Positions 1 through 64,000 of a stretch of 64,000 bases of DNA are shown here, piece by piece. Both the position numbers and the translations under genes were made by a program. The DNA is taken from the NCBI GenBank assembly GCA_016934295.1, contig JAFGTD010000082.1, positions 72 through 64,071 on the forward strand, read 5' to 3'. This DNA is from Acidobacteriota bacterium. Its GTDB lineage: Bacteria; Acidobacteriota; UBA6911. Under the pieces are notes generated by a model. That model saw only the letters and a program-made list of their open reading frames with translations. It was not told the origin of the DNA and made no database searches. How positions within the stretch are numbered: position 1 is the stretch's first letter; the number at the start of each line of letters is the position of its first letter.

Positions 1-102
1 GATAAAGAATCTATCCACCAGGTTCGAGACCATGGCCGCACGCCTCTCGTCATCCAAATGAAAATAATGTATACTGGCGGAAAAAACCGGATGGAGAACT
101 CC

Positions 103-729
103 ATGAGACGCTCAGCTGTTCTATTCAGCCTGGCGGTTTTAGCCCTCGTACAGAATGCCGGGGCGGAGGACAAAAACACCGACTTTACCGGAACCTGGAT
201 CCTCAACGTTGAGGAGAGCGATCTTTATCCAAAACCCGCCGGCATAATGAACATGGGGGGATCACCCGTTAGCGTCAGCAGGGGCGGCGGCATGGGCAGT
301 GGCGGATATTCCGTCAGCATTCCCATAAGAGGCATGCGGTCCCAGCAACAGGACCCGAACGCCCCTTTAGTCATCGAACAAACAGGAAACGAGTTAAAGA
401 TCATCACCAGGATGAACATTAACGTTCAGCAGACGCTGATGGTCGACCATTATATTCTCGACGGGGAAAAACGGGAGAAAACGGTCCAGATACCCGATGC
501 CCCTGAGGAAGTCAAGCAGACGATTAAAGCAAGCATGAAGAAAAGGAAGATTACGCTCGAGATAAAAACCCCTTATCCTCAGGGCGAAAGCACCCTGATA
601 TATGAGTTCTCTCTTTCAAAAGACGGCGGGACGCTGAAACTGGAGATATCGAACAGAACATTGGTATTAGGCGGAAGCAGTACTCCTACGATTTGGACTG
701 TCCAGAAACAGGTCTATAACAAGCAATAG
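103..729 (+). CDS. Secreted hypothetical protein (signal peptide, beta-rich, Gly-rich insert)
   Basis: ORF 58..729; GGAG RBS before ATG at 103; N-terminus MRRSAVLFSLAVLALVQNAGA resembles a signal peptide; begins FTGTWILNVEES, a lipocalin-like strand pattern. Confidence 0.6.
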   Translation: MRRSAVLFSLAVLALVQNAGAEDKNTDFTGTWILNVEESDLYPKPAGIMNMGGSPVSVSRGGGMGSGGYSVSIPIRGMRSQQQDPNAPLVIEQTGNELKIITRMNINVQQTLMVDHYILDGEKREKTVQIPDAPEEVKQTIKASMKKRKITLEIKTPYPQGESTLIYEFSLSKDGGTLKLEISNRTLVLGGSSTPTIWTVQKQVYNKQ

Positions 730-750
730 CGACGGACAGGAACGCCCGCA

Positions 751-1365
751 TTATCGAGTCACATTCTTCCGCAAAGGTATTCTGGGAATCCGGCAAAGGA
801 AATTGAAATACCACTCAAAAAGGCCCAGGGGGCTGGCATCCCCGCGAAAGTAGCTGTCGTATCGCATAACCAGATCCGGAGCCAGAATCATCACACACCG
901 GATCAGGAACGGAACAGACAGCCAGAGGGAGTTTGCATGGAAACCGGCAAAGGTAAATATCAACAGCATAAAACCTATCAGGAAAAACAGATACAGTTCG
1001 ATGACGATGGAGATAAAAGAGGCATTCCTCGATGGAACACCGAATTTTTCTTCAATGAAAGATTTGAGCCGGGAGGGCAGAAAACCGATGATCCACTTAA
1101 ATAGACTCAACAGCGGGCCGTAGCGGTTTTCAATCTTTCTCTTATCATCCAACTCCTTGCAGGTTCTTACGTACTCTTCATCATATCGAATCCAGTATCG
1201 GGTGACCCCCTCTATTACTAATCCAAGGTCAGAACCTGCAATTGGCGCAAGCCGGTTGAAAAAGCAAACGTGCTCAAATTCCTCGATTTTCCCTTCCTGA
1301 CCTGCAGTAAAATGCTTCTGAAAATCAACCTGAATTCCTGAAAGTTTACATAAAAGGTCCTTCAA
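751..1365 (-). CDS. Hypothetical membrane protein, possibly a 5'-truncated remnant
   Basis: 204-aa ORF with hydrophobic C-terminal segments; TTG start with an in-frame TGA four codons upstream and no clear RBS. Confidence 0.4.
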   Translation of the reverse strand: MKDLLCKLSGIQVDFQKHFTAGQEGKIEEFEHVCFFNRLAPIAGSDLGLVIEGVTRYWIRYDEEYVRTCKELDDKRKIENRYGPLLSLFKWIIGFLPSRLKSFIEEKFGVPSRNASFISIVIELYLFFLIGFMLLIFTFAGFHANSLWLSVPFLIRCVMILAPDLVMRYDSYFRGDASPLGLFEWYFNFLCRIPRIPLRKNVTR

Positions 1366-1653
1366 GAAAATCTTTCAGAAACCGCACAAAGAATATTGAA
1401 CTTTAAAAAACGGCATTGTGCATTGCGCGGCTTCTGAAAGATCCCTTTTCCTTATCTGAAGCAGGAATGAGTGTCTTGATAGGAGGCATTCTTTTTAAAA
1501 CAGGCCTTTATTCATCCTATCGACATTATGGAGATAGTCGATAGGCGGAATAAGCCGCAATTTTTCTAGTCGACTCTCCTATCAAGTCCTGTCTCAGCTT
1601 CCGATCAGGCTCTCCTGCGTGCCACATTGCTTCCAGCTTGATGCAGTCTTTCC

Positions 1654-1844
1654 GTAAGCGTCAATTCTTTCACACAGGCGAACAACTGCAGGCTTAAATT
1701 CCAGGGCAGGAATTGATCCAGAGTCTCATCATCCCTGGATTCCAGGTTGGGCAATTTTTCAAATAGATGATTCAGGTAATCAAAAGGAGCAAGTTTGTTC
1801 TCTTTGGCTGTTTCGACCAAACTGTAGATAACGGCGCTGGCTCG
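1654..1844 (-). mobile_element. IS66-family remnant: transposase C-terminus and right terminal IR
   Basis: Translation RASAVIYSLVETAKENKLAPFDYLNHLFEKLPN...LDQFLPWN matches the IS66 TnpC C-terminal pattern; GTAAGCGTC at 1654 matches the IS66 terminal IR. Confidence 0.85.
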
Positions 1845-2072
1845 GATGGATAGTCGGAATAAGCTGCCATCTGTTGCGGGTTCCGGCCGTCCAGGCTCCT
1901 TGCAACTTCTGATAATTCGGCGTATGTAAACTTCGGGCTTTGAATTTGCCCAAAAATCGAATTCGAGGGTATTCTATGCCGGAATCGGGGGTTTAGAAAG
2001 GGATTTAGGGCATGCCTATAGTGCAGCGGGAACCTCAAGGATCCCCGTAATTCTGTTTCGGAAGTGCTGCAT

Positions 2073-2156
2073 TCGCGGCGATATTCCATTCTCAAGCCTG
2101 AAATGGCGACAAATCCAAAATGCTATTATATCGGTCTTGATCTGGAGGTGGTTTAA
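2073..2156 (+). pseudogene. 3' tail of an NrfC/DsrO-like 4Fe-4S protein gene
   Basis: Frame reads ...ILKPEMATNPKCYYIGLDLEVV*, typical of the NrfC-like C-terminus; its TAA overlaps the nrfD ATG (TAATG). Confidence 0.55.
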
Positions 2157-3316
2157 TGGGAGATTTTGTCTTCCCCAATGAGATGCATGTTCTCTGGACG
2201 GTGATGATCGTAATGTATCCTTATATTACGGGCTGCGTAGCGGGCGCTTTTATCGTTTCATCCCTGTACCATGTATTCGGTTTGAAACAATTGGAGCCTA
2301 TTTCACGGTTCTCACTGGTCTCGTCATTTGCTTTCCTCCTTTTTGCAACGTTACCGCTACTCGTTCACCTGGGAAGACCGGAGCGTGCATCCAATATTAT
2401 GATCACTCCTCATTTCACTTCCGCCATGAGCGGCTTCGGATTTGTCTATTTGACATACACCATGATCGTCATTCTGGAGGTCTGGTTCCACTACAGGGGG
2501 GAGTCTGTCGACCGATATAATTCCCCGGCCGTTAAATGGAAGGCTGTGTATTATGTTTGTCTTCTCGGATGTACAACGCGCAATGAAGAGACGGACCGCA
2601 TCGATCATAAGATAGTTAAAATACTTGCAGGGATCGGGATCCCCGTCGCCTGTATCCTTCATGGGTATGTCGGATTCCTTTTTGGTTCGATCAAAGCCAA
2701 TGCCTTCTGGTCCACCCCGCTGATGTTCATAATATTTATATTTTCCGCCATTGTATCCGGTATCGCCGTACTGACCTTTCTCTACCTTTTCGTGAACTTT
2801 CTAAAAAGGCAGAAAATAGACCAGAACGCCCTCAACACGATGGTCCGTTTTCTCTGGGGCTTCATGATTATCGCTGTTGTGCTGGAGCTTATGGAACTGC
2901 TTTCCGTGGCTTATGAGCAGACGGAAAAATGGGCAATCTTTAAATTCCTTATAACGGGACCCTTATGGTATACCTTCGTGGTCGGACAGCTTCTGATCTG
3001 TTCGCTGGGATCGTTTCTACTTCTGGCAATTACAGTTCTGTTCAAATTGCCGCAGAAACTTTCGAACCTTATTGTCTTTCTGACTTCAGGCCTTCTCTTA
3101 ATACAAGTGCTGTTGATGCGCTGGAATGTTGTTATCGGCGGACAGCTTATATCGAAAAGTCTTCGCGGAGTCACCAGTTTTATGCCGGGATTTTTGGAAA
3201 AAGAGGGGATCCTGGTTGCAGCTATAATTTTCATCATGCCTTTTCTCATATTGCGCCTGTACGACAGGCTTTTTCCTTTTTTCCCGGCTTCGAAGCAAAA
3301 TACATCTCGACAATGA
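2156..3316 (+). CDS. nrfD: NrfD/PsrC polysulfide-reductase family membrane subunit
   Basis: W...IVMYPYITG, LLVHLGRPER, TSAMSGFG, LHGYVGFLF, LLMRWNVVIGGQ motifs; multiple TM helices. Confidence 0.9.
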   Translation: MGDFVFPNEMHVLWTVMIVMYPYITGCVAGAFIVSSLYHVFGLKQLEPISRFSLVSSFAFLLFATLPLLVHLGRPERASNIMITPHFTSAMSGFGFVYLTYTMIVILEVWFHYRGESVDRYNSPAVKWKAVYYVCLLGCTTRNEETDRIDHKIVKILAGIGIPVACILHGYVGFLFGSIKANAFWSTPLMFIIFIFSAIVSGIAVLTFLYLFVNFLKRQKIDQNALNTMVRFLWGFMIIAVVLELMELLSVAYEQTEKWAIFKFLITGPLWYTFVVGQLLICSLGSFLLLAITVLFKLPQKLSNLIVFLTSGLLLIQVLLMRWNVVIGGQLISKSLRGVTSFMPGFLEKEGILVAAIIFIMPFLILRLYDRLFPFFPASKQNTSRQ

Positions 3317-3328
3317 AGAAACCTTTCC

Positions 3329-3712
3329 ATGTATAAAAACACTCAAATAACTACCCTGCTTTTAGTGGTTTTATTTTCAGTTACCTGCCTGTGGGCGGTT
3401 GACAAGCCCACGGAACGCACCGAAGATTGCACTACCAGTGAATGTCATAATTCCTACCGCCGACAAAGTCATGTTCATAAACCCGTATCACTCGGCGTGT
3501 GTAAATTTTGTCACAAATCGGTTGATCCGAAGGAACACACGTTTGAACTGTTTCGCACCGGGAGGGAACTCTGCGGCAGCTGTCACCAGGAACAGACAGT
3601 AGGTTTGACAACGATCCCATCCATGGCACAGTTGAGACCGAAGGCTCAGGTAGGCGAAGGGAAATATCTTCATGAACCGTTTCCGGAGGCTGCCTCAGCC
3701 GACCGATTCTGA
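3329..3712 (+). pseudogene. Truncated periplasmic multiheme c-type cytochrome
   Basis: Signal peptide; heme motifs CTTSECH, CKFCH, CGSCH; reading breaks off after YLHEPF where the next heme repeat is expected. Confidence 0.75.
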
Positions 3713-3790
3713 AGTGAAGAATGTGACGGCAAGTATCGTAAAGAAGATTCGGAGGCTGCTCGAGCGCCGCGGGTTGGGGCCGCAAGCCGG
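3678..3790 (+). mobile_element. IS91-like (Y2) transposase fragment
   Basis: Alternative frame RFRRLPQPTDSEVKNVTASIVKKIRRLLERRGLG resembles an internal segment of IS91-type transposases; starts where the cytochrome breaks. Confidence 0.5.
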
Positions 3791-3843
3791 TTTTATAGAG
3801 CGGCATTTCTAAAAAGGGGCTTTTATTCCACTCAACTACAGCC

Positions 3844-4341
3844 TCATATTATTTCTCCGCTCCAAAGTTGGTCGCAAAAATGTTTCCACGGCAGGATATG
3901 AACCCCTGAATCGAGTTTTTTTGGAATGGGATCTCCGGATACGATAATTTTTTTCTTTATTTTATTTTCTTCCTGAAAAAGGTGAAGCCCTTTTGTACGA
4001 ATATTTTCTGCATTTTCAGATGACTTGATTTCAATGGCAATCTCTGCGTCACCCAAAATTATATCTACTTCAGCTCCGCTGGCGGTTCGCCAGAATGAGA
4101 TGGGAAAGTCCTTCCTGCCATAGTGCCGATAAGCCCAGCACTCCTGAAGAATAAAATGTTCAAAAAATCTTCCGTATTCATGCGTCCCGGGAATGATTGA
4201 TGTATAGCCAAGCAAAGACGATACTATTCCTACATCGAAGAAGAAAAACTTCGCTGTCTCGATCAATCTTCTTTTTTTTATCTTTTTCCACGGCGGTAGC
4301 TGCCTGCCGATGAGCGTGTCTTCCAATATCTGGTAATATTC
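3844..4341 (-). pseudogene. C-terminal half of an AAA+ ATPase/DUF4143 protein
   Basis: EYYQILEDTLIG...KFFFFDVGI...FFEHF...FWRTASGAEVDIIL...IEIKS pattern; N-terminal Walker motifs absent. Confidence 0.8.
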
Positions 4342-4392
4342 ACGGCTGAGCCTTCCAGGGTCGCACGGCCGGAGGCCGTGGGTTTAGTTGGC
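4341..4392 (-). mobile_element. IS200/IS605-like element end (subterminal hairpin)
   Basis: Minus strand GCCAACTAAACCCACGGCCTCCGGCCGTG: hairpin CACGGCC-TCC-GGCCGTG after a G-C-C-AACTA terminus; abuts the ATPase breakpoint. Confidence 0.5.
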
Positions 4393-4470
4393 TCTAACAG
4401 CATCAACCGATGTCACTCTTCTGCAATCGTGTCCTGCTTGAGGCAAGAATTCCAGTACGGTGCCTCCGGA

Positions 4471-4851
4471 TTATCCGCCGGAGCGTTTGACACGGTATCC
4501 CAGTTTGGTCAGCTCTGAAAACAGCAGGTCTCGATGTTCTCCCTGGATTTCAATGGTCTCGTCTTTTACAGTGCCGCCGGCACCGCAGCGTTGCTTGAGT
4601 ATCATCGCAAGCCTTTTTAATGCATCCCCCGCCAACGGAACACCCGTGATAACGGTAACGCCCTTCCCCTTACGCCCTTTGGTGCTGCGGGATATGCGGA
4701 CAATTCCGTCCCCTTTCGGCGGGGACGTTTCCCTGCGACAGGTGCAGCGATCGACGGGATTCGAGCAGTCCGGACAGATGCGTCCTTCAGAGGTCGAATA
4801 GACCAGGCTGTATTCCGGCTGCCTTGAAGCTTTCCCCTTTTTATTTTTCAT
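4471..4851 (-). CDS. yciH: SUI1/YciH-family translation initiation factor
   Basis: LVYST, TKGRKGKGVTVITG, LKQRCGAGGTVKDETIEIQGEHR. Confidence 0.9.
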   Translation of the reverse strand: MKNKKGKASRQPEYSLVYSTSEGRICPDCSNPVDRCTCRRETSPPKGDGIVRISRSTKGRKGKGVTVITGVPLAGDALKRLAMILKQRCGAGGTVKDETIEIQGEHRDLLFSELTKLGYRVKRSGG

Positions 4852-5710
4852 CCTTCTTCTCGAGCCGGTTTTTATAGCGCTGTGAATTGAGGGATACATC
4901 CCCGATACGGGGAGGGCCATTCACCTCCTGGTGCCGCAGAATGCCGTTGAGAAGGGCAGGATTGTAGTCGCCGCGTTGTATCACATAGGCGCCGATATCG
5001 TGGAGGCTCCATGAACGTTGCCCGCCGAAGTGATAGAGTCCGGTCCACTGTCCTGTCAGAACATTCATGGCCATATCGGCTATGGCGTCACAGGAAACGC
5101 AACTGCGATATTCGTCATGGAAAAGCGTCACAGGCAACTGACGCATGAAGCGGCTTTCGATCCAGTCGATAGCCCCCTTGTCACCGGTGACCGAATCCCC
5201 CAGGGGCAGGCCCAAACGGACAATGCAGTGGCGTTCGCCGGTATCCAGATATGTTTCCGCCTCGGCGAAGGTCTTGCCGGCCACGCTGACGGGATCGGCT
5301 TCATGGCATTCGGCGTATCCCCCGTCAGGCGGATCTTCCCCCGAGAAAACCAGGTCCGTGCTCATATAGGTAATGGGCAGATCTCCAAAAACTTCGCCGA
5401 CAACACGCGTGCCATCGACATTAATGGCATAAGCCCAGTCCGGCCTGTCTTCGCAGACATCCAGATCGCACACTCCGGCGCAATGCACCACATGCGTCGG
5501 ATTGAAACGTCTGCGAATTCGGGAAAGCCGGTCCTTATCGGTAATACAGGCAGCGCTTACGCACGGACCCGCGGGCAGATCTGTTTTGGGCGGACGAATG
5601 CCGAAAAGACGCGAAGGCTGCAGGTGCCGCGCCAGACGCTTGTAAATAGGCCAGCCATGAATGGAGGTAATGCCCGTGACGAGGATTTTCCATTGTTCGG
5701 GTATTTGCAT
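4841..5710 (-). CDS. RmlD-like SDR/sugar-nucleotide reductase
   Basis: ILVTGITSIHG, VVHCAGVCDLDVCE, YMSTDLVFSG, LFHDEYRS motifs of the dTDP-4-dehydrorhamnose reductase family. Confidence 0.75.
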   Translation of the reverse strand: MQIPEQWKILVTGITSIHGWPIYKRLARHLQPSRLFGIRPPKTDLPAGPCVSAACITDKDRLSRIRRRFNPTHVVHCAGVCDLDVCEDRPDWAYAINVDGTRVVGEVFGDLPITYMSTDLVFSGEDPPDGGYAECHEADPVSVAGKTFAEAETYLDTGERHCIVRLGLPLGDSVTGDKGAIDWIESRFMRQLPVTLFHDEYRSCVSCDAIADMAMNVLTGQWTGLYHFGGQRSWSLHDIGAYVIQRGDYNPALLNGILRHQEVNGPPRIGDVSLNSQRYKNRLEKKDEK

Positions 5711-5787
5711 ATCAGAAATATCAGGACCTATCCCGGGGTTCGCCTTAACCCGCATTTCTCACAAGGTTTCGTAGTGAGAAATGCGGG

Positions 5788-7107
5788 TTAAAGGAATATG
5801 TAACGAACCACGAACAATCCTGCGAATAAGTATACCAGCGCGTGGACTTCGCGCCCCCTCCCGGTTACGATTTTCAGAAGCGAGTAGGATATGAACCCGA
5901 AGGCGATGCCTTCCGTTATGCTGAATGCAAAAGGCATTACAGTCATCGTCAAAAACGCGGGGATGGCCTCTGTCGTATCTCCCCACGGTATCCTGCTGAC
6001 GTTGCGCAGCATCATACTTCCTACAACTATGAGAACGGGAGCCACGACCGGATAGATCTGCGATCCGTCGGCCATGGCAACGCCTTCACCGATCATCTGC
6101 GCCAGGGGATAGAAAAACAGAGACAGCAGCATCAGTGCGCCCGTAACCATGTTGGACAAACCGGTCCGGCCCCCTTCGGCGACCCCGGCTGCGCTTTCGA
6201 CATATGCCGTGATCGTGGAAGTGCCGAAAACCGATCCTGAAACCGAACCGAACGCATCCGCCGCCAGCGCCTGTTTGGCCCGCGGAAGTTTCCCCTTTAC
6301 AAGAAAACCGGCCTGATCGCTGACACCGATCAGTGTGCCCACGGAATCGAACAACGCAAGAAAGAAGAATACGAATATGACGCTGACCAATCCGAGGTCA
6401 AAGGCCCCGGCGATGTCGAGTTTGAAGAATGTCGGCTCCAGCGAAGGAATTCTTCCCACGATCCCGTGATACTTGACGACTCCAAGGGGCAGGCCGGCCA
6501 CGGCCGTCGCCAGAATGCCCCAGAGAAGAGCGCCGCGGATGCGGGCGGCGACCAGAATAATCGTGAACACAAGGCCGGAGATGGATAGCAGGACCGGTCT
6601 GGCATGCAACGATCCGAGGCTGATCAGCGTTCCGGAGGAGGCGACTACGATTCCCGACCATTGGAATCCTATCATCGCCACAAACAGGCCTATGCCTACG
6701 GCTATGGCCTGTTTGAGAGATTCGGGGATGCTGTCAATCAGCTTTTCCCTGAAACCGAAGAAGGCAAGAAACAGGAACAACACACCTGAAATAAAAACGG
6801 CGCCCAGTGCCTTTTCCCAGGAAACACCCATTCCAAGAACAACCGTGTATGCAAAAAAGAAGTTCTGCCCCATGCCCGGCGCCAGTGCGATCGGGTAATT
6901 CGCATACAGGCCCATGATAATGGTGGCGATGGCGCCTGCAACACAGGTGGCCACCAAAACCGCACCGAAATCCATGCCGCATGAAGACAGCACCGTCGGC
7001 TGAACGAAGATAATGTAGGACAACGTCATGAAAGTCGTAATCCCCGCTACCGCCTCTGTTTTCAGGTTTGTATTGTTTTCGCGCAGTCTGAAAATTTTCT
7101 GCAGCAT
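5788..7107 (-). CDS. NCS2/AzgA-family nucleobase permease
   Basis: TTFMTLSYIIFVQP, LAPGMGQNFFF, FDSVGTL, AYVESAAGVAEGGRTG. Confidence 0.92.
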   Translation of the reverse strand: MLQKIFRLRENNTNLKTEAVAGITTFMTLSYIIFVQPTVLSSCGMDFGAVLVATCVAGAIATIIMGLYANYPIALAPGMGQNFFFAYTVVLGMGVSWEKALGAVFISGVLFLFLAFFGFREKLIDSIPESLKQAIAVGIGLFVAMIGFQWSGIVVASSGTLISLGSLHARPVLLSISGLVFTIILVAARIRGALLWGILATAVAGLPLGVVKYHGIVGRIPSLEPTFFKLDIAGAFDLGLVSVIFVFFFLALFDSVGTLIGVSDQAGFLVKGKLPRAKQALAADAFGSVSGSVFGTSTITAYVESAAGVAEGGRTGLSNMVTGALMLLSLFFYPLAQMIGEGVAMADGSQIYPVVAPVLIVVGSMMLRNVSRIPWGDTTEAIPAFLTMTVMPFAFSITEGIAFGFISYSLLKIVTGRGREVHALVYLFAGLFVVRYIFL

Positions 7108-7175
7108 GGCTGTCTTTTCAATCCCAAAGAGATGAACGTGCCGCACCCGGCATTCCGGGAACAGGTATCAGCGCA

Positions 7176-7592
7176 TCAAATCCGATCGACCGCTCGGCGA
7201 AGCTTTTCATTGACCTGGCCGGCCGCTTCTTCCAGAGCCGGATTCCCCACAATGGAAAGCATTTTCTTCGCATCGATCGCGGCCACGACCGTCCGCCCAT
7301 CCTTTTCGTATACAACCACATTGCAGGGGAGCAGCAGGCCGAGATTCGGCTCCGCCTGCAGGCTCTGGTATGCGATGGGGGGATTGCAGGCGCCAAGAAT
7401 GACGTAATTCCCGAAATCGACGCCCAGTTTCTCCTTCATTTTCTCATGGACATCGATCCGGGAGAGGACTCCGAATCCTTCCTCCTTCAAAGTTTCAATA
7501 ATCCGCTCAATGGCCTGCTGAAAAGGCAAATCGACCGAACGTCCATATCCATATTCGATCCGCACGCCCGGTTCTGACTTATCCGATATCAT
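7176..7592 (-). CDS. DUF302 domain protein
   Basis: [32 protein letters not shown]. Confidence 0.9.
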
Positions 7593-7691
7593 AGGATTTC
7601 TCCTGTTTATTAAACAGACGGCAGAGTTCCTGCCCGGCACCCTTTCGGGATTGAATCCGTGTACTCATGACCGTCCGCCCGACGATTTCGA

Positions 7692-8102
7692 TCATTCCTC
7701 TTTGAGAGTCACTTCAAAAACAGCATTGCATCCATCGGACGTATTCATAAGGACGGCATCGGACAGCGTCCCGCTGGTAATTTTGAAACTGAACTTCTTG
7801 TCGGCTTTATCCGGCAAACCGGCCACACGCGCCCGGCCGTCGCTGTTTGTGCCGACCTGAAGCGACATCTTGCGCAGTCCTAGAAATCCATAGCGAATAT
7901 AAACATCGATCTTCGCGTCATAGAGAGGATTCCTATCCTCGTCCGTTACGGTAAAATCGGCCGTACATCGGCCCAAATGACCGTCAACCACCGGCACAAC
8001 CTGTTCCTGCGCATTAAGTCCCACTCCCGAAAGCGTCGCGAGCAGAACCGGAGTTGCAGCCATCAGCATACAAAACCTTCTAATCAAATTTCTTTTCATC
8101 AT
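7692..8102 (-). CDS. Secreted hypothetical protein (carboxypeptidase-regulatory-like fold)
   Basis: Signal peptide; ADFTVTD...LYDAKIDV...GTNSDGRARVAGLP. Confidence 0.6.
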   Translation of the reverse strand: MMKRNLIRRFCMLMAATPVLLATLSGVGLNAQEQVVPVVDGHLGRCTADFTVTDEDRNPLYDAKIDVYIRYGFLGLRKMSLQVGTNSDGRARVAGLPDKADKKFSFKITSGTLSDAVLMNTSDGCNAVFEVTLKEE

Positions 8103-8170
8103 TTTCGTTGCCTCTTTTTTAATCATTTACCCGAACCCCGGCATTGAATGCAATAACTTTACATCAACTT

Positions 8171-8479
8171 TTATTGAACCGTAGTGCCGCTTGAGGGCGT
8201 GCCGCTTCCGGACTGCTTGTTCCGTTGCGCCTGGAGCGCCTGTATCAGCCCGTCGACAATCTGGGTGGGAATGGCAATGACGGCTTTTACCGGAGCCGGC
8301 AATGTGCCGGTTTTCTGCATCTTCAGCGCTTCCTCTTCGCTCTGCGGACCGATAACGTCGCAAAAAGTGAGCGTACAGTCGATAGGGGAAACGCTGACCT
8401 GAACGTAGTTGGCATATATCCTGGAAGAACTCTGAGTGTGATCCGCAATTATCTGTACGGGGCGTTCCGATTTCTCCAT
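8171..8479 (-). CDS. DUF3467-like protein
   Basis: IYANYVQVSVSPIDCTLTFC...AVIAIPTQIVDGLIQAL pattern; GGAG RBS. Confidence 0.65.
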   Translation of the reverse strand: MEKSERPVQIIADHTQSSSRIYANYVQVSVSPIDCTLTFCDVIGPQSEEEALKMQKTGTLPAPVKAVIAIPTQIVDGLIQALQAQRNKQSGSGTPSSGTTVQ

Positions 8480-8568
8480 TGTATCCTCTCCTTAAATGAA
8501 TCCGCAGTTGCAGCAGGACGCCGATTGCGGATCGACCAAAACAGCGGTTAAACTATGCATTCAGTTCC

Positions 8569-8913
8569 CTATCCGGGAGGCCAGCCGAGCCTTCTGCCTC
8601 CTAAAATATGGATGTGCAGATGGAAAACACTCTGCCCTGCTTCCGCGTTCGTGTTAATTACGGTTCGGAAACCGGAGCCGTCGATTCCCTGAGCCTTTGC
8701 CGTGCGTCCCACGACCGCCAGCATGTGTCCTAGAAGCTCCCGGTCATCCTCCAGATTTTCATTCAGAGAAGTAATATGTTTCCGGGGAACGACCAGCAGG
8801 TGGATCGGAGCCTGAGGATGAATGTCGCGAAACACCACGCAGAGCTCGTCTTCATAAAGAATGGCTGCAGGCTTTTCGTGCGCCGCAATCCCGCAGAAAA
8901 TACAGTCGAACAT
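8569..8913 (-). CDS. Histidine triad (HIT) nucleotide-binding protein
   Basis: CIFC, FRDIHPQAPIHLL, AGQSVFHLHIHILGGR...WPPG. Confidence 0.93.
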   Translation of the reverse strand: MFDCIFCGIAAHEKPAAILYEDELCVVFRDIHPQAPIHLLVVPRKHITSLNENLEDDRELLGHMLAVVGRTAKAQGIDGSGFRTVINTNAEAGQSVFHLHIHILGGRRLGWPPG

Positions 8914-8969
8914 GACCGCTGAATCCCTTTCCTTCACGCGAATATAATCGGCCGCCATATGCCGGGCAC

Positions 8970-10223
8970 CTATCGAACCCGTTCTATATTCGCCCCCAGC
9001 CGGGCCAGCTTCTCTTCTATACGATGGTAGCCGCGGTCCAGATGATACACCCGGTCGATCCATGTTTCTCCACTGGCAATCAGAGCGGCGAGAATCAGGG
9101 AAGCACTGGCGCGCAGGTCGGACGCCAGGACCCGGGCGCCGCTCAAGGGACTGTTCCCCTTGACCAATGCCTGCCTTCCTTCCACGGCAATGTCCGCACC
9201 CATACGAATCAGTTCCAGGGCGTGCATAAACCGGTTTTCAAATATCGTTTCCGTAATTATGGAGTCCCCGTCCCCCTGCGTCATCAAGGCCATGTACTGC
9301 GCCTGCATATCGGTCGGAAATGCCGGATACGGGTACGTTGTGACGTTCTTCGATAAAATCGGCCCGTCGCACTGTACACGAAAACGGTTCGTGCCTGATT
9401 CTATATCCGCTCCCGTCCGGCTCAACTGCTCCAGTACGGAAGATAGGTGCTTCGGGTTGCAGTTTTCAACCTCGACATCCCCGCGTGTGATTGCTGCGGC
9501 TATGGCGAATGTCCCGGCTTCAATGCGGTCCGGAATTATATGGTGGCGGCATCCGTGAAGCTCTTCGACTCCCCGGACCCGAATGGTTCGACCGCCGTCT
9601 CCCTCAATCCGCGCGCCCATACTCCGAAGCATATCCGCCAGATCACTCACTTCCGGTTCACAGGCTGCATTCTCAAGAACCGTTTCACCCTCGGCCAGCG
9701 TCGCCGCCATCATCATGTTTTCGGTGCCCGTAACCGTAATCGTATCCATCACGATATGGGCGCCTTGGAGTTTTTCGACAGACGCTTCCACATAACCGTG
9801 CAGGATCCTGCACTTCGCTCCCATCTTCTCCAAACCCATAAGATGCAGATTCACCGGACGCGCCCCGATGGCACAGCCTCCCGGCAGGGATACGCGCGCA
9901 TGGCAGAACCTTCCCAGGAGAGGCCCCAGAACCAGGATCGAAGCCCGCATGGTTTTAACAAGCTCATACGGCGCCTCCTGGGAGCGAATGTTGGAAGATT
10001 GCAGGACTGCGGATCCGTCTTCGGTAACTTCGACCTCTGATCCCATATCCTCTAAGAGATTCCGCATGGTCAGAATATCCCGGACATAAGGAACATTCTC
10101 CAGTTCTATGCGATCCCGGGTCAGCAGCGAGGCCGCCATAGCCGGCAACGCGGCATTCTTCGCACCGCTGATTTTCACGCTCCCGGATAAAGGCCGCCCT
10201 CCAATCACCCGAATTTTATCCAT
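8970..10223 (-). CDS. murA: UDP-N-acetylglucosamine 1-carboxyvinyltransferase
   Basis: [45 protein letters not shown]. Confidence 0.98.
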
Positions 10224-10233
10224 TACCCCTCCA

Positions 10234-11097
10234 TCAAGCCTCGCGTTTGCGCGCAATGAGACAACGGGGAATCCCCTGCAGATCGTTGAGAATCTCCTGC
10301 AATACCAACCCCTCCTCTTCGATCACCCGACCGATACCGTCCGCTTGACCGGCGCCCGCCTCGAACAGAATATATCCTCCTGGCTTAAGTCGAGGCCGTG
10401 CCGCAGGCGCCAGCCGACGATAAAAGTCCAGGCCGTCCCGCCCCCCGGACAGGGCACGTCGCGGTTCATAATCCCTTACGCCGGCCGGCAGCGTATTATA
10501 CTCCTCAAGCGGTACATATGGCGGGTTACTCAGAATCATGTCAAATAAGGGTTCCCTGCAGAAACACTCGAGCAGGTCCGCCCGGACAAACTGAATTCGT
10601 TCAGAAACCTTGTGCCGCAGCGCATTTCTATGCGCGATCTCCAGTGCCTGCCCGGAAATATCCGTCGCCCAGCCCCTGGATGAGGGAACTTCATGCGCGA
10701 CAGACACCGCGATGCAGCCGGATCCAGTCCCTACATCCGCAAAAATCCTATCCGAACCAGGTCCTTTCCGAATAATTGCAATGGCTGCCTCAACCAGAAT
10801 TTCCGTCTCTGGGCGCGGTATCAGAACCGCCGGCGTTACATGAAAATCAAGCCCGAAAAATTCCCTTTCTCCTGTCAGGTATTGAAGCGGTTCTCCTTTA
10901 GAATGGCGCAACACAAGAGACCTGTAGTGCTCCCATGCTCCCTCCGGCAAATTTTCTTCCGCGTGGCTCAATACATAAATCCTGTCGAGCCCTGTCACGA
11001 AACCGAGCAGGAGATCGGATGAAAGAACCGAAGACTCCACTCCGGCTCGCTTGAATGCATCCATAGCCCATGCCCTGGCTTTTTCTATTGTCTGCAT
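10234..11097 (-). CDS. prmC: Release factor glutamine methyltransferase
   Basis: EPLQY, VLIPRPETE, DVGTGSGCIA, SNPPY; follows prfA. Confidence 0.96.
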   Translation of the reverse strand: MQTIEKARAWAMDAFKRAGVESSVLSSDLLLGFVTGLDRIYVLSHAEENLPEGAWEHYRSLVLRHSKGEPLQYLTGEREFFGLDFHVTPAVLIPRPETEILVEAAIAIIRKGPGSDRIFADVGTGSGCIAVSVAHEVPSSRGWATDISGQALEIAHRNALRHKVSERIQFVRADLLECFCREPLFDMILSNPPYVPLEEYNTLPAGVRDYEPRRALSGGRDGLDFYRRLAPAARPRLKPGGYILFEAGAGQADGIGRVIEEEGLVLQEILNDLQGIPRCLIARKREA

Positions 11098-11227
11098 CGG
11101 TTTCCGTCCCGATATAAAAATGAAAAAGCTTGCCCGCCCCGAACAACAAGTGCCCGTGTTACAGAAGTTTATTTAATATACAGTGAAATGGATCTTTATA
11201 AAATGCAATATCGAATCAGACGGCTTC

Positions 11228-11285
11228 CTTAACAGCCCGTGATAAGGGTACGACAGGCCGCGTACCCTTATCACGGGCTGTTAAG
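11228..11285. repeat. Perfect 25-bp inverted repeat overlapping the prfA stop codon
   Basis: CTTAACAGCCCGTGATAAGGGTACG (11228-11252), 8-nt loop, exact reverse complement at 11261-11285. Confidence 0.9.
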
Positions 11286-12335
11286 TTTTTCCGCCTGAAA
11301 ATGAGTGGTCAGAGATTCAAAGATCGACAGGATATTCCCGTCCATGATTTCCGGAAGATTATGAACCGTCAGCCCGATACGGTGATCGCTGACGCGGTTT
11401 TGAGGATAATTATAGGTCCGTATTTTTTCACTGCGATCCCCTGTGCCGACCTGGCTCCGGCGGTCTTCCGCTATGGATTTCTGCTGTTCCTGAAGCGCTA
11501 TGTCATACAGTCTTGATCGCAATACGCGCATGGCCTTTGCCCGGTTCTTTATTTGAGATTTTTCATCCTGGCAGGATACGACCAGTCCGCTCGGAATGTG
11601 CGTGATTCGAACCGCGGAATAGGTCGTGTTCACCGACTGTCCCCCGGGTCCGGACGAACAGAAAGTATCGATCCGGATATCCTTGGGATCGATCACAACT
11701 TCCACTTCATCCGCATCCGGCAGAACCGCCACGGTAACGGCGGAAGTGTGGATACGCCCGCTGGCCTCCGTATCCGGCACCCGCTGAACCCGGTGTACGC
11801 CGCTTTCATATTTAAGCTTGCTGTAAACGCGATCCCCCTCTATCAGAGCCACGATTTCTTTGAAACCGCCCACTTCCGACTGATGGGAGTCCATCAGTTC
11901 CACCCGCCAGCCGGTACGTTCCGCAAAGCGGGAATACATGCGGAAAAGATCGGCGGCAAACAGAGTGGCTTCATTGCCGCCCGTCCCGGCTCTGATTTCC
12001 AGGAGCACGTTCTTGTCGTCGTTGGGATCCTTGGGCATCAGCAGCAATTGCAGATTTTTCCGGCATTCGCTCTCGCGATCCAGCAGCAATGCCAGCTCTT
12101 CATCCGCAAGCTTCCGCATCTCCGGATCGGTTTCCGCCTGAATCAGCGCCCTGGTTTCTTCCATTTCACGCAAAACCACCTTGTATTCCGAGAATTTCTC
12201 GACAATTTCCTGGAGGTCCCGATGCGCTTTGGCGTGCTTTTTATAGGCTGCCTGGTCCGCGATTACGGCCGGATCGGCAAGTATGGCGTTCAATTCGTCA
12301 TATTTTTTTTCCAGGGCATTTAGCTTTTCAATCAT
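11271..12335 (-). CDS. prfA: Peptide chain release factor 1
   Basis: [39 protein letters not shown]. Confidence 0.98.
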
Positions 12336-12408
12336 AGGATTTCCGCAGAATTTAATGATAAAAGGGACGTTAATAATAATGGCGGGAAGAAAGTAGCGGG
12401 CAGACCCG

Positions 12409-13377
12409 CTAAGCGGCGGTTTGTGCTTCTCGGGCTTTGATGCTGTCCAGTTCGAGAGCCTCTTTCAACGAATAGATGGCAATTTCGAGCTGGTCGTCCG
12501 AAGGTTCTTTGGTGGTGATACGCTGCAGTCCCAAACCGGGCAGGACAATCATCCTGAAAAAGCCCTTCCGGCAGCGCGGCGCCGACAACCGGATCAATTC
12601 ATAGGACAATCCGGAGACTATAGGCACCAATATCAGTCGCGACAGGAAAATCGCCCAAAATCCTTTAAATTCGACGATTGAAAACACGATTACGCTGACA
12701 ACCATCACAAACATCAGGAAACTGGTCCCGCAACGGGGGTGCAGAGTTGATTTCTTACGCGCGTTTTCCACCGTAAGTTCTTCCCCGGCCTCCCAGGTAT
12801 ATACCACTTTGTGCTCCGCCCCGTGATACTGAAACACCCTGCGGATATCCTTCAGCATACTGACCAGGATTATATAACTCAGGAAAAATACAACGCGGAT
12901 GATCCCGTCGACCAGATTGAAGACAAACCAGTTATGAACTGCGGATATGTAATCTTTCAGCAGGGTGGTAATCCAAAGCGGCATCAGGATAAATAAAAAA
13001 ACGGCTACAGCAATTGCGGCAATCATCGAAAAGGCGATCGGATACACCTTTCCTTCTTTCTTAACCTTGCCCGGACTTTTCTTTGCCTGCAACTCAGCTT
13101 CATCCTTCATTGCGACATTGATGGAAAAATTCAATGCGCGCATTCCAAGAATCAGGGATTGAAGCAGAACGGCAAAACCGCGAACGACATACCACGAAAG
13201 CGGCTTCCAATAATCGGACAGTCGCTTAACCGGCTTTTTCGTTACCTCCACGGAACCATCCATACGCCGCACGGCAACGGCAGTTGCATACGGCGTCCGC
13301 ATCATGACCCCCTCGATAACGGCCTGGCCGCCGACGAGAATATCTTCAGGCGATGCTTTGGATTTCGAATCCGTCAT
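12409..13377 (-). CDS. DUF1385 domain membrane protein
   Basis: [35 protein letters not shown]-like motif. Confidence 0.92.
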
Positions 13378-13384
13378 GGACAGC

Positions 13385-13609
13385 TCAGTTTTTGGACGAA
13401 TCTTCGGTCTTATTCAAACCGTATCGTCGCTGGAAGCGCTCAATGCGTCCTGCAGTATCCACCAGCTTCTGCTTCCCGGTAAAGAAAGGATGACAGGCGG
13501 AGCAGAGTTCCAGGCGAATATCCGGTTTCGTCGAGCGGGTTTCAAACTTATTGCCACAGGCGCAGGTAACCACCACTTTATGGTATTTGGGGTGAATTCC
13601 TTCTTTCAT
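13385..13609 (-). CDS. rpmE: 50S ribosomal protein L31 (Zn-binding type)
   Basis: [13 protein letters not shown]...[13 protein letters not shown]. Confidence 0.98.
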
Positions 13610-13864
13610 TTCAGCCTCTTTATTCCAGTACACTCCGTCAGGAGCCAATAAAGTTAATCGGTTAGTATACCATCAGAGATAAGCTCTTTACCATTAATTT
13701 CTTAGAGTTCCTATTAAAATGAAGCCCATTTTGAATCCCGGGCACTACGAACGGGGATAGTTTGAATTAATGCAAACAATATGATAGTGTGTTCCGTTCT
13801 TTCGGCTCCCCGGTATGGGTATAAACTTCCTCATTGAGGAAAAACACGGCAATCCTGACATTCT

Positions 13865-14827
13865 ATGAGCATAATTAAGGTTTTTTTCCACAATAACTGT
13901 TTTGACGGATTGGCTTCAGCCGCGGTTTTCAGCGATTTCTATTCAAATGCAATCCATAAAGAGTGTGCATTCGTATACGAGGGCCTGGCGCACCGTGCCG
14001 GACAATTATTTCTCGATGTGGAGTTTGACGGCGATGAAAACGCCATCGTTGATTTTAAATATTCCAACGATCCCCGCCTGACCTGGTGGTTCGACCACCA
14101 TCAAAGCGCATTTCTCAACAGCGATGACGAAGCGCACTTCAAGGCGGACCGAAGCGGCAGAAAATTCCACGATCCCACATACCAGTCCTGCACCAAGTTA
14201 ATCGCCGAAATGTGTCAAAAGCATTTCCAGTTTGATTCAAGCCGGCTGAAAGAGCTGATTCACTGGGCCGATATCATCGACGGCGCCCAATTTGAAAACG
14301 CCCGGACCGCTGTAGAAATTCCCGAATCGGCCATGAAACTCATGATGGTCATTGAAGGCGTACGCGACAACAGCAAAATTTACAGTCTGATCAGGGAATT
14401 TCAGCGGAAGTCGTTGGACGAAATCATGGAACTCCAATGGGTTATGGATATTTTTCTTCCGCTCTACGAACGCCATCTCAGATCCATTGAGATAATCCGC
14501 GAGAAAGCGCAGTTTTTCGATAATACGATCTTTTTTGACATCAGCGACTTCGACCTGGCGGGCTACAACAAGTTCATTCCATATTATCTCTTTCCCGAAG
14601 CGGTTTACTGCGTAGGAATAAGTCTTTCAAGCTATCGTACAAAAATTTCAGTCGGCTCCAATCCATGGAGTCCTCTGCCCCGAACCCATAACCTGGCAAT
14701 GTTATGCGAACGGTACGGCGGCGGCGGGCACCCGGTTGTCGGGGCTATTTCTTTCGCTCCCGACGATCTTGATAAGGCGCGCACCATCGCTTCCACGATT
14801 ACCAAAGAACTCCGCGGTCAATCCTGA
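13865..14827 (+). CDS. DHH/DHHA1 family phosphoesterase
   Basis: CFDG, AIVDF, WFDHH and C-terminal GGGGH motifs. Confidence 0.85.
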   Translation: MSIIKVFFHNNCFDGLASAAVFSDFYSNAIHKECAFVYEGLAHRAGQLFLDVEFDGDENAIVDFKYSNDPRLTWWFDHHQSAFLNSDDEAHFKADRSGRKFHDPTYQSCTKLIAEMCQKHFQFDSSRLKELIHWADIIDGAQFENARTAVEIPESAMKLMMVIEGVRDNSKIYSLIREFQRKSLDEIMELQWVMDIFLPLYERHLRSIEIIREKAQFFDNTIFFDISDFDLAGYNKFIPYYLFPEAVYCVGISLSSYRTKISVGSNPWSPLPRTHNLAMLCERYGGGGHPVVGAISFAPDDLDKARTIASTITKELRGQS

Positions 14828-14967
14828 ATTCCCTTCTTCCGGCTGGAGAATAATGTTGTCGATTGTATAAAATGTCTTCATTCTGAAATTTGTAAATTCA
14901 CAGAGGGCGCTGCATTAAACGATGGCACCGCCATCATCGTCCTGAAGCGCTCCTGGCAAAGGTTATA

Positions 14968-16233
14968 ATGCTTCTTATCAAGAATATTTCGCAGGTTGTC
15001 ACTCTAAGCGGAGGCCCCGTACCCAGAACAGGGGACGCCATGTCCGATCTCGGGATCATTGATAACGGCGCCATTCTGATTCACGGTGACCGTATCGTAT
15101 GGATCGGCCCTACTAAAGACATCCCGGTTCGCGAACCGGGCATTCGATACCAGACCCTGGATGGGGTTGGCCTGGATTTGATTGCATTGCCGGGCTTTAT
15201 TGATTCGCATACCCATCCTGTTTTTGCCGGTGCCAGGATCGAGGAATTCGATCTTCGTTGCCAGGGCAAGAAATTCCAGGAGATCGCGTCCGAAGGCGGA
15301 GGCATCATCAAGAGCGTTCGAGATTTTCGTGCAGCGACCGTTGAACAGTTGCTGGAGAAGACCGAACGCAATTTCAGGCAATTCCTGAGCCACGGCACAA
15401 CCACGATCGAAGCAAAGAGCGGATACGGGTTGACGCTGGAGGATGAAATAAAAGCGCTGCAGGTACTGGATGTCCTCAACGGCCGCAACCGTCTGGAAGT
15501 CGTATCCACCTTTCTCGGGGCCCATGCCATTCCGGAGGAACTGGCGGATTCCCGCGACGAATATATTCGGAACCTGATCCAGATCATGATCCCGCGCATT
15601 GCCCAGGAAGGTCTGGCGCAGTATTGCGACGTATTCTGCGAAGAAGGTTATTTTTCAGTGGATGAAGCGCGTTCCATCCTGATCGCGGCTAAGGCTGCGG
15701 GGCTGGGACTACGGATTCATGCCGACGTGTTGGGGCGCAATGGAGGCGCCAAACTCGCGGCGGAACTTGGAGTCCGCAGCGCCGATCACCTCAGATGGAT
15801 CAACGATTCCGATATAGAAGACCTGAAACAGTCCGGCGTGATGGCAACCCTTCTGCCTGGAACCGCATTCAACCTGGGACTGGAGCGCCACGCGCCCGCC
15901 CGTAAACTCATCGCCGCCGGCGTACCGGTGGCGCTGGCGACCGATTTCAATCCCGGCACCTGCTACACCATGAACATGCAGATCATCCTCGCCTTTGCCT
16001 GCCAGAAAATGCGGATGTCTCCTGCCGAAACAATTACCGCAGCCACAATCAACAGCGCGTATTCGCTCGGGCTCTCCGACCGGCTGGGCACACTTGAAGA
16101 GGGGAAACAAGCGGATATTATATTAATGGGCGTATCGGATTATCGGGAGCTACCCTATTTCTTCGGGGTCAATCATTGTATTGTTACGATTAAAAAGGGG
16201 AATATCGTAATCAATCGCCTGGAACGGCCGTGA
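14968..16233 (+). CDS. hutI: Imidazolonepropionase
   Basis: PGFIDSHTHPVFAG, GGGI, EAKSGYGL, CDVFCE, ATDFNPG. Confidence 0.9.
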   Translation: MLLIKNISQVVTLSGGPVPRTGDAMSDLGIIDNGAILIHGDRIVWIGPTKDIPVREPGIRYQTLDGVGLDLIALPGFIDSHTHPVFAGARIEEFDLRCQGKKFQEIASEGGGIIKSVRDFRAATVEQLLEKTERNFRQFLSHGTTTIEAKSGYGLTLEDEIKALQVLDVLNGRNRLEVVSTFLGAHAIPEELADSRDEYIRNLIQIMIPRIAQEGLAQYCDVFCEEGYFSVDEARSILIAAKAAGLGLRIHADVLGRNGGAKLAAELGVRSADHLRWINDSDIEDLKQSGVMATLLPGTAFNLGLERHAPARKLIAAGVPVALATDFNPGTCYTMNMQIILAFACQKMRMSPAETITAATINSAYSLGLSDRLGTLEEGKQADIILMGVSDYRELPYFFGVNHCIVTIKKGNIVINRLERP

Positions 16234-16269
16234 TCCAATTATCAAACATGCGGAACCATTGCGGATTTT

Positions 16270-16328
16270 TGAACGTTCCAAGGTTTGACGTGGAACGTTT
16301 AACGTTAGACGTCCAACGTTGGAACGTT
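16270..16328. repeat. Degenerate 7-nt tandem array (NNAACGT, about 8 units)
   Basis: tgaacgt-t-ccaaggt-ttgacgt-ggaacgt-ttaacgt-tagacgt-ccaacgt-t-ggaacgt. Confidence 0.75.
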
Positions 16329-16403
16329 AAAATCCCCTGCAAATCCATCCGCAGATCAAACCGATATAGAGCGTTATTTCAGTGGAAACGGCGATTGCGC
16401 GGG

Positions 16404-16595
16404 CTAACTCTTTTCCTCTTCACTTTGTGGCTCTTCTACGCCAGCGTTGGCTGGCGCGGCGGCTTTAAGAGATGTCTTGAAGTTGCGAATGCCTTCCCCC
16501 AGACCTTTGCCAAGCTTGGGAATCTTATTCACACCAAAGATTAAAATAACAATGACCAGAATAATTATAAGTTCTGTTGGTCCCAGAGTCGGCAT
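16404..16595 (-). CDS. tatA: Twin-arginine translocase TatA/E subunit
   Basis: LGPTELIIILVIVILIFGVNKIPKLGKGLGEGIRNFK. Confidence 0.95.
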   Translation of the reverse strand: MPTLGPTELIIILVIVILIFGVNKIPKLGKGLGEGIRNFKTSLKAAAPANAGVEEPQSEEEKS

Positions 16596-16885
16596 ACCTT
16601 CCTCCGTTGATTTGAGTTCATCCGCTATTGAGAGTACTTTATGAAATCATCCAAGTCAATTCTATCGCTCTTCACCTGCAGCCAACATAAGTACGAATCA
16701 TTCGAAAACATTTTTCTCCTCCCGATATAATCAAATCGATACCGCGTCATTTTTAACCATTGTTTCTTTGATTATCGCAATATTTTTTCGGTTTTTTTTC
16801 ATATTCCACCGGTTTGCCTGAGTTCACCATAATTTTTCACTAAAACCAATGAACCCCAAAATCCCAAATATCAATAAAATCCCTT

Positions 16886-16921
16886 GTTATGTTGACAGGA
16901 ATATCCTATAAAACATAACGT
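16886..16921 (+). promoter_or_regulatory. Putative sigma70 promoter overlapped by an inverted repeat
   Basis: TTGACA at 16892-16897 with TAACGT 18 nt later; GTTATGTT (16886)/AACATAAC (16912) arms around an AGGA-ATA-TCCT core. Confidence 0.45.
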
Positions 16922-17318
16922 GGTTAGTTATTTTAATACTGGAACTGATAAATTCGGGAGGATAGCGAGAAGAATTATCTAATTTGTTGTTCCGTAGCAT
17001 CTCTCCGAAGGCCATTGAGAGACCTAGCCTGAATTTCACACAGAGATTCACAATAAACTTGTGCAGGTACGTGCGGAGGCGACGCTTCGCCGTCAACGGG
17101 CGAGCTGGTGTAACAGTTTTGGGTGCACCCGCTCCGCTGCCTCGATAAATGCAGCGTGTGAAAAAAATGAAGGCTGGTACAGCTTGGTATTCAGCAACCC
17201 AATAGTAGTTTGTTAGACCCGCTATGGTTTGCCCGGCTCCATAAATCAGGCAGACCATTTATCCTTAGTTACACATGACAGCAGAGCGGGAGAAACATCC
17301 TGGAAAGGAGCAGTTCTT

Positions 17319-18113
17319 TTGAAGATAATTGCAGAAAAAATCAACGGGACGCGAAAACGAGTAGCCCAGGCTATTCAGGAACGCGATGCGGAATTCATTC
17401 AGAATCTGGCCAAAGAACAGACCGAAGCCGGCGCTACCTGGCTCGATGCCAATGCAGGCACCGCCCCACAGCGCGAACCTGAAGACCTTATTTGGCTTGT
17501 CGAAAACATTCAGGCTGCCGTCGACACACCGATAGCCCTGGACAGCGCCAATCCGAAGGCCCTGGAGGCGGCAATCAAGGTTGTCAAAAAGAAGCCCATG
17601 ATCAATTCGATCAGCCTCGAACCGAGTCGCCTGGATGTATTCCCCATCGTAGCCGAACATAAGTGCCCGGCAGTCGCGCTGGCCATGGACGAAAAAGGCA
17701 TTCCAAAGACAAAGGGAGAACGGATCGACATCATCGGTCAAATTCTGGAAAAAACGCGCGCGATGGACATCCAGGATGACGACCTCTATTTCGACCCGCT
17801 TTGCATGACTATAGGAACAGGCCAGGAAAACGCACTGCTCTTCTTTGACACTGTCCGCGAAATCCGCAGTAAATTCCCGAAAGTTCACGTAACATGCGGC
17901 TTGAGCAACATCTCGTTCGGGATGCCTGCTCGTAAATACATCAACCGGATCTTCCTTGCTCTGGCTATGCAGGCGGGGCTGGATTGCGCTATTACCAACC
18001 CGAACAGCAAGGACATTCAAACCGGCATACTGGCGACCGAACTGTTGCTGAATCAGGACAAGCATTGTCTGAAATACACCCGCGCATTTCGTGCAGGAGT
18101 TTTTAACGAATAA
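17319..18113 (+). CDS. Methyltetrahydrofolate:corrinoid methyltransferase (AcsE/MtqA-like pterin-binding, MT2)
   Basis: TTG start after AAGGAG; IIAEKINGTRK, WLDANAG, LDSANP, MINSIS, CGLSNISFGMP. Confidence 0.9.
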   Translation: MKIIAEKINGTRKRVAQAIQERDAEFIQNLAKEQTEAGATWLDANAGTAPQREPEDLIWLVENIQAAVDTPIALDSANPKALEAAIKVVKKKPMINSISLEPSRLDVFPIVAEHKCPAVALAMDEKGIPKTKGERIDIIGQILEKTRAMDIQDDDLYFDPLCMTIGTGQENALLFFDTVREIRSKFPKVHVTCGLSNISFGMPARKYINRIFLALAMQAGLDCAITNPNSKDIQTGILATELLLNQDKHCLKYTRAFRAGVFNE

Positions 18114-18185
18114 CATCCCGTTTAAGAAAAGCATTAGTATTCCTGAATAACATTTACCCAAAGAAGGAAGTAAAAAGGAGAGCAT

Positions 18186-18824
18186 ATGTCGAAAGAATTA
18201 GTCGATCTCGTCGTTGACATGCGTGAGGAAGAGGCAGTAAAGCTTGCCGAGAAACTGTTGGAAGAGGGCGCGGAACCGCTCGGTCTTCTGGATGATTGCC
18301 GTGAAGCTCTCGGCATCATCGGAGACAGGTTTGCCGCAGGCGAGTGCTTCGTTCCGGAACTGATCCTGGCCGGTGAAATGCTGCGTCAGATCGGGGCTCT
18401 GGTAAAACCGAGGATCGAAGCTTCGGGCGAAGGTGCCCAGGAAAAAATCGGGAAGATCGTCTTCGGAACCGTTGAGGGCGACATACACGATATCGCGAAG
18501 GACATCGTGGTATTCATGCTCGATATCAACGGCTTTGACGTGATGGATCTCGGCGTGGACGTTCCTGCGGCCAAGTTTGTAGAAGCTGTCAAGGAATTCA
18601 AGCCCCAGGTCGTCGGACTCAGCGGATTCCTGACACTGGCCTACGATCCTATGAAGAACACCGTCCAGGCCCTGAAGGATGCCGGTCTGCGCGATGACGT
18701 GAAAATCATGATCGGCGGCGGACAGATGGACGACAACGTTGCCGCGTATGCCAAAGCGGATGCTTATGGGAAAGACGCCATGGCAGCCGTGAATCTGTCC
18801 AAAGGATGGATAGGAGTGAAATAA
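18186..18824 (+). CDS. Cobalamin-binding (corrinoid) protein
   Basis: GTVEGDIHDIAK (DxHxxG variant), DLGVDVP, VGLSGFLT, MIGGG; N-terminal cap domain. Confidence 0.93.
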   Translation: MSKELVDLVVDMREEEAVKLAEKLLEEGAEPLGLLDDCREALGIIGDRFAAGECFVPELILAGEMLRQIGALVKPRIEASGEGAQEKIGKIVFGTVEGDIHDIAKDIVVFMLDINGFDVMDLGVDVPAAKFVEAVKEFKPQVVGLSGFLTLAYDPMKNTVQALKDAGLRDDVKIMIGGGQMDDNVAAYAKADAYGKDAMAAVNLSKGWIGVK

Positions 18825-18825
18825 T

Positions 18826-20172
18826 ATGCCAAAACCGGAAAATTTCGATAAGTTGACACCCGATCAGAAACGCCAGGCGCGCCTGGAAGCCTGGGTAAAT
18901 CATGAAGGTATCGAATTTACCGATCCTGCTGCTGAAAAAGGATACAAGGAACGCGCACAGCTGTTTGCCGACGTCTTTCAAATGAAGAAGCCCAAACGGC
19001 TGCCCGTCGCGATCGCTACAGGATTCTTCCCGTTCTTATATGCCGGGTATAGCTGCAAGGACGCCATGTACGACACCGACAAGCTCGGCAAGGCAATGAA
19101 AAAATTCCATGCCGATTTCATGCCGGATACCGCTGCATCCGCCGGGCTTTACGTTCCGGGAAAGGTTCTGGAAATCCTGGACTACAAGCTCTACCACTGG
19201 CCGGGCCACGGCGTGCCGGAAAATACGTCCTACCAGTGCGCGGAAGCGGAGTTCATGAAGCCGGACGAATACCAGGCTTACCTGGACGACCCGACGGATT
19301 TCTTCATTCGCACGTACCTGCCCCGGGTCATGGGAGCCCTGGAACCCTGGAAAGAGCTTCCACCTTTCACGGATCTTCTCGAACTGCCTTTTATCCCCTG
19401 GGGCATGCTGCCCTTCGGACTGCCGCATATCCAGGAAACCTTAAAAAAGCTGATGGAAGCCGGTCGGCTTTCCCTGGAATTTGCCGGGAAAATCGAAGAA
19501 ATCGACAACGATATCATTACCAGCCTAGGACTGCCCAAATACCAGGGAGGATTCTCGAAGGCGCCGTACGACGTTATCGCGGACACCATGCGCGGGACCC
19601 GGGCGATAATGCTCGACACCTTCCGCAAGCGCAAAGAGATTATGGCAGCGGCCGAACGCAATATTCCCTTTATGACGAGAATGCCTTACGGTGCGTACTC
19701 CTGGGGAGGGCCTCCGACCGCATTCTTCCCGCTGCACAAGGGCGCGGACGGTTTCTTGTCACCGAAAGATTTCAAGGAGCTTTACTGGCCGTCCTTCAAG
19801 GCCGTCATGCTCAATCTGATCAAAGACGGCATGATTCCCTTCCTGTTTGTCGAAGGAAGCTACAACCAGCGGCTGGATATCATCACAGATCCCGACATTC
19901 CGGCCGGCAGCACCATCTGGTACTTCGACAAAACGGATATGGCGGAAGTCCGGAAACATCTGCAGGGTTATGCATGCTTTGCGGGCAATTTCCCTTCTTC
20001 ACTTCTGGCGGCCGGAACTGTCGATCAGGTCAAGGATGGAGTCAAAAAGCTGATCGACACCTGCGCCGGAGACGGCGGATACTATGTGGTCAACGGCGCG
20101 GTTCTGGACGAAGCAACACCGGAAAACCTGCATGCGTACGTCGACACGGCGAAAGAATACGGCGTTTACTAA
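18826..20172 (+). CDS. Uroporphyrinogen-decarboxylase-family protein (putative substrate:corrinoid methyltransferase, MT1)
   Basis: APYDVIADTMRG, PLHKGADGFLS, FVEGSY, FAGNFP, CAGDGGY; coupled to the corrinoid gene. Confidence 0.8.
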   Translation: MPKPENFDKLTPDQKRQARLEAWVNHEGIEFTDPAAEKGYKERAQLFADVFQMKKPKRLPVAIATGFFPFLYAGYSCKDAMYDTDKLGKAMKKFHADFMPDTAASAGLYVPGKVLEILDYKLYHWPGHGVPENTSYQCAEAEFMKPDEYQAYLDDPTDFFIRTYLPRVMGALEPWKELPPFTDLLELPFIPWGMLPFGLPHIQETLKKLMEAGRLSLEFAGKIEEIDNDIITSLGLPKYQGGFSKAPYDVIADTMRGTRAIMLDTFRKRKEIMAAAERNIPFMTRMPYGAYSWGGPPTAFFPLHKGADGFLSPKDFKELYWPSFKAVMLNLIKDGMIPFLFVEGSYNQRLDIITDPDIPAGSTIWYFDKTDMAEVRKHLQGYACFAGNFPSSLLAAGTVDQVKDGVKKLIDTCAGDGGYYVVNGAVLDEATPENLHAYVDTAKEYGVY

Positions 20173-20197
20173 GTCTTAAAACGCTGATGCAAACCTC

Positions 20198-20228
20198 AAA
20201 AGCCCGGGGCGTTAGCTCCGGGCTTTTT
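20198..20228 (+). terminator. Rho-independent terminator of the methyltransferase operon
   Basis: AAAAGCCCGGGG...CTCCGGGCTTTTT. Confidence 0.8.
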
Positions 20229-20229
20229 A

Positions 20230-20250
20230 TTTCCCGTTTCCCGTTTCCCG
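20230..20250. repeat. Perfect 7-nt tandem repeat (TTTCCCG)x3
   Basis: tttcccg tttcccg tttcccg. Confidence 0.85.
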
Positions 20251-20375
20251 TAAAGGGTGAATTCCGGAACCCAGGACCGCAAGAGCTTTTATTCAAATTT
20301 CTTACAAGTTTTCGATCGCTTCACTTACATCGCGCCCCTGACTGGGGAATGGATACAAAACGTTCTTGATATTTT

Positions 20376-21005
20376 TCAGCGGGCTTTTTTGACGGCGGCC
20401 AGGATTCTTGTTCCGAATATATTCTGGATGGTTTGTGCGATGTTGGGATCCAGGGATTTTCCGGGTTCTTTCCGCCGGGTGTTGCAGGGAAATGAAAAAG
20501 CGTCATCCGCGATTGAAAGCTGAAGCGGCAGATCTTCAGTGATGGCCAGCGGCCAGAGCACACAGGACATGGGCTTGGTTTTGGAATACGGAATTTTCCG
20601 ATCCAGGGCAACGGAATGGAGCGAACAGAGTATGCCGCTTTTTCGATCCCCGAAGGCAAAAGAACACAGACCGTCTCCATCCGTATCCACGACAAAGGAA
20701 CCGTCTTCATCCTCTTCAAAAATATTCTCCAAAGAACCGTCGCTGCCAAGACGCGGCGCATATCTTGAAGCCGCAGGCATATAACCGATTATGCGGTCAA
20801 TTTCGTTACGATTGATTGCAACCTCGTATGTTGCGCAACAGCAATGCTTCTTATTACATAATCCGGGAACGCACCGGTGAGTAATGGAAAAGAGGGACGC
20901 CAAATCAATTTCTATACCATCAACATAAATGTTATTCTGAGTTTTCGTAGGGCACCTCGCATGAAGACAGGAACCGGCATTTCTGCGGTTGAAAATTGGG
21001 TTCAA
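20376..21005 (-). CDS. DUF3109-like Cys-rich (Zn/Fe-S) protein; start uncertain
   Basis: C...KHCCC, GLCSFA, CSLH, KPMSCVLWPL pattern; the 5' part of the called ORF overlaps the dinB gene. Confidence 0.65.
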   Translation of the reverse strand: MNPIFNRRNAGSCLHARCPTKTQNNIYVDGIEIDLASLFSITHRCVPGLCNKKHCCCATYEVAINRNEIDRIIGYMPAASRYAPRLGSDGSLENIFEEDEDGSFVVDTDGDGLCSFAFGDRKSGILCSLHSVALDRKIPYSKTKPMSCVLWPLAITEDLPLQLSIADDAFSFPCNTRRKEPGKSLDPNIAQTIQNIFGTRILAAVKKAR

Positions 21006-21066
21006 GCCTATAATACATGGGTTGGTAATTAAAAACACTTCACATACAGGAACAAGGAGGATCAGG

Positions 21067-21564
21067 ATGGCAATCAAAGATTCGCTATTACCGGAATTCG
21101 ATTCTGAAATGGCGACAACTCGCAGGGTCATGGAACGTCTGAAGGAAGACAAATACAACTGGGCCCCGCACGAAAAGTCGATGAAAGCCGGGCGTCTCGC
21201 GTCCCATATAGCGGAGATGACGGTCTGGGGCACCATCAGCATTACCCAGGATTCCCTGGACCTTGCGGGCGGGCATCAACCTTTCAACGCCTCGTCGCGT
21301 GCAGAGCTGCTGGCGGCATTCGACAAAAATGTCGAGGAATGCCGGAAAGCCATAGAAGGCGCCAGCGATGAAACACTGATGCAGTCATGGTCCCTTATGA
21401 ACGAGGGGAATACTATAATGACGCTGCCCAAGATCACGGTAATCCGCTCGTTCGTGCTGAATCATATCATCCACCATCGAGGCCAGCTTTCGGTATACCT
21501 GCGGCTGACCGACACCGCGGTGCCATCGATTTACGGCCCCAGCGCCGACGAAAGCGGCGCTTGA
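21067..21564 (+). CDS. DinB family protein
   Basis: PHEKSMKAGRLASHIAE, NHIIHHRGQLSVYLRL...VPSIYGPSADE. Confidence 0.92.
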   Translation: MAIKDSLLPEFDSEMATTRRVMERLKEDKYNWAPHEKSMKAGRLASHIAEMTVWGTISITQDSLDLAGGHQPFNASSRAELLAAFDKNVEECRKAIEGASDETLMQSWSLMNEGNTIMTLPKITVIRSFVLNHIIHHRGQLSVYLRLTDTAVPSIYGPSADESGA

Positions 21565-21605
21565 TCCGTATTTTTTTTCAGAGAATTTGCAGCAAGATGA
21601 TACAA

Positions 21606-21671
21606 GGGCGAACATGAACTTGTCCGCCGTAGCTCGGCCGAATCTTCGATTCGGCCGGAAAGTTCGCCCCT
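21606..21671. repeat. REP-like palindrome with nested insert
   Basis: GGGCGAACAT-[GAACTTGTCCGCCGTAGCTCGGCCGAATC-TTC-GATTCGGCCGGAAA]-GTTCGCCCCT. Confidence 0.75.
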
Positions 21672-21863
21672 TAACAACATCCTAACCGGGTTTTTCTATT
21701 GCCGCTTCCTGGGGCGGATTCTTCTCGACTCCAAGCCGATACCGCCAGCATCGGCAACGCGATGGAATTGGCGTAGCCCCAATACTCGGTGGATTTGACA
21801 TCCGCCATCCCCGGGGCGATCACATGAAAAAAGGTCCTGGATTTTAAAAATACCGGGATTGAT

Positions 21864-24368
21864 TCAAAGGAACCGCACCTCGTGCTCCAGTCGTTCGGCA
21901 ATCTCTTCATAGGTGGCATCGGACGGGAAAAGGACAGGATTGCCGAAACGGACCGTAACGTCTCCATGCTTCCGGGGCCATGTGAAGCGGTAATCCATAA
22001 TTTCGAATACTCCCTGTATTTTGGACGGAACCACAACGGCATCCAGTTCCTTCACAAGTAGCCCGACGCCGGCCTTGAATTCCTTCACCGTGCCGTCCTG
22101 AGAAAGCTTGCCTTCCGGGAAAATCATAATGGACCATCCCCGGTCCATGAGTTTCCCGGTATACTCGAGGCTCTTCTTGATTCCGGCATATCGCTGGAAG
22201 GGGAAGATGTTGAGTCCCAACAGTGCCAGAAAGGATGCCGATTTCCGGAAAATCCGCTCCTTTAAAGGCGCCTGGCCGGAGTCCCATTCCTGGAAGACGT
22301 CGGCTGCCGCAGCCACTGCCATTCGCTTCCGGACGCGCCAGGGAAGCGCCATTGTCAGAACACCGGCATCCAGGTGGCTGATGTGATTGGCTATAAGTAT
22401 AAACGGTTTGTCGAGTCCGTCGAATTTTTCCCGACCCATAATCCGGAGCTTCATGTAATACCGCATAACCGGCCGTATGCACACCGCCTGCAGCAGGCGA
22501 CGAATACAAACGGCCCAGCGGGTCAGCGGCCAGAGCTTGTACTTCGTATCCGACGTTTTTCTCTGAGAAGCAACAAATTCCTCAAGCTCCCCGACAGTCG
22601 TCCGGTCGGTAATGAGAGATTCATCCAGTTCAACCCGCAGCTCTTCCTCGATAATGCCGACCAGTTCCACCCTGGAAAGGGAGTCAAGCTGCAGATCCAG
22701 CCCCAGGGTTGCCGTTGGGGTTACACGGTTTGCGGGAACATTAGATATGGATCGAATGATGCCGTATATGGGATCTCCATTCTCGACGGGGGCGGTCGCC
22801 TCCGTTGCCACGCCATGGTTCGCCTCTAGCGCTTCCAGAACAAACCGCCTCTGGATTTTCATTGTCGTCGTGCGGGGAAAATCCGGTTTGTCCCAGACCG
22901 TATATGCCTGGACTTTCTGGTGATCCGCAAGGTTGGCGTTCGCCGTCGCAACGATCGCTTTCCCGTCGCTTGCGTCTTCGCTCAATAGCAGTACCGCGTG
23001 GATAACGGTCTTACCTTCCTGCTCTCTGCCCAGGACACAGGATTCCTTGACTCCCGGAGTCCGGTTCAGCTCGGCTTCAATATCTTCCGGGTAAACATTC
23101 ATGCCGCTGGCGGTCAGGATCATATTTTTAATTCTGCCCTTGATGCACAGATACCCCTCGGAGTCTGTCTCTCCGACATCCCCGGTTCGGTACCAGCCGT
23201 CTGTAAAGTACATTTCCTGTAAATCCGGCCGTTTGTAATACCCCTGGGTGACATTGTCTCCCCTGACGAGTATCTCCCCTTCACTGGAGAGCTTTATTTC
23301 CTGTCCCGGCAAAACCCGGCCTACGGTCCCGGGACGCGGATCCGCGACCGTGTTGCAGGTTACTATGGGAGAGGTTTCCGTAAGACCGTATCCCTGGACA
23401 ACCTTCAGGCCGAGGTTGTTCCAGAAGTCTTCGACCTCACCATCCAGAGGCGCTCCTCCGACGGCGAAAAAGGCCAGGCGGTTTCCGAATTTTTTATGCG
23501 CCGATCGGAACAGTATCTTCCGTAATCCCCGCGGCAATCTCCAGGCCAGGCCGAGCATTCGCTCGAAACTTCTCGTCATGCCCCTTGATTCTACCTCTCT
23601 CAGAATTCCATCGCGAAAAGTCTGGAGCATTAAAGGAACGGTGATAACGGAGGTGATCCCCTCTTCCTGCATGGCCTGCATAATCGCGGCTGATTTCCGT
23701 GTTCTCAGATAGGTTATCGAACAACCGTAGAAGAGCGGGATAAAGAGCCCGGCGTTCTGCTCCAGCATATGACTCAGCGGCAGCACGGAAAGGAACTTCC
23801 AGTCCGTATCGTAGGAAAGCACTTCACTCAGAGAGGCGATGTTCGACACAATATTTTTGTTCGTGAGAATGACACCCTTCGGTTCCGCCGTCGTCCCCGA
23901 GGTATAGACAATTTCCAGTATGTCGTCTCCCGCGATTTCAGGTTCCTTGAATATCGGCGGTATTTCACGCACCTGTCGGGAAAGGTCTCCGGTATTCCAC
24001 CACGTTATGCCCGACTCGATACTCATGAATTTTGATTTGATGCCGGCCTTCGCGCCGGTTTCGGCGGCTATATGCCGAACAAAATCGGGTTTTACACGCG
24101 CATCCAGGGGAACGGCAATCACTCCGGTCAGGGAACAGGCCAGAAGCGCCGCCACCCATTCCGGGCTGTTAGGAGCCCACAGCAGGATCGCATCGTCCTT
24201 TTTCAGACCGTGACGCTGATACCAGTTGGCCATCCGGTACGCATAATCGTAGAGGTCGAGATACGATATGCGAATCGACCGGAAACCCGTTTTGAAAACT
24301 AGCGCCTCCCGGTCATGGAACTTATAGAGTATCGGTTTGAAATAGTTCGTAAGCGTGTCGCTGTTCAT
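21864..24368 (-). CDS. Acyl-CoA synthetase-ACP-acyltransferase (PlsC) fusion
   Basis: YTSGTTAEPKG, QGYGLTETSP, WYRTGD; ACP motif LDSLSRVEL; PlsC motifs NHISHLD and IFPEG. Confidence 0.9.
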   Translation of the reverse strand: MNSDTLTNYFKPILYKFHDREALVFKTGFRSIRISYLDLYDYAYRMANWYQRHGLKKDDAILLWAPNSPEWVAALLACSLTGVIAVPLDARVKPDFVRHIAAETGAKAGIKSKFMSIESGITWWNTGDLSRQVREIPPIFKEPEIAGDDILEIVYTSGTTAEPKGVILTNKNIVSNIASLSEVLSYDTDWKFLSVLPLSHMLEQNAGLFIPLFYGCSITYLRTRKSAAIMQAMQEEGITSVITVPLMLQTFRDGILREVESRGMTRSFERMLGLAWRLPRGLRKILFRSAHKKFGNRLAFFAVGGAPLDGEVEDFWNNLGLKVVQGYGLTETSPIVTCNTVADPRPGTVGRVLPGQEIKLSSEGEILVRGDNVTQGYYKRPDLQEMYFTDGWYRTGDVGETDSEGYLCIKGRIKNMILTASGMNVYPEDIEAELNRTPGVKESCVLGREQEGKTVIHAVLLLSEDASDGKAIVATANANLADHQKVQAYTVWDKPDFPRTTTMKIQRRFVLEALEANHGVATEATAPVENGDPIYGIIRSISNVPANRVTPTATLGLDLQLDSLSRVELVGIIEEELRVELDESLITDRTTVGELEEFVASQRKTSDTKYKLWPLTRWAVCIRRLLQAVCIRPVMRYYMKLRIMGREKFDGLDKPFILIANHISHLDAGVLTMALPWRVRKRMAVAAAADVFQEWDSGQAPLKERIFRKSASFLALLGLNIFPFQRYAGIKKSLEYTGKLMDRGWSIMIFPEGKLSQDGTVKEFKAGVGLLVKELDAVVVPSKIQGVFEIMDYRFTWPRKHGDVTVRFGNPVLFPSDATYEEIAERLEHEVRFL

Positions 24369-24449
24369 AATAACCTCACCGGGAAATCCCGTATAACAAT
24401 TGTGCAATTGCTGCACACATGCGGAAGATAAAGCTCCTGGAGATTAACA

Positions 24450-25460
24450 TCAGCAGTCGATGACTATTTTGATGCCCTCGCGTCTTTCAGCCGCATCATA
24501 GGCACGGGACACTTCCGACAGTGGGAAACGATGCGTCACCATCGACCGGACATCCACCTGCCTGTTTTGAACAAGTTGAATCGATCTTGGATAGGTATGT
24601 TTCATCCTGTGCACGACATGGAGGGTCAAATCTTTTCGCCTGGCGGTTGATGCGGAGAATGCCGTCCTGTCGTCGGACGGGATCCCGATCAGGCACACAT
24701 TGCCGCCAGGCTTGACGGCATCGATTGCGGCACTAACTGCAGCAGGATCTCCGGCCGCTTCGAACACCACATCCACACCACGGCCTCCGGTTGCCATTAT
24801 AATTTTCTCTGCTTCCCGGCCGCTGTCGGCCTCGAGCACTGTCGCTCCGACCGTTCGTGCCGCCTTGATACGATGAGTTATGCCGGGCAATTCCGTAGCA
24901 AAAATGGACGCCGCACCCGCTGCACGCGCAACCTGGATCAAACAAAGTCCTATAGTGCCGCAGCCGAATACACCCACACTCATACCCGGATTCACATTCC
25001 CGCAGTCAACGGAATACAATGCCACCCCAAGAGGTTCGAGCATGACACCCTCGATATCGGTCATCGAATCGGGGAGGCTAATGAGGGACTGCTCCGGCCA
25101 GGCGATATACTGTCGGAGGGCGCCGTCATGCGGCGCATGGCCCGCGAAGCGCAGATTTGAACACAGGTTCGGATTCCCCTCCAGGCAGAACTCACATTTT
25201 CCGCAGGGGCATGCCGGGTCAATCGCCACGCGCTCCCCCTTTCTCGGGCCGGATTCAATCACGCCCGCGCATTCGTGACCCAGGACGAGAGGCTCCACAA
25301 CCCTGTCGCTTCCGATACCTCCGTCTCTCAGCCAGTGCACATCCGATCCGCAAACGCCGACAGCCGTTATGCGCACAATTGCTTCATTCTCTCCGGGAAC
25401 CGGCATCGGCTCCTCATGAAGGCGCATGTCTCCGATACCATGGATTCGAGCTACCTGCAT
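24450..25460 (-). CDS. Zinc-dependent alcohol dehydrogenase (sorbitol/threonine DH-like)
   Basis: GVCGSDVH, GHECAG, CGKCEFCLEG..NLC, GCGTIG. Confidence 0.92.
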   Translation of the reverse strand: MQVARIHGIGDMRLHEEPMPVPGENEAIVRITAVGVCGSDVHWLRDGGIGSDRVVEPLVLGHECAGVIESGPRKGERVAIDPACPCGKCEFCLEGNPNLCSNLRFAGHAPHDGALRQYIAWPEQSLISLPDSMTDIEGVMLEPLGVALYSVDCGNVNPGMSVGVFGCGTIGLCLIQVARAAGAASIFATELPGITHRIKAARTVGATVLEADSGREAEKIIMATGGRGVDVVFEAAGDPAAVSAAIDAVKPGGNVCLIGIPSDDRTAFSASTARRKDLTLHVVHRMKHTYPRSIQLVQNRQVDVRSMVTHRFPLSEVSRAYDAAERREGIKIVIDC

Positions 25461-25503
25461 ATCGCCTGCTTTCTGTGTGGATTCCCCACACTTTGGATTT
25501 TTC

Positions 25504-26000
25504 TTAATTCCCCGACAACAGCTTTGTATCAATCCGGACCTGTGCTGATTCAGAACCATCTGCGTTGGCAGTGACGTTCACAGCTCCTGATTTTACTTCG
25601 ATCGATCTGATAATCAGCATAGCCTTGCCGTGAAACAGGCTGTGACTGGACGACCGGAACGGTTCCATGGACAGGGGGTTGCCGTTGCCGATACCCGCGA
25701 TCTCGGCGGGACCGTCCACGCTGAAAGTCCCCTTGTCATCCGATAACGGGCAGGGATTGCCTTCACCGTCCACCACTTCGAAATCGCGCATAAAGGCCAC
25801 CCGCTCAGCGGTCTTTCCCCAGCCTTTTTCTCCTGTTCCTATTTCATTTCCGATCGACCACAGGACCACGCTCGGATGGTTGCGGTCGCGCATAACAAGA
25901 TTTTTTATCTGCCTTTCGCCGAATATCTCCAGAGGCTCGTCGGTCCCATGATCCGCGGTCCCTTCCCATTCTGTAAGCGACAGGGTTTTCGGATATTCGG
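25504..26000 (-). pseudogene. Internally deleted GH2 (beta-galactosidase-like) remnant
   Basis: RDRNHPSVVLWSIGNEI catalytic motif joined directly to the C-terminal Ig domain (VVDGEGN...FSVDGPAEIAGIGNGNP...LFHGKAMLIIRS). Confidence 0.8.
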
Positions 26001-26016
26001 TTTTTCCTGTAGTGAC

Positions 26017-27198
26017 TCATCTTTCTTCCCCACTCTGTATTAAAGACTCATCCGCCTCTTTATTGGAAGGTATCTGTAAAATTCCGTTACCTTCTACGTC
26101 CTCCAGATCGCACCACCACTTCTTTGTGTAATCGGGCTTCCCGTAACCCAGGACATCATCCAGCCAGGGGGCGAGGCTTCTGGCCAGGGATGAATGGCGG
26201 AATAAAGCACCGGCGGCACGATGCAGGGGCGTATACGGCTTGTTCCAGGGACAAACGGTCAGGCAGGTGCCGCAGCTGGTGCCTTTCTGGTTCCCAACCC
26301 GCATGGACGTGCATTTTTTTATGTCACCGGGCCAATGCTCATACCCTTTTTCCATAACCTTGTCGCCGTCGCTCAGCGCTCCGGACGGGCATTCCCGTGC
26401 ACATTTCCTGCACTTGGTACAGAAGTCCTGGAGGCCGAAATCGATGGGCTTGTCTGCAAGCAGGGGCAAATCGGTGGTGACGATCCCGGCTTTGAACCTG
26501 GGTCCCAGAAACGGATGAAGAACGCATTCGCTCATACGGCTCATCTCGCCCAGTCCCGCCCATAGAAGTATAGGTGGAACGATGACCTGGTAATTCATGG
26601 CGTGATGCGCCCGGGCAGGGTAGCCGAGTCTTCGAATGTAATCCGCTACTAGACAGGCAATGAAACCGGAAGCGGAATAGGCAACAAAACTCATCGCATT
26701 GCTGATCCAGTCGCTGCCGGTCGTGGCGTCGGCCGTTTTCGAATCCTGGTCCACAAGAATGGCAACCGCATATTTATGGTCGAGCGTAATCGCCCCCCCC
26801 GTTGCCGCACTGTGAGTGTATACGGCGTATCTAGGAAGCTCACAAATCCCGACGGCATCGGCTCGGAGAAAATAGGCCGTTTCCTTAATATGGTGCGACA
26901 GATAGACGGGATCCTTTGATATGGGCGCCTCCCGCGCTGCAACGGGCCCGTCTACCATTTCACGCATTCTCAGCTGCATGGCCATAAGGGAAGCGGAAAG
27001 CGGATGCTTTACGGAGAAACGATTTCTCTCCCTTTGAAGAAAAGGACCGAACTCTCCCCGCAGAGCCCGGTTGAACCCATGGTCCTGCTCATGAACCCTC
27101 CGTATTTCCTCCTCATGTATTTTTATGGTCGGACGATCGACCCTTTTGATTTTGTGCATCGGGAAGGTTTCCCGTTCACGCCTCAGATACCCGCTCAT
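26017..27198 (-). CDS. rdhA: Reductive dehalogenase-like B12/2x[4Fe-4S] protein without TAT signal
   Basis: KIKRVDRPT, FLRADAVGICE, AGLGEMSR, GPRFKA, TTDLPL..DKPIDFGLQDFCTKCRKCARECP, C-X12-CGTCLTVCPWN; GGAG RBS before ATG 27198. Confidence 0.8.
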   Translation of the reverse strand: MSGYLRRERETFPMHKIKRVDRPTIKIHEEEIRRVHEQDHGFNRALRGEFGPFLQRERNRFSVKHPLSASLMAMQLRMREMVDGPVAAREAPISKDPVYLSHHIKETAYFLRADAVGICELPRYAVYTHSAATGGAITLDHKYAVAILVDQDSKTADATTGSDWISNAMSFVAYSASGFIACLVADYIRRLGYPARAHHAMNYQVIVPPILLWAGLGEMSRMSECVLHPFLGPRFKAGIVTTDLPLLADKPIDFGLQDFCTKCRKCARECPSGALSDGDKVMEKGYEHWPGDIKKCTSMRVGNQKGTSCGTCLTVCPWNKPYTPLHRAAGALFRHSSLARSLAPWLDDVLGYGKPDYTKKWWCDLEDVEGNGILQIPSNKEADESLIQSGEER

Positions 27199-27308
27199 AA
27201 TTTCTCCCAGGATGGATTCAAAACCTGCCAGCATCATACCTTCATCTTCAAATTCAGGTGAATTATTTTGTTTCGTTGCGCGGATACAAAAGAAAAGACA
27301 TTTTTTTC

Positions 27309-27345
27309 TTGACAAAATATTATCTAGTACTATCATATAGTACTA
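27309..27345 (+). promoter_or_regulatory. Sigma70 promoter with a putative BlaI operator; likely leaderless transcript
   Basis: TTGACA 27309-27314, TATCAT 27331-27336; TAGTACTA-N5-TAGTACTA at 27325-27345 overlaps the -10 box and ATG 27345. Confidence 0.7.
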
Positions 27346-27725
27346 TGAGACCTAAAAATAATACCCTCAGCGGGCCACAACTCGACATTATGAAAGTAGT
27401 CTGGCGGCTGGGCGAAGCAACCGTGCGAGACGTTTACGAGGATCTGCGCAGCCGGCGCTCCATCGCCTACACAACCGTCATGACCACAATGAAAACCATG
27501 GCAATCCGGGGACACCTGAAAAAGAGGACCGAAGGCCGGGCTTTCGTCTATGCAGCCACCACACCCGAAACCAGAATGCTCAAAGGGATTGTGGGCGATT
27601 TTATCAACCGGGTCTTCAACGGGTCTACCGAGCCTCTACTGGCGCATTTGGTAAAGGAACGGCGTCTTTCCGAAAAGGACCTGGAAAAAATCCGCAAGAT
27701 GATCCGGGAGGAAGAAAAGCAGTAA
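27345..27725 (+). CDS. BlaI/MecI/CopY family transcriptional repressor
   Basis: QLDIMKVVW...TVRDVYE...IAYTTVMTTM...GRAFVY...FINRVFNGS. Confidence 0.93.
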   Translation: MRPKNNTLSGPQLDIMKVVWRLGEATVRDVYEDLRSRRSIAYTTVMTTMKTMAIRGHLKKRTEGRAFVYAATTPETRMLKGIVGDFINRVFNGSTEPLLAHLVKERRLSEKDLEKIRKMIREEEKQ

Positions 27726-27746
27726 ACCTTAACCTGAGAGGACACC

Positions 27747-30011
27747 ATGGCACTCCCCGTCTGGATGGACAACCTCCTCGCCTATTGTCTGCAGATGGCG
27801 ATTCTGGCTGCCGCGGGCACACTGTTGGCGTATATCTTCCGTCTGCGCATTCCGCGGATATCGCTCATCTACTGGCAGGTTCTTCTGATCGCCTGCCTGG
27901 CACTTCCCCTTATGCAGAAGTGGGAAAAACCGGCCGCCGTTTCCACGGATGTCACCATTCAGATGACGGAAATGACAATCCCGAATACGGGTACGGGAGT
28001 GGTTTCATCCCCGCCATCGAGTCCGAAGATATCGGCAACCGATGCCGTTGTGCTGATATTTGCGGCGGGGGCATTGCTGCGGCTGTTTTGGCTGGCCCTC
28101 GGTTTTTACAGGCTGCGCCTGTTATTGCGCCGATCGGAACCGATCGACCGGATGCCGCCTGTCGCCGAAAGAATTTCTTCACTTATCGGTGTTCGGGCGC
28201 GCTTCTATCTGTCCGATGAAACGGACAGTCCCGCTACATTTGGAATCTTCAATCCGACGGTCATCCTGCCCCGGACATTTCCTGAAATGCGCGAGGCCTG
28301 CAGGGAAGCCATCCTTTGCCACGAACTCCTGCACGTACGGCGGCGCGACTGGGCGCTGATATTTATTGAAGAGATGATACGCACCCTTTTCTGGTTTCAT
28401 CCCGCCGTCTGGTGGCTGCTCTCAAGAATCCATCTTACCCGGGAACAGTCCGTGGACCATGAAGTCGTCAGACTGACGGGAAACCGGCAGCCTTACCTGG
28501 ATTCATTGCTGGAAATCGCCCGGAAGCTCGGGCGTCCCAGGGCGGTTCCGGCACCGCTTTTCCTGAGAGAGCGCCACCTGGTCGAGCGGGTCGCTCTGTT
28601 GATAAAGGAGGTTTCCATGAATCGATTGCGATTGGTGCTCAGTTTATCCGGAATAGCCGTGATCCTGGCGGGAACGGTAAGTCTTGCCGCCGGGTGGTTT
28701 CCTCTAACAGGTCCGGCTTTAATTGTCCAGGAAGAGATCTCTGCTGAGAAAATCGATTCTCAACAGGTTCATCTCCCCGACGCTCAGTCAGATCCAACTC
28801 CGGCACCAACACCCCAGACGCAAACCGTTTCCCAACCGATCAGGCTGAAGCAACCGACAGGCAGCGAATCAAACGGTAAGTTCGAGCTGCATTATTCGGA
28901 TGCGGATCTGAGGTCTTTTATTCAGCAGATCTCCGAACTTCTCGGTCTGACGCCGCTGATAATCGATCCGGAGGTACAGGGAACCGCTACCGTTCATAGC
29001 TCGGAGCCGATATCGAAAAGGGAAGTCCTTGACCTGTTTAACCTTACCCTCAAAAACAATAATGTATCTTTGATCAAGCAGAACGGTATTTATCTGGTTG
29101 TACCATTATCCGCCGACCTGAAAACGGATGTCGACAATATCAAACATCAGGCAGCGTACATCACATATGAAACCACGCCGAAGAATTCAGCGATACCTCG
29201 TCAGGAAGAAGGCGGCATAGTGGGGAAAATACCTGGTGGCGTTGTCGGTAGTTTTGTCGGTGTATCAGACGATCCGGGATCGGGAGGAGGGACCGATACC
29301 AGCGAGGGTGCGTTTGTAGGTCCTGGAGAGGGCGGTGGCATGGGGAGTTATTCTTCCCGGCAAACCACGACAAGAATCGGCAGCAATGTTCTCCAATCCA
29401 AACTCATTCACCGGGTCGCACCTGTTTATCCTGAGGAGGCCAAAGCCGGACAAGTCATATTAAATATAACCGTGAATGAAAAGGGCGAAGTCTCGAACGT
29501 TGAAGTGCTTGACGGCGATCCGCTTTACATTGACGCCGTTGTGGCGGCGGTGAAGCAGTGGAAGTACGAACCGACCCTTCTGAACGGCACACCCATTCCG
29601 GTTATCTCCACCATTACTGTAAAACGTAATGTTGTTTCACCCACGCAGTTTGTTTCGCCCACGGAAATACCGATAAATCCGAACCCCGAAAATGCCGAAT
29701 GGATTGACGGCAATGTTCTTCAATCCAAACTCATTCACAAGGTTGATCCCGAGTATCCTGAACTGGCCAGGCGAGCGCGCGTTAAGGGGAAAGTCAATTT
29801 AGCCGTAACTGTAACCGAAGAAGGCTATGTCTCCAACGTTGAAGTGATTGGCGGCCATCCCATGCTCCGGGACGCTGCTGAAAAAGCAGTAAAGCAATGG
29901 AAGTATGAACCGACTGTACTGAATGGCAAAGCGATTCCTGTCATCGCAACGGTTACAGTTGATTTTGTTTTGCCGGAAGATACGGAAACCGACGAGTCCC
30001 CGCCAATGTAA
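27747..30011 (+). CDS. BlaR1-like M56 peptidase fused to a secretin N0-like domain and two TonB C-terminal domains
   Basis: SPATFG...HELLHVRRRD...WFHPAVW...REQSVD (M56); DADLRSFIQQISELLGLT-LIIDPEVQGTATV (GspD N0-like); two YP...VKQWKYEPT.LNG TonB_C repeats. Confidence 0.85.
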   Translation: MALPVWMDNLLAYCLQMAILAAAGTLLAYIFRLRIPRISLIYWQVLLIACLALPLMQKWEKPAAVSTDVTIQMTEMTIPNTGTGVVSSPPSSPKISATDAVVLIFAAGALLRLFWLALGFYRLRLLLRRSEPIDRMPPVAERISSLIGVRARFYLSDETDSPATFGIFNPTVILPRTFPEMREACREAILCHELLHVRRRDWALIFIEEMIRTLFWFHPAVWWLLSRIHLTREQSVDHEVVRLTGNRQPYLDSLLEIARKLGRPRAVPAPLFLRERHLVERVALLIKEVSMNRLRLVLSLSGIAVILAGTVSLAAGWFPLTGPALIVQEEISAEKIDSQQVHLPDAQSDPTPAPTPQTQTVSQPIRLKQPTGSESNGKFELHYSDADLRSFIQQISELLGLTPLIIDPEVQGTATVHSSEPISKREVLDLFNLTLKNNNVSLIKQNGIYLVVPLSADLKTDVDNIKHQAAYITYETTPKNSAIPRQEEGGIVGKIPGGVVGSFVGVSDDPGSGGGTDTSEGAFVGPGEGGGMGSYSSRQTTTRIGSNVLQSKLIHRVAPVYPEEAKAGQVILNITVNEKGEVSNVEVLDGDPLYIDAVVAAVKQWKYEPTLLNGTPIPVISTITVKRNVVSPTQFVSPTEIPINPNPENAEWIDGNVLQSKLIHKVDPEYPELARRARVKGKVNLAVTVTEEGYVSNVEVIGGHPMLRDAAEKAVKQWKYEPTVLNGKAIPVIATVTVDFVLPEDTETDESPPM

Positions 30012-30323
30012 ATTTCAGCGATGTGAAAAAAATAGTCGATATAGCCAGGGGGGCGGGTAAGGATGAAATCGGGTTGGTTACAGCAAAAATCCGTTAGAAC
30101 ATCTATCAGAATTCGATAGAAAGGGGAGGCCTGAACGGTCCGCCCCTTTTTGCATTCCTCCTCTTAAATAGGCCGGTATTACGCTTTGGCTCTCTTGTGT
30201 GAGGTAAATAATGAAACAATCACCCACATAATAAATCCGCGCGGGACAGAGATAATGCCCGGATTCTTCAGGGGAATGAGTGCATCCGCCCGCGGTTATG
30301 TCAGGCATTCCTACGCTTACCGC

Positions 30324-31385
30324 TTATTTCAGGCCCAGATCCTTCATCTTTGCCGGCGTAAACACCCCGCGTCGGATCAGTTTGTCAATGAGTTGCTCGC
30401 AGAAGTCACAATCAATACATTCCCGATCGCACGAAGTGACTTTTTCGAAAAATCCCACGGCATCGAGACTGTGGTTGTCCAGGTGTGTCAGGTAGGACAT
30501 CCCGTAGGAATAAAGGTTGCCCGCCATCAGTTCGAGGAGATCCCCGTCCCAGGCTTGCTGCATATACGCTTCCAGGGATCGGCAAATCATGGTTTTTGAA
30601 CTGGTTCGTCCCACCAGCTTGAAAAAGGTGGCAATTTCTCCATACCGTTCCAGGTCTTCAGGGCGGATCCATCCGGACTTAAGTAATTGAGAAGGATCGC
30701 TTTTCGTCAGTTGAATGCAGTTGAGGCTGAAGACATTGTCCTCGCCCTTAGTCCCGTCCGATCCGGGATTTCTCGACTTGTGCGAAATAAAATTGAAGTG
30801 AAACTTTCGAAAAGGGCATTTAAACAGGCAGCCCTCATTGACCATTAATTTGAGCTCCAACCCCGTTTTTTCCCTGATCTTTTTCAGAAGGCAAAGGTTG
30901 CGATTGATGTTTACGTCGGGCGTGATGGCGTCGGCGCCCGCCTTTTTAAAGATAACGGCCTTATGGAGGCAATCGATATCGCTCAGAACGGAGGCGCAGA
31001 TCTCCACCTGCGGGAAACGCCTCCGGACCTCCCTGATATACATTGGATTCGCAATGGTTATGGCTTCCACACCACAGTCTTCGAAAACCCGATTCAGGTA
31101 ATCCATAGTATCGTTCAATACATTGGACGCGTACCAGTCGCTTCCTTCACAAGTAGAGTTCAGCAGCAGATTAACCCGTATCCCCTCCCGATGGATCCTG
31201 TTTACGGCATCCGCGAAATCATTGAACGACTGTGCCGGAGATATCCGACCCGAACCGGCATACTCCTGGGGACCGGAAAGATAGATTTCCCTTATGAGAT
31301 TCGCGTTACACTCTTTCCATTTGAAAATTTCCGTCAGTGTCTCGGGATCGTTATTGTAGGGAACAGAAAATTCGAGGGCGCCCAT
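30324..31385 (-). CDS. Peptidase U32 family protein (Fe-S hydroxylation-type family)
   Basis: MVNEGCLFKCPFRKFH, C...WIRPEDL, FKLVGR, C-terminal CDRECIDCDFC. Confidence 0.85.
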   Translation of the reverse strand: MGALEFSVPYNNDPETLTEIFKWKECNANLIREIYLSGPQEYAGSGRISPAQSFNDFADAVNRIHREGIRVNLLLNSTCEGSDWYASNVLNDTMDYLNRVFEDCGVEAITIANPMYIREVRRRFPQVEICASVLSDIDCLHKAVIFKKAGADAITPDVNINRNLCLLKKIREKTGLELKLMVNEGCLFKCPFRKFHFNFISHKSRNPGSDGTKGEDNVFSLNCIQLTKSDPSQLLKSGWIRPEDLERYGEIATFFKLVGRTSSKTMICRSLEAYMQQAWDGDLLELMAGNLYSYGMSYLTHLDNHSLDAVGFFEKVTSCDRECIDCDFCEQLIDKLIRRGVFTPAKMKDLGLK

Positions 31386-31522
31386 GAAATCCTCTCCGAT
31401 AGAAAGCCGGAAGTCCATTCTCCGACCTGAATAATGCAGAATGATACATCTATATCGATGTCGGTAAATGTTATTTTATTTTCAGGGAGGGTTTTTATGC
31501 AAAGCCCGGAACGGCAGTATCT

Positions 31523-32068
31523 TCAGATAAACATCTCTTCATCATCCTCCTGTTGAACAGTTTCGGACTGCCGAACAGCTTCGGATGAATTTCTGCGGCG
31601 TTTAAAAAGAAAATTAAAACCCGCCCGTATTCCGCGGGTAACAGCTGTTATTTCATTTACAGGGACCAGAATACCGTCATGGATTATCTCCAGCAGTTCT
31701 TCGGCGCGATTTGCGGCCAATTCGATCCGGTCCTTCATTTTTTCAACTTCCGATCGAGCGGTATCGGTGGTCTCCTCAAAAAAGTCGTCCACCTTGACAA
31801 CTCTTTGATGCAGGATTTCGGCGGCATCGACCACTTTATCCTTAACGGGTATAAAACCGTTCCCGATGTCCTGAATAGTGGCCAGGGTTTCTTCCGCCTT
31901 TACGGTGACTTTGTCGACATTCTTAAGCAGATCCTTGCTTATTCCGTCAACCCGGTCAACCAACCGGCGGAAAGTCTTATACATCCCGAAAAAGATAAGG
32001 GTCTGCATAAGAACCGCGACCGCCAGGATTCCGGTAAAAATCACCAGGAGGATTTCTTGGGTTTGCAT
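31523..32068 (-). CDS. Membrane-anchored coiled-coil protein (DUF948-like)
   Basis: N-terminal TM helix followed by a long amphipathic helix; follows the YtxH gene as in YtxG/YtxH-like pairs. Confidence 0.55.
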   Translation of the reverse strand: MQTQEILLVIFTGILAVAVLMQTLIFFGMYKTFRRLVDRVDGISKDLLKNVDKVTVKAEETLATIQDIGNGFIPVKDKVVDAAEILHQRVVKVDDFFEETTDTARSEVEKMKDRIELAANRAEELLEIIHDGILVPVNEITAVTRGIRAGFNFLFKRRRNSSEAVRQSETVQQEDDEEMFI

Positions 32069-32074
32069 CTGGTT

Positions 32075-32371
32075 TTATACTTTCTCTTTTTCTTCCCGAT
32101 ATGCTTTTTTGCCGGCTTCAAGGGCGGCGTTCAGTGAATCCTTCTGCTGCTGGACGATTTCTTTCCCGCGGTCGAGATATTCCGAAGTTTTTTCCGCAAC
32201 CGCTTTGCCCTGTGAAGAAATGGTATCAGCCCTTTCCCGGGCTTTTGACAGGATGATCTTCCGGGTTTCCTCGCCGCTTTTGGGGGCCAATAAAAGGGCG
32301 GTTGCCGCTCCGATTACAGCACCCAGCATCAGATATAAGAGTTTTTCTCCGGCACCAGTTTGTTCACTCAT
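32075..32371 (-). CDS. YtxH domain protein
   Basis: GAVIGAATALLLAPKSGEETR motif. Confidence 0.9.
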   Translation of the reverse strand: MSEQTGAGEKLLYLMLGAVIGAATALLLAPKSGEETRKIILSKARERADTISSQGKAVAEKTSEYLDRGKEIVQQQKDSLNAALEAGKKAYREEKEKV

Positions 32372-32614
32372 TGGATTCTCCTCTGATTATAATAATTCTG
32401 ATAACATGCACCGGCGTCAATTGTCAAATTCCAAATCCGGCATCCAAGGCAATGTTATCTCCATATAGAGCAATTTCCCGTTATTTAATCGTATTCCCTG
32501 ACGTCGGCAAATAGCAAGAGTGAATGATACAGGAAATTTCATGAAATATCGGATGCAGGCCTCAGGTCGGGAAGAGGATTCCGAGCTTCCCGTAATCGAA
32601 CCGTCCACCCGGTT

Positions 32615-32637
32615 TTCAATCTTCAATCTTCAATCTT
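32615..32637. repeat. Perfect 7-nt tandem repeat (TTCAATC)x3
   Basis: ttcaatc ttcaatc ttcaatc tt; a degenerate 7-mer triplet also lies at about 32416-32438. Confidence 0.8.
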
Positions 32638-32759
32638 TTTATACCTGATCGACAGGAAGATTCTAAATTAATCCCATTTTACAAAAATTTTTAACCCGAC
32701 CGCCGGCATGCAACTATCCGGGAGCACCTTTGTAACTTCTTGGTTTATAATGATTCGCC

Positions 32760-33425
32760 ATGACGACAAAAAAAAAGAAATCCGTATCGAAACAGGCGGA
32801 CCGCATGGAACGGATCCTGGAGCAATTTGACCGCACATACCCCGATGCCCAATGCGCCCTTCACTTCAGCACTCCGCTGGAACTGTTGGTAGCCACAATC
32901 CTGTCCGCGCAATGCACGGATGAAAGGGTCAACATTGTTACACAGGATCTGTTCAAAAAGTACAAGTCTCCGGGCGATTATGCCGGCGCAAAAACCGAAA
33001 TACTGGAGCAGGACATCCGGTCCACAGGTTTCTTCCGCAACAAAACCAAAAATATTCAGGGAGCCTGCCGGAAGATTCTGGATACATTCGGAGGAACCGT
33101 TCCGGATACGATGGATGCGCTGCTGCAGCTTCCCGGGGTTGCACGCAAAACGGCCAATGTGGTTTTGGGCGTTGCTTTCAAGAAAGCTACAGGCGTCGTG
33201 GTCGACACGCATGTCTTTCGAGTCTCCAGGAGACTCGATCTTTCAACCGCAAAAACACCGGAAAATATCGAACGGGACCTGATGCGGATCCTGCCGCAAA
33301 GCAGGTGGATCGCTTTTTCCCACCAGACCATTCTTTTTGGCAGGCAGATATGCAAGGCCAGAAAGCCGCTCTGTCCCCAATGTCCGGTCGAAGATTTATG
33401 CGCCTCCCCCGACAAAACAATGTAG
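32760..33425 (+). CDS. nth: Endonuclease III
   Basis: LSAQCTD, HhH LPGVARKTANV, VVDTHV, CKARKPLCPQCPVEDLC. Confidence 0.97.
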   Translation: MTTKKKKSVSKQADRMERILEQFDRTYPDAQCALHFSTPLELLVATILSAQCTDERVNIVTQDLFKKYKSPGDYAGAKTEILEQDIRSTGFFRNKTKNIQGACRKILDTFGGTVPDTMDALLQLPGVARKTANVVLGVAFKKATGVVVDTHVFRVSRRLDLSTAKTPENIERDLMRILPQSRWIAFSHQTILFGRQICKARKPLCPQCPVEDLCASPDKTM

Positions 33426-33498
33426 GGGCGAACCTTGTGTTCGCCCCTATGCTGTTGGCGAAGTCGGATCAAGGGCGAACACAAGGTTCGCCCCTACA
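33421..33498. repeat. REP-like doublet (perfect 26-bp inverted pair)
   Basis: TGTAGGGGCGAACCTTGTGTTCGCCC ... GGGCGAACACAAGGTTCGCCCCTACA between convergent genes. Confidence 0.9.
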
Positions 33499-33510
33499 GT
33501 CAACCCGATA

Positions 33511-34851
33511 TTACCCTACCAACACGATATGCAGATCCATCACATTGGTCCGCGTCGGACCTGTAATGATCAGGTCCCCGAGACGTTTGAAGAAGGTGTA
33601 GGAATCATTATTGCCGAGAGATTCTTTAAGAAATGAAGGCCCGTATTTCAACGAGCGGGTAAGGGTTGAGTTGTCGGCCACGGCCCCGGCGGCATCGGTA
33701 GGCCCATCGGTGCCGTCCGTTCCCAGGCTGGCTACAAGCGCCGGTGCCTGCAGTCCAGCCAGATACGGCACACAATGCAGCGCGAACTCCTGGTTGCGTC
33801 CCCCGCGGCCGTTTCCGGCAATATTAACCGTTGTTTCTCCTCCGCTGATTATACAGGCGGGGCGTCTCAACGGCCTGTCCTGCTGCACGACTTCCTTCAG
33901 GATACCCATATGAAACCTGGCCGCCGATTCATTGTCCCCCTCAAGCCGGCTTGTAAGGACCATGCTCCGGTATCCCATCCGCTTTGCCGCTTTTAAAGCA
34001 GCCGTACACGCCAGTGCGCTGTTACCGACTATGAGGAAACGGGATCCCCGGAAAACGGGATCCCCGGGTTTCGCCGTCTCCTCAAGCCGTCCGGCACACC
34101 CCTGTTCCATGCGCGTCAACACAGCAGGGGGAATCCGATCGGAAATCCCCAGCTTTTGGAATACTTCCATGCAGTCGGAAAATGTAGTCGGATCCGGCGC
34201 CGACGGTCCCGAAGCGATGGTAGCGATATCGTCACCGACAACATCCGACAGGGCCAGAACAACAACACCGGCATGACTTAATAAACGGGCCAGTCCTCCA
34301 CCTTTCAGCCTGGACAGGTGTTTTCGGACACTGTTCAATTCATGGATGGAAGCGCCGGCATTCATTAAAATCTCGGAACACCGCAGTTTGTCCTCCAGGG
34401 TAATCCCGTCCGCAGGCGAAACCACAAGAGAGGAGGCTCCGCCGGAAAACACGCAGATCACCAGGTCGCCCGGTTCGACTCTGTTTTCAACAAAAGAGTG
34501 TATCCGCTCCGCCGAAGCCAGGCTGTTTTTATCCGGAAGAGGATGCCCGGCTTCCATGATATCAATTTTTTTCAGAGCAAGACCGTGCTCATATTTTGTT
34601 GTCAGGAATCCTCCGGACAGGTATTTCCCCAGGATCTTTTCCAGGGCTTTTCCCATCGGAGCCGCCGCTTTCCCCGCCCCCAGAATCCAGACATTCCGTA
34701 TCGTATCGAGGTCAAAGCGGTACTGCTCGACCTGCAGGATCTTCTTCCGGCGCCTCACATATTTCCGAACCGCGGCTTCGGGATCAACCGCCTGCAACGC
34801 AGCCGTCCATATGTTCGCGGCATCGGAACGAAGAACGCGTAAGGGTTTCAC
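33511..34851 (-). CDS. Glycerate kinase type-2 (MOFRL/DUF4147, TtuD-like)
   Basis: GAGKAA, EAGHPLPD, SGGASSL, SDVVGDD..IASGP, GGETTV, GGRNQE, GTDGTDG, TRTNVMD. Confidence 0.93.
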   Translation of the reverse strand: MKPLRVLRSDAANIWTAALQAVDPEAAVRKYVRRRKKILQVEQYRFDLDTIRNVWILGAGKAAAPMGKALEKILGKYLSGGFLTTKYEHGLALKKIDIMEAGHPLPDKNSLASAERIHSFVENRVEPGDLVICVFSGGASSLVVSPADGITLEDKLRCSEILMNAGASIHELNSVRKHLSRLKGGGLARLLSHAGVVVLALSDVVGDDIATIASGPSAPDPTTFSDCMEVFQKLGISDRIPPAVLTRMEQGCAGRLEETAKPGDPVFRGSRFLIVGNSALACTAALKAAKRMGYRSMVLTSRLEGDNESAARFHMGILKEVVQQDRPLRRPACIISGGETTVNIAGNGRGGRNQEFALHCVPYLAGLQAPALVASLGTDGTDGPTDAAGAVADNSTLTRSLKYGPSFLKESLGNNDSYTFFKRLGDLIITGPTRTNVMDLHIVLVG

Positions 34852-35888
34852 TGTTTTTCCAGAGAGGACTGATCGGAATTACGGAACACCTTGTCGTAAA
34901 GGTCCGCGAATATGGTAACGACCTGAGGATCGAACTGCGAGGAAGCGCATTGTGCCAGCTCCTTGATCGCCTCCTGGGGGGATCGCGGCATTCGATAAGG
35001 CCGCCAGACAGTCATGGCATCAAAAGCCTCGACGACGCCAATAATCCGGGCGCCCAGCGGAATGAGATTTCCTTTCAAACCGTCCGGATACCCGGTACCG
35101 TCATAGCGCTCACGGTTGTGGCGAATGGATTTCAGCACTTCCTCATCCCCCAGGATGGGGCGCAACACATCTTCCGCCAGTGCCGATCTCTCCTGAAAAT
35201 GGCGGTGTTCCTCAGGGGTAAGGGAGGTCTGCTTGTTTAACAGGACATCCTCCACAAGAATCATTCCGACATCATGAAGCAGGGCCGCGAGATAGACCTT
35301 CCGCACCCCGTCATCCGTCATCCGGAGCTCTCTCGCAACATAGCGCGACTTCTCCGCGACCCGCAGTGCGTGGCCCACGTTGAACGGAATTTTCAGATCG
35401 AGGAGATGAATCAACACCTGCGTCATGGAATAGAACAGGCGGCGGGTTTCCGCGGCTCGCTCATCGGCCATCTGGACAAGATATCGCTGGTATTCCCGGT
35501 TGGCGTTCTCCAGCCGTCGCTTGTCAAGCGCACGATTGGCCGACAGCAACACCTGCTCAAGGTTAAAGGGCTTGATTATGTAATCATAGGCGCCCATATG
35601 CATGCTCTGAATCGCCATACTGGCGCTGTCCAGCGCAGTGATGATGAGAACAACAACATCGGGGTATGCCTTCTTGATATCCTGCAGCAACTCCGTTCCC
35701 TGCTTTCCGGGCATCCGTATGTCCGTAAATGCCAGATCAAAATTCTGGGAAGCGAGAGCATTAAGAGCGGATCCGGCATCGCCTGCCGTAACGCAATCAA
35801 ATCCCGCATCCTCGAGAGTTGCCTTCAGAATCTCCTGTATATAAATCTCATCATCTACAATCAGAACCTGTCCTTTATTTTTGTCCAT
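34848..35888 (-). CDS. Response regulator with a degenerate HD-GYP output domain
   Basis: REC: LIVDDE, FTDIRMPG, YIIKPF; output domain: HALRV, HDVGM, HNRERYDGTGYP. Confidence 0.9.
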   Translation of the reverse strand: MDKNKGQVLIVDDEIYIQEILKATLEDAGFDCVTAGDAGSALNALASQNFDLAFTDIRMPGKQGTELLQDIKKAYPDVVVLIITALDSASMAIQSMHMGAYDYIIKPFNLEQVLLSANRALDKRRLENANREYQRYLVQMADERAAETRRLFYSMTQVLIHLLDLKIPFNVGHALRVAEKSRYVARELRMTDDGVRKVYLAALLHDVGMILVEDVLLNKQTSLTPEEHRHFQERSALAEDVLRPILGDEEVLKSIRHNRERYDGTGYPDGLKGNLIPLGARIIGVVEAFDAMTVWRPYRMPRSPQEAIKELAQCASSQFDPQVVTIFADLYDKVFRNSDQSSLEKQ

Positions 35889-35909
35889 AATGGCACCAGG
35901 ATCCATTTC

Positions 35910-37184
35910 CTAAAACGGATCGGAAATCGCAGAGGCAACGATATTTGCAACAACACTGCGCAGATGATTCATGTTCTTCCCGCCATTGGGATGCACACGA
36001 TTACTCAGGATAACCACGAAAGTTTCCGTCGGCGGGTGAATCCATAAAGAGGTTCCGGTAAAGCCTGTGTGTCCGTATCCCCCCCCGAAAATATCCCCGC
36101 GCGGTGAAGAATAATCAGTCCGGATGTCCCATCCATATCCCCTCAATTGCACGGAACCGGGAGGCGATTGCGGCCGGCTCATTGCCTGGACGGTTATCGG
36201 TGACAGAAGACGCCCGCCGCTGTACTTTCCCCTGTCGAGCAGCATTTGGGCATACACGGCCAGGTCTTTTGCGCTGGAAAACAGTCCTGCATGCCCGGCA
36301 ACGCCTCCCATTCTATAAGCGGTCGGATCGTGTACTTCTCCGCGAAGCATTTTATCCAGATCCGTCTTCGAACTCCTTGCGTGCAGATACAGCAGGGTGT
36401 TTCCTCGCGACTCGGTGGGTGCAATGCGTCCGACCACGTCCGAAGTCGGACGGTAACAGGTATCCGTCATGCCCAGCGGATTGAATATGTTTTCCCGGGC
36501 GAACACATCGATTGTTTTGCCGCTCACCGCATGAATGATCTCGCCCAAAGCGATGAAATTGACATCACTGTAAACGAACTCCTTGCCCGGCTTGAAATCC
36601 ACCCGAAGTTTCCATAATTCCTCCAGCGATTCATCGTATCCGAACCATCCTTTTGAAAGATCCAAATCCGCCGGAAGGCCGGAATAGTGCGTCAACAGAT
36701 GGCTTACGGTAATGTCATCCTTCCCCCCTCCTTTAAAACGGGGAAGGTATCGATACACCGGATCGCCAATTCTGAGGAGCCCGTTTTCAACGAGAAGCAT
36801 AATCGACGGCGTTGTTGCCAGAACTTTAGTCAATGACGATACATCAAAAATTGTATCCTTCGTCATGAGTTCCTTTTTCGGCTGCAATGATCGATTCCCG
36901 AAAGCTTTGAAATATTCGATCCTGCCTTGCCGGCTCACGAGAACAACCGCTCCGGGAACTTCCCCCTCGGAGATCGCCGCCTCAACGGCCGAGTCTATCC
37001 GTTCCAGACGGCCCGGAATAATTCCGTTCTGCTGCATATCATTCTGAGCCGTATCCCGTCCGGATTCATTAGCCGATAATATCGGCGCCTGATAATGAAC
37101 GATTATCCCGGCAATCAACAGGCAAACCGCCACAGATGCGCACACGATTATGTTTCTGATCCGCCACATTTTACGTCCCGTCAT
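35910..37184 (-). CDS. Serine hydrolase (beta-lactamase class C-like), exported
   Basis: FDVSSLTK (SxxK), LLTHYSGL, FVYSD, GHAGLFS, GHTGFTG. Confidence 0.9.
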   Translation of the reverse strand: MTGRKMWRIRNIIVCASVAVCLLIAGIIVHYQAPILSANESGRDTAQNDMQQNGIIPGRLERIDSAVEAAISEGEVPGAVVLVSRQGRIEYFKAFGNRSLQPKKELMTKDTIFDVSSLTKVLATTPSIMLLVENGLLRIGDPVYRYLPRFKGGGKDDITVSHLLTHYSGLPADLDLSKGWFGYDESLEELWKLRVDFKPGKEFVYSDVNFIALGEIIHAVSGKTIDVFARENIFNPLGMTDTCYRPTSDVVGRIAPTESRGNTLLYLHARSSKTDLDKMLRGEVHDPTAYRMGGVAGHAGLFSSAKDLAVYAQMLLDRGKYSGGRLLSPITVQAMSRPQSPPGSVQLRGYGWDIRTDYSSPRGDIFGGGYGHTGFTGTSLWIHPPTETFVVILSNRVHPNGGKNMNHLRSVVANIVASAISDPF

Positions 37185-37277
37185 AAACCGTCACCTTTTG
37201 AGCCATCATCATAAACCACAGGAGATATCCATGACCTCCATTTTTTAGAAATTCTTTAAGGATCCACGAATACGGAA

Positions 37278-38774
37278 TCAGGAATGCCTCTTGTTGTAAA
37301 TACTTCGATAAAGCTGTCTGTACTTTTCGGCGGATTTATCCCAGGACCAGTCCTGCTCCATCGCCCGGACCATAAGTGCCCGCCAGCGATCCGGATCGGA
37401 ATAAACCGATATAGCCTGCTCCAATGCCGCCATCATTTCTTCCGGGGAATATTCCCGAAAAAGGAATCCCGTTCCATTTTCCCTGTCATAGGGGACAACG
37501 GTATCGGCCAGCCCCCCGGTCGCACGCACCACAGGAATGGTGCCGTAACGCAGGCTGATAAGCTGGCTGAGACCGCACGGCTCGTATTTGGACGGCATCA
37601 GAAACATGTCGCAACCCGCTTCAATTTCGTGCGCCAGTTCGTTATCGAACGTCAGGTTTACTCCGATTTTATCGGGATGTTTTGCCGCGATCTCCAGCAG
37701 CAGTTTATGGTATTTCAACTGGCCGACGCCCAGGATTACCATCTGCATATTCAAAGCCACGATCTCCGGTACGGCATCCGCGACAAGGTCAAACCCTTTC
37801 TGGTCCGCCAATCGGGATACTATGCCGATCACAGGCACACGGCCCCGGAGTCGGGGAAGGCCGAAATGCCGCCGCAGATGTTCTTTGCATGTCTCTTTCC
37901 CCGACAGATCACCGGCGGAAAAACGAGCCGGAATAAAAGGATCCGACTGCGGATTCCACTCCTCGTAATCGATCCCGTTAACGATACCGCTGACGTCCAT
38001 TCTCCTGCCGTCAAGTACTCCTTCCAATCCGTGACCGAATTCGTGGCTGGTCCGGATTTCAACGGCATAGGTTTGACTCACCGTATTCACCTTGTCCGAC
38101 AGTAATATTCCAGCCTTCATAAAATTCACCTTATTCCAGTATTCAAAGGGAGACATCGGATAGAAATGCTCGTTGTCAATCCCGGCATAATGAAGCACTT
38201 TTTTGGGATAGACTCCCTGATAGGCAAGATTATGGATTGTAAAAAGCGTCCCGACATTCGAATAAAAGGGACTGCGACTGTAATTCGTGCGGATAATGCC
38301 GGGTATGAGGGCAGTATGGGAGTCGTGGCAATGGATGACATCGACTGGGATTTTAAGCCTGAGCAGCAGTTCGATCCCGGCTTTCATGAAAAATAGAAAT
38401 CGCTTCCAATTATCGCTGTATCCCTCGCCTGTATCGGGATCCCCGTAAATGCCCGGGCGGCTGAAATATTTGCGGGAGCCTACAAGGTAGACGTCGACAT
38501 CCGATTTATCAAGCCGGGCCTGATATATTATCGCCCTCTCGGTCGCCTTTCCTAATCGGACCGTAATTCCTGAAACGGCTTCACACGGGCGGATATCGAA
38601 TCGGTCCTCCTGCAAAACGGATGCGTAGGCCGGAATCACAACCGCCGTTTGAAAGCCCAGTTTAGAGAGCGCTTTCGGTAAAGCGCCGACAACGTCCCCC
38701 ATTCCGCCGACCTTGGCAAACGGTGTGGCTTCCGCCGAAAACATGACTATTCTGGATGGTTTGTTCTGGAGCAT
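37278..38774 (-). CDS. glgA: Glycogen synthase
   Basis: PFAKVGGMGDV, IHCHD, TIHNLAYQG, PSKYEPCGLSQ. Confidence 0.95.
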   Translation of the reverse strand: MLQNKPSRIVMFSAEATPFAKVGGMGDVVGALPKALSKLGFQTAVVIPAYASVLQEDRFDIRPCEAVSGITVRLGKATERAIIYQARLDKSDVDVYLVGSRKYFSRPGIYGDPDTGEGYSDNWKRFLFFMKAGIELLLRLKIPVDVIHCHDSHTALIPGIIRTNYSRSPFYSNVGTLFTIHNLAYQGVYPKKVLHYAGIDNEHFYPMSPFEYWNKVNFMKAGILLSDKVNTVSQTYAVEIRTSHEFGHGLEGVLDGRRMDVSGIVNGIDYEEWNPQSDPFIPARFSAGDLSGKETCKEHLRRHFGLPRLRGRVPVIGIVSRLADQKGFDLVADAVPEIVALNMQMVILGVGQLKYHKLLLEIAAKHPDKIGVNLTFDNELAHEIEAGCDMFLMPSKYEPCGLSQLISLRYGTIPVVRATGGLADTVVPYDRENGTGFLFREYSPEEMMAALEQAISVYSDPDRWRALMVRAMEQDWSWDKSAEKYRQLYRSIYNKRHS

Positions 38775-38988
38775 ATATTTTCGGAATTCCGGCAGTTTTA
38801 AAAATATACCCGCCGCGTCCATTCTGCCGATGGCATCTTAAACTGGATTCATTGCCGGCACAACACGAGCGTGCCTTTTTTCCAACCTTTCCGATACGAA
38901 ACAATGTGCCGACAGGCCTGCGCACACGTATAGCAGTTCCCGGCAACGGGCTTCATCCCGTTGAAATCATGTCGGGAATCCTGAAATT

Positions 38989-41130
38989 TCAGTGCTGCTC
39001 GGGATCGATAAGATAGTACTTTTGAACGTATTCCTGAACCATTCGCCAGGTCGTAAACTTCGGCAGCATGGTTGCCATGGAACGACGGATTTTTTCAATC
39101 CACCGGCGCGGAATGCCGCGATCGTCGCGATCGTAAAAACAGGGGAGGACTTCTTCGCTTAAAACTTTGCAGAGATTGATGTTGTCCAACCTGTCCTGTT
39201 CTTCAACGGAATCCGGATGCGAGTCCTCACCAATCGCGAATCCGTTGGTGCCGTCATACGCTTCGCGCCACCAGCCGTCCAGGATGCTCAGGTTCAGTCC
39301 GCCGTTGCTGATAATTTTCTGGCCGCTGGTGCCGGACGCCTCCATCGGGCGTCTCGGCGTGTTCAGCCAGACATCGCATCCGGAGGTCATCTGGCGGGCG
39401 GTATGGACGTCGTAATTCTCGATAAAGACAAGATGCCCTCTCAGTTCGCTGTGCTGGCTGAGATGAATGATTTTCTGGATGCGCCTCTTCCCTTCGTCAT
39501 CGGCAGGGTGCGCTTTACCGGAAAAAATAAACTGGACCGGCCGGTCCGGATTTTTCACGAGCCGGACTATTTGATCATAATCCTCAAAAACAAGCGGCGC
39601 ACGCTTATATGTCGCAAAACGCCGCGCAAAACCGATGGTAAGGGCATCGGGATTGAGCAGCCGGTCGAATTCGTGCGGATTGTGCCGGGGCATCCGTTTC
39701 ATCATAAAACGGCGCCGGGTAAATTCGATCAGGGCCCGCCGCAGCCTGTAGCGCAGGGCCCAGAGCTCCGCATCGGAAACAAATTCCCAGTCCAGCACAC
39801 GCTGCCAGAATTCCGGCTCATTGATGTCTTTGTCCCAGTTTGCGCCCAGTTTATTACTCCAGAATCTACGAACCGGCCCCTTCATCCATCCGACAAGATG
39901 AATACCGTTCGTGATATGGCCAATGGGCACGTCATCTTCCGATTTTCCCGGGTACAGCGGCCGCCACATTTTCCTGCTTATCCGGCCATGCAGCTCACTG
40001 ACGGCATTGGCGGACCGCGAGGCTTTCAGGCCTAGAACAGTCATGCAAAAAGACTCTTCCTGATTGCCGGGATCGATACGGCCCAACGCCATCAGATCAT
40101 CAAAGGAATCGGTAATTTGCGGCTGGACTCGCTGGAATGCATATTTCATCAGACCGGGGCTGAAACGATCGTGTCCCGCTTCCACAGGTGTATGGGTTGT
40201 GAAGACGCATTGCCGGCGCGTCTCGGAAAAGGCTTCTTTAAAAGAATTTCCCTGCGCGATTCTCTCCCGTATCAACTCCAACACCAGGAAAGCTACATGC
40301 CCCTCATTCATATGGTATAGAGAGGGCCGGATCCCAAGATCGCGCAAAAGGTGCACGCCCCCCATTCCCAATAGAATTTCCTGCATGATTCGCGTGGAAC
40401 TGTCGCCACCGTAAACATGGAGTGTAAGATCCCGATACAGGGGTTCGTTTTCCGGTCGATTGGAATCCAGCAGATAAATGGGGCAACGGCCCACATGCAC
40501 CTTCCAGGCCTGGAAACGGACATTGGCGAGATTTATTTCTACCTCCCCTACGTACCTGTCCCCGTCCGGCTTCAGCACCGGCTGCAGCGGCAACGAGTCC
40601 GGATGCAAAGGAACGTAATATTCCGTCTGCCAGTTATCCCCGTTGATCGATTGCTGGAAATAACCTTCCCGGTAAAAAAGGCTGATGCCGACCAGGCCTA
40701 TTCCCAGATCGCTGGCCGACCGTGCATGATCCCCTGAAAGAATGCCTAGTCCCCCGGCGGCAATGGGGAGAGTTTCGTGGAAACCGTATTCCGCCGTGAA
40801 ATATGCCACGGGATTATCAATCAAAGCGGGTGCATTGCGGAACGCCCAGGTATCCTTCTGGTCCATGTATGTTTCGAAGCCGGATAAGACTCCCCGAACC
40901 TTGCGGGCCAATACAGGATCTCTCAGACGGGTGCGAAGTTCGTACTCGGAAATATCCTGTAAAACCGCAACTGCATTGTGGTAGAGATCCTGCCATCCCC
41001 TGGGAGAAAGATCCTGGAATATCTCCTGGCACTCCTGGTTCCAGGTCCACCATAAGTTGCCTGCAAGCCGTTTGAGCTTTGCAAGAAGCTCGGCTGTCTC
41101 ATCACGGTGTGTCAGTGGATTTGTACTCAG
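38989..41130 (-). CDS. glgP: Alpha-glucan phosphorylase; probable CTG start
   Basis: Frame is open from CTG at 41130 (LAGNLWWTWN, the usual N-terminal motif) through AGGLGILSGD, HMNEGH, FARRFATYKRA, EASGTSGQK. Confidence 0.93.
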   Translation of the reverse strand: MSTNPLTHRDETAELLAKLKRLAGNLWWTWNQECQEIFQDLSPRGWQDLYHNAVAVLQDISEYELRTRLRDPVLARKVRGVLSGFETYMDQKDTWAFRNAPALIDNPVAYFTAEYGFHETLPIAAGGLGILSGDHARSASDLGIGLVGISLFYREGYFQQSINGDNWQTEYYVPLHPDSLPLQPVLKPDGDRYVGEVEINLANVRFQAWKVHVGRCPIYLLDSNRPENEPLYRDLTLHVYGGDSSTRIMQEILLGMGGVHLLRDLGIRPSLYHMNEGHVAFLVLELIRERIAQGNSFKEAFSETRRQCVFTTHTPVEAGHDRFSPGLMKYAFQRVQPQITDSFDDLMALGRIDPGNQEESFCMTVLGLKASRSANAVSELHGRISRKMWRPLYPGKSEDDVPIGHITNGIHLVGWMKGPVRRFWSNKLGANWDKDINEPEFWQRVLDWEFVSDAELWALRYRLRRALIEFTRRRFMMKRMPRHNPHEFDRLLNPDALTIGFARRFATYKRAPLVFEDYDQIVRLVKNPDRPVQFIFSGKAHPADDEGKRRIQKIIHLSQHSELRGHLVFIENYDVHTARQMTSGCDVWLNTPRRPMEASGTSGQKIISNGGLNLSILDGWWREAYDGTNGFAIGEDSHPDSVEEQDRLDNINLCKVLSEEVLPCFYDRDDRGIPRRWIEKIRRSMATMLPKFTTWRMVQEYVQKYYLIDPEQH

Positions 41131-41366
41131 TGTAATTCTCCCCTCTTAACGCGCCAAAGGACATTCAGGGCCGCATGGCATCTTTATCGGCATCTTACAT
41201 GTACTAAGATGACAATTTTAATGCCGGACCCACCGAGTGAAGGTACTGTATTCCGGACGGAAATTGAATTTATATTTTGAAATACCGGACCGTATGTATT
41301 AACCCGGATTAAAAAGTTCGGGTGCTTCAGTGGAGGTTGACGGGATAAAGCTTTATGGAAGGGGTT

Positions 41367-41394
41367 TCCGCGGCAGGGAAAAACCTGCCGCGGA
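41367..41394. terminator. Hairpin downstream of the sigma factor gene
   Basis: TCCGCGGCAGG-GAAAAA-CCTGCCGCGGA, perfect 11-bp stem. Confidence 0.65.
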
Positions 41395-41400
41395 TAATGT

Positions 41401-43002
41401 TCAGTTTTTGCTAACAAAGTCGGAGAATTCCCGTAATTTGTTGGATCTATATGGGCTTCGAAGCTTAAAAAGCGCTTTCTCTTCGATCTGCCGGATCCTT
41501 TCACGCGTCACCTGGAATATCTCGCCGACTTCCTGCAGGGTATATTCCTTCCCGTTCTCATTCAAACCGTAACGCATTCGAACGATTTCCTGTTCGCGGG
41601 AAGACAGTGTCTGCAAAGCGGAGTTTGTTACTTCCCGGAGATTGTGCTTCATAACGTCTTCATCCGGAGATACTGCGGTCTTATCCTCAATGAACTTATT
41701 CAGGACCGCGTCTTTATTGTCCGCAATGCTCGCCTCAAGAGAAATCGGTTCCTGAGCGGCTTTTAGAATCTGGGTTACCTTTGACACCGGAGTTTTGAGC
41801 TCCTTGGCCAGTTCATGAACCGAAGGCTCGCGTCCGTTTCGCTTTGTCAGTTCGTTGGCGACTTTCAAAACGCGATTCATGGCTTCCACCATGTGGACGG
41901 GAACCCTGATGGTTCTCCCCTGATCCGCAATCGCGCGGGTAATGCTCTGTCGTATCCACCAGGTGGCATAGGTTGAAAACTTGTGTCCCAGGCGATAGTT
42001 GAATTTATCCACCGCTTTCATCAAGCCGATATTTCCCTCCTGAACCAGATCCAGCAGATCCAGTCCGGGGTAAGAATAGTTCTTGGCGATACTCAGCACC
42101 AATCGCAGGTTTGAACGTACAAACTGGTCCTTGGCATGCAGCATTTCCGCCTTATTTTCGCTGATCAATGCCAGGATTTTACGCAGCTCATCCAAATTTG
42201 TCAGGTACTGCTGCTCGAGGTTTTTAAGGCGGGAACGCTCCTCTCTCAATTGCTTCGGTTTCGTATCATGACGATGTGTCAGCCTTCGGACCGCTCTTTT
42301 AGCATCCTCCATCTGATGCATCACATCTTCCAGACCGCTGACCAGATCTTCAATCTGATTTTCAGTGAAATCGATACGCTGAAGGGAAGAAAAAATCGCC
42401 TCGCGGTTGTTTTTGATTTTATTCAAATTTTTCTTTGCATTGCTGCATCGCGATTTATTCCTCTTCATCGTACCCCTGGCAAGGCGGTACTGCTCTTCCA
42501 GTTTTCCCAAACGGGAAACGATTTTTCGAACCTGTTTGATCCGCAGCCGGTTTCTCTCCTCAAGGGTGACCTCATTGTCTGAATCCCTTTTCTCATCAGA
42601 GGCGTAATTCGGGGAGTCAGAAGGTGGTTGCGCAGGCTGCAACTCGTCGGCTAATTCCATAACCTTAAGGGAATTAATCGGTGTCAGCGACAGAAGTCTA
42701 AGCGTATTTATCTTTGCGGATTCGATTTTTTTGGCTAAATACACTTCCTGCTCCCGTGTAAGCAGAGGTATTTTGCTCATGCTTCTATAATATATATAGA
42801 GAGGATCCGCAGAAGAAGCGACTTCTTCCGCTTTTACAGCATTACGGCCGTCCACAGGGACACGAGTAAAACGAACTCTGTCCACGTAATTTTCCCGGGT
42901 CAATCTGGGAAAGGCTTCGGAATCATCCGAACCATTGTCATCCAGATTGATCACATCGTATTCTGTTTCTTCCAGGACGTTGTCTCGCTCTAATTCAATC
43001 AT
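41401..43002 (-). CDS. RpoD-like sigma-70 factor lacking region 1.1
   Basis: DPLYIYY..LLTREQE (region 1.2), NLRLVLSIAK, EGNIGLMKAVDKF, FSTYATWWIRQ, TLQEVG..F.VTRERIRQIE. Confidence 0.93.
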   Translation of the reverse strand: MIELERDNVLEETEYDVINLDDNGSDDSEAFPRLTRENYVDRVRFTRVPVDGRNAVKAEEVASSADPLYIYYRSMSKIPLLTREQEVYLAKKIESAKINTLRLLSLTPINSLKVMELADELQPAQPPSDSPNYASDEKRDSDNEVTLEERNRLRIKQVRKIVSRLGKLEEQYRLARGTMKRNKSRCSNAKKNLNKIKNNREAIFSSLQRIDFTENQIEDLVSGLEDVMHQMEDAKRAVRRLTHRHDTKPKQLREERSRLKNLEQQYLTNLDELRKILALISENKAEMLHAKDQFVRSNLRLVLSIAKNYSYPGLDLLDLVQEGNIGLMKAVDKFNYRLGHKFSTYATWWIRQSITRAIADQGRTIRVPVHMVEAMNRVLKVANELTKRNGREPSVHELAKELKTPVSKVTQILKAAQEPISLEASIADNKDAVLNKFIEDKTAVSPDEDVMKHNLREVTNSALQTLSSREQEIVRMRYGLNENGKEYTLQEVGEIFQVTRERIRQIEEKALFKLRSPYRSNKLREFSDFVSKN

Positions 43003-43610
43003 GGTAAAAGTTATCCTTACTTTGGGAGAGTTTTGCCGGAAACCTCCTCCTCTTAAGCTTATTTTCACTAGTAGTATGGCTTAGAGGTGCTTCACTTTTT
43101 TCGGCCCCGACCTCTCACAATTGCTGTGCTACATAATCATCTTATATAGACTGTCGAAACCTAGAAAAAGTTTCATCGGGCGTGTTATCATAATGTGGAC
43201 TCCAAAGCTTGCACCTCGACTTGTATGGTTGGAACATCTTTACGCCCGATATTACGGAAGATCATCTTTTCCGTTCCAAATATTGTATAACATTCCATAT
43301 TTATTTTCGCAACAAATTTATCAACTTTTCGTAAAAACTTAATTTGGGTAACTATGAGGTTGTAATACATTTACCGGGTTCTGCCGTTAACCGTCTTTAT
43401 GACGGGAGCAGGTTTTCCCGCATTTAAAACGTCATGAAAAAAGAGAAAGTGACCGGAAGAATTGCCCGTTTTCGGCACATAACAAGCTAACATTAATAAA
43501 ATGAATATTTTAACCGCACATGTTCCGATATGCGAACGATATCCCAAATACCCTTGGACATTCTACGGGATTAGTGGGTAATAATTTTAAAATGTGGGAA
43601 TTAGGTCCGG

Positions 43611-43639
43611 TTGACTCCTTATCGGGATTTCATTATTAT
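43611..43639 (+). promoter_or_regulatory. Putative sigma70 promoter of the ABC operon
   Basis: TTGACT-17 nt-TATTAT. Confidence 0.6.
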
Positions 43640-43685
43640 GGACGCCTTTGAAAATTTTCGATCTTCATCTTAAATGCATGGAGGA

Positions 43686-44654
43686 ATGAGTGTGATCGAA
43701 GTAGAGCATCTAAGCAAAGTATTCAATGGCCGCAAGGCGGTGGATGATGTCTCATTCTACGTCGGCAAAGGAGAGGTCCTCGGATTCCTGGGGCCGAACG
43801 GAGCGGGCAAAACAACGACCATGCGTATTCTCACCTGCTACATGCCCTCCACCGAAGGAACGGCCCGGATTGCCGGCTACGATGTATTTGAAGAAAGCCT
43901 AGAAGTCCGGAAACGAATCGGCTATCTTCCTGAAAATCCGCCCATTTATCCCGAAATGACCGTAGACTCCTACCTGAACTTCGTTGCGAAGATAAAGGGC
44001 ACTCCGGCCGGCCAGCGCATGGCCCAGGTGGATAAAGTGGTAGAAGAATGCAGCCTGGGAGACGTTCGGCGGCGAATTGTAGGCAGGCTTTCCAAGGGCT
44101 ATAAACAGCGCGTGGGACTTGCACAGGCCCTTCTGAAAGATCCTGAAGTTCTTATCCTGGACGAACCGACCATCGGTCTGGACCCGAAACAGATTCATGA
44201 AGTCCGGACCCTGATTAAAGGCCTGGCTTCGACCCGCACGGTAATCCTTTCTACGCACATCCTTCCCGAAGTTAGTATGACCTGCAACCGGGTGGTCATC
44301 ATCAACAAGGGAAAAGTAGTGGCGATGGACACCCCGGAAGGCCTGGCCGCCCAGATGAAAGGCGCGGAAAGAATAGCCCTGATCGTTGACGGACCTTCGG
44401 AAGCCATCCGGGAAAAGATACACGCTATCGAGGGCGTCATCAGCATCCAGGCGACAGATGAAAAAGAGGGCCGTCCCACCTCCTTTGCCGTCGAATGCCA
44501 ACTGGACACCGATCTTCGCCCGGTTCTGGCATCCACGATAGTGTCCCAGGGATGGGGACTGCTCGAAATGCGCGGAGTCTCGATGAGCCTGGAGGATGTT
44601 TTCATTAATCTCACTACACAGGAGCCAACGGAGGCTGATTCCAGCCGCCGGTAA
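43686..44654 (+). CDS. ABC transporter ATP-binding protein (GldA-like)
   Basis: GPNGAGKTT, LSKGYKQR, LILDEPT. Confidence 0.93.
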   Translation: MSVIEVEHLSKVFNGRKAVDDVSFYVGKGEVLGFLGPNGAGKTTTMRILTCYMPSTEGTARIAGYDVFEESLEVRKRIGYLPENPPIYPEMTVDSYLNFVAKIKGTPAGQRMAQVDKVVEECSLGDVRRRIVGRLSKGYKQRVGLAQALLKDPEVLILDEPTIGLDPKQIHEVRTLIKGLASTRTVILSTHILPEVSMTCNRVVIINKGKVVAMDTPEGLAAQMKGAERIALIVDGPSEAIREKIHAIEGVISIQATDEKEGRPTSFAVECQLDTDLRPVLASTIVSQGWGLLEMRGVSMSLEDVFINLTTQEPTEADSSRR

Positions 44655-44666
44655 AAGGGGTATGAC

Positions 44667-45437
44667 ATGCAAAACATACTGGCAATCTGGCAGCGCGAGA
44701 TTAAAAGCTATTTTGTCTCGCCGATTGCTTATGTCGTATTGACCGTTTTTCTCTTTCTTTCAGGTTTCTTCTTCTTTTCGTACCTGAACCAGGTTATTCA
44801 GGCAACAATGATGCAGGCTCAGTTCGGCCAGGGTTCCCAGCCGATCGACGTTCCGGGAATAATCTTCAAATCCCTGCTGCAGACCACCAGCGTGGTGTTG
44901 CTCTTCATCGTTCCGATGCTGACCATGGGGCTATTTGCAGAGGAGAAGAAGAGAGGAACCATCGAACTTCTGCTGACAACCCCCGTAGGACATTTTCAGG
45001 CCATTGCCGGCAAATATCTGGCCAGCCTGACATTTCTTCTAATATTGATCCTTACCAATGTTATTACGATTCTACCTCTCTTCCTCCACGGCCAGCCGGA
45101 CTGGCAACCCATGCTTTCGGGTTATCTCGGAATGTTTCTCTACGGGATGACCCTGCTCGCGATCGGACTTTTCATATCGACCCTTACGGAGAATCAGATT
45201 GTGGCGGTCATGGCCACCTTCGGCGTAAGCTTGGCGCTCTTTGTGATTGAATCATTTTCCGCATCGGCAACAGGCGTCGCCAAAAGCGTCATCGACTACT
45301 TATCCGTTATGAGTCATCTTGAAGATTTCATAAAAGGCGTTATCGACACCTCCCACATTATCTACTATGTGACTTTTGCGTTTGTAGGCCTTTTTCTGGC
45401 GTATCGTTCGCTTGAATCCATGCGGTGGAAAAACTAA
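44667..45437 (+). CDS. ABC transporter permease (GldF-like)
   Basis: REIKSYFVSPIAY, AEEKKRGTIELLLT, multiple TM helices. Confidence 0.9.
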   Translation: MQNILAIWQREIKSYFVSPIAYVVLTVFLFLSGFFFFSYLNQVIQATMMQAQFGQGSQPIDVPGIIFKSLLQTTSVVLLFIVPMLTMGLFAEEKKRGTIELLLTTPVGHFQAIAGKYLASLTFLLILILTNVITILPLFLHGQPDWQPMLSGYLGMFLYGMTLLAIGLFISTLTENQIVAVMATFGVSLALFVIESFSASATGVAKSVIDYLSVMSHLEDFIKGVIDTSHIIYYVTFAFVGLFLAYRSLESMRWKN

Positions 45438-47023
45438 TGAAAAAACTGTTACAGAAGCTCGATACATTGGGCCTGCTGCTTCTTGTGGCGGCGGCCATCT
45501 GGTACTCCGTTACAAATCTATGGAGCGTATGGAATATCGGCCTGGGAATTGCCGGCGGCGTGTGCATCATAACCGGCATTGCCGTCAATTACCGGCAGAT
45601 CCTCGTTTCCCTGGGTAAACGTTCCACAAAATACGCCGGCAACTACGTGATCTCCTTAATTCTGGTTGTTGCCATTGTTTCGGGACTGAACTTCGTCGGG
45701 CAGAGGCATCCTCAGCGCTTCGATCTCACTTCTGAAGGCCAGTACACCCTGGCCCCTCAAACAGCGAAGGTGCTTAATAATCTCGATCGGGATGTATACA
45801 TTAAAGCCTTTTTCCCCGGCGGCGAATACGGTCCCCTAAAGGAACTGCTGACCGGATACCGGACACTCAGTTCGCGAATCCATTTCGAATTTATCGACCC
45901 GGACAGGCAGCCTGATATTGCACTCCAGAATGAAGTGGAGGTATACGGCGTTTTCCAGAATCCCCTGACGGGTACCCAGCTGAAGTTCGGAACCGTCGTA
46001 ATCTCTATGGGGGACCGGAAAGAAAAAATTGAAAAACGATCGGAGGAGGTGCTGGAGCAGGACCTCACCAACGCCATTATCAAAACCCTGAGGATGGAAA
46101 CGCCCAAAGTCTATTTTGTCCAGGGCCACGGGGAAAAAAATCCTGAAGACACCGAACAGCGCGGGTACTCCGACGCGAAAAAAGCGATGGAAGACCAGGG
46201 ATACGTGGTGGAATCGATAAACCTTGTGGAAGCCGGCCAGGTTCCCGAGGATGCAAAAGGATTGATCCTCGCCGGTCCGGAAATGGAACCCTTCCAGCAG
46301 GAACTGCAATATATCAACGACTACCTGAACAAAGGCGGCGGCGTGCTGATTCTCACGGATCCGGAACCCTCTCCTTCACTGGAAACGTTCCTGAAAGAAT
46401 GGGGCGTCCAGGCAGACAATAACCTTGTCCTGGACGTCAGTGGGATGGGACAGCTGATGGGAACGGGGCCCAGCATCCCGCTGGTGACCGGGTATGAAAA
46501 TCACGCGATCACGGACCGTTTCGACGCCATGACCTTCTTCCCCCTGACCCGATCGGTTCAACCTCTGGAGCCCCTTCCCGAGGGCGTCACGGTTGAAACC
46601 CTGTTTATGAGCAATACCAACAGCTGGGGTGAAACGGACCTGAGCTCTGTGGAAGCGCAACTGGATCCAGGCGAAGACCAGGAAGGTCCACTGCCGCTGG
46701 CCGTCGCAGTAACAAAGGAGATCATCGCCGCCACCGACGAAACCCCCGCGGTTCATGCGCGCATGGTGGTCACGGGCACCTCCAATTTCCCGATCAACGC
46801 CTATTTCGCGGCACAGGGAAACGGCAATCTTTTTTTGAATATGGTCAGCTGGCTGGCCCAGGACGACGACCTGATCTCTATTCGGCCCAAGGATCCCACC
46901 GACCGGCGGATCATCCTGTCCCAGAGCCAGCTTTCCCTTATCAGGTTGTTTGTCGTATTCCTTTTTCCCTTGATAGTTCTGGTTGCCGGAATTGTCGTAG
47001 TCGTGAATCGCCGGAGGAGATAG
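45437..47023 (+). CDS. GldG-family ABC auxiliary component
   Basis: RFDLTS...YTL, FIDPD, VYFVQGHGE, GNGNLFLNMVSWL...ISIRPK. Confidence 0.88.
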   Translation: MKKLLQKLDTLGLLLLVAAAIWYSVTNLWSVWNIGLGIAGGVCIITGIAVNYRQILVSLGKRSTKYAGNYVISLILVVAIVSGLNFVGQRHPQRFDLTSEGQYTLAPQTAKVLNNLDRDVYIKAFFPGGEYGPLKELLTGYRTLSSRIHFEFIDPDRQPDIALQNEVEVYGVFQNPLTGTQLKFGTVVISMGDRKEKIEKRSEEVLEQDLTNAIIKTLRMETPKVYFVQGHGEKNPEDTEQRGYSDAKKAMEDQGYVVESINLVEAGQVPEDAKGLILAGPEMEPFQQELQYINDYLNKGGGVLILTDPEPSPSLETFLKEWGVQADNNLVLDVSGMGQLMGTGPSIPLVTGYENHAITDRFDAMTFFPLTRSVQPLEPLPEGVTVETLFMSNTNSWGETDLSSVEAQLDPGEDQEGPLPLAVAVTKEIIAATDETPAVHARMVVTGTSNFPINAYFAAQGNGNLFLNMVSWLAQDDDLISIRPKDPTDRRIILSQSQLSLIRLFVVFLFPLIVLVAGIVVVVNRRRR

Positions 47024-47024
47024 C

Positions 47025-48452
47025 ATGCGGTTCAAAGGAACGCTGATTCTGTTGCTTGTGTGCATCGGCATAGGATGCTTTATTTATTTCTATGAGATCA
47101 AGGGCGGCGAAGAGCGGGATAAAGCCGAAGAGGACGAAAGCCGCTTCTGGATGATCGAAAGCAAAGACATTCAACGGATCGAACTTACCCCGCCGGATGG
47201 AAATATTGCAGCGGTGCGCAAAAACCAAGAGGAATGGGTTCTCGAGGCTCCTCCCCGCACCCTGGAAGCCGATTCGGGAGAACTGGACCGTCTCGCGGAC
47301 AGAGCCGCGGAAATTAAATTCCAGAGCATCCTGGAAAGTAGCGCAACCGACCCGGAGAAATTCGGCCTGCGTCCGGCCCGGTCCGGCTTTAAATTAAAAA
47401 CAAAGGACGAAAAGGAATATGAAATTTTCTTCGGCAATGATAATCCCGCCGGCAACAGCGCCTATGCCAGGGTGTCGGGCCGCGACGAAATATTCCTGAT
47501 ACCTTCCTCCGCCTCGGAAACATTCAATAAGAAACTCGACGATCTGAGAAACCGCTCCATACTTCGGTTCGAACAGCCCGAAGTGCAGACTCTGACCATT
47601 AAAAATCAAAAAGGCCCTATTCATTTAGTGAAAGACGGAGACGACCGCTGGTGGATTGAAGGGAAAAACAGGATCGCAGCGGATTCCCCCGAAATCCGGG
47701 GGATACTGAATGCACTCTCCCTGGGTACCATCCCGGAGTTTTTCGACGAAGATCCCGGTGAATATACGAATGCAGCTCTGGATAAGCCGGCTATCGATGT
47801 AAGCCTTACATATGGTGGCGATAAAGCCCTCAAGAAACTCGTAATCGGGTCGAATAAAGACGCACTACGTAAAAAAGGGACAACCGGTAAGAAGTCGGAA
47901 GCAGGCATGCCATCCTCTGAAACGCTTTACCTGGCCAAAGATGAATCCCGGCCGGAACTCTTTTTTGTCAAACAGGATCTCTTCGACAAGCTCGACAAAT
48001 CCGTCGACGATCTGCGCGATAAAGCTTTAGCTGCATTTCAGCGCTGGGATGTCGATTCTATCCTACTGGAAAACTCCAACGGGCGCTTTACCTTCACCAA
48101 GGAAAGCGGCGAATGGTTTTTCGGCGCCGCGAAGAAGAAGGCGGATTTCGACGCTGTCACCGGCATTCTGGATGCAATGGAATCCGACGCGCTGGAACTC
48201 ATAGATGAACCGGAAGCCCTGTCCGTTTACAGCCTGGACAAACCGACTGTCCGGGTTATTCTGAAACAGGAGGACAGCGTCCTTGCAGACTGCTCGCTGG
48301 GAAAGACAACAGACAAGGGTGTTTACGCTCAGGTCAAAGGAGACCCGGCCGTTAAGGTGGTGGGGCTGGAAAGCTACGAGAAGTTGACTAAAAACGAAGA
48401 CGATTTTATCGAGCCCCCCGAAACAGCCGAATCCGAAACCACGGAACAATAA
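47025..48452 (+). CDS. DUF4340 domain protein (three repeats)
   Basis: N-terminal TM anchor; repeated ...DLRNRSIL / DLRDKAL segments; usual partner of GldG-like systems. Confidence 0.8.
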   Translation: MRFKGTLILLLVCIGIGCFIYFYEIKGGEERDKAEEDESRFWMIESKDIQRIELTPPDGNIAAVRKNQEEWVLEAPPRTLEADSGELDRLADRAAEIKFQSILESSATDPEKFGLRPARSGFKLKTKDEKEYEIFFGNDNPAGNSAYARVSGRDEIFLIPSSASETFNKKLDDLRNRSILRFEQPEVQTLTIKNQKGPIHLVKDGDDRWWIEGKNRIAADSPEIRGILNALSLGTIPEFFDEDPGEYTNAALDKPAIDVSLTYGGDKALKKLVIGSNKDALRKKGTTGKKSEAGMPSSETLYLAKDESRPELFFVKQDLFDKLDKSVDDLRDKALAAFQRWDVDSILLENSNGRFTFTKESGEWFFGAAKKKADFDAVTGILDAMESDALELIDEPEALSVYSLDKPTVRVILKQEDSVLADCSLGKTTDKGVYAQVKGDPAVKVVGLESYEKLTKNEDDFIEPPETAESETTEQ

Positions 48453-48486
48453 CCCCGGTCGCTTCTAAAAATTATCTAAGTCCCGA

Positions 48487-48513
48487 TGTAGGGGCGAACA
48501 CACGGTTCGCCCT
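48487..48513. repeat. Single REP-like unit
   Basis: TGTAGGGGCGAACACACGGTTCGCCCT. Confidence 0.8.
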
Positions 48514-48579
48514 CCATCGTATCCGGGAAACACCCATTAATATAACCGCAAGATAATTTTATCCGCGTATTACAGGGAG

Positions 48580-48654
48580 TTGCTATTTCATTTTTTGTCA
48601 AGTATACTTCCCGTTGCTACTTTCAAAAAAAGTGGGCGAGTGCCCACTTTTTTT
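48580..48654 (+). promoter_or_regulatory. rimP-nusA-infB operon promoter and leader hairpin
   Basis: TTGCTA-17-TATACT (48580-48608); AAAAAAAGTGGGC-GAGT-GCCCACTTTTTTT (48625-48654), a GTGGGC/GCCCAC hairpin commonly seen upstream of rimP. Confidence 0.7.
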
Positions 48655-48740
48655 GTTTGGCCTGCATTTCCGACAGGCTCCCGTCGAAAGGAAGCCGTGT
48701 CGGCGTTTCGGGACGGGTAAGAAATACAGGCTGGGAATAT

Positions 48741-48790
48741 TAAGTCGAGCCCGACTTGCTAAAGTCGGCCCCGACTTGCTAAAGTCGGGC
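48741..48790. repeat. Tandem 20-nt-period palindromic repeat
   Basis: CCCGACTTGCTAAAGTCGG at 48750 and 48770, preceded by a partial TAAGTCGAGC. Confidence 0.8.
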
Positions 48791-48902
48791 AGGAGGCGCA
48801 TGGTAAAGCAAGGGCTTTGACAGGTGCCCGAATCCGGATCCGCAGCAGTAGGGTGAACTTCCTGTTGGCCCCATATGCGTGAAATACGAATTGGGGTGCA
48901 AA

Positions 48903-49406
48903 ATGAAAGCATCCGACTCTGGCCAACGGCAATCTCTGGCAGCCAGGATTACCGAAATGGCGGAAAAGGTCGCCGCTTCCATGGGAATGGAAGTAGTTCT
49001 CGTCGAAATAAAAGGCAACGGGAACAGATCGGTTGTTCGGACGTTTATCGATCAACCGGGGGGCATTTCCCTGGATGACTGTGAACGTTTCAGTCGGCGC
49101 TTATCGGTATCGATGGATGTGGAAGATTGGATTCCCTTCAGTTATACACTGGAGGTTTCTTCGCCGGGTATAAACCGGCCGCTGGTAAAAGAATCGGATT
49201 TTAAACGTTTCTGCGGGAAAGATGCCACAGTACGGACGCGGATGCCCATTGACGGACGAAAGATCTTCAAGGGCAGAATCGCTGATGTAACTGTAGGATG
49301 TTTGGAACTTGAGATTTCGCCGGGCAATGCAGTCAAAATTGCCTTAATGGACATCGAAAAGGCCAATTTAATAGGTGATTTAAGTATAAGGCCGCAGGGG
49401 TCCTGA
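48903..49406 (+). CDS. rimP: Ribosome maturation factor RimP
   Basis: ISLDDCERFSR, YTLEVSSPGINRPL. Confidence 0.96.
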   Translation: MKASDSGQRQSLAARITEMAEKVAASMGMEVVLVEIKGNGNRSVVRTFIDQPGGISLDDCERFSRRLSVSMDVEDWIPFSYTLEVSSPGINRPLVKESDFKRFCGKDATVRTRMPIDGRKIFKGRIADVTVGCLELEISPGNAVKIALMDIEKANLIGDLSIRPQGS

Positions 49407-49408
49407 AT

Positions 49409-51001
49409 ATGTCTAACATCATTGCTCAAACGATCGAACAGATCAGCAAAGAAAAAAACGTTGATCCCAATATCATCATCAGTGCGCTGGAAGATGCCAT
49501 GGTTGCCGCTTCCAGAAAGTATTACAAAACCAACGAAGATATCAGTGCGCGTTTCGATCCCGAAACCGGGATCGTGGAAATATTCGCAGTCAAGAGGGTT
49601 GTCGAATTTGTAGAAAATCCAAACCTGGAAATATCTCTCAAAGAAGCACTGACCATCGATGAAACACTGGAGATCGATGATACGGTCGAAATCCCGAAAC
49701 CGACGGATGTCCTGGGCCGTATAGCCGCGCAAACCGCAAAGCAGGTTATCCTCCAGAAAGTGCGGGAAGCGGAACGACAGAATATTTACGAAGAATATTC
49801 ACAGAAAATATCGGAAATGGTCAATGGAGTGGTCAAGCGCTTCGAAGGCCCGGATATTATCGTCGATATAGGTAAAACGGAAGCGTTGCTCCCTTTGCGG
49901 GAGCAGTCCAGAGCGGAGACGTACAAACAGGGAGAGCGCATCCGCGCCGTGATCGTCAAAGTTCTCCCGGTCGCCAAGGGACCCCAGGTTATCCTTTCCC
50001 GGACCGATCCGCAGCTGCTTGTGCACATGTTTGAAATGGAAATCCCCGAAATTTACGATGGTACGATTGTAGTAAAAAGCGCCGTACATGAACCGGGCGA
50101 TCGTGCAAAAGTGGCGGTCGCATCCCTGGATCGCGACGTGGATCCGGTCGGAGCGTGCGTCGGCATGAAGGGTTCACGCATCAATTCCATCATCCGGGAA
50201 CTCCGGGGCGAAAAAATCGATATTGTGCAATGGTCGGAAGATCCGGCACAATACGCGGCCAACGCTTTGAATCCGGCAAAAATCTCCAAGGTTCTGATCC
50301 TGAATCCTGCCGAAAAACATATGGAGGTTATCGTCGAAGAAAAGCAGCAATCGCTGGCCATCGGCAAAAAAGGACAAAATGTGCGGCTTGCATCCAGGCT
50401 TATCGGCTGGCAAATCGACGTTAAGAGCGAAGAACAGAAGAAACAGGAAGTCCTCAGTGTCATGGAGTCTCTGACGTCCTCTTCGACATCCCTGTCCGAA
50501 CTGGAAGGGATCAGCGATCGCCTTATCGAGGTGTTGCGTACAGCCGGAATCGAGAATGTCGAGCGCATTCTGGAATTGGGCGAGGGCCCATTAACGGAGC
50601 TGCCCGGGATTGGAGATAAAACGGCAAATAAAATCCTTGAAGCCGCCAGGGATCTTTTTGAAGAGGTGGAGATCGAGGTCCCCGAAGGAATGGATCTGCC
50701 CACGGCGATCAAGGCGTCTGACGACAATGAATCCCCGGAGGAAGCGGACGCAGATACAGAAGCTCAGCTCGAACCTGCCCCTGAAGAATTATCGGCAGAC
50801 GCTCCCGAAGATGCAACGGATGCCGAAAACGCCGATATACAGACACCGACTGAAGATGAAAAAGAAGCAGCCGGAAACGAGCCTGCAGCGGCTCCTCTCG
50901 AGACCGAGGGAAGTGTGGAGAATGTCTCTTCCTCCCCCGAGGCGGAATCCGGTGACGGAGATTCCACGGAAGCCCCAAACAGCGAGGAAGAGGACAAATA
51001 G
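49409..51001 (+). CDS. nusA: Transcription termination factor NusA with acidic C-terminal tail
   Basis: GRIAAQTAKQ, DPVGACVGMKGSR, LAIGKKGQNVRLA. Confidence 0.98.
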   Translation: MSNIIAQTIEQISKEKNVDPNIIISALEDAMVAASRKYYKTNEDISARFDPETGIVEIFAVKRVVEFVENPNLEISLKEALTIDETLEIDDTVEIPKPTDVLGRIAAQTAKQVILQKVREAERQNIYEEYSQKISEMVNGVVKRFEGPDIIVDIGKTEALLPLREQSRAETYKQGERIRAVIVKVLPVAKGPQVILSRTDPQLLVHMFEMEIPEIYDGTIVVKSAVHEPGDRAKVAVASLDRDVDPVGACVGMKGSRINSIIRELRGEKIDIVQWSEDPAQYAANALNPAKISKVLILNPAEKHMEVIVEEKQQSLAIGKKGQNVRLASRLIGWQIDVKSEEQKKQEVLSVMESLTSSSTSLSELEGISDRLIEVLRTAGIENVERILELGEGPLTELPGIGDKTANKILEAARDLFEEVEIEVPEGMDLPTAIKASDDNESPEEADADTEAQLEPAPEELSADAPEDATDAENADIQTPTEDEKEAAGNEPAAAPLETEGSVENVSSSPEAESGDGDSTEAPNSEEEDK

Positions 51002-51139
51002 CTGCAACGCATCCCTTCATCTGCCCGGATGAAACATTGAAACCGCAGATAGGATCGCCCGGTTGCAAACGAAGGGTGTATTGATTTAAGATTTATATTT
51101 GACTTGAATGCCCTGAATGAGGCAGAGGTCTTTGCGCAA

Positions 51140-53950
51140 ATGGATAAAATAACAGTCGCAGAACTGGCGACAGAATGCTCAGTAAAGAATCAGGTCGTAC
51201 TCGCTGAACTGAAGCGTTTGGGTTTATACGTCTTTTCGCCCACTGCGACAATCGACGCCAATTTCGCCGAGACCATCCGGAAGAAAATTCTGTCTCAAAG
51301 AGAGGCTGAAGAAGCCAAGGCTGCAGAAATATCAAGAAAGAAGGAAGAAGCGGTTAAGAAAGCGGAGAAAAAAGCCGCGAAAAAAGAGACCGCCAAGAAA
51401 GCCGCTCCAAAAAAAGCAGCAGCAACCAAGGAAAAAACCGCCAAGGAAAAAGCCGCCGAGGAAAAAGCCGCCGCACCGAAGAAAGCGAGAAAAAGCCCTG
51501 CCCGGAAAGCTAAAGCCGCAAAGCCCCCTGAAGAGGAACCTCCCAAGAAATCTCTCGCTCCTCGCAAGGGACGAAAGCACTACGATCGGGAAGCGGACGT
51601 ACTCGTAGATATAGTTCCAGCTAAAAAACCACCGGAAACACCGGAACCGACTGAAAAGGATAAGGAGGCGAAAGAAATACCTCCTTCAGTTCCGGGGGAA
51701 CCCACGCCGACAGTTGTAGAAGAACCCGCAGCGGAGCAACCGGAAAAAGTTGCAGCCGAAGCGCCTCCTGCAAAAACAGCCACAACGGAGCAGGCAGCTC
51801 CCGTAGAGGAGCCCGGGCCTGAACCGACTAAGGCCGCAAAAACCAAGCCAAAGGCGGCGGAACCGCCTGCCGGGAAAGTCGAACAAGCCCCGACGCCTCC
51901 TCCGGCGGCAAAGCGCCAGGCCGAACCTTCGGCAAAACCGGGAACCGTTTCTAAAAAAATCGTCGTCCCCAAGGCACGGACAAAAATATTAAAGCGGACA
52001 AGTACGGAAAAGGTCGTAACTCCCGATGTACCGGACCGCATCCTGAAGGGTCTTCGAGATGGAAGCCTTGCCGCACCAAAGGCAATCGCACCTTCAAAAT
52101 TCATCAGGAAGAAAAAAACAGCCAGACCGGAAACGACCGCGAAAATAAAAGTCAAAGTATCAGAGTTGCCGGAAGTTCCGGCTTCTCCGGAGGATTATAA
52201 GCCTATTTCTATTACCGAAGGTGTAACGATCAAAGAGCTTGCGGAAAAAATGGGTATCAAATCCAAGTACATTATCCAAAAGCTTATTTCCAAGGGAATT
52301 CTTGCATCCATCAACCAGACTCTCGATCAGGACGCTGCGAAGGAAGTATGTTCGGAATTCGGGTTCCGTGCCGATGTAATCAGTTTTGAACAGGAAGCTG
52401 AAAGCAAGCAGGAAATCGAAGACAAACCTGAAGACTACATTACACGCCATCCTGTTGTAACTATAATGGGACATGTCGACCACGGGAAAACGTCTCTCCT
52501 GGATGCGATACGCGAAACCAATGTAACGGCCACCGAGGCGGGTGGAATCACTCAGCATATCGGGGCATACCAGGTGGAGATAAAAAACCGCAGCATTGTT
52601 TTCCTCGATACTCCCGGGCACGAGGCCTTCACGATGATGCGCGCCCGAGGGGCGCAGGCAACCGACATAGTCGTCCTTGTCGTTGCGGCCGACGATGGAG
52701 TCATGCCGCAAACCATTGAAGCGATCCATCACGCCAAGGCGGCGAATGTTCCGATCATCGTGGCAATCAACAAGATCGACAAACCCGGAGCGCAGATTGA
52801 CCGCATCAAGCAGGGTATGGCGGATCAGGGCCTGCTGGCCGAAGACTGGGGTGGGGATGTAGTTACCGTTCCGGTTTCCGCAAAACAGAAAACAAACCTG
52901 GATCTGCTCCTGGAAATGATACTCCTGGTCGCCGATCTTAAGGATCTCAAGGCGAATCCCAAACGTCTTGCCGCCGGCGTTGTCCTTGAAGCAAAACTGG
53001 ACCGGGGGCGTGGTTGCGTCGCCACGGTTCTGGTACAGAACGGTACATTAAACCTTGGAGACTCATTAATCGCCGGATCGGCGCATGGCCGAGTCCGGGC
53101 CTTGATCAACGACCGCGGGATCAATATCCCTTCCGCGGCACCCTCGGTTCCGGTTGAAATACAAGGCCTTCAGGATCTTCCTCTCGCGGGAGATACATTC
53201 CAGGTCTTTAAGGATGCAACGAAAGCACGGCAGGTGGCTGAGTACCGGCAGTCAAGGGATCGTGAACAGACACTGCAAAAAACCGCACGGCTTTCTCTGC
53301 AGGCCCTTTACGAGCAGATGAGAGAGGGGACGGTAAAGGAACTCCCGCTCATTATCAAAGCCGACGTTCAGGGATCCACCGAAGTCCTTACCGACATGCT
53401 CAACAAGCTGAGCACCGACAAGGTGAAGGTGAAATTCCTGCACAGCGGCGCAGGCGCCATCAACGAATCGGACGTACTCCTGGCGACTGCATCCAATGCC
53501 ATTATCATCGGTTTTAATGTGAGGCCCGAACGGAAGGCCCAGGAAATGGCCGATGCCGAAGGCGTGGAAATCCGGCTGTATACGGTTATTTACAACCTGG
53601 CTAACGATATTAAAGCGGCCATGATCGGCATGCTGGAATCCAAAAGCGAGGAAAAATATGTCGGCCGCGCGGAAGTGCGCGACACCTTTAAAGTTCCCAA
53701 ATTCGGATCGATTGCAGGATCGTACGTGGTGGAAGGCGTCATCCGGCGCAATACCGAAGCTCGGCTCCTCAGGGACAATACCGTAGTGCACGAGGGCAAA
53801 ATCAGTTCCTTGCGTCGCTTCAAGGACGACGTCACGGAAGTAAAGTCCGGATTCGAATGCGGCATAGGTTTCGAACGTTTCTCCGACGTAAAAGTGGGCG
53901 ATATTATAGAGGCTTACGTCATCGAGAAAGTGCAACCCACATCTCTTTAG
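51140..53950 (+). CDS. infB: Translation initiation factor IF-2
   Basis: [21 protein letters not shown]; long K/A/P-rich N-terminal region. Confidence 0.98.
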
Positions 53951-54001
53951 TGACGAAAGGGGAATTCTGACTTTCTCCATGCGTCACCCGTCTTTTAAAA
54001 A

Positions 54002-54289
54002 ATGCCTGTCGCATACTGTACACTTGAGCTGTATTTGCCGTATTCCCAATCGCTAAAAGAAAAACGTATGGTTTTGCGCAAAGCGCAGGACCGCTTGAGA
54101 GCCCGATGCAATTTTTCTATTGCCGAGGTGGATTATCAGGATTTGTGGCAACGAGCCAAACTGGCAGCCGTCACCGTTAGTTCGGACAACGCAGTGCTGG
54201 AACGGGTCACCAATCAGTTTGTTAAAGAGGCAGAGAATATATTGGGGGACTTCCTGATCGACTGCCAGGTGACCTACATCGATTTATAA
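54002..54289 (+). CDS. DUF503 (YlxP-like) protein
   Basis: SQSLKEKR, SIAEVDYQDLWQRA. Confidence 0.9.
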   Translation: MPVAYCTLELYLPYSQSLKEKRMVLRKAQDRLRARCNFSIAEVDYQDLWQRAKLAAVTVSSDNAVLERVTNQFVKEAENILGDFLIDCQVTYIDL

Positions 54290-54291
54290 TT

Positions 54292-54651
54292 ATGCAACCA
54301 TCAAGAAGACCTCAAAGACTGGCGCTCCAGATACAGCAGGAAGTGAGTTTATTGATCTCGCGCAAAATGAAGGACCGCAGGATCGGGATCGTAACCGTTA
54401 CCGGCGTCCATATGAGCCCCGACCTGCGTCATGCCAAAATATTCATCTCGACAATGGAAGGAACCGAGGGCGAAAAAGAGGAAACTCTGGGAATCCTCAA
54501 CCGCGCACGCGGGTGGATCCGGAGAGAACTGGGCCATAAAATCCGCGTAAAATTCCTTCCCGATATTGTATTTTTATCCGATATTTCCCAGGATTATGGA
54601 GAGAAAATCGATCGGCTGATCGATGAAATCCACATACATAAGGATAAGTAA
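54292..54651 (+). CDS. rbfA: Ribosome-binding factor A
   Basis: RRPQRL, VTVTGVHMSPDLRHAKI, PDIVFLSD. Confidence 0.95.
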   Translation: MQPSRRPQRLALQIQQEVSLLISRKMKDRRIGIVTVTGVHMSPDLRHAKIFISTMEGTEGEKEETLGILNRARGWIRRELGHKIRVKFLPDIVFLSDISQDYGEKIDRLIDEIHIHKDK

Positions 54652-54652
54652 T

Positions 54653-55567
54653 TTGGATGGAGTCTTAGTAATTGACAAAGATCCCGGATGGACCTCCCAC
54701 GATGTCGTGGCGAAAATCCGGAATCTGCTCAAAATCAAAAAAGTCGGTCACGCTGGAACCCTGGATCCATTTGCAACAGGCGTTCTCCCGCTTACCCTGG
54801 GACGTGCGACACGCCTTTCAAACTATTTCCTGGCATCCGACAAGGTTTATCGCGGGATCATACGCTTTGGTTTCGCTACAACCACCTACGATGTGGACGG
54901 AGAACCTACGGGCGACGACACCCAACCCAGCCTGGACACATCCAAACTGGAGAATATTTTTTCTCAGTATCAGGGTACAATTCATCAAATCCCACCCCCT
55001 TATTCAGCAAAGAAAGTCATGGGACGTCCGCTTTACTCCTATGCACGAAAAGGCATTAATATAATCCCGCCCGCAAAAACCGTAACTATCAAATCATTGA
55101 TCCTGCATGGAATAGAAAATTGCGAGGTAGAATTTGAGCTGACCTGCACCGCCGGTACTTATGCCCGCAGCCTGGCCCATGACATAGGCGAGGCGTACGG
55201 ATGTGGAGCACATCTAGTACGTTTGCGGCGAATGCGCAGCGGCGAATTCCCCATCGAAAAAGCCGTATCACTATACGAGCAAAACGGACAATTTCACTCC
55301 CGTGATTTTTTTCTAAACCAGGCCATTCCGAAGAAGGACCTGTTGCACGAGATCCCCTCCATCGTCATCCCGGATGGGGATAGAGTCAAACTACTCCACG
55401 GCATGGATCTCAATTTACTCACAGCCGATTCGGATGCAGAAGAATTCCGATTAATAGATGAATCCGGAGAACTTATCGCTCTTGCACACCGCATCCAGAC
55501 ATTCACTTCTCCGGTTGCGCAAGCAGCCCATTGGATCAGGATTCACCCGCATATTACGTTCGGTTGA
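54653..55567 (+). CDS. truB: tRNA pseudouridine(55) synthase
   Basis: DKDPGWTSHDVV, VGHAGTLDPFATGVL, CTAGTYARSL. Confidence 0.96.
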   Translation: MDGVLVIDKDPGWTSHDVVAKIRNLLKIKKVGHAGTLDPFATGVLPLTLGRATRLSNYFLASDKVYRGIIRFGFATTTYDVDGEPTGDDTQPSLDTSKLENIFSQYQGTIHQIPPPYSAKKVMGRPLYSYARKGINIIPPAKTVTIKSLILHGIENCEVEFELTCTAGTYARSLAHDIGEAYGCGAHLVRLRRMRSGEFPIEKAVSLYEQNGQFHSRDFFLNQAIPKKDLLHEIPSIVIPDGDRVKLLHGMDLNLLTADSDAEEFRLIDESGELIALAHRIQTFTSPVAQAAHWIRIHPHITFG

Positions 55568-55604
55568 AAAAAACCTGAACCCGTATATCTCGGCACACCT
55601 AAAA

Positions 55605-55686
55605 GGGCGAACACCAACTTGTCCGCCGAAGCCCATAACCGAATCTGCGATTCGGTTATGGGCGAAGGCGGAAGGTTCGCCCCTAC
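55605..55686. repeat. REP-like palindrome with nested insert
   Basis: GGGCGAACAC-[CAACTTGTCCGCCGAAGC-CCATAACCGAATC-TGC-GATTCGGTTATGG-GCGAAGGCGGAAG]-GTTCGCCCCTAC. Confidence 0.85.
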
Positions 55687-55734
55687 CGGCGATGGGATTT
55701 ACCCGTCCCATTCAAAATACGGTTGAGAAAAAAG

Positions 55735-56037
55735 TCAGACGGTCAGGCGGTTTTTTAACTTCAAAAACTTTTTTTCACCGATGCCTTTAATATTGATGAT
55801 CTCTTCAATTCGATTGAATTTGCCGACCTTTTTTCTGTATTCAAGAATATTCCTGGCGGAAGCAGGTCCTATTCCGGGCAAAGATTCCAACTGTTCTGCG
55901 GTTGCGGTATTCAGGTTGACCTTTTCCGCTGAAACGGTATCGCCCCCGGATTGCTGCGCCGGCACCGATACGGGACCAATCGCCAAACCGAGAATCAAAA
56001 CAAACAATAGAGTGATCTTCATTTTCTTCTTCATCAT
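55735..56037 (-). CDS. ComEA-like helix-hairpin-helix protein
   Basis: Signal peptide; VNLNTATAEQLESLPGIGP, IKGIGEK. Confidence 0.9.
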   Translation of the reverse strand: MMKKKMKITLLFVLILGLAIGPVSVPAQQSGGDTVSAEKVNLNTATAEQLESLPGIGPASARNILEYRKKVGKFNRIEEIINIKGIGEKKFLKLKNRLTV

Positions 56038-56257
56038 AGTGCCTCCCGATAACAGTTTATTGGTTGGAAAGGAAGGAGTTTTCTCCGCCTTCCGATATCT
56101 AATGATTCTGTTTGCTTTTGAGCGAAAAAAATAAACAGTCGGCATTCGCTCGACGGGATTGATGGGGGTTAAAAAACACGAGCGCTGGAAACACAGAACC
56201 GCATATGAGATAATCAGGCGTATGGATTGATCCCTAATGATATAGGAAAAAAAGCTT

Positions 56258-58375
56258 ATGAAATGTAGTTACATATATCCCATGAGATGTCTGCTCCTGT
56301 GCCTGAGTTTCTTTATGGTGTGCACAAACGTTTCCGCCCAAAACGAACTCCCGGAAATTTCAACGCCTATCAATCTCGATGAAGCTTTACAGGAGCCTCT
56401 CCCTACCGACATGGCAGCCAGCTATTATTATTTTGCGCTTGCAAAATTGAATGAAGGGCAGGGGAACCTGGCAGAAGCGTTGTCGCTGATGAAAAAAGCG
56501 CTGAATTTCAATCGGGAAAGCACCACGGTTCACCTTGAAATGGCGACACTGTTGGAAAAAAACCGAAATCTTCGGGAAGCGATCGAATATGCTCGGAAAG
56601 CATCGCTTCTCGATCCTGAAGATCCGGAACCGCACTGGGTACTCGCCAATATTTATTTCAGAATGCGGAATGTGATGGCTCCTGACGAAGATGGATTGCA
56701 AAAAGCGGTCCGGGAATTGGAAAAGTGCCGGGAACTTAACCCTCAAGACGAACGCGTCTATTACGCTCTGGGGGGGGCTTACTTCGAGTTGAATCGACCT
56801 GAAGAAGCGATCCGGGCATACGAGGAATTTCAAAAAATCTACAAAGGCACCGACAGCGGCTATCGAGAGATCGGCAAGTATTACCTGGGAAAAAACAACC
56901 ATGAAAAGGCCATCGAATATCTTAAAAAAGCAATAGAAATACAACCGGAATCAGTCGAAAGCCTTTATCTTCTGGGGGATGTTTATACACAGCTCCGTCG
57001 GATAAGAGAGGCTATTCCGGTATACAGGACACTGGCCGGGATAGCCAGAAACAACCTAAACGTCAAAAAACAGCTGGCGTTTTTTCTTATAGAAACCGGG
57101 GATTTTGAAGAGGCGGTCGACCTCCTGAATCCCATAGTGCAGGAGGATCCCGAAAATTTCGAGTGCATGCTGCTTCTTGGCCAAGCTCAAATCGGAATGC
57201 AGGAATACACCAAAGCTATAGACACGCTTCAATCGATCCGGGCAAAGAATCCGGATTTCAATCTGAATGCGCATTTTTACCTCGGAGTCGCCTATAAAAA
57301 CAACGGCGATCACGCCAAAGCCATAGAAATATTCAGGGACCTGTTGGACAAGATCCCTCCCGGTTCGAAAGCAGATCAAGATTACCGACTTCCCATTCAG
57401 CACCAACTGGCTTTAAATTACCTGGAAACAGGCGAGTATGGAAAAAGCATAGAACTGTATCGTGAAATGGTTCCCAGGGATCCGCGGCTGAATCTCGAAC
57501 TTATGAACGCTTACCGTCTGAACCGCGAATTTGATGCAGCGCTCGAGATAGGGAAACAGGAGTATGAGAAAAATCCGGACAACCTTCGAATAGGAATCCT
57601 TTATGCCCGCGCTCTTGCCGACGCCGGGAAAACGGATGGTGGAGCCGAAGTCCTGAACGGGTTGATGGAATCCGATCCTTCGAATATCGATCTTTACATT
57701 CATCTGTGCCAGATATATATGCAGGGCAAGCGCTATTCCGAAGCGGAAGAGGCTATACAGCGGGCGAGACGAACCGTGCCTGAAGGCGAAGAAACAGAGA
57801 AGCAGTTGGAATTTCAGTTAGCCGTGGTCTATGAAATTCAGAAGGATTACGACCGCGCCGAATCCCTGTTAAAGGAGATCCTCGAAGCAGATCCCGACAA
57901 CACGGAAGCAAAATACCGGCTGGCGGCCGTTTATGAACGAAAGAAGGATTATGACCGCGCCGAATCCCTTTTTAAGGAAGTGATCCGGGCAAATCCCGGA
58001 AATGCCGGAGCCCTGAATTATTTTGGATATATGCTCGCAGACCGCGGCATAAGGCTCGAAGAGGCAGTCCGTTACGTTCAGGAGGCGCTGGCTATCGATC
58101 CTGATAACGGGGCGTATCTGGATTCACTCGGTTGGGCTTACTTCAAACTGAACGATTTTGAAAATGCAGAAAAATATCTTTTACAGGCAGACCGATATGT
58201 TAAGGATGATCCTGTAATTTACGATCATCTGGGAGATTTCTATTATAAAACCGGCGACCTGAAAAAAGCGCGCGATTACTGGAATCAATCCATCCAAATC
58301 GGCACAGAACCGGAAGAAATCCGGAAGATTCGCAGGAAACTGGACATGCTTCAACAAAGAGAGCAAGCAGAGTGA
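56258..58375 (+). CDS. Exported TPR-repeat protein
   Basis: Many TPR repeats; ALNYFGYMLAD...YLDSLGWAYFK C-terminal signature. Confidence 0.9.
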   Translation: MKCSYIYPMRCLLLCLSFFMVCTNVSAQNELPEISTPINLDEALQEPLPTDMAASYYYFALAKLNEGQGNLAEALSLMKKALNFNRESTTVHLEMATLLEKNRNLREAIEYARKASLLDPEDPEPHWVLANIYFRMRNVMAPDEDGLQKAVRELEKCRELNPQDERVYYALGGAYFELNRPEEAIRAYEEFQKIYKGTDSGYREIGKYYLGKNNHEKAIEYLKKAIEIQPESVESLYLLGDVYTQLRRIREAIPVYRTLAGIARNNLNVKKQLAFFLIETGDFEEAVDLLNPIVQEDPENFECMLLLGQAQIGMQEYTKAIDTLQSIRAKNPDFNLNAHFYLGVAYKNNGDHAKAIEIFRDLLDKIPPGSKADQDYRLPIQHQLALNYLETGEYGKSIELYREMVPRDPRLNLELMNAYRLNREFDAALEIGKQEYEKNPDNLRIGILYARALADAGKTDGGAEVLNGLMESDPSNIDLYIHLCQIYMQGKRYSEAEEAIQRARRTVPEGEETEKQLEFQLAVVYEIQKDYDRAESLLKEILEADPDNTEAKYRLAAVYERKKDYDRAESLFKEVIRANPGNAGALNYFGYMLADRGIRLEEAVRYVQEALAIDPDNGAYLDSLGWAYFKLNDFENAEKYLLQADRYVKDDPVIYDHLGDFYYKTGDLKKARDYWNQSIQIGTEPEEIRKIRRKLDMLQQREQAE

Positions 58376-59259
58376 GGGAACTGCAGATCCGGATTCAGTC
58401 CTTTGCCAAAATCAATTTATCACTGGCCGTCCTGGGCAGGCGCCCGGACGGATATCACAATATACAGACAATCTTTCAGAGTATCAGTCTTTACGACGAG
58501 CTGGAGTTCCGGATATCCGATAGACTGGAGCTGCGGTGCGAAAACCTGCCCGGCGTTCCGCAGAAAGACAATCTGATATGGAAAGCCGCCAAAATGCTGG
58601 CCGATGCTGTTCCTGCCAGACGCGGTGCGTCCATTCTCCTTAAAAAAAAGATTCCTTCGGGCGCAGGCCTCGGCGGAGGAAGCAGCAACGCCGCGGCCAC
58701 CCTCCTGGGGCTTTGCCGGTTGTGGAGGATCCGCCGCTCCGAAATCGATTTGGAGCCGATGGCCGCCGAACTTGGCTCGGACGTGCCTTTCTTTCTCAGC
58801 GGCGGTACGGCGCTGGGATCCGGAAGGGGCGAAAAGATTCACCCTCTCCCGGATCCGCAGACGCTGCACCTGGTTGTAATATTCCCCGGGGTACAGGTTT
58901 CCACCGTCGAAGCCTATCAATCCCTGAATTTAGGATTGACTTCTGCGACTGAGGACAATAAAATTTATCGTTTCTGTGGTCAGTTGAAAGAGAATAAAAG
59001 TTTCCTGGCCGAGATCTTTAATGATTTTGAGGCTTCGATCCTCCCTGCCTACCCGCCCATCCTGCAAGCCAAGGATTTTCTGAGGCAACAGGGTGCTGCG
59101 GTTGCTTTATTGTCGGGCAGTGGATCCGCTGTCTTCGGATTCTTCAATGATGAGGAATCAGCACTCGCGGCTTCTCGCGCTAAAGCGCGGGAAACATGGC
59201 GGGTGTTTCCGGCGAGGACCCTGTCACGTACTGAGTATTTCCAAAGCATGTTTGGGTAA
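58372..59259 (+). CDS. ispE: 4-diphosphocytidyl-2C-methyl-D-erythritol kinase
   Basis: AKINLSL, DGYHNIQT, IPSGAGLGGGSSNAA, LSGSGS. Confidence 0.97.
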   Translation: MRELQIRIQSFAKINLSLAVLGRRPDGYHNIQTIFQSISLYDELEFRISDRLELRCENLPGVPQKDNLIWKAAKMLADAVPARRGASILLKKKIPSGAGLGGGSSNAAATLLGLCRLWRIRRSEIDLEPMAAELGSDVPFFLSGGTALGSGRGEKIHPLPDPQTLHLVVIFPGVQVSTVEAYQSLNLGLTSATEDNKIYRFCGQLKENKSFLAEIFNDFEASILPAYPPILQAKDFLRQQGAAVALLSGSGSAVFGFFNDEESALAASRAKARETWRVFPARTLSRTEYFQSMFG

Positions 59260-59371
59260 ACGCCGGCTTTCATAGCGAATCGCAGGAATCTGCCTGCGCC
59301 GGCCAGCATTTCACGCAGGGCTTTATGATGGAAACAGAAAGCCTGTTCCGAATGCTGGATGGATGTACTGC

Positions 59372-59446
59372 TGGGGCGTCGTCAAGCGGTAAGACACAGG
59401 TCTTTGGAACCTGCATTCGGAGGTTCGAATCCTCCCGCCCCAGCCA
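59372..59446 (+). tRNA. tRNA-Gln (UUG)
   Basis: TGGGGCG...CGCCCCA-GCCA acceptor; anticodon arm CAGGT-CTTTGGA-ACCTG; GGTTCGAATCC T-arm; usual ispE-tRNA-Gln-prs position. Confidence 0.97.
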
Positions 59447-59476
59447 TACCGCAGAATTCCCAGGAGTGGACAAATA

Positions 59477-60436
59477 ATGAGCGCTGGACGAAAGAAACTT
59501 AATACGAATTTAAAAATATTTTCCGGAAACGCGCATCCGTCTTTAGCGAAACAGATCTGCGACCACATGGGCATTCCCTTAGGGAAAATAAACCTGAGCG
59601 TTTTCAGCGACGGGGAGCTTTACTGTCAGATAATGGAAAATGTCCGCGGTAAAGACGTCTTTATCATCCAGCCGACGTGTTCTCCCGTAAACAGCAACCT
59701 TATGGAACTGCTGGTAATGATCGACGCCTTCAAACGATCCTCCGCTTCCCGCATAACTTCGGTAATTCCCTATTACGGGTATGGGAGACAGGATAGAAAA
59801 GACAAGCCCCGGGTACCGATCTCGTCCAAACTGGTCGCGGATCTTCTCACTGCCGCCGGAACCGACAGGATCCTGACAATGGATCTGCATGCCGGCCAGA
59901 TTCAGGGCTTCTTCGATATCCCCGTGGACCATCTGTTTGCGGCTCCGGTCCTGATTGAATACTGGAAGCAACAGAATATCCAGGACCTGACCGTAGTTTC
60001 ACCCGATGCGGGAGGCGTGGAACGGGCGAGGGCATTTGCCAAACGACTCAACGCTGATCTGGCCATCGTGGACAAACGCCGCACAAAACCTAATGAGGCT
60101 GAAATTCTTCATGTGATCGGCAAGGTCAGCGGAAGAAACACCATCATCTGCGACGATATGATCGATACCGCAGGAACGCTTGTAAATACCGCAAAGGCTC
60201 TCCGGAGGAAAAAGGCAAAAAGGATTTTCGCCTGCGCAACCCACGGAGTCCTGAGCGGGCCGGCACTCGAAAGACTGCGAAAATCCCCCGTAGAAGAAAT
60301 CATACTCACCAATACGGTCCCGCTGGACGGATCGAAAACATTATCGAACATGACCGTCTTGAGTGTTGCCGGATTGCTGGGCAAAGCAATTCAAAGTATT
60401 CACGAAGAAACGAGTGTCAGTAATCTTTTTGTTTAG
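59477..60436 (+). CDS. prs: Ribose-phosphate pyrophosphokinase
   Basis: FSDGE, YGRQDRK, DLHAGQIQGFF, VSPDAGG, DDMIDTAGT. Confidence 0.98.
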   Translation: MSAGRKKLNTNLKIFSGNAHPSLAKQICDHMGIPLGKINLSVFSDGELYCQIMENVRGKDVFIIQPTCSPVNSNLMELLVMIDAFKRSSASRITSVIPYYGYGRQDRKDKPRVPISSKLVADLLTAAGTDRILTMDLHAGQIQGFFDIPVDHLFAAPVLIEYWKQQNIQDLTVVSPDAGGVERARAFAKRLNADLAIVDKRRTKPNEAEILHVIGKVSGRNTIICDDMIDTAGTLVNTAKALRRKKAKRIFACATHGVLSGPALERLRKSPVEEIILTNTVPLDGSKTLSNMTVLSVAGLLGKAIQSIHEETSVSNLFV

Positions 60437-60528
60437 AGTTCTGAGTCATCGAGCTTTAGAGTCAAAGCGGCATGAAAACCGCGAATATTTCAGGACTTGA
60501 AAGCTCCCCCAGGAAGGAGTTGGGTTTC

Positions 60529-61200
60529 ATGCCAACAACAGTTATCGAAGCTCAAATGCGTACCCCGGGCGGGAAAAACGTCAACAGGAGGCTCCGCAAG
60601 TCGGGCATTATTCCCGCTGTAATATACGGCCCGAAGAAACAGCCGATGGCGATTTCCGTGGATCCTCTAATAATCCAGGGCATTCTCCATTCGGAAACGG
60701 GACACAACACGATTTTCACATTGGACGTAGACGGATCCAAACAAAACAATGCCATGGTGAAGGACTATCAACTGGATCCGGTCCAGGGCGACCTGATCCA
60801 TGTGGATTTCATCCAGATTGCCATGGATCGTCGGCTGGAATTGAGCGTTAATATTGAACTCGTCGGTGAACCCGAAGGCGTAAAGATCGAAGGCGGCATC
60901 ATGGATTTTGTCACTCGATCCATTGAAGTCGAGTGTCTGCCTTCGGATATTCCGGAATCGATAAAGGTGGATGTCAGCCCGTTGAAAATAAACGACTACA
61001 TCCGAGTGAAAAACATTGAGATGGATTCTAAAGTAAAAATACTATCCGATCCTGACGTTGTTGTTGTAACCATCATTCCGCCGGTGAAGGAAGAAGAGCC
61101 TGCAGTCGAAGAGGAAGCGGCGGCTGAAACCGAAGAACCTGAAGTCATCAAAAAGGGCAAAGCCGCCGAGGAGGGCGAAGAGGAAGAAAAGGAATCCTGA
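60529..61200 (+). CDS. rplY: 50S ribosomal protein L25/general stress protein Ctc
   Basis: RRLRKSGIIPAVIYG, IHVDF, PEGVKIEGG. Confidence 0.95.
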   Translation: MPTTVIEAQMRTPGGKNVNRRLRKSGIIPAVIYGPKKQPMAISVDPLIIQGILHSETGHNTIFTLDVDGSKQNNAMVKDYQLDPVQGDLIHVDFIQIAMDRRLELSVNIELVGEPEGVKIEGGIMDFVTRSIEVECLPSDIPESIKVDVSPLKINDYIRVKNIEMDSKVKILSDPDVVVVTIIPPVKEEEPAVEEEAAAETEEPEVIKKGKAAEEGEEEEKES

Positions 61201-61354
61201 TCCGCTTTTCCCTGCAGGGTTTCGTGCAAGCGAAGCACCCGGGCAGGATGCGGCCTGATTTTTACCCGCATCCTCCATATATCGCCGTCACAAAATGCGG
61301 ATACATTAAAAGGAGGATCAGCAGCAACCATTTATTTCAGGATATCGCCCCCCA

Positions 61355-61948
61355 ATGTCAGACGCGCGTGAACCGGATACGGAAGATCTCGACAAAATCA
61401 TTGTCGGGCTGGGCAATCCCGGGCAACGGTACCGGGCGAGCAGGCACAACGTCGGGTTCATGGTTGCAGACGCCCTGGCACGGCAAGCGGACGGTACGTG
61501 GGCGGCCCATCTGGCATCCCGTGTCTGCAAAGTCGAAATCTCAGGGCACCCGGCGCTCCTGGTAAAGCCGTTGACATATATGAATCGAAGTGGAGAGGCG
61601 GTCCATGCTCTTATGGCCGCCCTTAGACGGAGCCCCGAGAATCTTATATTGGTTTATGACGACCTTGATCTGCCTTTAGGCCGTATTCGTATTCGCGAGA
61701 GGGGATCTGCGGGAGGGCATCGTGGGCTCGAGTCCATCCTCGAAGTATTTGGCACTGAAGAAATTATGCGTGTGCGCCTGGGAATAGGCGAAGAACAAAT
61801 GCCGGATGACAAGATAGATTTTGTTTTATCGGATTTCCCTCCGGAAAAACGGATAGAGCTGGATGAAATGATCATCAAAGCCGGGGATGCCGTGAAATCG
61901 ATACTAAGCAACGGCGTTTCCCAATCAATGACGATATTTAATGCATGA
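61355..61948 (+). CDS. pth: Peptidyl-tRNA hydrolase
   Basis: VGLGNPG, RHNVGF, KPLTYMNRSG, YDDLDLP, GGHRG. Confidence 0.96.
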   Translation: MSDAREPDTEDLDKIIVGLGNPGQRYRASRHNVGFMVADALARQADGTWAAHLASRVCKVEISGHPALLVKPLTYMNRSGEAVHALMAALRRSPENLILVYDDLDLPLGRIRIRERGSAGGHRGLESILEVFGTEEIMRVRLGIGEEQMPDDKIDFVLSDFPPEKRIELDEMIIKAGDAVKSILSNGVSQSMTIFNA

Positions 61949-61966
61949 CGCAGTTAGGAGAAAACC

Positions 61967-62368
61967 GTGAGAAATTACGAAGTGGTTTTTGTTGCCGCTC
62001 CCACTTTAGCCAGCGAGGAGCTGGAAGGCTTTATTAATCACATCCAGACCGTAGTTGAGAGCAAAAACGGCAAAGTGGTCAAGGTTGACAACTGGGGGAA
62101 AAAATCCTTAGCTTACAAAATCAAGCGCTTTCGGGAAGGATATTACGTGGTCCTGAACATTGAGGGCGACGGCAGCACCATTGCGGAACTGGAACGCCGA
62201 TTCAGGGTAACAGATTATATTATTCGCTATATTTCGGTACGCATCGATGAAGATCTCAAACGTTCTGAAAAGATAAAAACGGCGAGACAGAGAAAGGCAG
62301 CCACTAAGGCTCCTGCAGAACCTGTACACGATGTCGAACCGGAACAGGAGCCCTCACCCGAGCCCTAG
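61967..62368 (+). CDS. rpsF: 30S ribosomal protein S6
   Basis: MRNYE, WGKKSLAYKI, EGYY. Confidence 0.97.
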   Translation: MRNYEVVFVAAPTLASEELEGFINHIQTVVESKNGKVVKVDNWGKKSLAYKIKRFREGYYVVLNIEGDGSTIAELERRFRVTDYIIRYISVRIDEDLKRSEKIKTARQRKAATKAPAEPVHDVEPEQEPSPEP

Positions 62369-62428
62369 ATTTATAAAGGATTAGAATTGCTGTTTTCAGA
62401 TTTTTCCATGTAGAAAGGCTAAATAATC

Positions 62429-62662
62429 ATGCCAGGTCCAAAACGGTTCAGTGTTCGGCGCAAGAGAGTCTGTAAATTCTGCGCTGAAAAAATAACCTAT
62501 ATCGATTACAAGGACGGGAAGCTACTCGGCCATTTTATCCCCGAACGAGGGAAGATACTGCCCAGGCGGATCAGTGGAGTCTGCTCGACGCATCAGCGAT
62601 TGCTTGCGGAGGCCATAAAGCGGGCCAGACACATTGCCATCCTTCCTTTCGTTTCTGATTGA
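62429..62662 (+). CDS. rpsR: 30S ribosomal protein S18
   Basis: [22 protein letters not shown]. Confidence 0.97.
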
Positions 62663-62684
62663 CACTTTATTCCAGAGGGTAAAC

Positions 62685-63185
62685 ATGAAGGTCATATTAA
62701 AGCAGGATGTTGAAAAACTGGGCAAAGCAGGCGATATTGTGAAGGTAACCCCCGGATACGGGCGGAATTATCTGATTCCCCGACATATCGCGACGGAAGC
62801 AACACCCGGAAACATTAAAATTGTTGAGCAGGAAAGACGTGCGCAGGCAAAACGCGACTTCCGTGAAAAAGAGGCCGCGACTATACTGGCCCAGGACATC
62901 GTCAAGCTGACGCCCACTATCAAGCGTAAAACCGGAGAAGGCGGTTCGCTGTACGGATCCGTTACCGCGATGGATATCGCGGAATTTCTGGTCGCCCATA
63001 AAGTCGACATTGACAAGCGCAAAATCCAGCTGGATGAGCCCATCAAAACGGTCGGAGAATACCAGGTGCCTATTCGCCTGCATCGTGAAGTCACAGTGCC
63101 CATAAAAGTAATCGTGGAATCGGAATCCGAGCCGGAAGCTGAATCCAAATCCGAAGCTGAATCCAAATCCGAAGACGCTTCTTAA
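62685..63185 (+). CDS. rplI: 50S ribosomal protein L9
   Basis: MKVIL, LGKAGDIVKVTPGYGRNYLIP, LYGSVT. Confidence 0.97.
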   Translation: MKVILKQDVEKLGKAGDIVKVTPGYGRNYLIPRHIATEATPGNIKIVEQERRAQAKRDFREKEAATILAQDIVKLTPTIKRKTGEGGSLYGSVTAMDIAEFLVAHKVDIDKRKIQLDEPIKTVGEYQVPIRLHREVTVPIKVIVESESEPEAESKSEAESKSEDAS

Positions 63186-63280
63186 ATTACGAATAACGGG
63201 TGCTGCATCGTTGAAATTTAATGGATGCATCACCCATCGTACATCTTACCTACTTTTACGTTCTTGACCCGTCATTCGAA

Positions 63281-64000
63281 ATGGCCGATATAAGCCTGGA
63301 AAAAATCCTTCCCAATAATCTGGAAGCGGAACGCTCCATTTTAGGAGCGGTTCTGCTCGATGACAGCGCCTCTCTCGCGGTTTTCGAAAATCTCAAACCT
63401 CAGGACTTTTACCTGGAAAGTCACCGGCGCATATTCGAGAAGATGATTCAGCTTATGAATAATTCCAGACCTATCGATCTGGTAACGCTGAAGGAGGAAC
63501 TCCAGAAGGCCAACGAACTCGAGAGCGTCGGAGGTGCCGCCTATCTCACAAGTCTTACCGACGGCCTTCCCAGGGTCATGAATATCGAGCACTACGCCCA
63601 GATCGTGAGAGAAAAGTCCACCCTGCGGCGATTAATACAAATTTCCAACGAAACGATGGCACGCAGCTATCAGGACGAAGAATCGGCACAGGAAATATTG
63701 CAGCATATTGAGAGGGCGGTATTTGACATCGCCAACCAGCAGTTTCGTACGGGTTTTATTCCAATCGTTCCCATCGTCAGCGAAGTTTTTAAAGAAATCG
63801 AGGAATTATCCAACAGAAAGGCTCCCGTTACAGGCCTGGAAACGGGATTTACCGATCTCGACCGCATGCTTGCCGGGCTGCATCCCTCCGACCTCATCAT
63901 TGTCGCGGCACGCCCCGGTCTCGGAAAAACCAGTCTCTGCCTCAACGTTGCGGAACATATCGCAATAAGACAGCATAAAACCGTGGGTATTTTCAGCCTC
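63281..64000 (+). CDS. dnaB: Replicative DNA helicase DnaB (partial; runs off the window end)
   Basis: ATG 63281; PNNLEAERSILG, DFYLESHRRIF, TGLETGFTDLD...LHPSDLIIVAARPGLGKT; not in the ORF track because no stop lies inside the window. Confidence 0.95.
   Translation, partial: MADISLEKILPNNLEAERSILGAVLLDDSASLAVFENLKPQDFYLESHRRIFEKMIQLMNNSRPIDLVTLKEELQKANELESVGGAAYLTSLTDGLPRVMNIEHYAQIVREKSTLRRLIQISNETMARSYQDEESAQEILQHIERAVFDIANQQFRTGFIPIVPIVSEVFKEIEELSNRKAPVTGLETGFTDLDRMLAGLHPSDLIIVAARPGLGKTSLCLNVAEHIAIRQHKTVGIFSL

Follow-up and report, generated by a model that had tools for sequence, protein, structure and literature searches.

Reductive dehalogenases (RdhAs) are key to the anaerobic turnover of organohalides and to bioremediation. 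The respiratory enzymes are membrane-bound, oxygen-sensitive and difficult to produce, and the soluble RdhAs studied to date are, to our knowledge, large proteins from aerobic Proteobacteria.

NpRdhA, a cytoplasmic protein of about 700 residues, comes from an aerobe. Its catalytic module with two [4Fe-4S] motifs is preceded by a vestigial duplicate of the cobalamin-binding core, about 250 residues long, which makes the protein a monomer. NpRdhA has no fused reductase and needs a separate electron donor; its gene lies beside those of a ferredoxin reductase and two ferredoxins, and the enzyme is active in vitro with ferredoxin and flavodoxin reductase (PMC10463259). In NpRdhA the substrate hydroxyl is held and the proton supplied by Ser422, Tyr426, Lys488 and Arg552, with Ser422 contacting the hydroxyl and Tyr426 acting as proton donor (PMC7565698). 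BhbA of Comamonas sp. 7D-2 and JtRdhA, which carry out reductive dehalogenation of ortho-halophenolics in the cytoplasm, combine the vestigial N-domain with a C-terminal PDOR-type NAD(P)H reductase (~1,040-1,090 residues). The respiratory RdhA/RdhB systems (PceA of Sulfurospirillum multivorans, 4UQU; PceAB, 8Q4H; the CprA-type ortho-chlorophenol dehalogenases) belong to the same superfamily and are characterised by a Tat leader, export to the periplasmic face, an RdhB anchor and coupling to quinol. Epoxyqueuosine reductase QueG (5D08, 5D0A) is also a B12 enzyme with two [4Fe-4S] clusters and has a related fold.

Closest to the protein described here is the 'simplified cytosolic type', which averages 395 residues, lacks the vestigial cobalamin-binding domain, is commonest in organohalide-rich anoxic sediments and is carried mainly by Desulfobacterota, Chloroflexota and Pseudomonadota (PMC12219181, Microbiome 2025). 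Earlier reports covered a sister clade of NpRdhA/BhbA without TAT signal or RdhB, found in marine Dehalococcoidia and Desulfobacula (PMC4959651, 2016), and RdhAs located in the cytoplasm of Desulfatiglans (PMC6129605, 2018). The literature searched yielded no biochemical assay on a protein of the short clade, so activity and substrate are assigned to these proteins by homology. Here we describe a short RdhA of this type, identified by family, fold and catalytic residues, which is encoded in a 64,000-nucleotide stretch of DNA (the window) from a genus of Acidobacteriota (UBA6911), a host that is not among the main carriers listed in PMC12219181.

Start and integrity of the gene

The features of the locus are collected in Table 1. 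The open reading frame on the minus strand, 26017..27336, has 439 codons counted from its first ATG. In the alignment the homologues share MSGYxKR at the N-terminus, which fixes the start at the ATG at 27198, the one chosen in the first-pass annotation. A Shine-Dalgarno sequence, GGGAG, is located at 27208-27204, 5 nt upstream of this codon. The 439-residue form was rejected as the true product because the homologues lack the extension and the upstream ATGs sit within the -10-like box or the blaI operator palindrome, which begins at 27328.

Table 1. Features of the rdhA locus, numbered as in the window
Feature	Position	Strand	Basis or remark
rdhA coding sequence, 393 aa + stop	26017..27198	-	TIGR02486, NpRdhA match, conserved N-terminus, dN/dS, AF2
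Second Fe-S motif, C296-x12-C309-x2-C312-x3-C316-P317	26248..26313	-	holds R300 (26299-26301)
First Fe-S motif, C260-x2-C263-x2-C266-x3-C270-P271	26386..26421	-	aligns with NpRdhA C512/C515/C518/C522
G232-P-R-F-K236	26491..26505	-	K236 = NpRdhA K488 (Tyr/Lys dyad, hydroxyl binding)
Active-site helix segment, N167-A-M-S170-F-V-A-Y174	26677..26700	-	alignment to NpRdhA
Putative rdhA promoter and 5' leader	27199..27262	-	-35-like TTCACC 27262-27257, -10-like TATGAT 27238-27233, Shine-Dalgarno sequence
Upstream in-frame extension of the mechanical ORF, non-coding	27263..27336	-	overlaps blaI operator palindrome TACTATCATATAGTA; homologues without extension

In a consensus scan the -35/-10-like pair matched the consensus at 9 of 12 positions, and this segment is a probable promoter and leader of rdhA. 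The proximal part of the upstream region is kept in front of the orthologues at two other loci, L001 and L002. The BlaI/BlaR1 pair and the palindrome are present at L002 and missing at L001; a conserved link that would make BlaI/BlaR1 a dedicated regulator of rdhA is not supported. No cobalamin riboswitch was found in the window.

Comparison with the orthologues at L001 and L002 yielded dN/dS values of 0.069-0.074, and over 100 homologues share the conserved N-terminus and a length of about 380-393 residues. The gene is intact, functional and under strong purifying selection.

Family, fold and phylogeny

The protein scored 194.1 bits with the RDH profile TIGR02486 (cut-off 160.35; 184.6 bits on genome DNA) and 31.2 bits with the QueG profile TIGR00276, whose cut-off is 200. 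The true QueG of the same genome is encoded at C2:3102-4277 and scores 376.7 bits. NpRdhA (PDB 4RAS) was matched at E = 1e-111, with 45.5% identity to its residues 261-622 over 354 aligned residues; on sequence comparison this is a match at the level of homology, not of chance motifs. A profile built from 127 homologues and run against the PDB gave 500 bits for NpRdhA, 145 for PceA and 31.5 for QueG.

An AF2 model computed from the 127-sequence alignment had a pLDDT of 90.2 and a pTM of 0.90, and was used in place of a run with 36 sequences (pLDDT 55), which was discarded. In Foldseek the model superimposed on NpRdhA with a TM-score of 0.90-0.91 when normalised to the query (rmsd 1.4-1.6 Å, ~371 columns) and of 0.52 when normalised to NpRdhA, i.e. 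it covers half of that protein. The TM-score was 0.61-0.67 with PceA, which shares the single cobalamin-binding core and the ferredoxin-like domain, and only 0.38-0.41 with QueG; sequence identity to the respiratory enzymes is only ~21%. The predicted structure has the RdhA fold with the cobalamin-binding core.

In the phylogenetic tree the protein falls in a clade of 20 rows, all of them short (SH-aLRT 99). This clade lies within a cytosolic RdhA superclade of 51 rows (SH-aLRT 99), which also holds the neighbouring NpRdhA/self-sufficient clade (100) and to which the self-sufficient BhbA and JtRdhA belong, and it is distinct from the long forms, not nested among them. QueG is a distant outgroup with a total branch of 4.57. 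The first-pass annotation had raised clustering with QueG as a possible outcome; none was seen, and family scores, tree, fold match and the separate true QueG together rule out this identity. The homologues include sequences from Desulfobacula, Desulfobacterales and Dehalococcoidia, and the protein was assigned to the simplified cytosolic type from the published description of that type and from our own tree.

Fe-S motifs and active-site residues

Both Fe-S motifs noted in the first-pass annotation are present, and the eight cluster cysteines are invariant in the 127 homologues. The same holds for Ser170 and Tyr174 (FVAY), Lys236 (GPRFK) and Arg300 (TSMR), which align with Ser422, Tyr426, Lys488 and Arg552 of NpRdhA. 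The annotation had named AY, SR and GPRFK segments as carriers of the active-site Tyr, Arg and Lys. The alignment bears out AY and GPRFK; the only SR dipeptide, Ser220-Arg221, aligns with Ser472-Arg473 of NpRdhA instead of Arg552, and the catalytic arginine lies in SMR. Four residues of the hydrophobic wall of the NpRdhA pocket are replaced (Phe290 by Gly41, Pro311 by Ser62, Ala419 by Asn167 and Met423 by Phe171), so the actual substrate may differ from that of NpRdhA.

Domains absent from the protein

The protein was annotated from the outset as lacking a twin-arginine leader, an RdhB anchor and a fused reductase, and in all three respects this description was upheld. The N-terminus, MSGYLRRERETF, lacks a Tat leader and its hydrophobic h-region: the 15-residue hydropathy does not rise above -0.28 in the first 60 residues. 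No hydrophobic segment or transmembrane helix was found in the 393 residues. Between 16000 and 38000, that is in the 10 kb around rdhA, there is neither an RdhB-like small multi-transmembrane ORF nor a ferredoxin ORF. A C-terminal PDOR-type reductase such as that of BhbA and JtRdhA is absent: the chain ends 23 residues past the region aligned with NpRdhA, and the Pfam matches comprise Fer4 domains only.

The vestigial N-terminal domain, which defines catabolic RdhAs (Fisher et al. 2023), is missing as well. The protein begins at about residue 250-260 of NpRdhA, and the divergent blaI starts 146 nt upstream of rdhA, which leaves no space for an additional N-terminal domain. The protein shares with NpRdhA the catalytic module, the two [4Fe-4S] motifs, the cytoplasmic location, the lack of a fused reductase and the need for a separate electron donor, but has neither the vestigial domain nor, in its vicinity, ferredoxin reductase and ferredoxin genes. 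The profile score, the structural match, the tree and the conserved residues all agree with the original description of a minimal, non-respiratory, NpRdhA-related RdhA of about 393 residues.

Gene neighbourhood

Among the neighbours of rdhA in the window, those conserved encode a polyol-type dehydrogenase, Zn-dependent and generic, and a fusion of acyl-AMP ligase, ACP and acyltransferase; no clearly dedicated transporter, regulator or redox partner was found at this locus. Immediately downstream is the remnant of a GH2 gene (25504-25893), indicating that the region has undergone decay. In a genus genome lacking rdhA (G001), inspected for an 'empty site', the orthologue of the dehydrogenase sits in an unrelated context. 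The B12 operon that had been noted about 6 kb away is real: it encodes a Pterin_bind protein, a B12-binding corrinoid protein and a URO-D-family methyltransferase (17229-20172, plus strand), 5.8 kb from the rdhA stop codon. It is linked to rdhA by proximity only, with no sign of functional coupling.

The ORFs of 48 short-rdhA loci were clustered. No redox partner or anchor was common to all 48, a conserved membrane partner was likewise not found among them, and the recurrent neighbours were specific to particular lineages. rdhA is followed by a gene for a GntR/FCD regulator in eight loci and for a TRAP DctP binding protein in ten, mostly in Syntrophorhabdales; in eight Desulfobacterales loci rdhA occurs with a sigma54 activator. 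These neighbourhoods are consistent with import and catabolism of aromatic acids. Two genomes of the same genus (G028 and G005) have rdhA followed by genes for a nitroreductase-family flavoprotein (BluB 65-85 bits, cut-off 150; iodotyrosine deiodinase, IYD, ~40-45 bits) and an NADPH-dependent FMN reductase. Sugar-acid genes lie near rdhA in another genome (G024), and an M24 peptidase gene in some Desulfobacterales.

Distribution and host genome

Relatives of the short rdhA number more than 2,800 and are spread across many phyla. Within the genus, the gene or pieces of it were found in 8 of the 30 genomes examined, that of the window included. The distribution is patchy, and the genus appears to have gained rdhA by horizontal transfer. 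On contig C233 of the same MAG we found a second, Tat-type RdhA (SRRNLLK) with an adjoining 97-residue RdhB-like protein of three transmembrane helices, which suggests that organohalides matter to the organism. The literature searched contained nothing on UBA6911 in connection with dehalogenases; the earlier remark that this lineage is not known for dehalogenation should be softened in view of the C233 pair and of the short gene in the genus. CobS and CbiC were not found in the genome (MAG 94% complete), so cofactor supply depends on uptake and the host must probably import corrinoid.

Proposed function

The architecture has already been published (2016-2018, 2025) and close homologues are labelled 'reductive dehalogenase [Acidobacteriota bacterium]' by NCBI and JGI; our finding confirms and extends this knowledge and is not surprising. 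We infer the dehalogenase activity, the halophenol substrate class, the electron donor, the dimeric state and the physiological role as follows. The protein is probably a soluble cytoplasmic, non-respiratory reductive dehalogenase of the short type, with a corrinoid and two [4Fe-4S] clusters, which would act as a dimer on ortho-halogenated phenolics and be fed by ferredoxin or a flavoprotein. Since the vestigial domain, to which NpRdhA owes its monomeric state, is absent here, as it is in PceA, the domain count resembles that of PceA, and a homodimer like PceA is probable.

A separate low-potential donor would hand over electrons singly. The best guess for it is reduced ferredoxin or flavodoxin from the pyruvate/2-oxoacid:ferredoxin oxidoreductases of the genome, which has three to four oxidoreductase genes with a POR_N domain; in some relatives the adjoining flavoprotein pair may take this part. 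Electrons would pass through the [4Fe-4S] clusters (Cys260/263/266/270 and Cys296/309/312/316) to the protein-bound corrinoid. The hydroxyl of an ortho-halogenated phenolic would be gripped by Ser170, Lys236 and Arg300 with the halogen facing the cobalt, the carbon-halogen bond would be split reductively, and the carbon would be protonated by Tyr174, paired with Lys236, before the dehalogenated phenol and the halide are released. The role of such an enzyme would be catabolic or detoxifying, or that of a cytoplasmic electron sink, not membrane-coupled respiration.

An unlikely alternative is that the protein, as a B12/Fe-S reductase within the RdhA-QueG superfamily, reduces something else in vivo, such as an epoxide or a different leaving group of a phenolic metabolite. 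The name 'dehalogenase' would then merely be an annotation inherited from relatives, none of which in the short clade has an assay in the literature that we searched; QueG is an example of non-dehalogenating chemistry on the same fold, the four replaced pocket residues would fit such a change, and the neighbourhoods vary widely and mostly lack halogen-specific genes (the sugar-acid genes, the polyol dehydrogenase, the M24 peptidase). Against this stand the complete Ser/Tyr/Lys/Arg set, which in NpRdhA serves the phenolic hydroxyl and protonation and which is invariant in the homologues, the score above the curated RDH cut-off, and the nearest characterised relatives, which are dehalogenases on every side of the tree. 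The abundance of the family in organohalide-rich anoxic sediments (PMC12219181) argues in the same direction.

Somewhat less likely again is energy-conserving organohalide respiration, either by recruitment to a membrane or complex through a partner encoded at a distance, or as a ferredoxin-oxidising sink coupled to Rnf/Nuo-type conservation. The Tat-RdhA/RdhB-like pair in the genome would be in keeping with it, cytoplasmic RdhAs were suggested by others to re-oxidise respiratory cofactors (PMC6129605), and the cytosolic type may aid energy conservation in some microbes (PMC12219181). However, the window protein has no Tat leader, no transmembrane helix and no RdhB within 10 kb, the 48 loci have no conserved membrane partner, and neither NpRdhA nor BhbA, its characterised relatives, is respiratory. 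That the gene is a decayed or truncated long NpRdhA-type gene, or a QueG, is highly improbable and was rejected. The GH2 remnant next door, the restriction of the match to the C-terminal half of NpRdhA and the shared QueG fold could be cited for it; the conserved N-terminus and length, the low dN/dS, the confident and complete monomer model and the distinct short clade speak against decay, and the low QueG score and the true QueG elsewhere in the genome against the latter identity.

Significance

With the respiratory RdhAs hard to make and the known soluble ones large, a 393-residue protein that consists of the catalytic module only is an attractive minimal model. Its fully conserved halophenol site and the strong purifying selection on its gene make it a candidate for the first functional test of a subtype abundant in metagenomes, and the question of its physiological electron donor is shared by all RdhAs that lack a reductase. 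The locus adds an uncultured genus of Acidobacteriota, with both a cytosolic and a respiratory-type rdhA, to the likely transformers of organohalides.

We offer a wider joint reading as a speculation only. The short clade may represent an ancestral homodimer from which NpRdhA and BhbA arose by internal duplication, and a cytoplasmic halophenolic dehalogenase driven by ferredoxin or flavoproteins may be widespread in anoxic soils and sediments. The substrates would be natural ortho-halophenolics, for example acids derived from halotyrosines, which non-specialist heterotrophs could use once the halogens were removed, and the apparently corrinoid-auxotrophic genus with its respiratory rdhAB would be one such heterotroph. 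If this is true, Acidobacteriota would have a part in natural halogen cycling that has gone unrecognised, and enzymologists would have a minimal soluble RdhA at their disposal.

Reading frame and domain content of rdhA

The start of rdhA is almost certainly the ATG at 27198, which gives a 393-aa product. This start, also chosen in the first-pass annotation, agrees with the conserved MSGYxKR N-terminus (the common alignment start of 35, later 126, homologues), with a GGGAG motif 5 nt upstream and with the placement of a sigma-70-like pair just 5′ of the gene. The earlier in-frame ATGs of the mechanical ORF lie within the -10 box or within the perfect palindrome TACTATCATATAGTA. The palindrome is kept in the same-genus orthologue locus L002 as TACTATATAATAGTA.

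The only Pfam match of the protein was the ferredoxin-type dicluster domain, and its score with the reductive dehalogenase family TIGR02486 was 194 bits (cut-off 160). Among PDB sequences the best match was the catabolic enzyme NpRdhA (E = 1e-111; 4RAS, 6ZXU and related entries), whose residues 260-623 correspond to residues 57-417 of the 439-aa form; the respiratory enzyme PceA (6e-33) and the epoxyqueuosine reductase QueG (3e-5) ranked lower. A profile of 127 homologues scored 500 bits with NpRdhA, 145 with PceA and 31.5 with QueG, and pairwise identity to NpRdhA 261-622 was 45.5% over 354 residues. With a shallow alignment AF2 gave a poor model (pLDDT 55); the model built with 127 sequences had pLDDT 90.2 and pTM 0.90. 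Foldseek placed NpRdhA at the top of the PDB matches, with a query-normalised TM of 0.90-0.91 (only 0.52 normalised to NpRdhA) and an rmsd of 1.4-1.6 Å over ~371 columns, followed by PceA (TM 0.61-0.67) and QueG (0.38-0.41). Taken together, the family scores, the NpRdhA alignment and the structural match show that the 393-aa protein is a complete NpRdhA-like catalytic module and nothing else.

A hydropathy scan revealed no Tat leader, the first 60 residues being hydrophilic, and no membrane segment in the whole protein (maximum 19-residue hydropathy 1.48). Neither an RdhB-like small multi-helix ORF nor a ferredoxin-motif ORF was found in 16000-38000. The protein has no C-terminal reductase domain, and the suggestion that Tat leader, rdhB and fused reductase are all missing thus held. 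Membership in the RdhA superfamily and a cytoplasmic location are very likely. The N-terminal vestigial cobalamin-binding domain is also absent. This N-terminal duplication sets catabolic RdhAs apart from respiratory ones, and it mimics the PceA dimer interface, rendering NpRdhA monomeric (Fisher et al., PMC10463259). Because this domain defines the NpRdhA/BhbA family strictly speaking, the window protein falls outside that family; it very probably works like these enzymes all the same. Since the domain is what makes NpRdhA a monomer, the window protein would most likely form a homodimer.

Active site and predicted reaction

Both Fe-S motifs were found exactly as first described: C260-x2-C263-x2-C266-x3-C270-P and C296-x12-C309-x2-C312-x3-C316-P. 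In the alignment all eight cluster cysteines match those of NpRdhA, and S170, Y174, K236 and R300 occupy the positions of NpRdhA S422, Y426, K488 and R552. These four residues and the eight cysteines are invariant in the 127 homologues. The Tyr, Lys and Arg equivalents noted in AY, GPRFK and SR segments are therefore present, the Arg lying in TSMR and not in an SR dipeptide. In NpRdhA, S422, K488 and R552 hold the substrate hydroxyl, Y426 is positioned for protonating the dehalogenated carbon, and the exchanges K488Q and R552L each severely impair the enzyme (PMC7565698). Residues differ on the hydrophobic side of the pocket, where NpRdhA F290, P311, A419 and M423 correspond to G41, S62, N167 and F171.

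We infer that the substrate is an ortho-halogenated phenolic compound, not necessarily the 3,5-dibromo-4-hydroxybenzoate of NpRdhA. Electrons would pass from a donor through two [4Fe-4S] clusters to the corrinoid, with the substrate held by Ser170, Lys236 and Arg300 and its carbon protonated by Tyr174; as a whole this mechanism is likely. We lean towards the halophenol substrate class, and rather less towards ferredoxin as electron donor.

Alternative identities of the gene

An identity as QueG, raised in the first-pass annotation as the reading to be checked by clustering, was ruled out: the protein scored 31 bits with TIGR00276 against a cut-off of 200, and the genome (a MAG of 5.45 Mb, 343 contigs, 93.8% complete) has a separate true QueG. 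Decay into a pseudogene was ruled out by comparison with the orthologues in two same-genus MAGs, L001 (uncultured Acidobacteriota bacterium, protein 91% identical) and L002 (Acidobacteria bacterium UBA6911, 86%), which are ~80-85% identical to the window at the nucleotide level and locally syntenic with it. The dN/dS of 0.069-0.074 (dS ~0.8-0.97) indicates strong purifying selection. The genome also encodes a 358-aa QueG/RdhA-superfamily paralogue with an N-terminal RRELLQRV stretch, which scored far below cut-off with both families (QueG 71 bits, RDH 40).

Features of the rdhA locus and of related loci (C, contigs of the same genome; L, homologue loci)
Feature	Position	Strand	Remarks
rdhA	26017-27198	-	393 aa
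Mechanical ORF	26017..27336	-	439 aa from first ATG
GGGAG	27208-27204	-
-10-like TATGAT	27238-27233	-
-35-like TTCACC	27262-27257	-
Palindrome	27328-27342		abuts start of divergent blaI
blaI	27345-27725	+	upstream, divergent
blaI and BlaR1-M56/GspD-N0/2xTonB_C fusion gene	27345-30011	+	upstream, divergent
GH2 glycosidase remnant	25504-25893	-	129 aa; after rdhA, before dehydrogenase gene
Zn-dependent polyol-type dehydrogenase	24450-25460	-	downstream
Acyl-AMP ligase/ACP/acyltransferase fusion	21864-24416	-	downstream
Pterin_bind methyltransferase, B12-binding corrinoid protein, URO-D-family methyltransferase	17229-20172	+	corrinoid methyl-transfer set
True QueG	C2:3102-4277		376.7 bits
QueG/RdhA-superfamily paralogue	C324:24696-25772	+
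Respiratory-type rdhA	C233:2445-4004		519 aa; TIGR02486 158-161 bits
RdhB-like ORF	directly after C233 rdhA		97 aa, three hydrophobic helices; pair spans C233:2141-4004
Nitroreductase-superfamily homologue	C38:4244-4915		unlinked to rdhA
Nitroreductase-superfamily neighbours	L063:8757-10158, L064:5623-7024, L014:550-1218, L022:9514-10239, L051:4127-4837

Gene neighbourhood

The GH2 remnant joins TIM-barrel profile positions 120-140 straight to C-terminal domain 5. It is absent at the corresponding sites of L001 and L002 and was not copied from another gene of the genome (best other matches 31-34% identical). L002 has the BlaI/BlaR1 pair, but it is missing at the same L001 site, where ~450 bp replace ~3.1 kb; the pair is therefore not a conserved partner of rdhA. 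The nearby B12 operon of the first-pass annotation exists as a three-gene set, with no adjoining activase; it is tied to rdhA by proximity only.

No neighbour was common to all of the 48 short rdhA loci compared; those that recur do so in particular lineages. Downstream genes encode a GntR/FCD regulator in eight loci and a TRAP DctP solute-binding protein in ten, mostly in Syntrophorhabdales, and eight Desulfobacterales loci have a divergent sigma54 activator. Such TRAP/GntR neighbours are consistent with a pathway that takes up and degrades an aromatic acid. In the Syntrophorhabdales-type loci (L003, L005, L007, L011, L012, L018, L033, L037 and neighbours) rdhA is followed by GntR/FCD and TRAP DctP genes, some have two rdhA paralogues, and no obvious DctQM genes were seen among the ORFs examined. 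In five loci from several lineages a nitroreductase-superfamily flavoprotein (PF00881; weak sub-cut-off matches to BluB and iodotyrosine deiodinase) adjoins the short rdhA. This neighbour may serve as a redox partner, act as a second dehalogenase or have a cofactor-related role; its homologue in the window genome is 58% identical. In two same-genus genomes an NADPH-dependent FMN reductase (PF03358) follows, making this pair a candidate NADPH-linked donor. The window locus has neither TRAP/GntR genes nor the flavoprotein pair.

Phylogeny and distribution

In a word-indexed protein search, 2,845 relatives passed E <= 1e-10. The best 120 were all 351-428 aa long and 65-89% identical; those named by their source are called 'reductive dehalogenase', '3-chloro-4-hydroxyphenylacetate reductive dehalogenase' or 'ferredoxin' (n=3). 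Among 50%-identity cluster representatives the architectures comprised short forms (~385-425 aa), forms with the N-terminal duplication (~650-740 aa), duplication plus reductase (~1,040-1,090 aa), Tat-bearing forms and forms with N-terminal TM helices.

In a tree of 99 catalytic domains rooted on the genome's QueG (IQ-TREE, LG+C20, quick search) the window protein grouped with L001 and L002 (SH-aLRT 100) within a 20-row all-short clade (99), the trio being nested amid Syntrophorhabdales and 'delta proteobacterium' sequences. This clade lies in a 51-row superclade (99) together with the NpRdhA/self-sufficient clade (100), two more short clades, Dehalococcoidia included, and a four-member group with N-terminal RRSFL/RRDFL motifs, one of the four classed as Tat-bearing by a crude filter. 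The mixture of Thermodesulfobacteriota, Chloroflexota, Acidobacteriota, Myxococcota, Bacteroidota, Fibrobacterota and one Hodarchaeota MAG in the short clade points to frequent horizontal transfer. The survey of genomes covered 61, namely the one with the window and 60 relatives. Of the 30 that belong to the genus, 8 (including the window genome) have short rdhA or fragments of it, in at least three different genomic contexts; the 31 that belong to other genera of the family or class have neither.

The host and the enzyme type

Reduced ferredoxin could plausibly come from 2-oxoacid:ferredoxin oxidoreductases, for which the genome has three to four POR_N-containing genes. Its heme-copper oxidase genes suggest a host that is probably facultative or microaerotolerant. 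CobS (PF02654) and CbiC (PF02570) had no match in this 94% complete MAG, which has at least four corrinoid-enzyme candidates (a corrinoid methyltransferase protein, QueG and two RdhAs); the host is probably a corrinoid auxotroph importing complete corrinoids.

TAT-less, RdhB-less RdhAs were described in 2016 as a sister clade to NpRdhA/BhbA in marine Dehalococcoidia and Desulfobacula (PMC4959651), and in 2018 in Desulfatiglans and other Deltaproteobacteria (PMC6129605; PMC6299228). A 2025 survey names a 'simplified cytosolic type', on average 395 aa long, without the vestigial cobalamin-binding domain and typical of Desulfobacterota and Chloroflexota (PMC12219181). Our literature searches yielded no biochemical study of this type, nor any paper tying UBA6911 to dehalogenases. 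The reading as a minimal non-respiratory dehalogenase is supported; we infer its activity, substrate, donor and oligomeric state. The window rdhA is of an already described type, and what is new is the host genus. The product of the second rdhA of the MAG has a Tat motif (SRRNLLK) with a hydrophobic stretch behind it; dehalogenase genes of both the respiratory and the cytosolic type thus occur in one MAG.

Follow-up and report, generated by a model that had tools for sequence, protein, structure and literature searches.

A genome-unique predicted BlaI operator over a putatively leaderless blaI-blaR promoter, next to a reductive-dehalogenase-family gene in UBA6911 Acidobacteria

Introduction

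The locus analyzed here, from an uncultured member of the UBA6911 Acidobacteria, raises the question of which gene is controlled by a repeated palindrome located between two divergent genes: blaI, for a winged-helix repressor, or rdhA, for a protein of the reductive dehalogenase family. A sequence-only reading of the locus had placed rdhA in the position of blaZ and suggested that it is switched by a BlaI/BlaR-type system. BlaI and MecI autoregulate via dyads of 24-30 bp (PMC1935004), and the usual operator of the family is such a dyad with the core TACANNTGTA inside it (PMC1935004, PMC7253601).

Results

The window, a contiguous stretch of 64 kb, contains the element TAGTACTA-TCATA-TAGTACTA at positions 27325-27345 (annotated without strand), with the two units at 27325-27332 and 27338-27345 and the spacer TCATA at 27333-27337. 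Each unit is palindromic, and the full element therefore doubles as one dyad of 21 bp, TAGTACTAT-CAT-ATAGTACTA, centred on 27335. Within the element lie the -10 box, the discriminator and the predicted transcription start of blaI; its last base, A27345, is also the first of the ATG (27345-27347). Sequence and coordinates therefore agree with the original description of a direct and inverted repeat that overlies the -10 box and reaches the A of the ATG. The canonical BlaI core is absent, and the dyad of 21 bp is shorter than the 24-30 bp of the family.

The unit TAGTACTA occurs twice in the window, both times in the operator, where 0.15 copies are expected by chance, and three times in the 5.45-Mb genome, two of them in the operator. 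A genome-wide motif search, which the sequence-only reading had proposed, shows that the element is unique: TACTA-N5-TAGTA is found once in 5.45 Mb, as is AGTACT-N7-AGTACT. In a weight-matrix scan of the genome the operator scores 32.6 bits, with real sites at 27-37 bits, and the runner-up scores 17.4 bits, a gap of 15 bits. Mismatch searches, core patterns and the weight matrix revealed no second operator in the genome. The runner-up, located upstream of a BlaI paralogue on contig C154, was rejected because this paralogue and its sister share a block of different sequence. A BlaI paralogue of this genome has two TTACAnnTGTAA boxes.

The element is shared by 13 genomes of the genus and 41 metagenome contigs, with the common layout TTGAC(A/T), 16-17 nt, [T/A]AGTACTA-N5-TAGTACT-ATGAGACC. 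It sits at the start of the BlaI gene with the M56 protease gene next, one copy per genome. Among the metagenome contigs 41 of 42 have this layout, and a BlaI gene is detectable downstream in 39. With at most one mismatch allowed, a search found the element in 12 of 30 genus genomes and in none of the family's other genera. The only match outside the family, in genome G053, was discarded, as it belongs to a HicA/HicB-like pair and not to a BlaI gene; there, AGTACT-N7-AGTACT lies behind TTGACA. Across relatives the inner arms TACTA...TAGTA do not change (13/13 BlaI-anchored loci), and variation occurs in the three outermost bases of the left unit. Such a repeated palindrome is far beyond chance; the element is real and strongly conserved.

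The gene blaI (27345-27725, plus strand) encodes a 126-aa repressor of the BlaI/MecI/CopY family. The protein matches PF03965 (Penicillinase_R) over residues 12-121 (E=1e-30; 106.8 bits, cut-off 22.6), and its best PDB matches are structures of MecI, BlaI and M. tuberculosis BlaI (2G9W). In an ungapped alignment, positions 101-102 are His-Leu where MecI has its N101-F102 cleavage site, which makes cleavage of this BlaI by BlaR an analogy only. The second and last gene of the operon, blaR (27747-30011, plus strand), begins 21 nt downstream of blaI, with its own Shine-Dalgarno sequence, GAGAGG (27736-27741, plus strand), 5 nt before the ATG. Domain profiles of the encoded 754-aa membrane protein identify an M56 protease domain (PF05569, 96.7 bits), with HELLH (HEXXH) intact in the translation, a secretin-N0-like domain and two TonB_C domains. 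The partner of blaI thus encodes a BlaR1-type protease, as the proposed BlaI/BlaR-type pairing implied. The extracytoplasmic part of BlaR consists of the N0-like and TonB_C domains; no penicillin-binding (transpeptidase-like) sensor domain was found in the protein.

A G+C-rich, terminator-like hairpin with a U run follows blaR (30117-30152, plus strand; -18.9 kcal/mol, z = -2.1) and closes the two-gene unit ahead of a convergent U32-like (peptidase-U32-like) gene. It was missed by a consensus terminator scan because its stem is imperfect. As for signs of a mobile element, no direct or inverted repeats flank blaI-blaR.

A promoter scan predicted a -35 hexamer TTGACA (27309-27314, plus strand), preceded by an A/T-rich stretch, and 16 nt after it a -10 hexamer TATCAT (27331-27336, plus strand) that lies inside the operator; the pair agrees with the consensus at 11 of 12 positions. 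The blaI ATG follows the -10 hexamer after a gap of eight bases and lacks a purine-rich Shine-Dalgarno sequence, as had been noted before. The 13 genomes, and those metagenome contigs that are long enough, share TTGAC(A/T) at a constant distance. At the place of the -10 hexamer the relatives have TATTAT, TATTAA or TAATAA, and T at -7 and A at -8 from the ATG are also conserved. Because TATTAA and TAATAA, found in several relatives, are weak -10 hexamers, the precise register is tentative.

The blaI start codon is ATG in 13/13 genomes. An in-frame stop, the TGA of TTGACA, lies at most 36 nt upstream in 10 genomes, and 11 of the 13 have no alternative in-frame start, which also rules out the upstream candidates GTG 27258, TTG 27276 and TTG 27309 in the window. 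As no other start codon is possible in these 11 genomes, the blaI mRNA is very probably leaderless, transcribed from a predicted promoter and a predicted start. The features expected of a leaderless gene are found together at blaI: a -10 box within about 10 nt of the ATG, no Shine-Dalgarno sequence and no alternative start. Shine-Dalgarno sequences precede blaR and the five BlaI paralogues, and their presence at blaR indicates that the absence is specific to blaI. Genome-wide, a long ORF follows the pattern 'promoter, 5-9 nt, ATG' twice as often as a random ATG. A minus-strand promoter within the operator (TATGAT, the reverse complement of 27332-27337) was rejected; it would need TATTTT as its -35 hexamer and was not among the promoters predicted by the scan.

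On the other side of the intergenic region, rdhA (26017-27198, minus strand; TIGR02486) encodes a cytoplasmic, 393-aa protein. It scores 194.1 bits against TIGR02486 (cut-off 160.35), aligning with profile positions 83-314 only, and it has Fer4 family matches, in line with the two 4Fe-4S motifs of the family profile. The N-terminus MSGYLRRERETFPMHKIKRVDRPT, read by eye from the translation, is charged, without a hydrophobic stretch or a twin-arginine signal, and no ORF of at least 60 aa, such as an rdhB anchor gene, lies between rdhA and the next gene. RdhA thus appears to lack both features of the respiratory type, the twin-arginine signal and the rdhB neighbour.

Translation of rdhA starts at the ATG at 27198 (minus strand), leaving 146 nt to blaI, and orthologues back this start, which is also that of the sequence-only reading: MSGY is conserved, preceded by a Shine-Dalgarno sequence of the GGGAGA type (27203-27208, minus strand, in the window). 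A longer ORF of 439 aa, from an ATG at 27336 within the operator, was rejected, since the Shine-Dalgarno sequence accompanies the 27198 start in each orthologue and in two relatives, G022 and G023, the ATGs further upstream are not in frame; orthologues align only from Met47. The proximal upstream block (27199-27251, minus strand) is also kept by rdhA orthologues without blaI and includes a -10-like TATGAT (27233-27238, minus strand) in a predicted promoter TTCACC-18-TATGAT.

Genome G022 contains the closest rdhA (91% identical) with the same flanking genes, and lacks blaI-blaR between rdhA and the U32-like gene. Despite this absence it retains the proximal block with the -10-like TATGAT; homology between the two upstream regions stops near 27251. 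Throughout the genus, the adjacency of rdhA and blaI is not conserved. The divergent neighbour is rdhA in 3 of the 13 genomes that have blaI and the operator, and in 3 of the 29 metagenome contigs that extend 600 nt or more past the operator on its upstream side. Elsewhere in the genus it is a glycerol-dehydrogenase-like gene, a glycoside hydrolase family 2 (GH2) gene, an outer-membrane-protein-like gene or another gene. Conversely, among 80 rdhA-family loci from many phyla (5-kb flanks each), a BlaI gene was found at one, UBA6911 itself. The rdhA-adjacent BlaI proteins form one clade, which indicates that the adjacency arose once, in a single relocation.

The placement of the operator points in the same direction. 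The operator keeps a constant position with respect to blaI, and its spacing from rdhA ranges between 146 and about 205 nt. It is located some 60-62 bp past the predicted -35 box of rdhA, and the surroundings of the rdhA -35/-10 region contain no operator-like sequence. Neither hallmark of a bla/mec-type divergon, an operator over the divergent promoter and a conserved pairing, is therefore found at rdhA. Synteny and operator placement both speak against a BlaI/BlaR switch of an rdhA gene in blaZ position. The rdhA neighbourhood is a one-off rearrangement and not a conserved regulatory link, and rdhA most likely keeps its own proximal promoter region, outside BlaI control.

Discussion

We propose that the 21-bp element is probably the operator of the adjacent BlaI repressor and serves autoregulation of the two-gene blaI-blaR module. 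The element accompanies blaI-blaR through at least five different gene neighbourhoods, and blaR follows blaI, co-linear, in every related locus with enough sequence. The cognate factor should therefore be encoded in the module, where BlaI is the sole DNA-binding protein. Transcription from TTGACA-16-TATCAT would begin on the A of the ATG, or no more than about 3 nt from it, and yield a leaderless blaI mRNA; blaR would be translated from the same transcript by way of its own Shine-Dalgarno sequence, and the transcript would end at the hairpin about 110 nt past blaR. A BlaI dimer on the dyad would occlude the transcription start along with the discriminator and the -10 hexamer, and thereby block open-complex formation. 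By analogy with BlaI/BlaR1, a signal at the extracytoplasmic N0/TonB_C part of BlaR may activate the M56 zinc protease, which would cleave BlaI and derepress the operon. The module is portable, with varied neighbourhoods in the genus, and was probably inserted once between rdhA and the U32-like gene in the lineage of this genome.

A regulon of the regulator and its protease alone has no obvious output. In other genomes the region past blaR holds no conserved output gene; the genes there are metabolic and unrelated, namely one for a short-chain dehydrogenase (SDR) and two for family III CoA-transferases. We consider it possible, while leaning towards the opposite, that the module truly has a single operator, so that the sensor-protease would be the sole output of the switch.

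Non-canonical BlaI operators with a 5-nt spacer are already known, and the element belongs among them. BlaI_0696 of Clostridium thermocellum binds inverted GTCTAT repeats 5 nt apart, as determined by DAP-seq and gel-shift, and the regulon of BlaI_1845 is its own blaI-blaR1 operon only (PMC8457756). The sites are alike in having inverted hexamers (GTCTAT-N5-ATAGAC there, GTACTA-N5-TAGTAC here), and the autoregulated regulons are similarly tiny, as predicted here. The half-site sequence is different, however, the clostridial sites are two pairs of inverted repeats, and the clostridial operons carry extra genes, a possible output, whereas here blaI and blaR stand alone.

Autorepression may also involve two BlaI dimers, one on each 8-bp palindrome, with centres 13 bp apart. 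We regard this variant as rather unlikely, although 20 of 23 distinct sites have both units as full [T/A]AGTACTA palindromes and paired operators are common in the family: the paralogue with its two TTACAnnTGTAA boxes is one example, CopY has two operators (PMC7253601), and the C. thermocellum BlaI sites accommodate four protomers (PMC8457756). Half-sites only 4 bp apart within an 8-bp palindrome are tight for two winged-helix domains, conservation is lowest at the outer left bases, and the total of 21 bp matches the 24-30-bp dyad of a single dimer (PMC1935004).

That the BlaI/BlaR switch also governs the divergent rdhA in this clade, as blaI-blaR1 governs blaP or blaZ, seems improbable. Looping, promoter interference or supercoiling coupling of back-to-back promoters about 50 bp apart would offer routes. 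The two genes diverge across merely 146 nt, at least 5-6 lineages of one clade, with rdhA identities of 70-86%, have held on to the adjacency, a 57-nt deletion has moved the promoters closer in this genome, G004 and L132, and the BlaI regulon is otherwise without an output gene. Against this stand the rarity and single origin of the adjacency, the presence of rdhA, its proximal block and its flanking genes without blaI-blaR in G022, the lack of an operator at the rdhA -35/-10 region and the unconserved distance between operator and rdhA. The retained adjacency is compatible with neutral retention of gene order, and also with a function. A full-text literature search found no title or abstract linking reductive dehalogenases to BlaI. 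We give little credence to a capture of rdhA by the switch in its one clade, in which derepression of blaI about 50 bp away would alter rdhA transcription via supercoiling coupling or polymerase interference from a strong leaderless blaI promoter. Such a capture, if true, would be the first BlaI/BlaR-type proteolytic control of a reductive-dehalogenase-family gene, and rdhA would answer an envelope signal sensed through the TonB_C/N0 domains.

Known regulators of reductive dehalogenases, namely CprK (CRP/FNR family), MarR-type RdhR and two-component systems, are likewise encoded beside rdhA genes. Their sites (dehaloboxes or operators) lie in the rdhA promoter and the pairing is conserved, in contrast to blaI here, which shows neither. 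Adjacency to a dehalogenase-like gene should not be taken as co-regulation, and the locus calls for caution in predicting organohalide-responsive regulation from gene neighbourhoods.

It is very improbable that the conserved sequence is a promoter and leaderless-initiation element kept for its own sake, or the site of another DNA-binding protein encoded elsewhere: the right half does overlap the start codon and discriminator, both under constraint in any case, the left palindrome is variable in its outer bases, TACANNTGTA is missing, and the AGTACT pair at the HicA/HicB-like locus, in a genome of another family, shows that such sequences can serve other regulators, but a promoter needs no two-fold symmetry (TACTA/TAGTA in all BlaI-anchored loci), the element is found nowhere else in the genome and moves with blaI-blaR into unrelated neighbourhoods, and BlaI-family inverted repeats 5 nt apart are documented (PMC8457756).

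With autorepression as the preferred reading, the module resembles the bla/mec divergons of B. licheniformis and S. aureus in combining a PF03965 winged-helix repressor with an M56 zinc protease (HEXXH), in the dyad over the regulator's own promoter and in having a divergent neighbour gene; the order blaI-blaR is that of B. licheniformis bla. Unlike in those systems, the divergent gene has no operator in its promoter, a secretin-N0-like domain plus two TonB_C domains replace the penicillin-binding domain as sensor, H-L occupies the N101-F102 cleavage position, and blaI is predicted to be leaderless. The core also differs, TAGTACTA-N5-TAGTACTA here and TACANNTGTA there (PMC1935004).

M. tuberculosis BlaI (Rv1846c) and BlaR share the gene order blaI-blaR and the lack of a beta-lactam sensor, and H-F at the cleavage position of M. 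tuberculosis BlaI resembles H-L here; operator sequence and sensor architecture differ. Sala et al. in 2009 reportedly found blaC and other genes in the mycobacterial BlaI regulon, unlike here. The M. tuberculosis BlaR (Rv1845c) is atypical, without a beta-lactam sensor domain (bioRxiv 10.64898/2026.08.03.742534).

Of the M56 architectures, the one in which one or two TonB_C domains follow the M56 domain ranks second in frequency (bioRxiv 10.64898/2026.04.08.717257). Among BlaR1-like proteins of this kind, including B. thetaiotaomicron TonB1 and TonB10, the latter with two TonB_C domains (PMC10350073), none has been characterised. The present locus gives one of them a defined operator, genome-unique and combined with a compact leaderless promoter (both predicted), and the sharp definition of the operator and the compactness of the promoter make the system directly testable in a heterologous host. 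What sets this module apart from the other M56-TonB_C fusions is that a cognate operator and an autoregulatory unit can be assigned to it, and that its BlaR has an extra secretin-N0-like domain.

A probable operator is fused to the promoter and start codon of blaI

BlaI (27345-27725, plus strand; 126 amino acids) is a full-length member of the Penicillinase_R/BlaI family (PF03965, E=1e-30), and the closest solved structures are those of MecI, BlaI and M. tuberculosis BlaI. The blaR gene (27747-30011, plus strand) begins 21 nt 3' of blaI and encodes 754 amino acids, comprising an M56 domain with an intact HELLH motif, a secretin-N0-like domain and two TonB_C domains. A predicted terminator-like hairpin (30117-30152) and a convergent peptidase-U32-like (U32-like) gene follow, and the unit is therefore taken to consist of two genes.

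The putative operator comprises TAGTACTA (27325-27332), TCATA and a second TAGTACTA (27338-27345), the final A of which is the first base of the blaI ATG. A promoter scan predicts a sigma-70-type promoter with 11 of 12 consensus positions, in which TTGACA (27309-27314) is separated by 16 nt from TATCAT (27331-27336); the -10 box thus lies within the repeat, 8 nt ahead of the ATG. The sequence-only reading had described these repeats, the -10 box, the ATG and the distance to rdhA, and all of its factual statements hold.

The TAGTACTA 8-mer is present twice in the window, both times at the operator (0.15 copies expected), and three times in the 5.45-Mb assembly. Genome-wide, the core TACTA-N5-TAGTA is unique and located at blaI, and AGTACT-N7-AGTACT also occurs once. 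In a genome scan with a weight matrix derived from the 23 distinct sites in relatives, the operator scores 32.6 bits versus 17.4 bits for the runner-up position, with real sites at 27-37 bits. The rarest tetramers of the genome are CTAG, CTAA/TTAG and ACTA/TAGT, and the rarity of ACTA, TAGT and CTAG helps the operator to stay unique; GTAC is found at 84% of its Markov expectation.

The canonical TACANNTGTA core was not found at this operator; two copies are located ahead of a different BlaI paralogue in the same genome. On contig C152, at 23850-23910 (outside the window), a TTGACT promoter, the canonical boxes TTACATATGTAA and TTACAAATGTAA and an ordinary Shine-Dalgarno sequence precede a BlaI paralogue that has an M56 gene behind it. 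This genome, with its six BlaI paralogues, thus contains canonical as well as GTAC-type operators.

Conservation of the putative operator

Within Acidobacteriota, the organism falls in the UBA6911 lineage, and one genome of the genus is the record 'Acidobacteria bacterium UBA6911' (G004). A BlaI orthologue (65-82% identity) is encoded in 14 of 30 genus genomes. In all 13 loci with the blaI 5' end present on the contig, the layout is identical: TTGAC(A/T), 16-17 nt, [T/A]AGTACTA, five A/T-rich bases, TAGTACT, ATGAGACC. The pattern is found once per genome, invariably at the blaI start, and a pattern search did not find it in other genera of the family.

Among public metagenome contigs, 42 contain the core and start codon; 41 of these share the promoter layout, 39 carry a recognisable BlaI gene, and an M56 gene follows the BlaI gene wherever the sequence extends far enough. 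The search pattern prescribed both the inner arms and the start codon, so that unbiased information on these parts of the site comes from the 13 protein-anchored loci alone. In these loci TACTA (-17 to -13) and TAGTACT (-7 to -1) are invariant, and the left unit differs between loci at its three outer bases (T/A, A/T and G/A). The element therefore allows two readings, a pair of 8-bp palindromes spaced 13 bp apart or a single dyad of 19-21 bp whose arms are separated by 5 nt. The latter, the dyad reading, agrees with the binding of a 24-30-bp dyad by a single BlaI/MecI dimer (PMC1935004).

Outside the family there is only one match, with one mismatch, in a genome from another family of the class (G053). 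There, TTGACATTC-AGTACTAGTTTTTAGTACT (contig C1, 3642147-3642168) precedes a HicA-like/HicB-like pair beside a terminase-like gene, with the repeat geometry seen at blaI. Similar sequences can thus serve other regulators.

blaI is probably translated from a leaderless mRNA

Several observations make a leaderless blaI mRNA a strong inference from the sequence. An in-frame stop codon (the TGA of TTGACA, or one nearer) lies upstream of blaI in 10 of 13 genomes, and in 11 of 13 there is no ATG, GTG or TTG from that stop to the conserved start codon, which is ATG in all cases. The PF03965 match starts at residue 12, so that initiation at the next ATG (Met16) would cost the first helix. No purine-rich stretch was found ahead of blaI; clear Shine-Dalgarno sequences precede blaR (GAGAGG) and the five other BlaI paralogues. 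A -10 box at -14 to -9 predicts a transcription start at -2 to +1; in an alternative register (-12 to -7, with A(-8) and T(-7) conserved), the predicted start falls exactly on the A of the ATG.

Leaderless genes seem to be in use in this genome, since an ATG 5-9 nt after a strong promoter opens an ORF of 100 codons or more in 16 of 34 cases, versus 22% for random ATGs. A further candidate leaderless promoter, TTGACATGTGTTCATTTTACGATGTAAAATGAACACATG, is located on contig C65 (775-815, outside the window), where a 12-bp inverted repeat (TGTTCATTTTAC/GTAAAATGAACA) runs into the ATG of a 380-codon ORF.

A model for autoregulation

We hypothesize that BlaI covers its own leaderless promoter from -20 to +1, either with a single dimer on the dyad or with two dimers, one per palindrome, and would thereby block open-complex formation. 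The N0 and TonB_C domains of BlaR may sense some envelope signal, upon which the M56 protease would inactivate BlaI, and the operon would be derepressed and later re-repressed. The predicted binding site and promoter logic follow from sequence and conservation, and the putative proteolytic induction step from analogy. Where MecI has the N101-F102 bond, the alignment places H101-L102 in this BlaI and H-F in that of M. tuberculosis.

As a second genomic site is absent, the module may regulate itself alone, in which case BlaR would be both the sensor and the sole induced product. Self-only regulation has been reported for Clostridium thermocellum BlaI_1845 (PMC8457756). A C. thermocellum BlaI operator, characterized by DAP-seq and gel shift, consists of inverted repeats 5 nt apart, in agreement with the dyad reading, although the half-site is GTCTAT there and GTACTA here (PMC8457756). 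Non-canonical operators with 5-nt spacers and self-only regulons are thus on record (PMC8457756), as are atypical BlaI/BlaR pairs of mycobacteria and Pseudomonas that lack a beta-lactam sensor (bioRxiv 10.64898/2026.08.03.742534), and M56-TonB_C fusions are common and uncharacterised (bioRxiv 10.64898/2026.04.08.717257; PMC10350073). The element therefore belongs to a known kind; new are the predicted half-site GTACTA and the unusually complete fusion of operator, -10 box, predicted transcription start and start codon.

rdhA is an improbable target of BlaI

The divergent rdhA gene (26017-27198, minus strand) encodes a 393-residue protein of the reductive-dehalogenase family (TIGR02486, 194 bits; cut-off 160) and starts 146 nt from blaI. 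All rdhA orthologues start with MSGY after a GGGAGA-like Shine-Dalgarno sequence. A longer rdhA ORF starting inside the operator was rejected, being out of frame in two relatives.

The sequence-only reading placed rdhA in the position of blaZ, as a possible target of a BlaI/BlaR-type switch. This assignment is not borne out by synteny. rdhA is the upstream neighbour in 3 of 13 blaI loci (this genome, G004 and a third genus genome, G023) and on 3 of the 29 metagenome contigs that extend at least 600 nt upstream of the operator. Elsewhere, blaI adjoins glycerol-dehydrogenase-like, glycoside hydrolase family 2 (GH2), outer-membrane-protein-like or other genes, and five genomes share a different context, with a short-chain dehydrogenase (SDR) gene and two family III CoA-transferase genes 3' of blaR. 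The operator accompanies blaI-blaR in otherwise unrelated neighbourhoods, which points to a cognate factor encoded by the module itself. Conversely, among 80 rdhA-family loci with 5-kb flanks (from Desulfobacterales, Syntrophorhabdales, Chloroflexota, Acidimicrobiia and others), tblastn and the BlaI profile agree on a BlaI or M56 gene at only one, the UBA6911 record.

In a tree of 40 BlaI sequences, the five encoded beside rdhA cluster as one group (support 91/77; equalled in 0 of 500 label shuffles), which indicates one relocation. The most similar rdhA (91%) is found in genome G022, where the flanks match on both sides (an acyl-CoA ligase/acyltransferase fusion gene, an alcohol dehydrogenase gene and rdhA, then the U32-like and three more genes), with a 500-nt spacer in place of blaI-blaR. 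The gene trees conflict here (G022 loci L013 and L036 compared with the window): rdhA and its flanks are closest to this genome, and the G022 blaI-blaR is located on a separate contig and belongs to another branch of the BlaI tree. These comparisons suggest that the module was exchanged or relocated within the genus.

The upstream region of rdhA has its own proximal block, the first 53 to 120 nt, which is homologous in loci with and without blaI and contains the Shine-Dalgarno sequence and a -10-like TATGAT (27233-27238; TTCACC-18-TATGAT in the promoter scan). The stretch from this block to the blaI promoter is not conserved and differs in length, so that the operator keeps a constant position with respect to blaI but not to rdhA, from which it is 146 to about 205 nt away. 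This genome, G004 and locus L132 have in common the loss of about 57 nt from the spacer (27252-27308, compared with loci L019, L144, L164 and L013); the older upstream stretch is kept at the equivalent position in G023, L144, L164 and the blaI-less rdhA locus of G022.

A defining feature of the bla and mec divergons is a separate dyad in the target promoter, whereas the operator here lies 62 bp past the predicted rdhA -35 box and the weight-matrix scan found no operator-like sequence closer to rdhA. We consider control of rdhA by the switch, including by indirect coupling between the two back-to-back promoters, very unlikely. A full-text literature search, judged by title and abstract, returned nothing linking reductive dehalogenases to BlaI, and the present data give no reason to propose such a link.

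The short, signal-less rdhA family (L044-L123; 43-70% identity) is widely distributed, with members in Desulfobacterales, Syntrophorhabdales, Chloroflexota, marine and sponge-associated Acidimicrobiia, Entotheonella and one Hodarchaeota bin; 8 of the 80 loci have an acyl-CoA-ligase/acyltransferase-like neighbour. A 129-residue ORF (25504-25893, minus strand), located between rdhA and the alcohol dehydrogenase gene, holds only the end of a GH2 TIM barrel and C-terminal domain 5, and is a beta-galactosidase gene remnant. The remnant is also present in G023, split in two pieces (L018), and in genomes G005 and G010 the gene divergent from blaI is a full-length GH2 gene.

Follow-up and report, generated by a model that had tools for sequence, protein, structure and literature searches.

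An M56-family sensor-protease carrying a GspD-type N0 domain and two TonB_C domains, encoded beside blaI in an uncultured member of the Acidobacteriota

The blaI-sensor locus and its regulatory region

The window analysed here, a stretch of 64,000 nt, belongs to the 343-contig, 5.45-Mb MAG of an uncultured soil-type bacterium within the Acidobacteriota (UBA6911 group; genome G000). Within it an ORF is open from 27747 to 30011 on the + strand, specifying a blaR-like sensor-protease of 754 aa (P0001), and a co-oriented gene for a BlaI-type repressor ends 21 nt upstream. The following features were assigned to this locus.

27309..27347, + strand: blaI promoter and putative BlaI operator, read from the sequence
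27345..27725, + strand: gene for a blaI-type winged-helix repressor of 126 aa (Pfam Penicillinase_R, E-value 1e-30)
27747-30011, + strand: gene for the sensor-protease
27789..28601, + strand: M56 zinc-protease/membrane domain, aa 15-285 (Pfam PF05569, E-value 1.9e-27, 96.7 bits against a cut-off of 31)
28623-28694, + strand: last TM helix, ~aa 293-316 (translation; helix position predicted from a low-confidence full-length model)
28695..28868, + strand: periplasmic linker rich in Pro/Thr/Gln, aa 317-374 (translation)
28869..29147, + strand: N0 module with its trailing linker, aa 375-467 (block homologous to the resident GspD)
29148..29378, + strand: Gly-rich linker, aa 468-544 (translation; similar to the corresponding linker in the resident TonB)
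29379..29630, + strand: TonB_C domain 1, aa 545-628 (Pfam TonB_C)
29703..29972, + strand: TonB_C domain 2, aa 653-742 (Pfam TonB_C, best stretch 668-742)
29993..30097, + strand: out-of-frame remnant of an ExbD-like domain, consisting of its last 34 codons and the ancestral stop (frame translation)

Residues 4-121 of the repressor align with the structures of MecI (1SD6, 1OKR) and BlaI (1SD4). Repressors of the BlaI/MecI family are cut at an Asn-Phe site; when the two sequences are aligned, LVLN-FVEKE of MecI corresponds to LLAH-LVKER of the BlaI from the window, such that a His-Leu pair replaces Asn-Phe. Cleavage of this BlaI might occur at another position.

The blaI promoter consists of TTGACA (27309-27314) and, after a 16-nt spacer, TATCAT (27331-27336). 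It contains the palindrome TAGTACTA twice, at 27325-27332 and 27338-27345, with the downstream copy ending on the A of the blaI ATG (27345-27347); the blaI mRNA is probably leaderless. The same promoter and operator layout is kept in G022, G029 and G012, and thus in all four fusion-bearing genomes when that of the window is included. As an 8-mer, TAGTACTA occurs three times in the 5.45-Mb genome, compared with ~71 occurrences expected from base composition, and a genome-wide search for a second double palindrome, whether exact or degenerate, returned none outside the blaI promoter. The TAGTACTA double palindrome is a putative BlaI operator. No operator-like site was found upstream of the T2SS operon. 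The third genomic copy of TAGTACTA, within the coding sequence of a histidine kinase, is probably a chance occurrence.

The blaI gene also adjoins the sensor gene in G022, G029, G012, P0006 and P0014, and was the sole conserved neighbour of the sensor gene in the loci examined. A divergent rdhA-like gene was considered as a conserved target and rejected, as it is common only to the closest relative, with different neighbours in G029, P0006 and P0014. No beta-lactamase or PBP gene is found near the sensor locus, no exbBD genes lie beside the sensor gene, whose neighbours are unrelated, and T2SS genes were not linked to it in any locus examined. A neighbouring GH2 gene is reduced to a remnant.

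Domain content of the sensor and origin of its N0 module

All Pfam domain calls were above curated cut-offs, and the matches are therefore not attributable to chance. The sequence-only reading had described an M56 domain with a HELLH motif, a TM helix, a Pro/Thr linker, an N0-like domain, a Gly-rich linker and two TonB C-terminal domains, and every one of these elements was recovered from Pfam and the translation. The HELLH motif lies at aa 192-196 (28320-28334), and the M56 domain contains both the HExxH zinc site and the downstream Glu ligand; H192, E193, H196 and E233 are invariant in an alignment of eight N0-bearing homologues. TonB_C was matched twice (E-value 6.1e-32, 110 bits in total). 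A full-length AF2 model built from 8 sequences (mean pLDDT 44, pTM 0.21) was used for helix positions only. The N0 fold is tethered about 58 residues beyond the last TM helix. The intervening Pro/Thr/Gln linker is poorly conserved (60% aa identity to G022, dN/dS 0.72).

Several domains of related proteins were searched for in the sensor. No Transpeptidase match, and hence no transpeptidase-like penicillin-binding domain, was detected, and the NCBIfam model blaR1_generic scored 53 bits against a cut-off of 400, covering the protease part only. Secretin_N and Secretin gave no match in the sensor, which accordingly has no N1-N3 rings or pore domain. Neither an anti-sigma domain nor an ECF sigma factor was matched by Pfam or NCBIfam in the protein or operon. 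The single N-terminal TM anchor typical of TonB is absent, the N-terminus of the sensor being the multi-helix M56 domain.

The middle domain, placed at 28878-29110 by the sequence-only reading, encloses the match to PF21305 (type_II_gspD_N0) at aa 383-449 (28893-29093; 52.8 bits against a cut-off of 27, E-value 3.6e-14). Its predicted fold is that of an N0 domain: the core of the AF2 model has a pLDDT of 90-93, and in a Foldseek search of the PDB the top 17 matches were all T2SS N0 domains (GspD/XcpQ/LspD/PulD). The same search also returned the FecR-like anti-sigma factor 4M0H (E-value 1.5e-3) and, weakly, the STN of FpvA (E-value 0.017). The domain had been described as GspD-N0/STN-like; the N0 half of that description stands, whilst an identity as the STN of a TonB-dependent transducer was rejected, as PF07660 gave no match in the sensor and both the sequence and the top fold matches are those of T2SS N0. 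The middle domain belongs with the genuine N0 domains of T2SS secretins, specifically those of GspD type, and this points to the secretion system rather than TonB-dependent transducers as its partner.

The genome possesses a complete T2SS operon, with gspD on contig C294 and a T2SSC/GspC-HR gene directly upstream of it (PF11356, 28.3 bits against a cut-off of 27), as well as about 14 TonB-dependent receptors. The GspC-like gene lies at C294:2838-3719, with the HR domain at aa 61-166 of its product. The genome contains two real secretins, GspD on C294 and a PilQ-like protein on C252. The N0 of the sensor is 67% identical to that of GspD (G000:C294) over 93 aa without gaps (BLASTP 3e-39). A tblastn search at 1e-3 returned only C294; the PilQ-like secretin on C252 showed no similarity and was discarded as the source. 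In G000, G022 and G029 the sensor N0 shares 67-70% identity with the N0 of the genome's own secretin, whereas the two groups of sensor N0s are only about 50-55% identical to each other. In the N0 tree, sensor-borne N0s occupy three positions, each beside secretins of the host lineage, with support of 100/99, 97/80 and 90/91. A single origin was recovered in no bootstrap tree and was rejected by the AU test (p=0.00225; p=0.0055 without the long branch). In the tree of the M56 domain the N0-bearing sensors are polyphyletic, forcing at least four changes, and loss of N0 is visible in P0005, which is 89% identical in its M56 domain. These sequence comparisons indicate that N0 has entered the sensor family at least two separate times, on each occasion from a secretin of the host's own lineage; the number of separate entries is probably three.

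Between the sensor and secretin N0s, which are paralogues, dN is 0.23 and dS 1.64, the latter being saturated; this comparison of paralogues shows long-term constraint, or purifying selection, on the sensor copy. Between the orthologues of G000 and G022 the dN/dS of N0 is 0.60, a value based on about 14 changes, too small a number to settle the question. The GspC-HR:N0 interface has been described as species-specific (PMC3169554), which makes the lineage matching of the sensor N0 functionally meaningful; a lineage match would, however, also be expected for any copy taken from the resident genome without selection for matching. Helix alpha1 has 9 of 12 positions identical between sensor and secretin copies, whilst strand beta1 is the most diverged part of the module (2-3 of 6). 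As beta1 is the principal hydrogen-bonding element in the contact with GspC, the partner may have changed. Conservation of the interface is therefore mixed and does not discriminate between the hypotheses considered below.

The other periplasmic modules also resemble resident proteins. A genuine TonB-ExbB-ExbD-ExbD cluster is present on contig C325, and the C-terminal domain of its TonB (C325:7526-8302) is 55% identical to TonB_C1; TonB_C2 shares 71% identity with the same protein over 90 aa (C325:8024-8293). The TonB_C tree is star-like (2 of 18 branches supported), and we make no claim about TonB_C lineage beyond the 71% identity. In relatives, the C-terminal tail of the sensor is copied from the periplasmic part of the resident ExbD; this tail is 56% identical to ExbD2 of the same cluster. 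In the window, its remnant (88% identity to the P0003 tail by tblastn) is out of frame: aligned with G022 DNA, one MAG assembly against a relative, the gene has a clean 157-column gap with flanks about 90% identical, and the junction of this frame-shifting 157-bp deletion lies between 29993 and 29994. By this alignment the window gene is 3'-truncated in comparison with its relatives, having lost most of the ancestral ExbD-like domain, a feature absent from the sequence-only reading. The new stop falls 12 codons past the end of TonB_C2, with all four recognised domains in frame, and the ExbD tail is naturally absent from many family members, such as the syntenic P0006.

Distribution and comparison with known systems

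The periplasmic tail of the family is modular, with one to four TonB_C domains, an optional N0, ExbD-like or CarboxypepD_reg domains and unknown C-terminal domains. The expectation that M56-TonB fusions occur in both Acidobacteriota and Bacteroidota held in our homologue search, and agrees with the TonB1/BT0813 and TonB10/BT3898 proteins known from Bacteroides thetaiotaomicron (PMC10350073); in a survey, as cited in that paper, M56-TonB_C proteins made up 9 of 263 TonB sequences. Such fusions are common and already known, if uncharacterised, and are annotated as 'TonB family protein' or 'M56 family metallopeptidase'. The M56+N0 fusion, in contrast, is rare (about 8 of 120 close homologues; within the order, 4 of 51 genomes and 4 of 104 M56 matches), and our literature search found no paper describing it. 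The sequence-only reading did not know the combination as described. The architecture is not unique to the window, as M56, N0 and TonB also occur together in further lineages (e.g. P0178), and fusions of M56 with N0 or STN modules are found in P0178, P0142 and P0192 of other lineages.

The nearest well-known relatives are the BlaR1/BlaI and MecR1/MecI systems of Staphylococcus aureus and Bacillus licheniformis, with which the locus shares the M56 HExxH motif and downstream Glu, an adjacent BlaI-family repressor (that of the window aligning end to end with MecI/BlaI) and a palindrome, here a putative operator, over its own promoter. In place of their penicillin-binding sensor, the window protein has N0 and two TonB_C domains. 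It differs further in the His-Leu pair found where MecI has its scissile Asn-Phe, in the probably leaderless blaI mRNA and in having no beta-lactamase or PBP gene nearby. Classical BlaI/MecI operators use a TACA/TGTA dyad, whereas the core of the candidate operator in the window is TAGTACTA. With the M56-TonB_C fusions the protein has in common the M56 N-terminus, a linker and one or two TonB_C domains, but the N0 between membrane and TonB_C is an addition. TonB energy transducers likewise place TonB_C at the C-terminus after a Pro- or Gly-rich linker; they are, however, held by a single N-terminal TM anchor and usually encoded beside exbBD, neither of which applies to the window protein.

A functional parallel is offered by FecR/PupR, which, as with the window protein, is an inner-membrane regulator with a periplasmic domain of N0/STN fold, the fold of the signalling domain of the outer-membrane partner. 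The STN subdomain of PupR binds the STN-fold domain of PupB (PMC7186176), and FecR/PupR signalling ends in regulated proteolysis, by which a transcription factor is set free (PMC7593790); an output of this kind would be shared by the model proposed for the window protein. The differences are that FecR/PupR depends on an anti-sigma domain and an ECF sigma factor, both missing from the window protein and operon; that its protease is RseP or Prc, whilst the window sensor has a built-in M56 domain, with BlaI as the proposed released regulator; and that FecA/PupB are TonB-dependent transducers, whereas the window N0 derives from a T2SS secretin. By analogy, the window protein may work like a FecR/PupR system but is not a member of it. 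In comparison with GspD N0 in complex with GspC-HR (3OSS, 6HCG), the N0 fold is the same (RMSD 1.2-3 A over about 76-88 columns); the N0 of GspD, however, sits at the tip of an outer-membrane pore and is followed by N1-N3 and secretin domains, whilst that of the window protein is tethered to the inner membrane, has no such domains and is diverged in beta1 from the resident secretin.

Proposed function and alternative explanations

The reading that we tentatively favour, at a little short of even confidence, is that the locus forms a two-gene regulated-proteolysis switch of BlaI/BlaR1 type, in which copied docking modules have replaced the penicillin-binding sensor. The presence of N0 and TonB copies in the sensor suggests that such a switch may monitor the envelope machines from which they came. 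The N0 would dock on the partner of the secretin N0, canonically the HR domain of GspC, or alternatively on the secretin's own N0 ring, whilst the TonB_C modules would bind the TonB boxes of the some 14 TonB-dependent receptors. Whether these contacts are occupied or lost would then be signalled through the last TM helix to the M56 protease, which would cleave BlaI and so derepress its own operon at the TAGTACTA double palindrome, together with further targets. The logic would resemble that of FecR/PupR cell-surface signalling, here assembled out of BlaR/BlaI components and directed at the T2SS. That the sensor might read an outer-membrane machine and cleave BlaI had already been proposed from the sequence, and the repeated, lineage-matched capture of N0 lends this idea indirect support. 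Several results count against the model: the divergence of beta1, the missing T2SS linkage in the loci examined, the failure to find an operator-like site upstream of the T2SS operon or a second operator in the genome, the His-Leu pair of BlaI, the dN/dS of 0.60 for N0 between orthologues, and the frame-shifting 3' deletion in this copy of the gene. The lineage match, too, would be expected of a resident copy without any selection for matching.

The alternative to which we attach most weight, whilst still regarding it as unlikely, is that of a generic envelope sensor responding to some other cue (envelope damage, a small molecule or misfolded proteins), with N0 and TonB_C as mere spacers or anchors and their resident origin reflecting the availability of raw material. 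The high modularity of the periplasmic tail in this family would fit such a protein, as would the dispensability of N0 in near-identical relatives such as P0005, the missing T2SS linkage of the sensor gene and the divergence of the beta1 interface strand. It explains less well why one sensor family should have acquired this small domain repeatedly, each time next to the membrane, and why the N0 copy shows long-term purifying selection; the module order also seems to match the periplasmic depth of the partners, with N0 lying close to the inner membrane and TonB_C further out. The protein could instead be an effector or decoy whose N0 competes for GspC and whose TonB_C domains compete for TonB boxes, throttling secretion or uptake, with BlaI and M56 only setting its own level. 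We consider this improbable: the modules are indeed close mimics of resident parts (67% for N0, 71% for TonB_C2), and with the sole detectable operator at its own promoter the operon may be its only target, but an intact, conserved M56 catalytic site paired with a repressor of cleavable type is a hallmark of signal transduction. Moreover, the secretin ring of the T2SS is a 15-mer, with which a single membrane-tethered copy would compete poorly.

Two further alternatives concern the gene itself and the class of its middle domain. A decaying gene or mis-assembled MAG contig, in which case the architecture seen would not be a functional design, might be suspected from the clean 157-bp gap relative to G022, from an out-of-frame ExbD remnant that is still about 90% identical at the DNA level, from the GH2 remnant next to it and from an assembly in 343 contigs. 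Against this, the stop follows TonB_C2 by 12 codons and leaves four domains in frame, many relatives (e.g. the syntenic P0006) naturally have no ExbD tail, and dN/dS is below 1 in every domain of the sensor, making this explanation quite improbable in our view. Very improbable is a middle domain that acts like a transducer STN and reads a TonB-dependent receptor instead of the secretion system; N0 and STN do share a fold, the FpvA STN was returned at an E-value of 0.017 and the genome has its 14 or so candidate receptors, yet sequence and top fold matches are all to T2SS secretin N0, PF07660 is without a match and the module is most closely related to GspD of the same genome.

Returning to the copied-module switch, a broader and more doubtful proposition is that proteins joining M56 to N0, STN or secretin modules, in Acidobacteriota and other phyla, represent unrecognised trans-envelope checkpoints, in which lineage-matched mimics of N0, and of the periplasmic domains of TonB and ExbD, would sense whether GspC, as the inner-membrane platform of the T2SS, and Ton clients are engaged or vacant, and would turn this state into gene expression through the cutting of BlaI. 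If true, secretion machines would have their own form of cell-surface signalling, one that arose more than once as the machine's docking domain was copied. Soil phyla contain very large numbers of BlaI/BlaR pairs unconnected with beta-lactams, and the locus offers a testable lead on their signals, as the origins of the modules name the candidate ligands: GspC-HR, the secretin ring and TonB boxes. Confirmation would reveal a way in which bacteria keep watch over whether a secretion machine is assembled or in use. It would also document clearly a sensor that arose through copying of its target's partner-binding domain, and the logic of FecR/PupR would be seen to operate with another protease, regulator and machine.

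Organization of the sensor operon

The sensor gene encodes a multidomain protein with a paired repressor, and conserved palindromes are present in the promoter of the pair. The following features were located in the window:

27747-30011, + strand: sensor, an open frame of 754 aa
27345-27725: blaI, a BlaI/Penicillinase_R repressor gene (E 1e-30) that ends 21 nt 5' of the sensor gene
29993-30097: remains of an ExbD-like C-terminal domain in another frame, revealed by frame translation directly after the sensor stop
25504-25893, - strand: GH2 glycosidase remnant (128 aa), of which the C-terminal domains alone remain
Upstream neighbours of blaI-blaR: rdhA-like 4Fe-4S protein, alcohol dehydrogenase, the GH2 remnant, acyl-AMP ligase/acyltransferase
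Downstream neighbours of blaI-blaR: U32-like peptidase, YtxH protein, endonuclease III

By Pfam, the sensor has a Peptidase_M56 domain (aa 15-285, E 1.9e-27) and two TonB_C domains (E 6.1e-32). Its GspD-type N0 domain (PF21305, aa 383-449) scores 52.8 bits, where the cut-off is 27. NCBIfam was concordant, with blaR1_generic covering the protease part only, type_II_gspD matching at positions 1-87 and tonB_Cterm found twice. The HELLH motif lies at aa 192-196, and H192, E193, H196 and E233 are identical in all eight homologues aligned. As the frame, the domains, the motif and blaI were all recovered, the sequence-only reading had described the protein and its coordinates correctly. A second M56 paralogue in the same genome (G000:C152:24291-26912, an 873 aa frame) has an unrelated periplasmic region, and neither TonB_C nor N0 was seen in it by eye.

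The genes flanking blaI-blaR are unrelated and on the opposite strand, and the pair therefore constitutes a two-gene operon. At a syntenic metagenomic locus (L130, encoding the homologue P0006), an intact 848 aa GH2 lies immediately upstream of blaI; its space is filled in the window by the alcohol dehydrogenase and rdhA-like genes, a difference that indicates local rearrangement. The same locus carries a Porin_O_P gene (12520-13614) on the strand of blaR after a 153 nt gap, which is absent from the window.

The blaI promoter is TTGACA-N16-TATCAT and contains two copies of the palindrome TAGTACTA (27325-27332 and 27338-27345). Since the latter extends up to and includes the A of the blaI ATG, the mRNA is probably leaderless. 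This layout is common to the three other fusion-bearing genomes. The 8-mer occurs three times in the 5.45 Mb genome, where ~71 copies would be expected on base composition. The blaI promoter accounts for two of the three; the third (G000:C97:13413) sits at the 3' end of a gene for a histidine kinase, shortly ahead of one for a response regulator. Searching the 5.45 Mb genome, we found no second operator, none upstream of the T2SS operon, and no regulon beyond the putative autoregulation of blaI-blaR. Additionally, T2SS genes linked to the sensor were not found at the loci examined.

Identity and origin of the N0 domain

The middle module (aa 365-470) is predicted to fold as beta-alpha-beta-beta-alpha-beta-beta, with a core pLDDT of 90-93. 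Its top 17 Foldseek matches in the PDB were all T2SS secretin N0 domains (LspD, XcpQ, ETEC GspD including the GspC complex 3OSS, and PulD; RMSD 1.2-3 Å), followed by the N0 of PilQ; a FecR-like anti-sigma factor (4M0H) was also returned. A PDB sequence search with the module yielded GspD N0 domains and phage pIV only. On this evidence the domain does fold as N0, and an STN type was rejected, as the FpvA signalling domain reached only E 0.017 in the Foldseek search.

The genome encodes two secretins. The PilQ-like one gave no match to the sensor N0, whilst the other, on contig C294, is the last gene of a complete T2SS operon (GspE, F, G, minor pseudopilins, K, L/M-like, GspC-like, GspD), directly preceded by the GspC-like protein (PF11356 above cut-off). 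Sensor aa 375-467 align without gaps to aa 92-184 of this resident GspD at 67 % identity and 82 % similarity (BLASTP 3e-39), and the match takes in a 14-residue stretch after the N0 fold. Judged by its divergence from the resident secretin (dN 0.23, with a saturated dS of 1.64), the copy is old and constrained.

In a tree of 56 N0 modules, nine sensor-borne and 47 secretin-borne (47 of the 51 genomes of the order having one), the sensor N0s were found at three places. Group A (G000, its closest relative G022, P0004, P0003 and P0006) has its sister in the secretins of G022, G000, G027 and G046 (support 100/99), and group B (G029, P0017 and P0014) in the G029 secretin (97/80). The G012 sensor N0, on a long branch, is nested among the secretins of the genus to which G012 belongs (90/91). 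No bootstrap tree united the sensor N0s, and a single sensor-N0 clade was rejected by the AU test (p=0.00225; 0.0055 without G012). Sensor and own-secretin N0s are 67-70 % identical in G000, G022 and G029, whereas identity between group A and group B is only 50-55 %. Independently of the N0 tree, N0-bearers are polyphyletic in the M56-domain tree of 121 family members, with at least four changes forced by well-supported branches; P0005, 89 % identical to the sensor in M56 and without N0, marks a loss. By both trees, the AU test and the identities, N0 thus came into the sensor family repeatedly from the secretin gene of its host, or was repeatedly re-matched to that gene by gene conversion. As far as searched, such repeated, host-matched capture is new. 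Overall, the initial observation is confirmed and its interpretation finds partial support; of the 'GspD-N0/STN-like' reading, the N0 part stands, as a T2SS-type domain captured from the host secretin, but the STN part does not.

TonB_C and ExbD-like modules and the truncated 3' end

The closest resident relatives of the family's other periplasmic modules are TonB and the second ExbD (ExbD2) of a housekeeping SecDF-TonB-ExbB-ExbD-ExbD cluster, which is followed by a TPR protein (G000:C325:4487-10955). TonB_C2 and TonB_C1 of the sensor are 71 and 55 % identical to the resident TonB, respectively, and the Gly-rich linkers of the two proteins are alike. In the closest relatives of the sensor (P0002, P0003, P0005 and P0009-11), the C-terminal domain matches the periplasmic part of ExbD2 at 56 % identity, with the C-terminus GEIGLIT-E/D-EIR common to both. 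N0, TonB_C and the ExbD-like tail derive from resident genes; the TonB_C tree lacks resolution, and host tracking is therefore not claimed for that module. Eight further TonB_C proteins and ~14 TonB-dependent receptors are encoded in the genome.

The remnant after the sensor stop reads RVPANVNFSDVKKIVDIARGAGKDEIGLVTAKIR followed by a stop and corresponds to the last part of the ExbD-like domain. Aligned with G022 at the DNA level, the window has a clean 157 bp gap, not a multiple of three, with flanks ~90 % identical up to the ancestral stop, and the four recognized sensor domains are still in frame despite it. The ancestral architecture was M56-N0-TonB_Cx2-ExbD_C, and the gap, seen in a single assembly, may be a genuine deletion of recent date or a misassembly. 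Between G000 (27747-30011) and G022 (L001 963-3869), dS is uneven along the gene (0.55 in M56, 0.12-0.21 from N0 to TonB_C2), and the G022 sensor has an extra TonB_C before N0; both differences suggest intragenic recombination or exchange of modules.

Rarity of the architecture and a possible mechanism

Acidobacteriota metagenomes are rich in M56-TonB_C fusions (279 significant matches among the 8000 candidates scored), mostly annotated as 'TonB family protein' or as 'M56 family metallopeptidase'. Such fusions are known from bioinformatic surveys, and Bacteroides thetaiotaomicron TonB1 and TonB10 are examples, none of them studied functionally (PMC10350073). Their periplasmic tail is highly modular: it holds one to four TonB_C domains, may include N0, ExbD-like or CarboxypepD_reg domains, and has C-terminal domains of unknown type. 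Of the 120 sensor homologues listed, 8 carry N0. Within the order, 4 of 51 genomes have it in a sensor (4 of 104 M56 matches), and it is found at 2 of the 80 closest genome loci across the phylum. When 1.84 billion representatives were searched exhaustively with the N0 module only, 820 matches were obtained; the best 150 comprised ~64 ordinary secretins, many fragments and only five M56 fusions: P0006, P0018 and P0178 (same architecture), P0142 (M56...N0) and P0192, a metagenomic protein of 1228 aa that represents another M56/secretin-type-module join (M56-PATR repeats-STNx2-C-terminal GspD-type N0). A few N0-TonB_C proteins without M56 were also among the matches. Such proteins and small ones bearing two tandem N0 domains (the two kinds being represented by P0151, P0122, P0164, P0177, P0205, P0129; G013:C79:4110-4664; G018:C24:313275-313817) imply that N0 modules circulate outside secretins beyond the sensor family. 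We found no paper on M56 joined to a secretin domain. M56-TonB is thus a known architecture, and M56+N0+TonB_C a rare variant that occurs in public data but, as far as searched, has not been described.

In the T2SS, the secretin N0 binds the GspC HR domain via strand beta1 and helix alpha1, in a species-specific contact (PMC3169554). The lineage-matched N0 of the sensor, ~58 residues from the membrane, could reach GspC HR or, alternatively, the ring of secretin N0s. TonB boxes are bound by TonB_C domains through strand addition, and BlaI is cleaved by BlaR1-type proteases upon sensor activation; by analogy, the sensor's TonB_C domains would bind TonB boxes and its M56 protease would cleave BlaI. 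The closest functional analogue is FecR/PupR signalling, in which an inner-membrane regulator has an STN-fold subdomain homologous to a domain of its bound outer-membrane partner (PMC7186176).

The docking proposal has weak points. Compared with the secretin N0, beta1 is the most diverged element of the sensor N0 (2-3 of 6 residues identical, against 9 of 12 in alpha1), no T2SS linkage or regulon was found, and the MecI Asn-Phe cleavage site is His-Leu in this BlaI. Furthermore, copying from the resident genome yields lineage matching even without selection. It is the host-matched, repeated capture of a secretin N0 that makes the function of the sensor testable.
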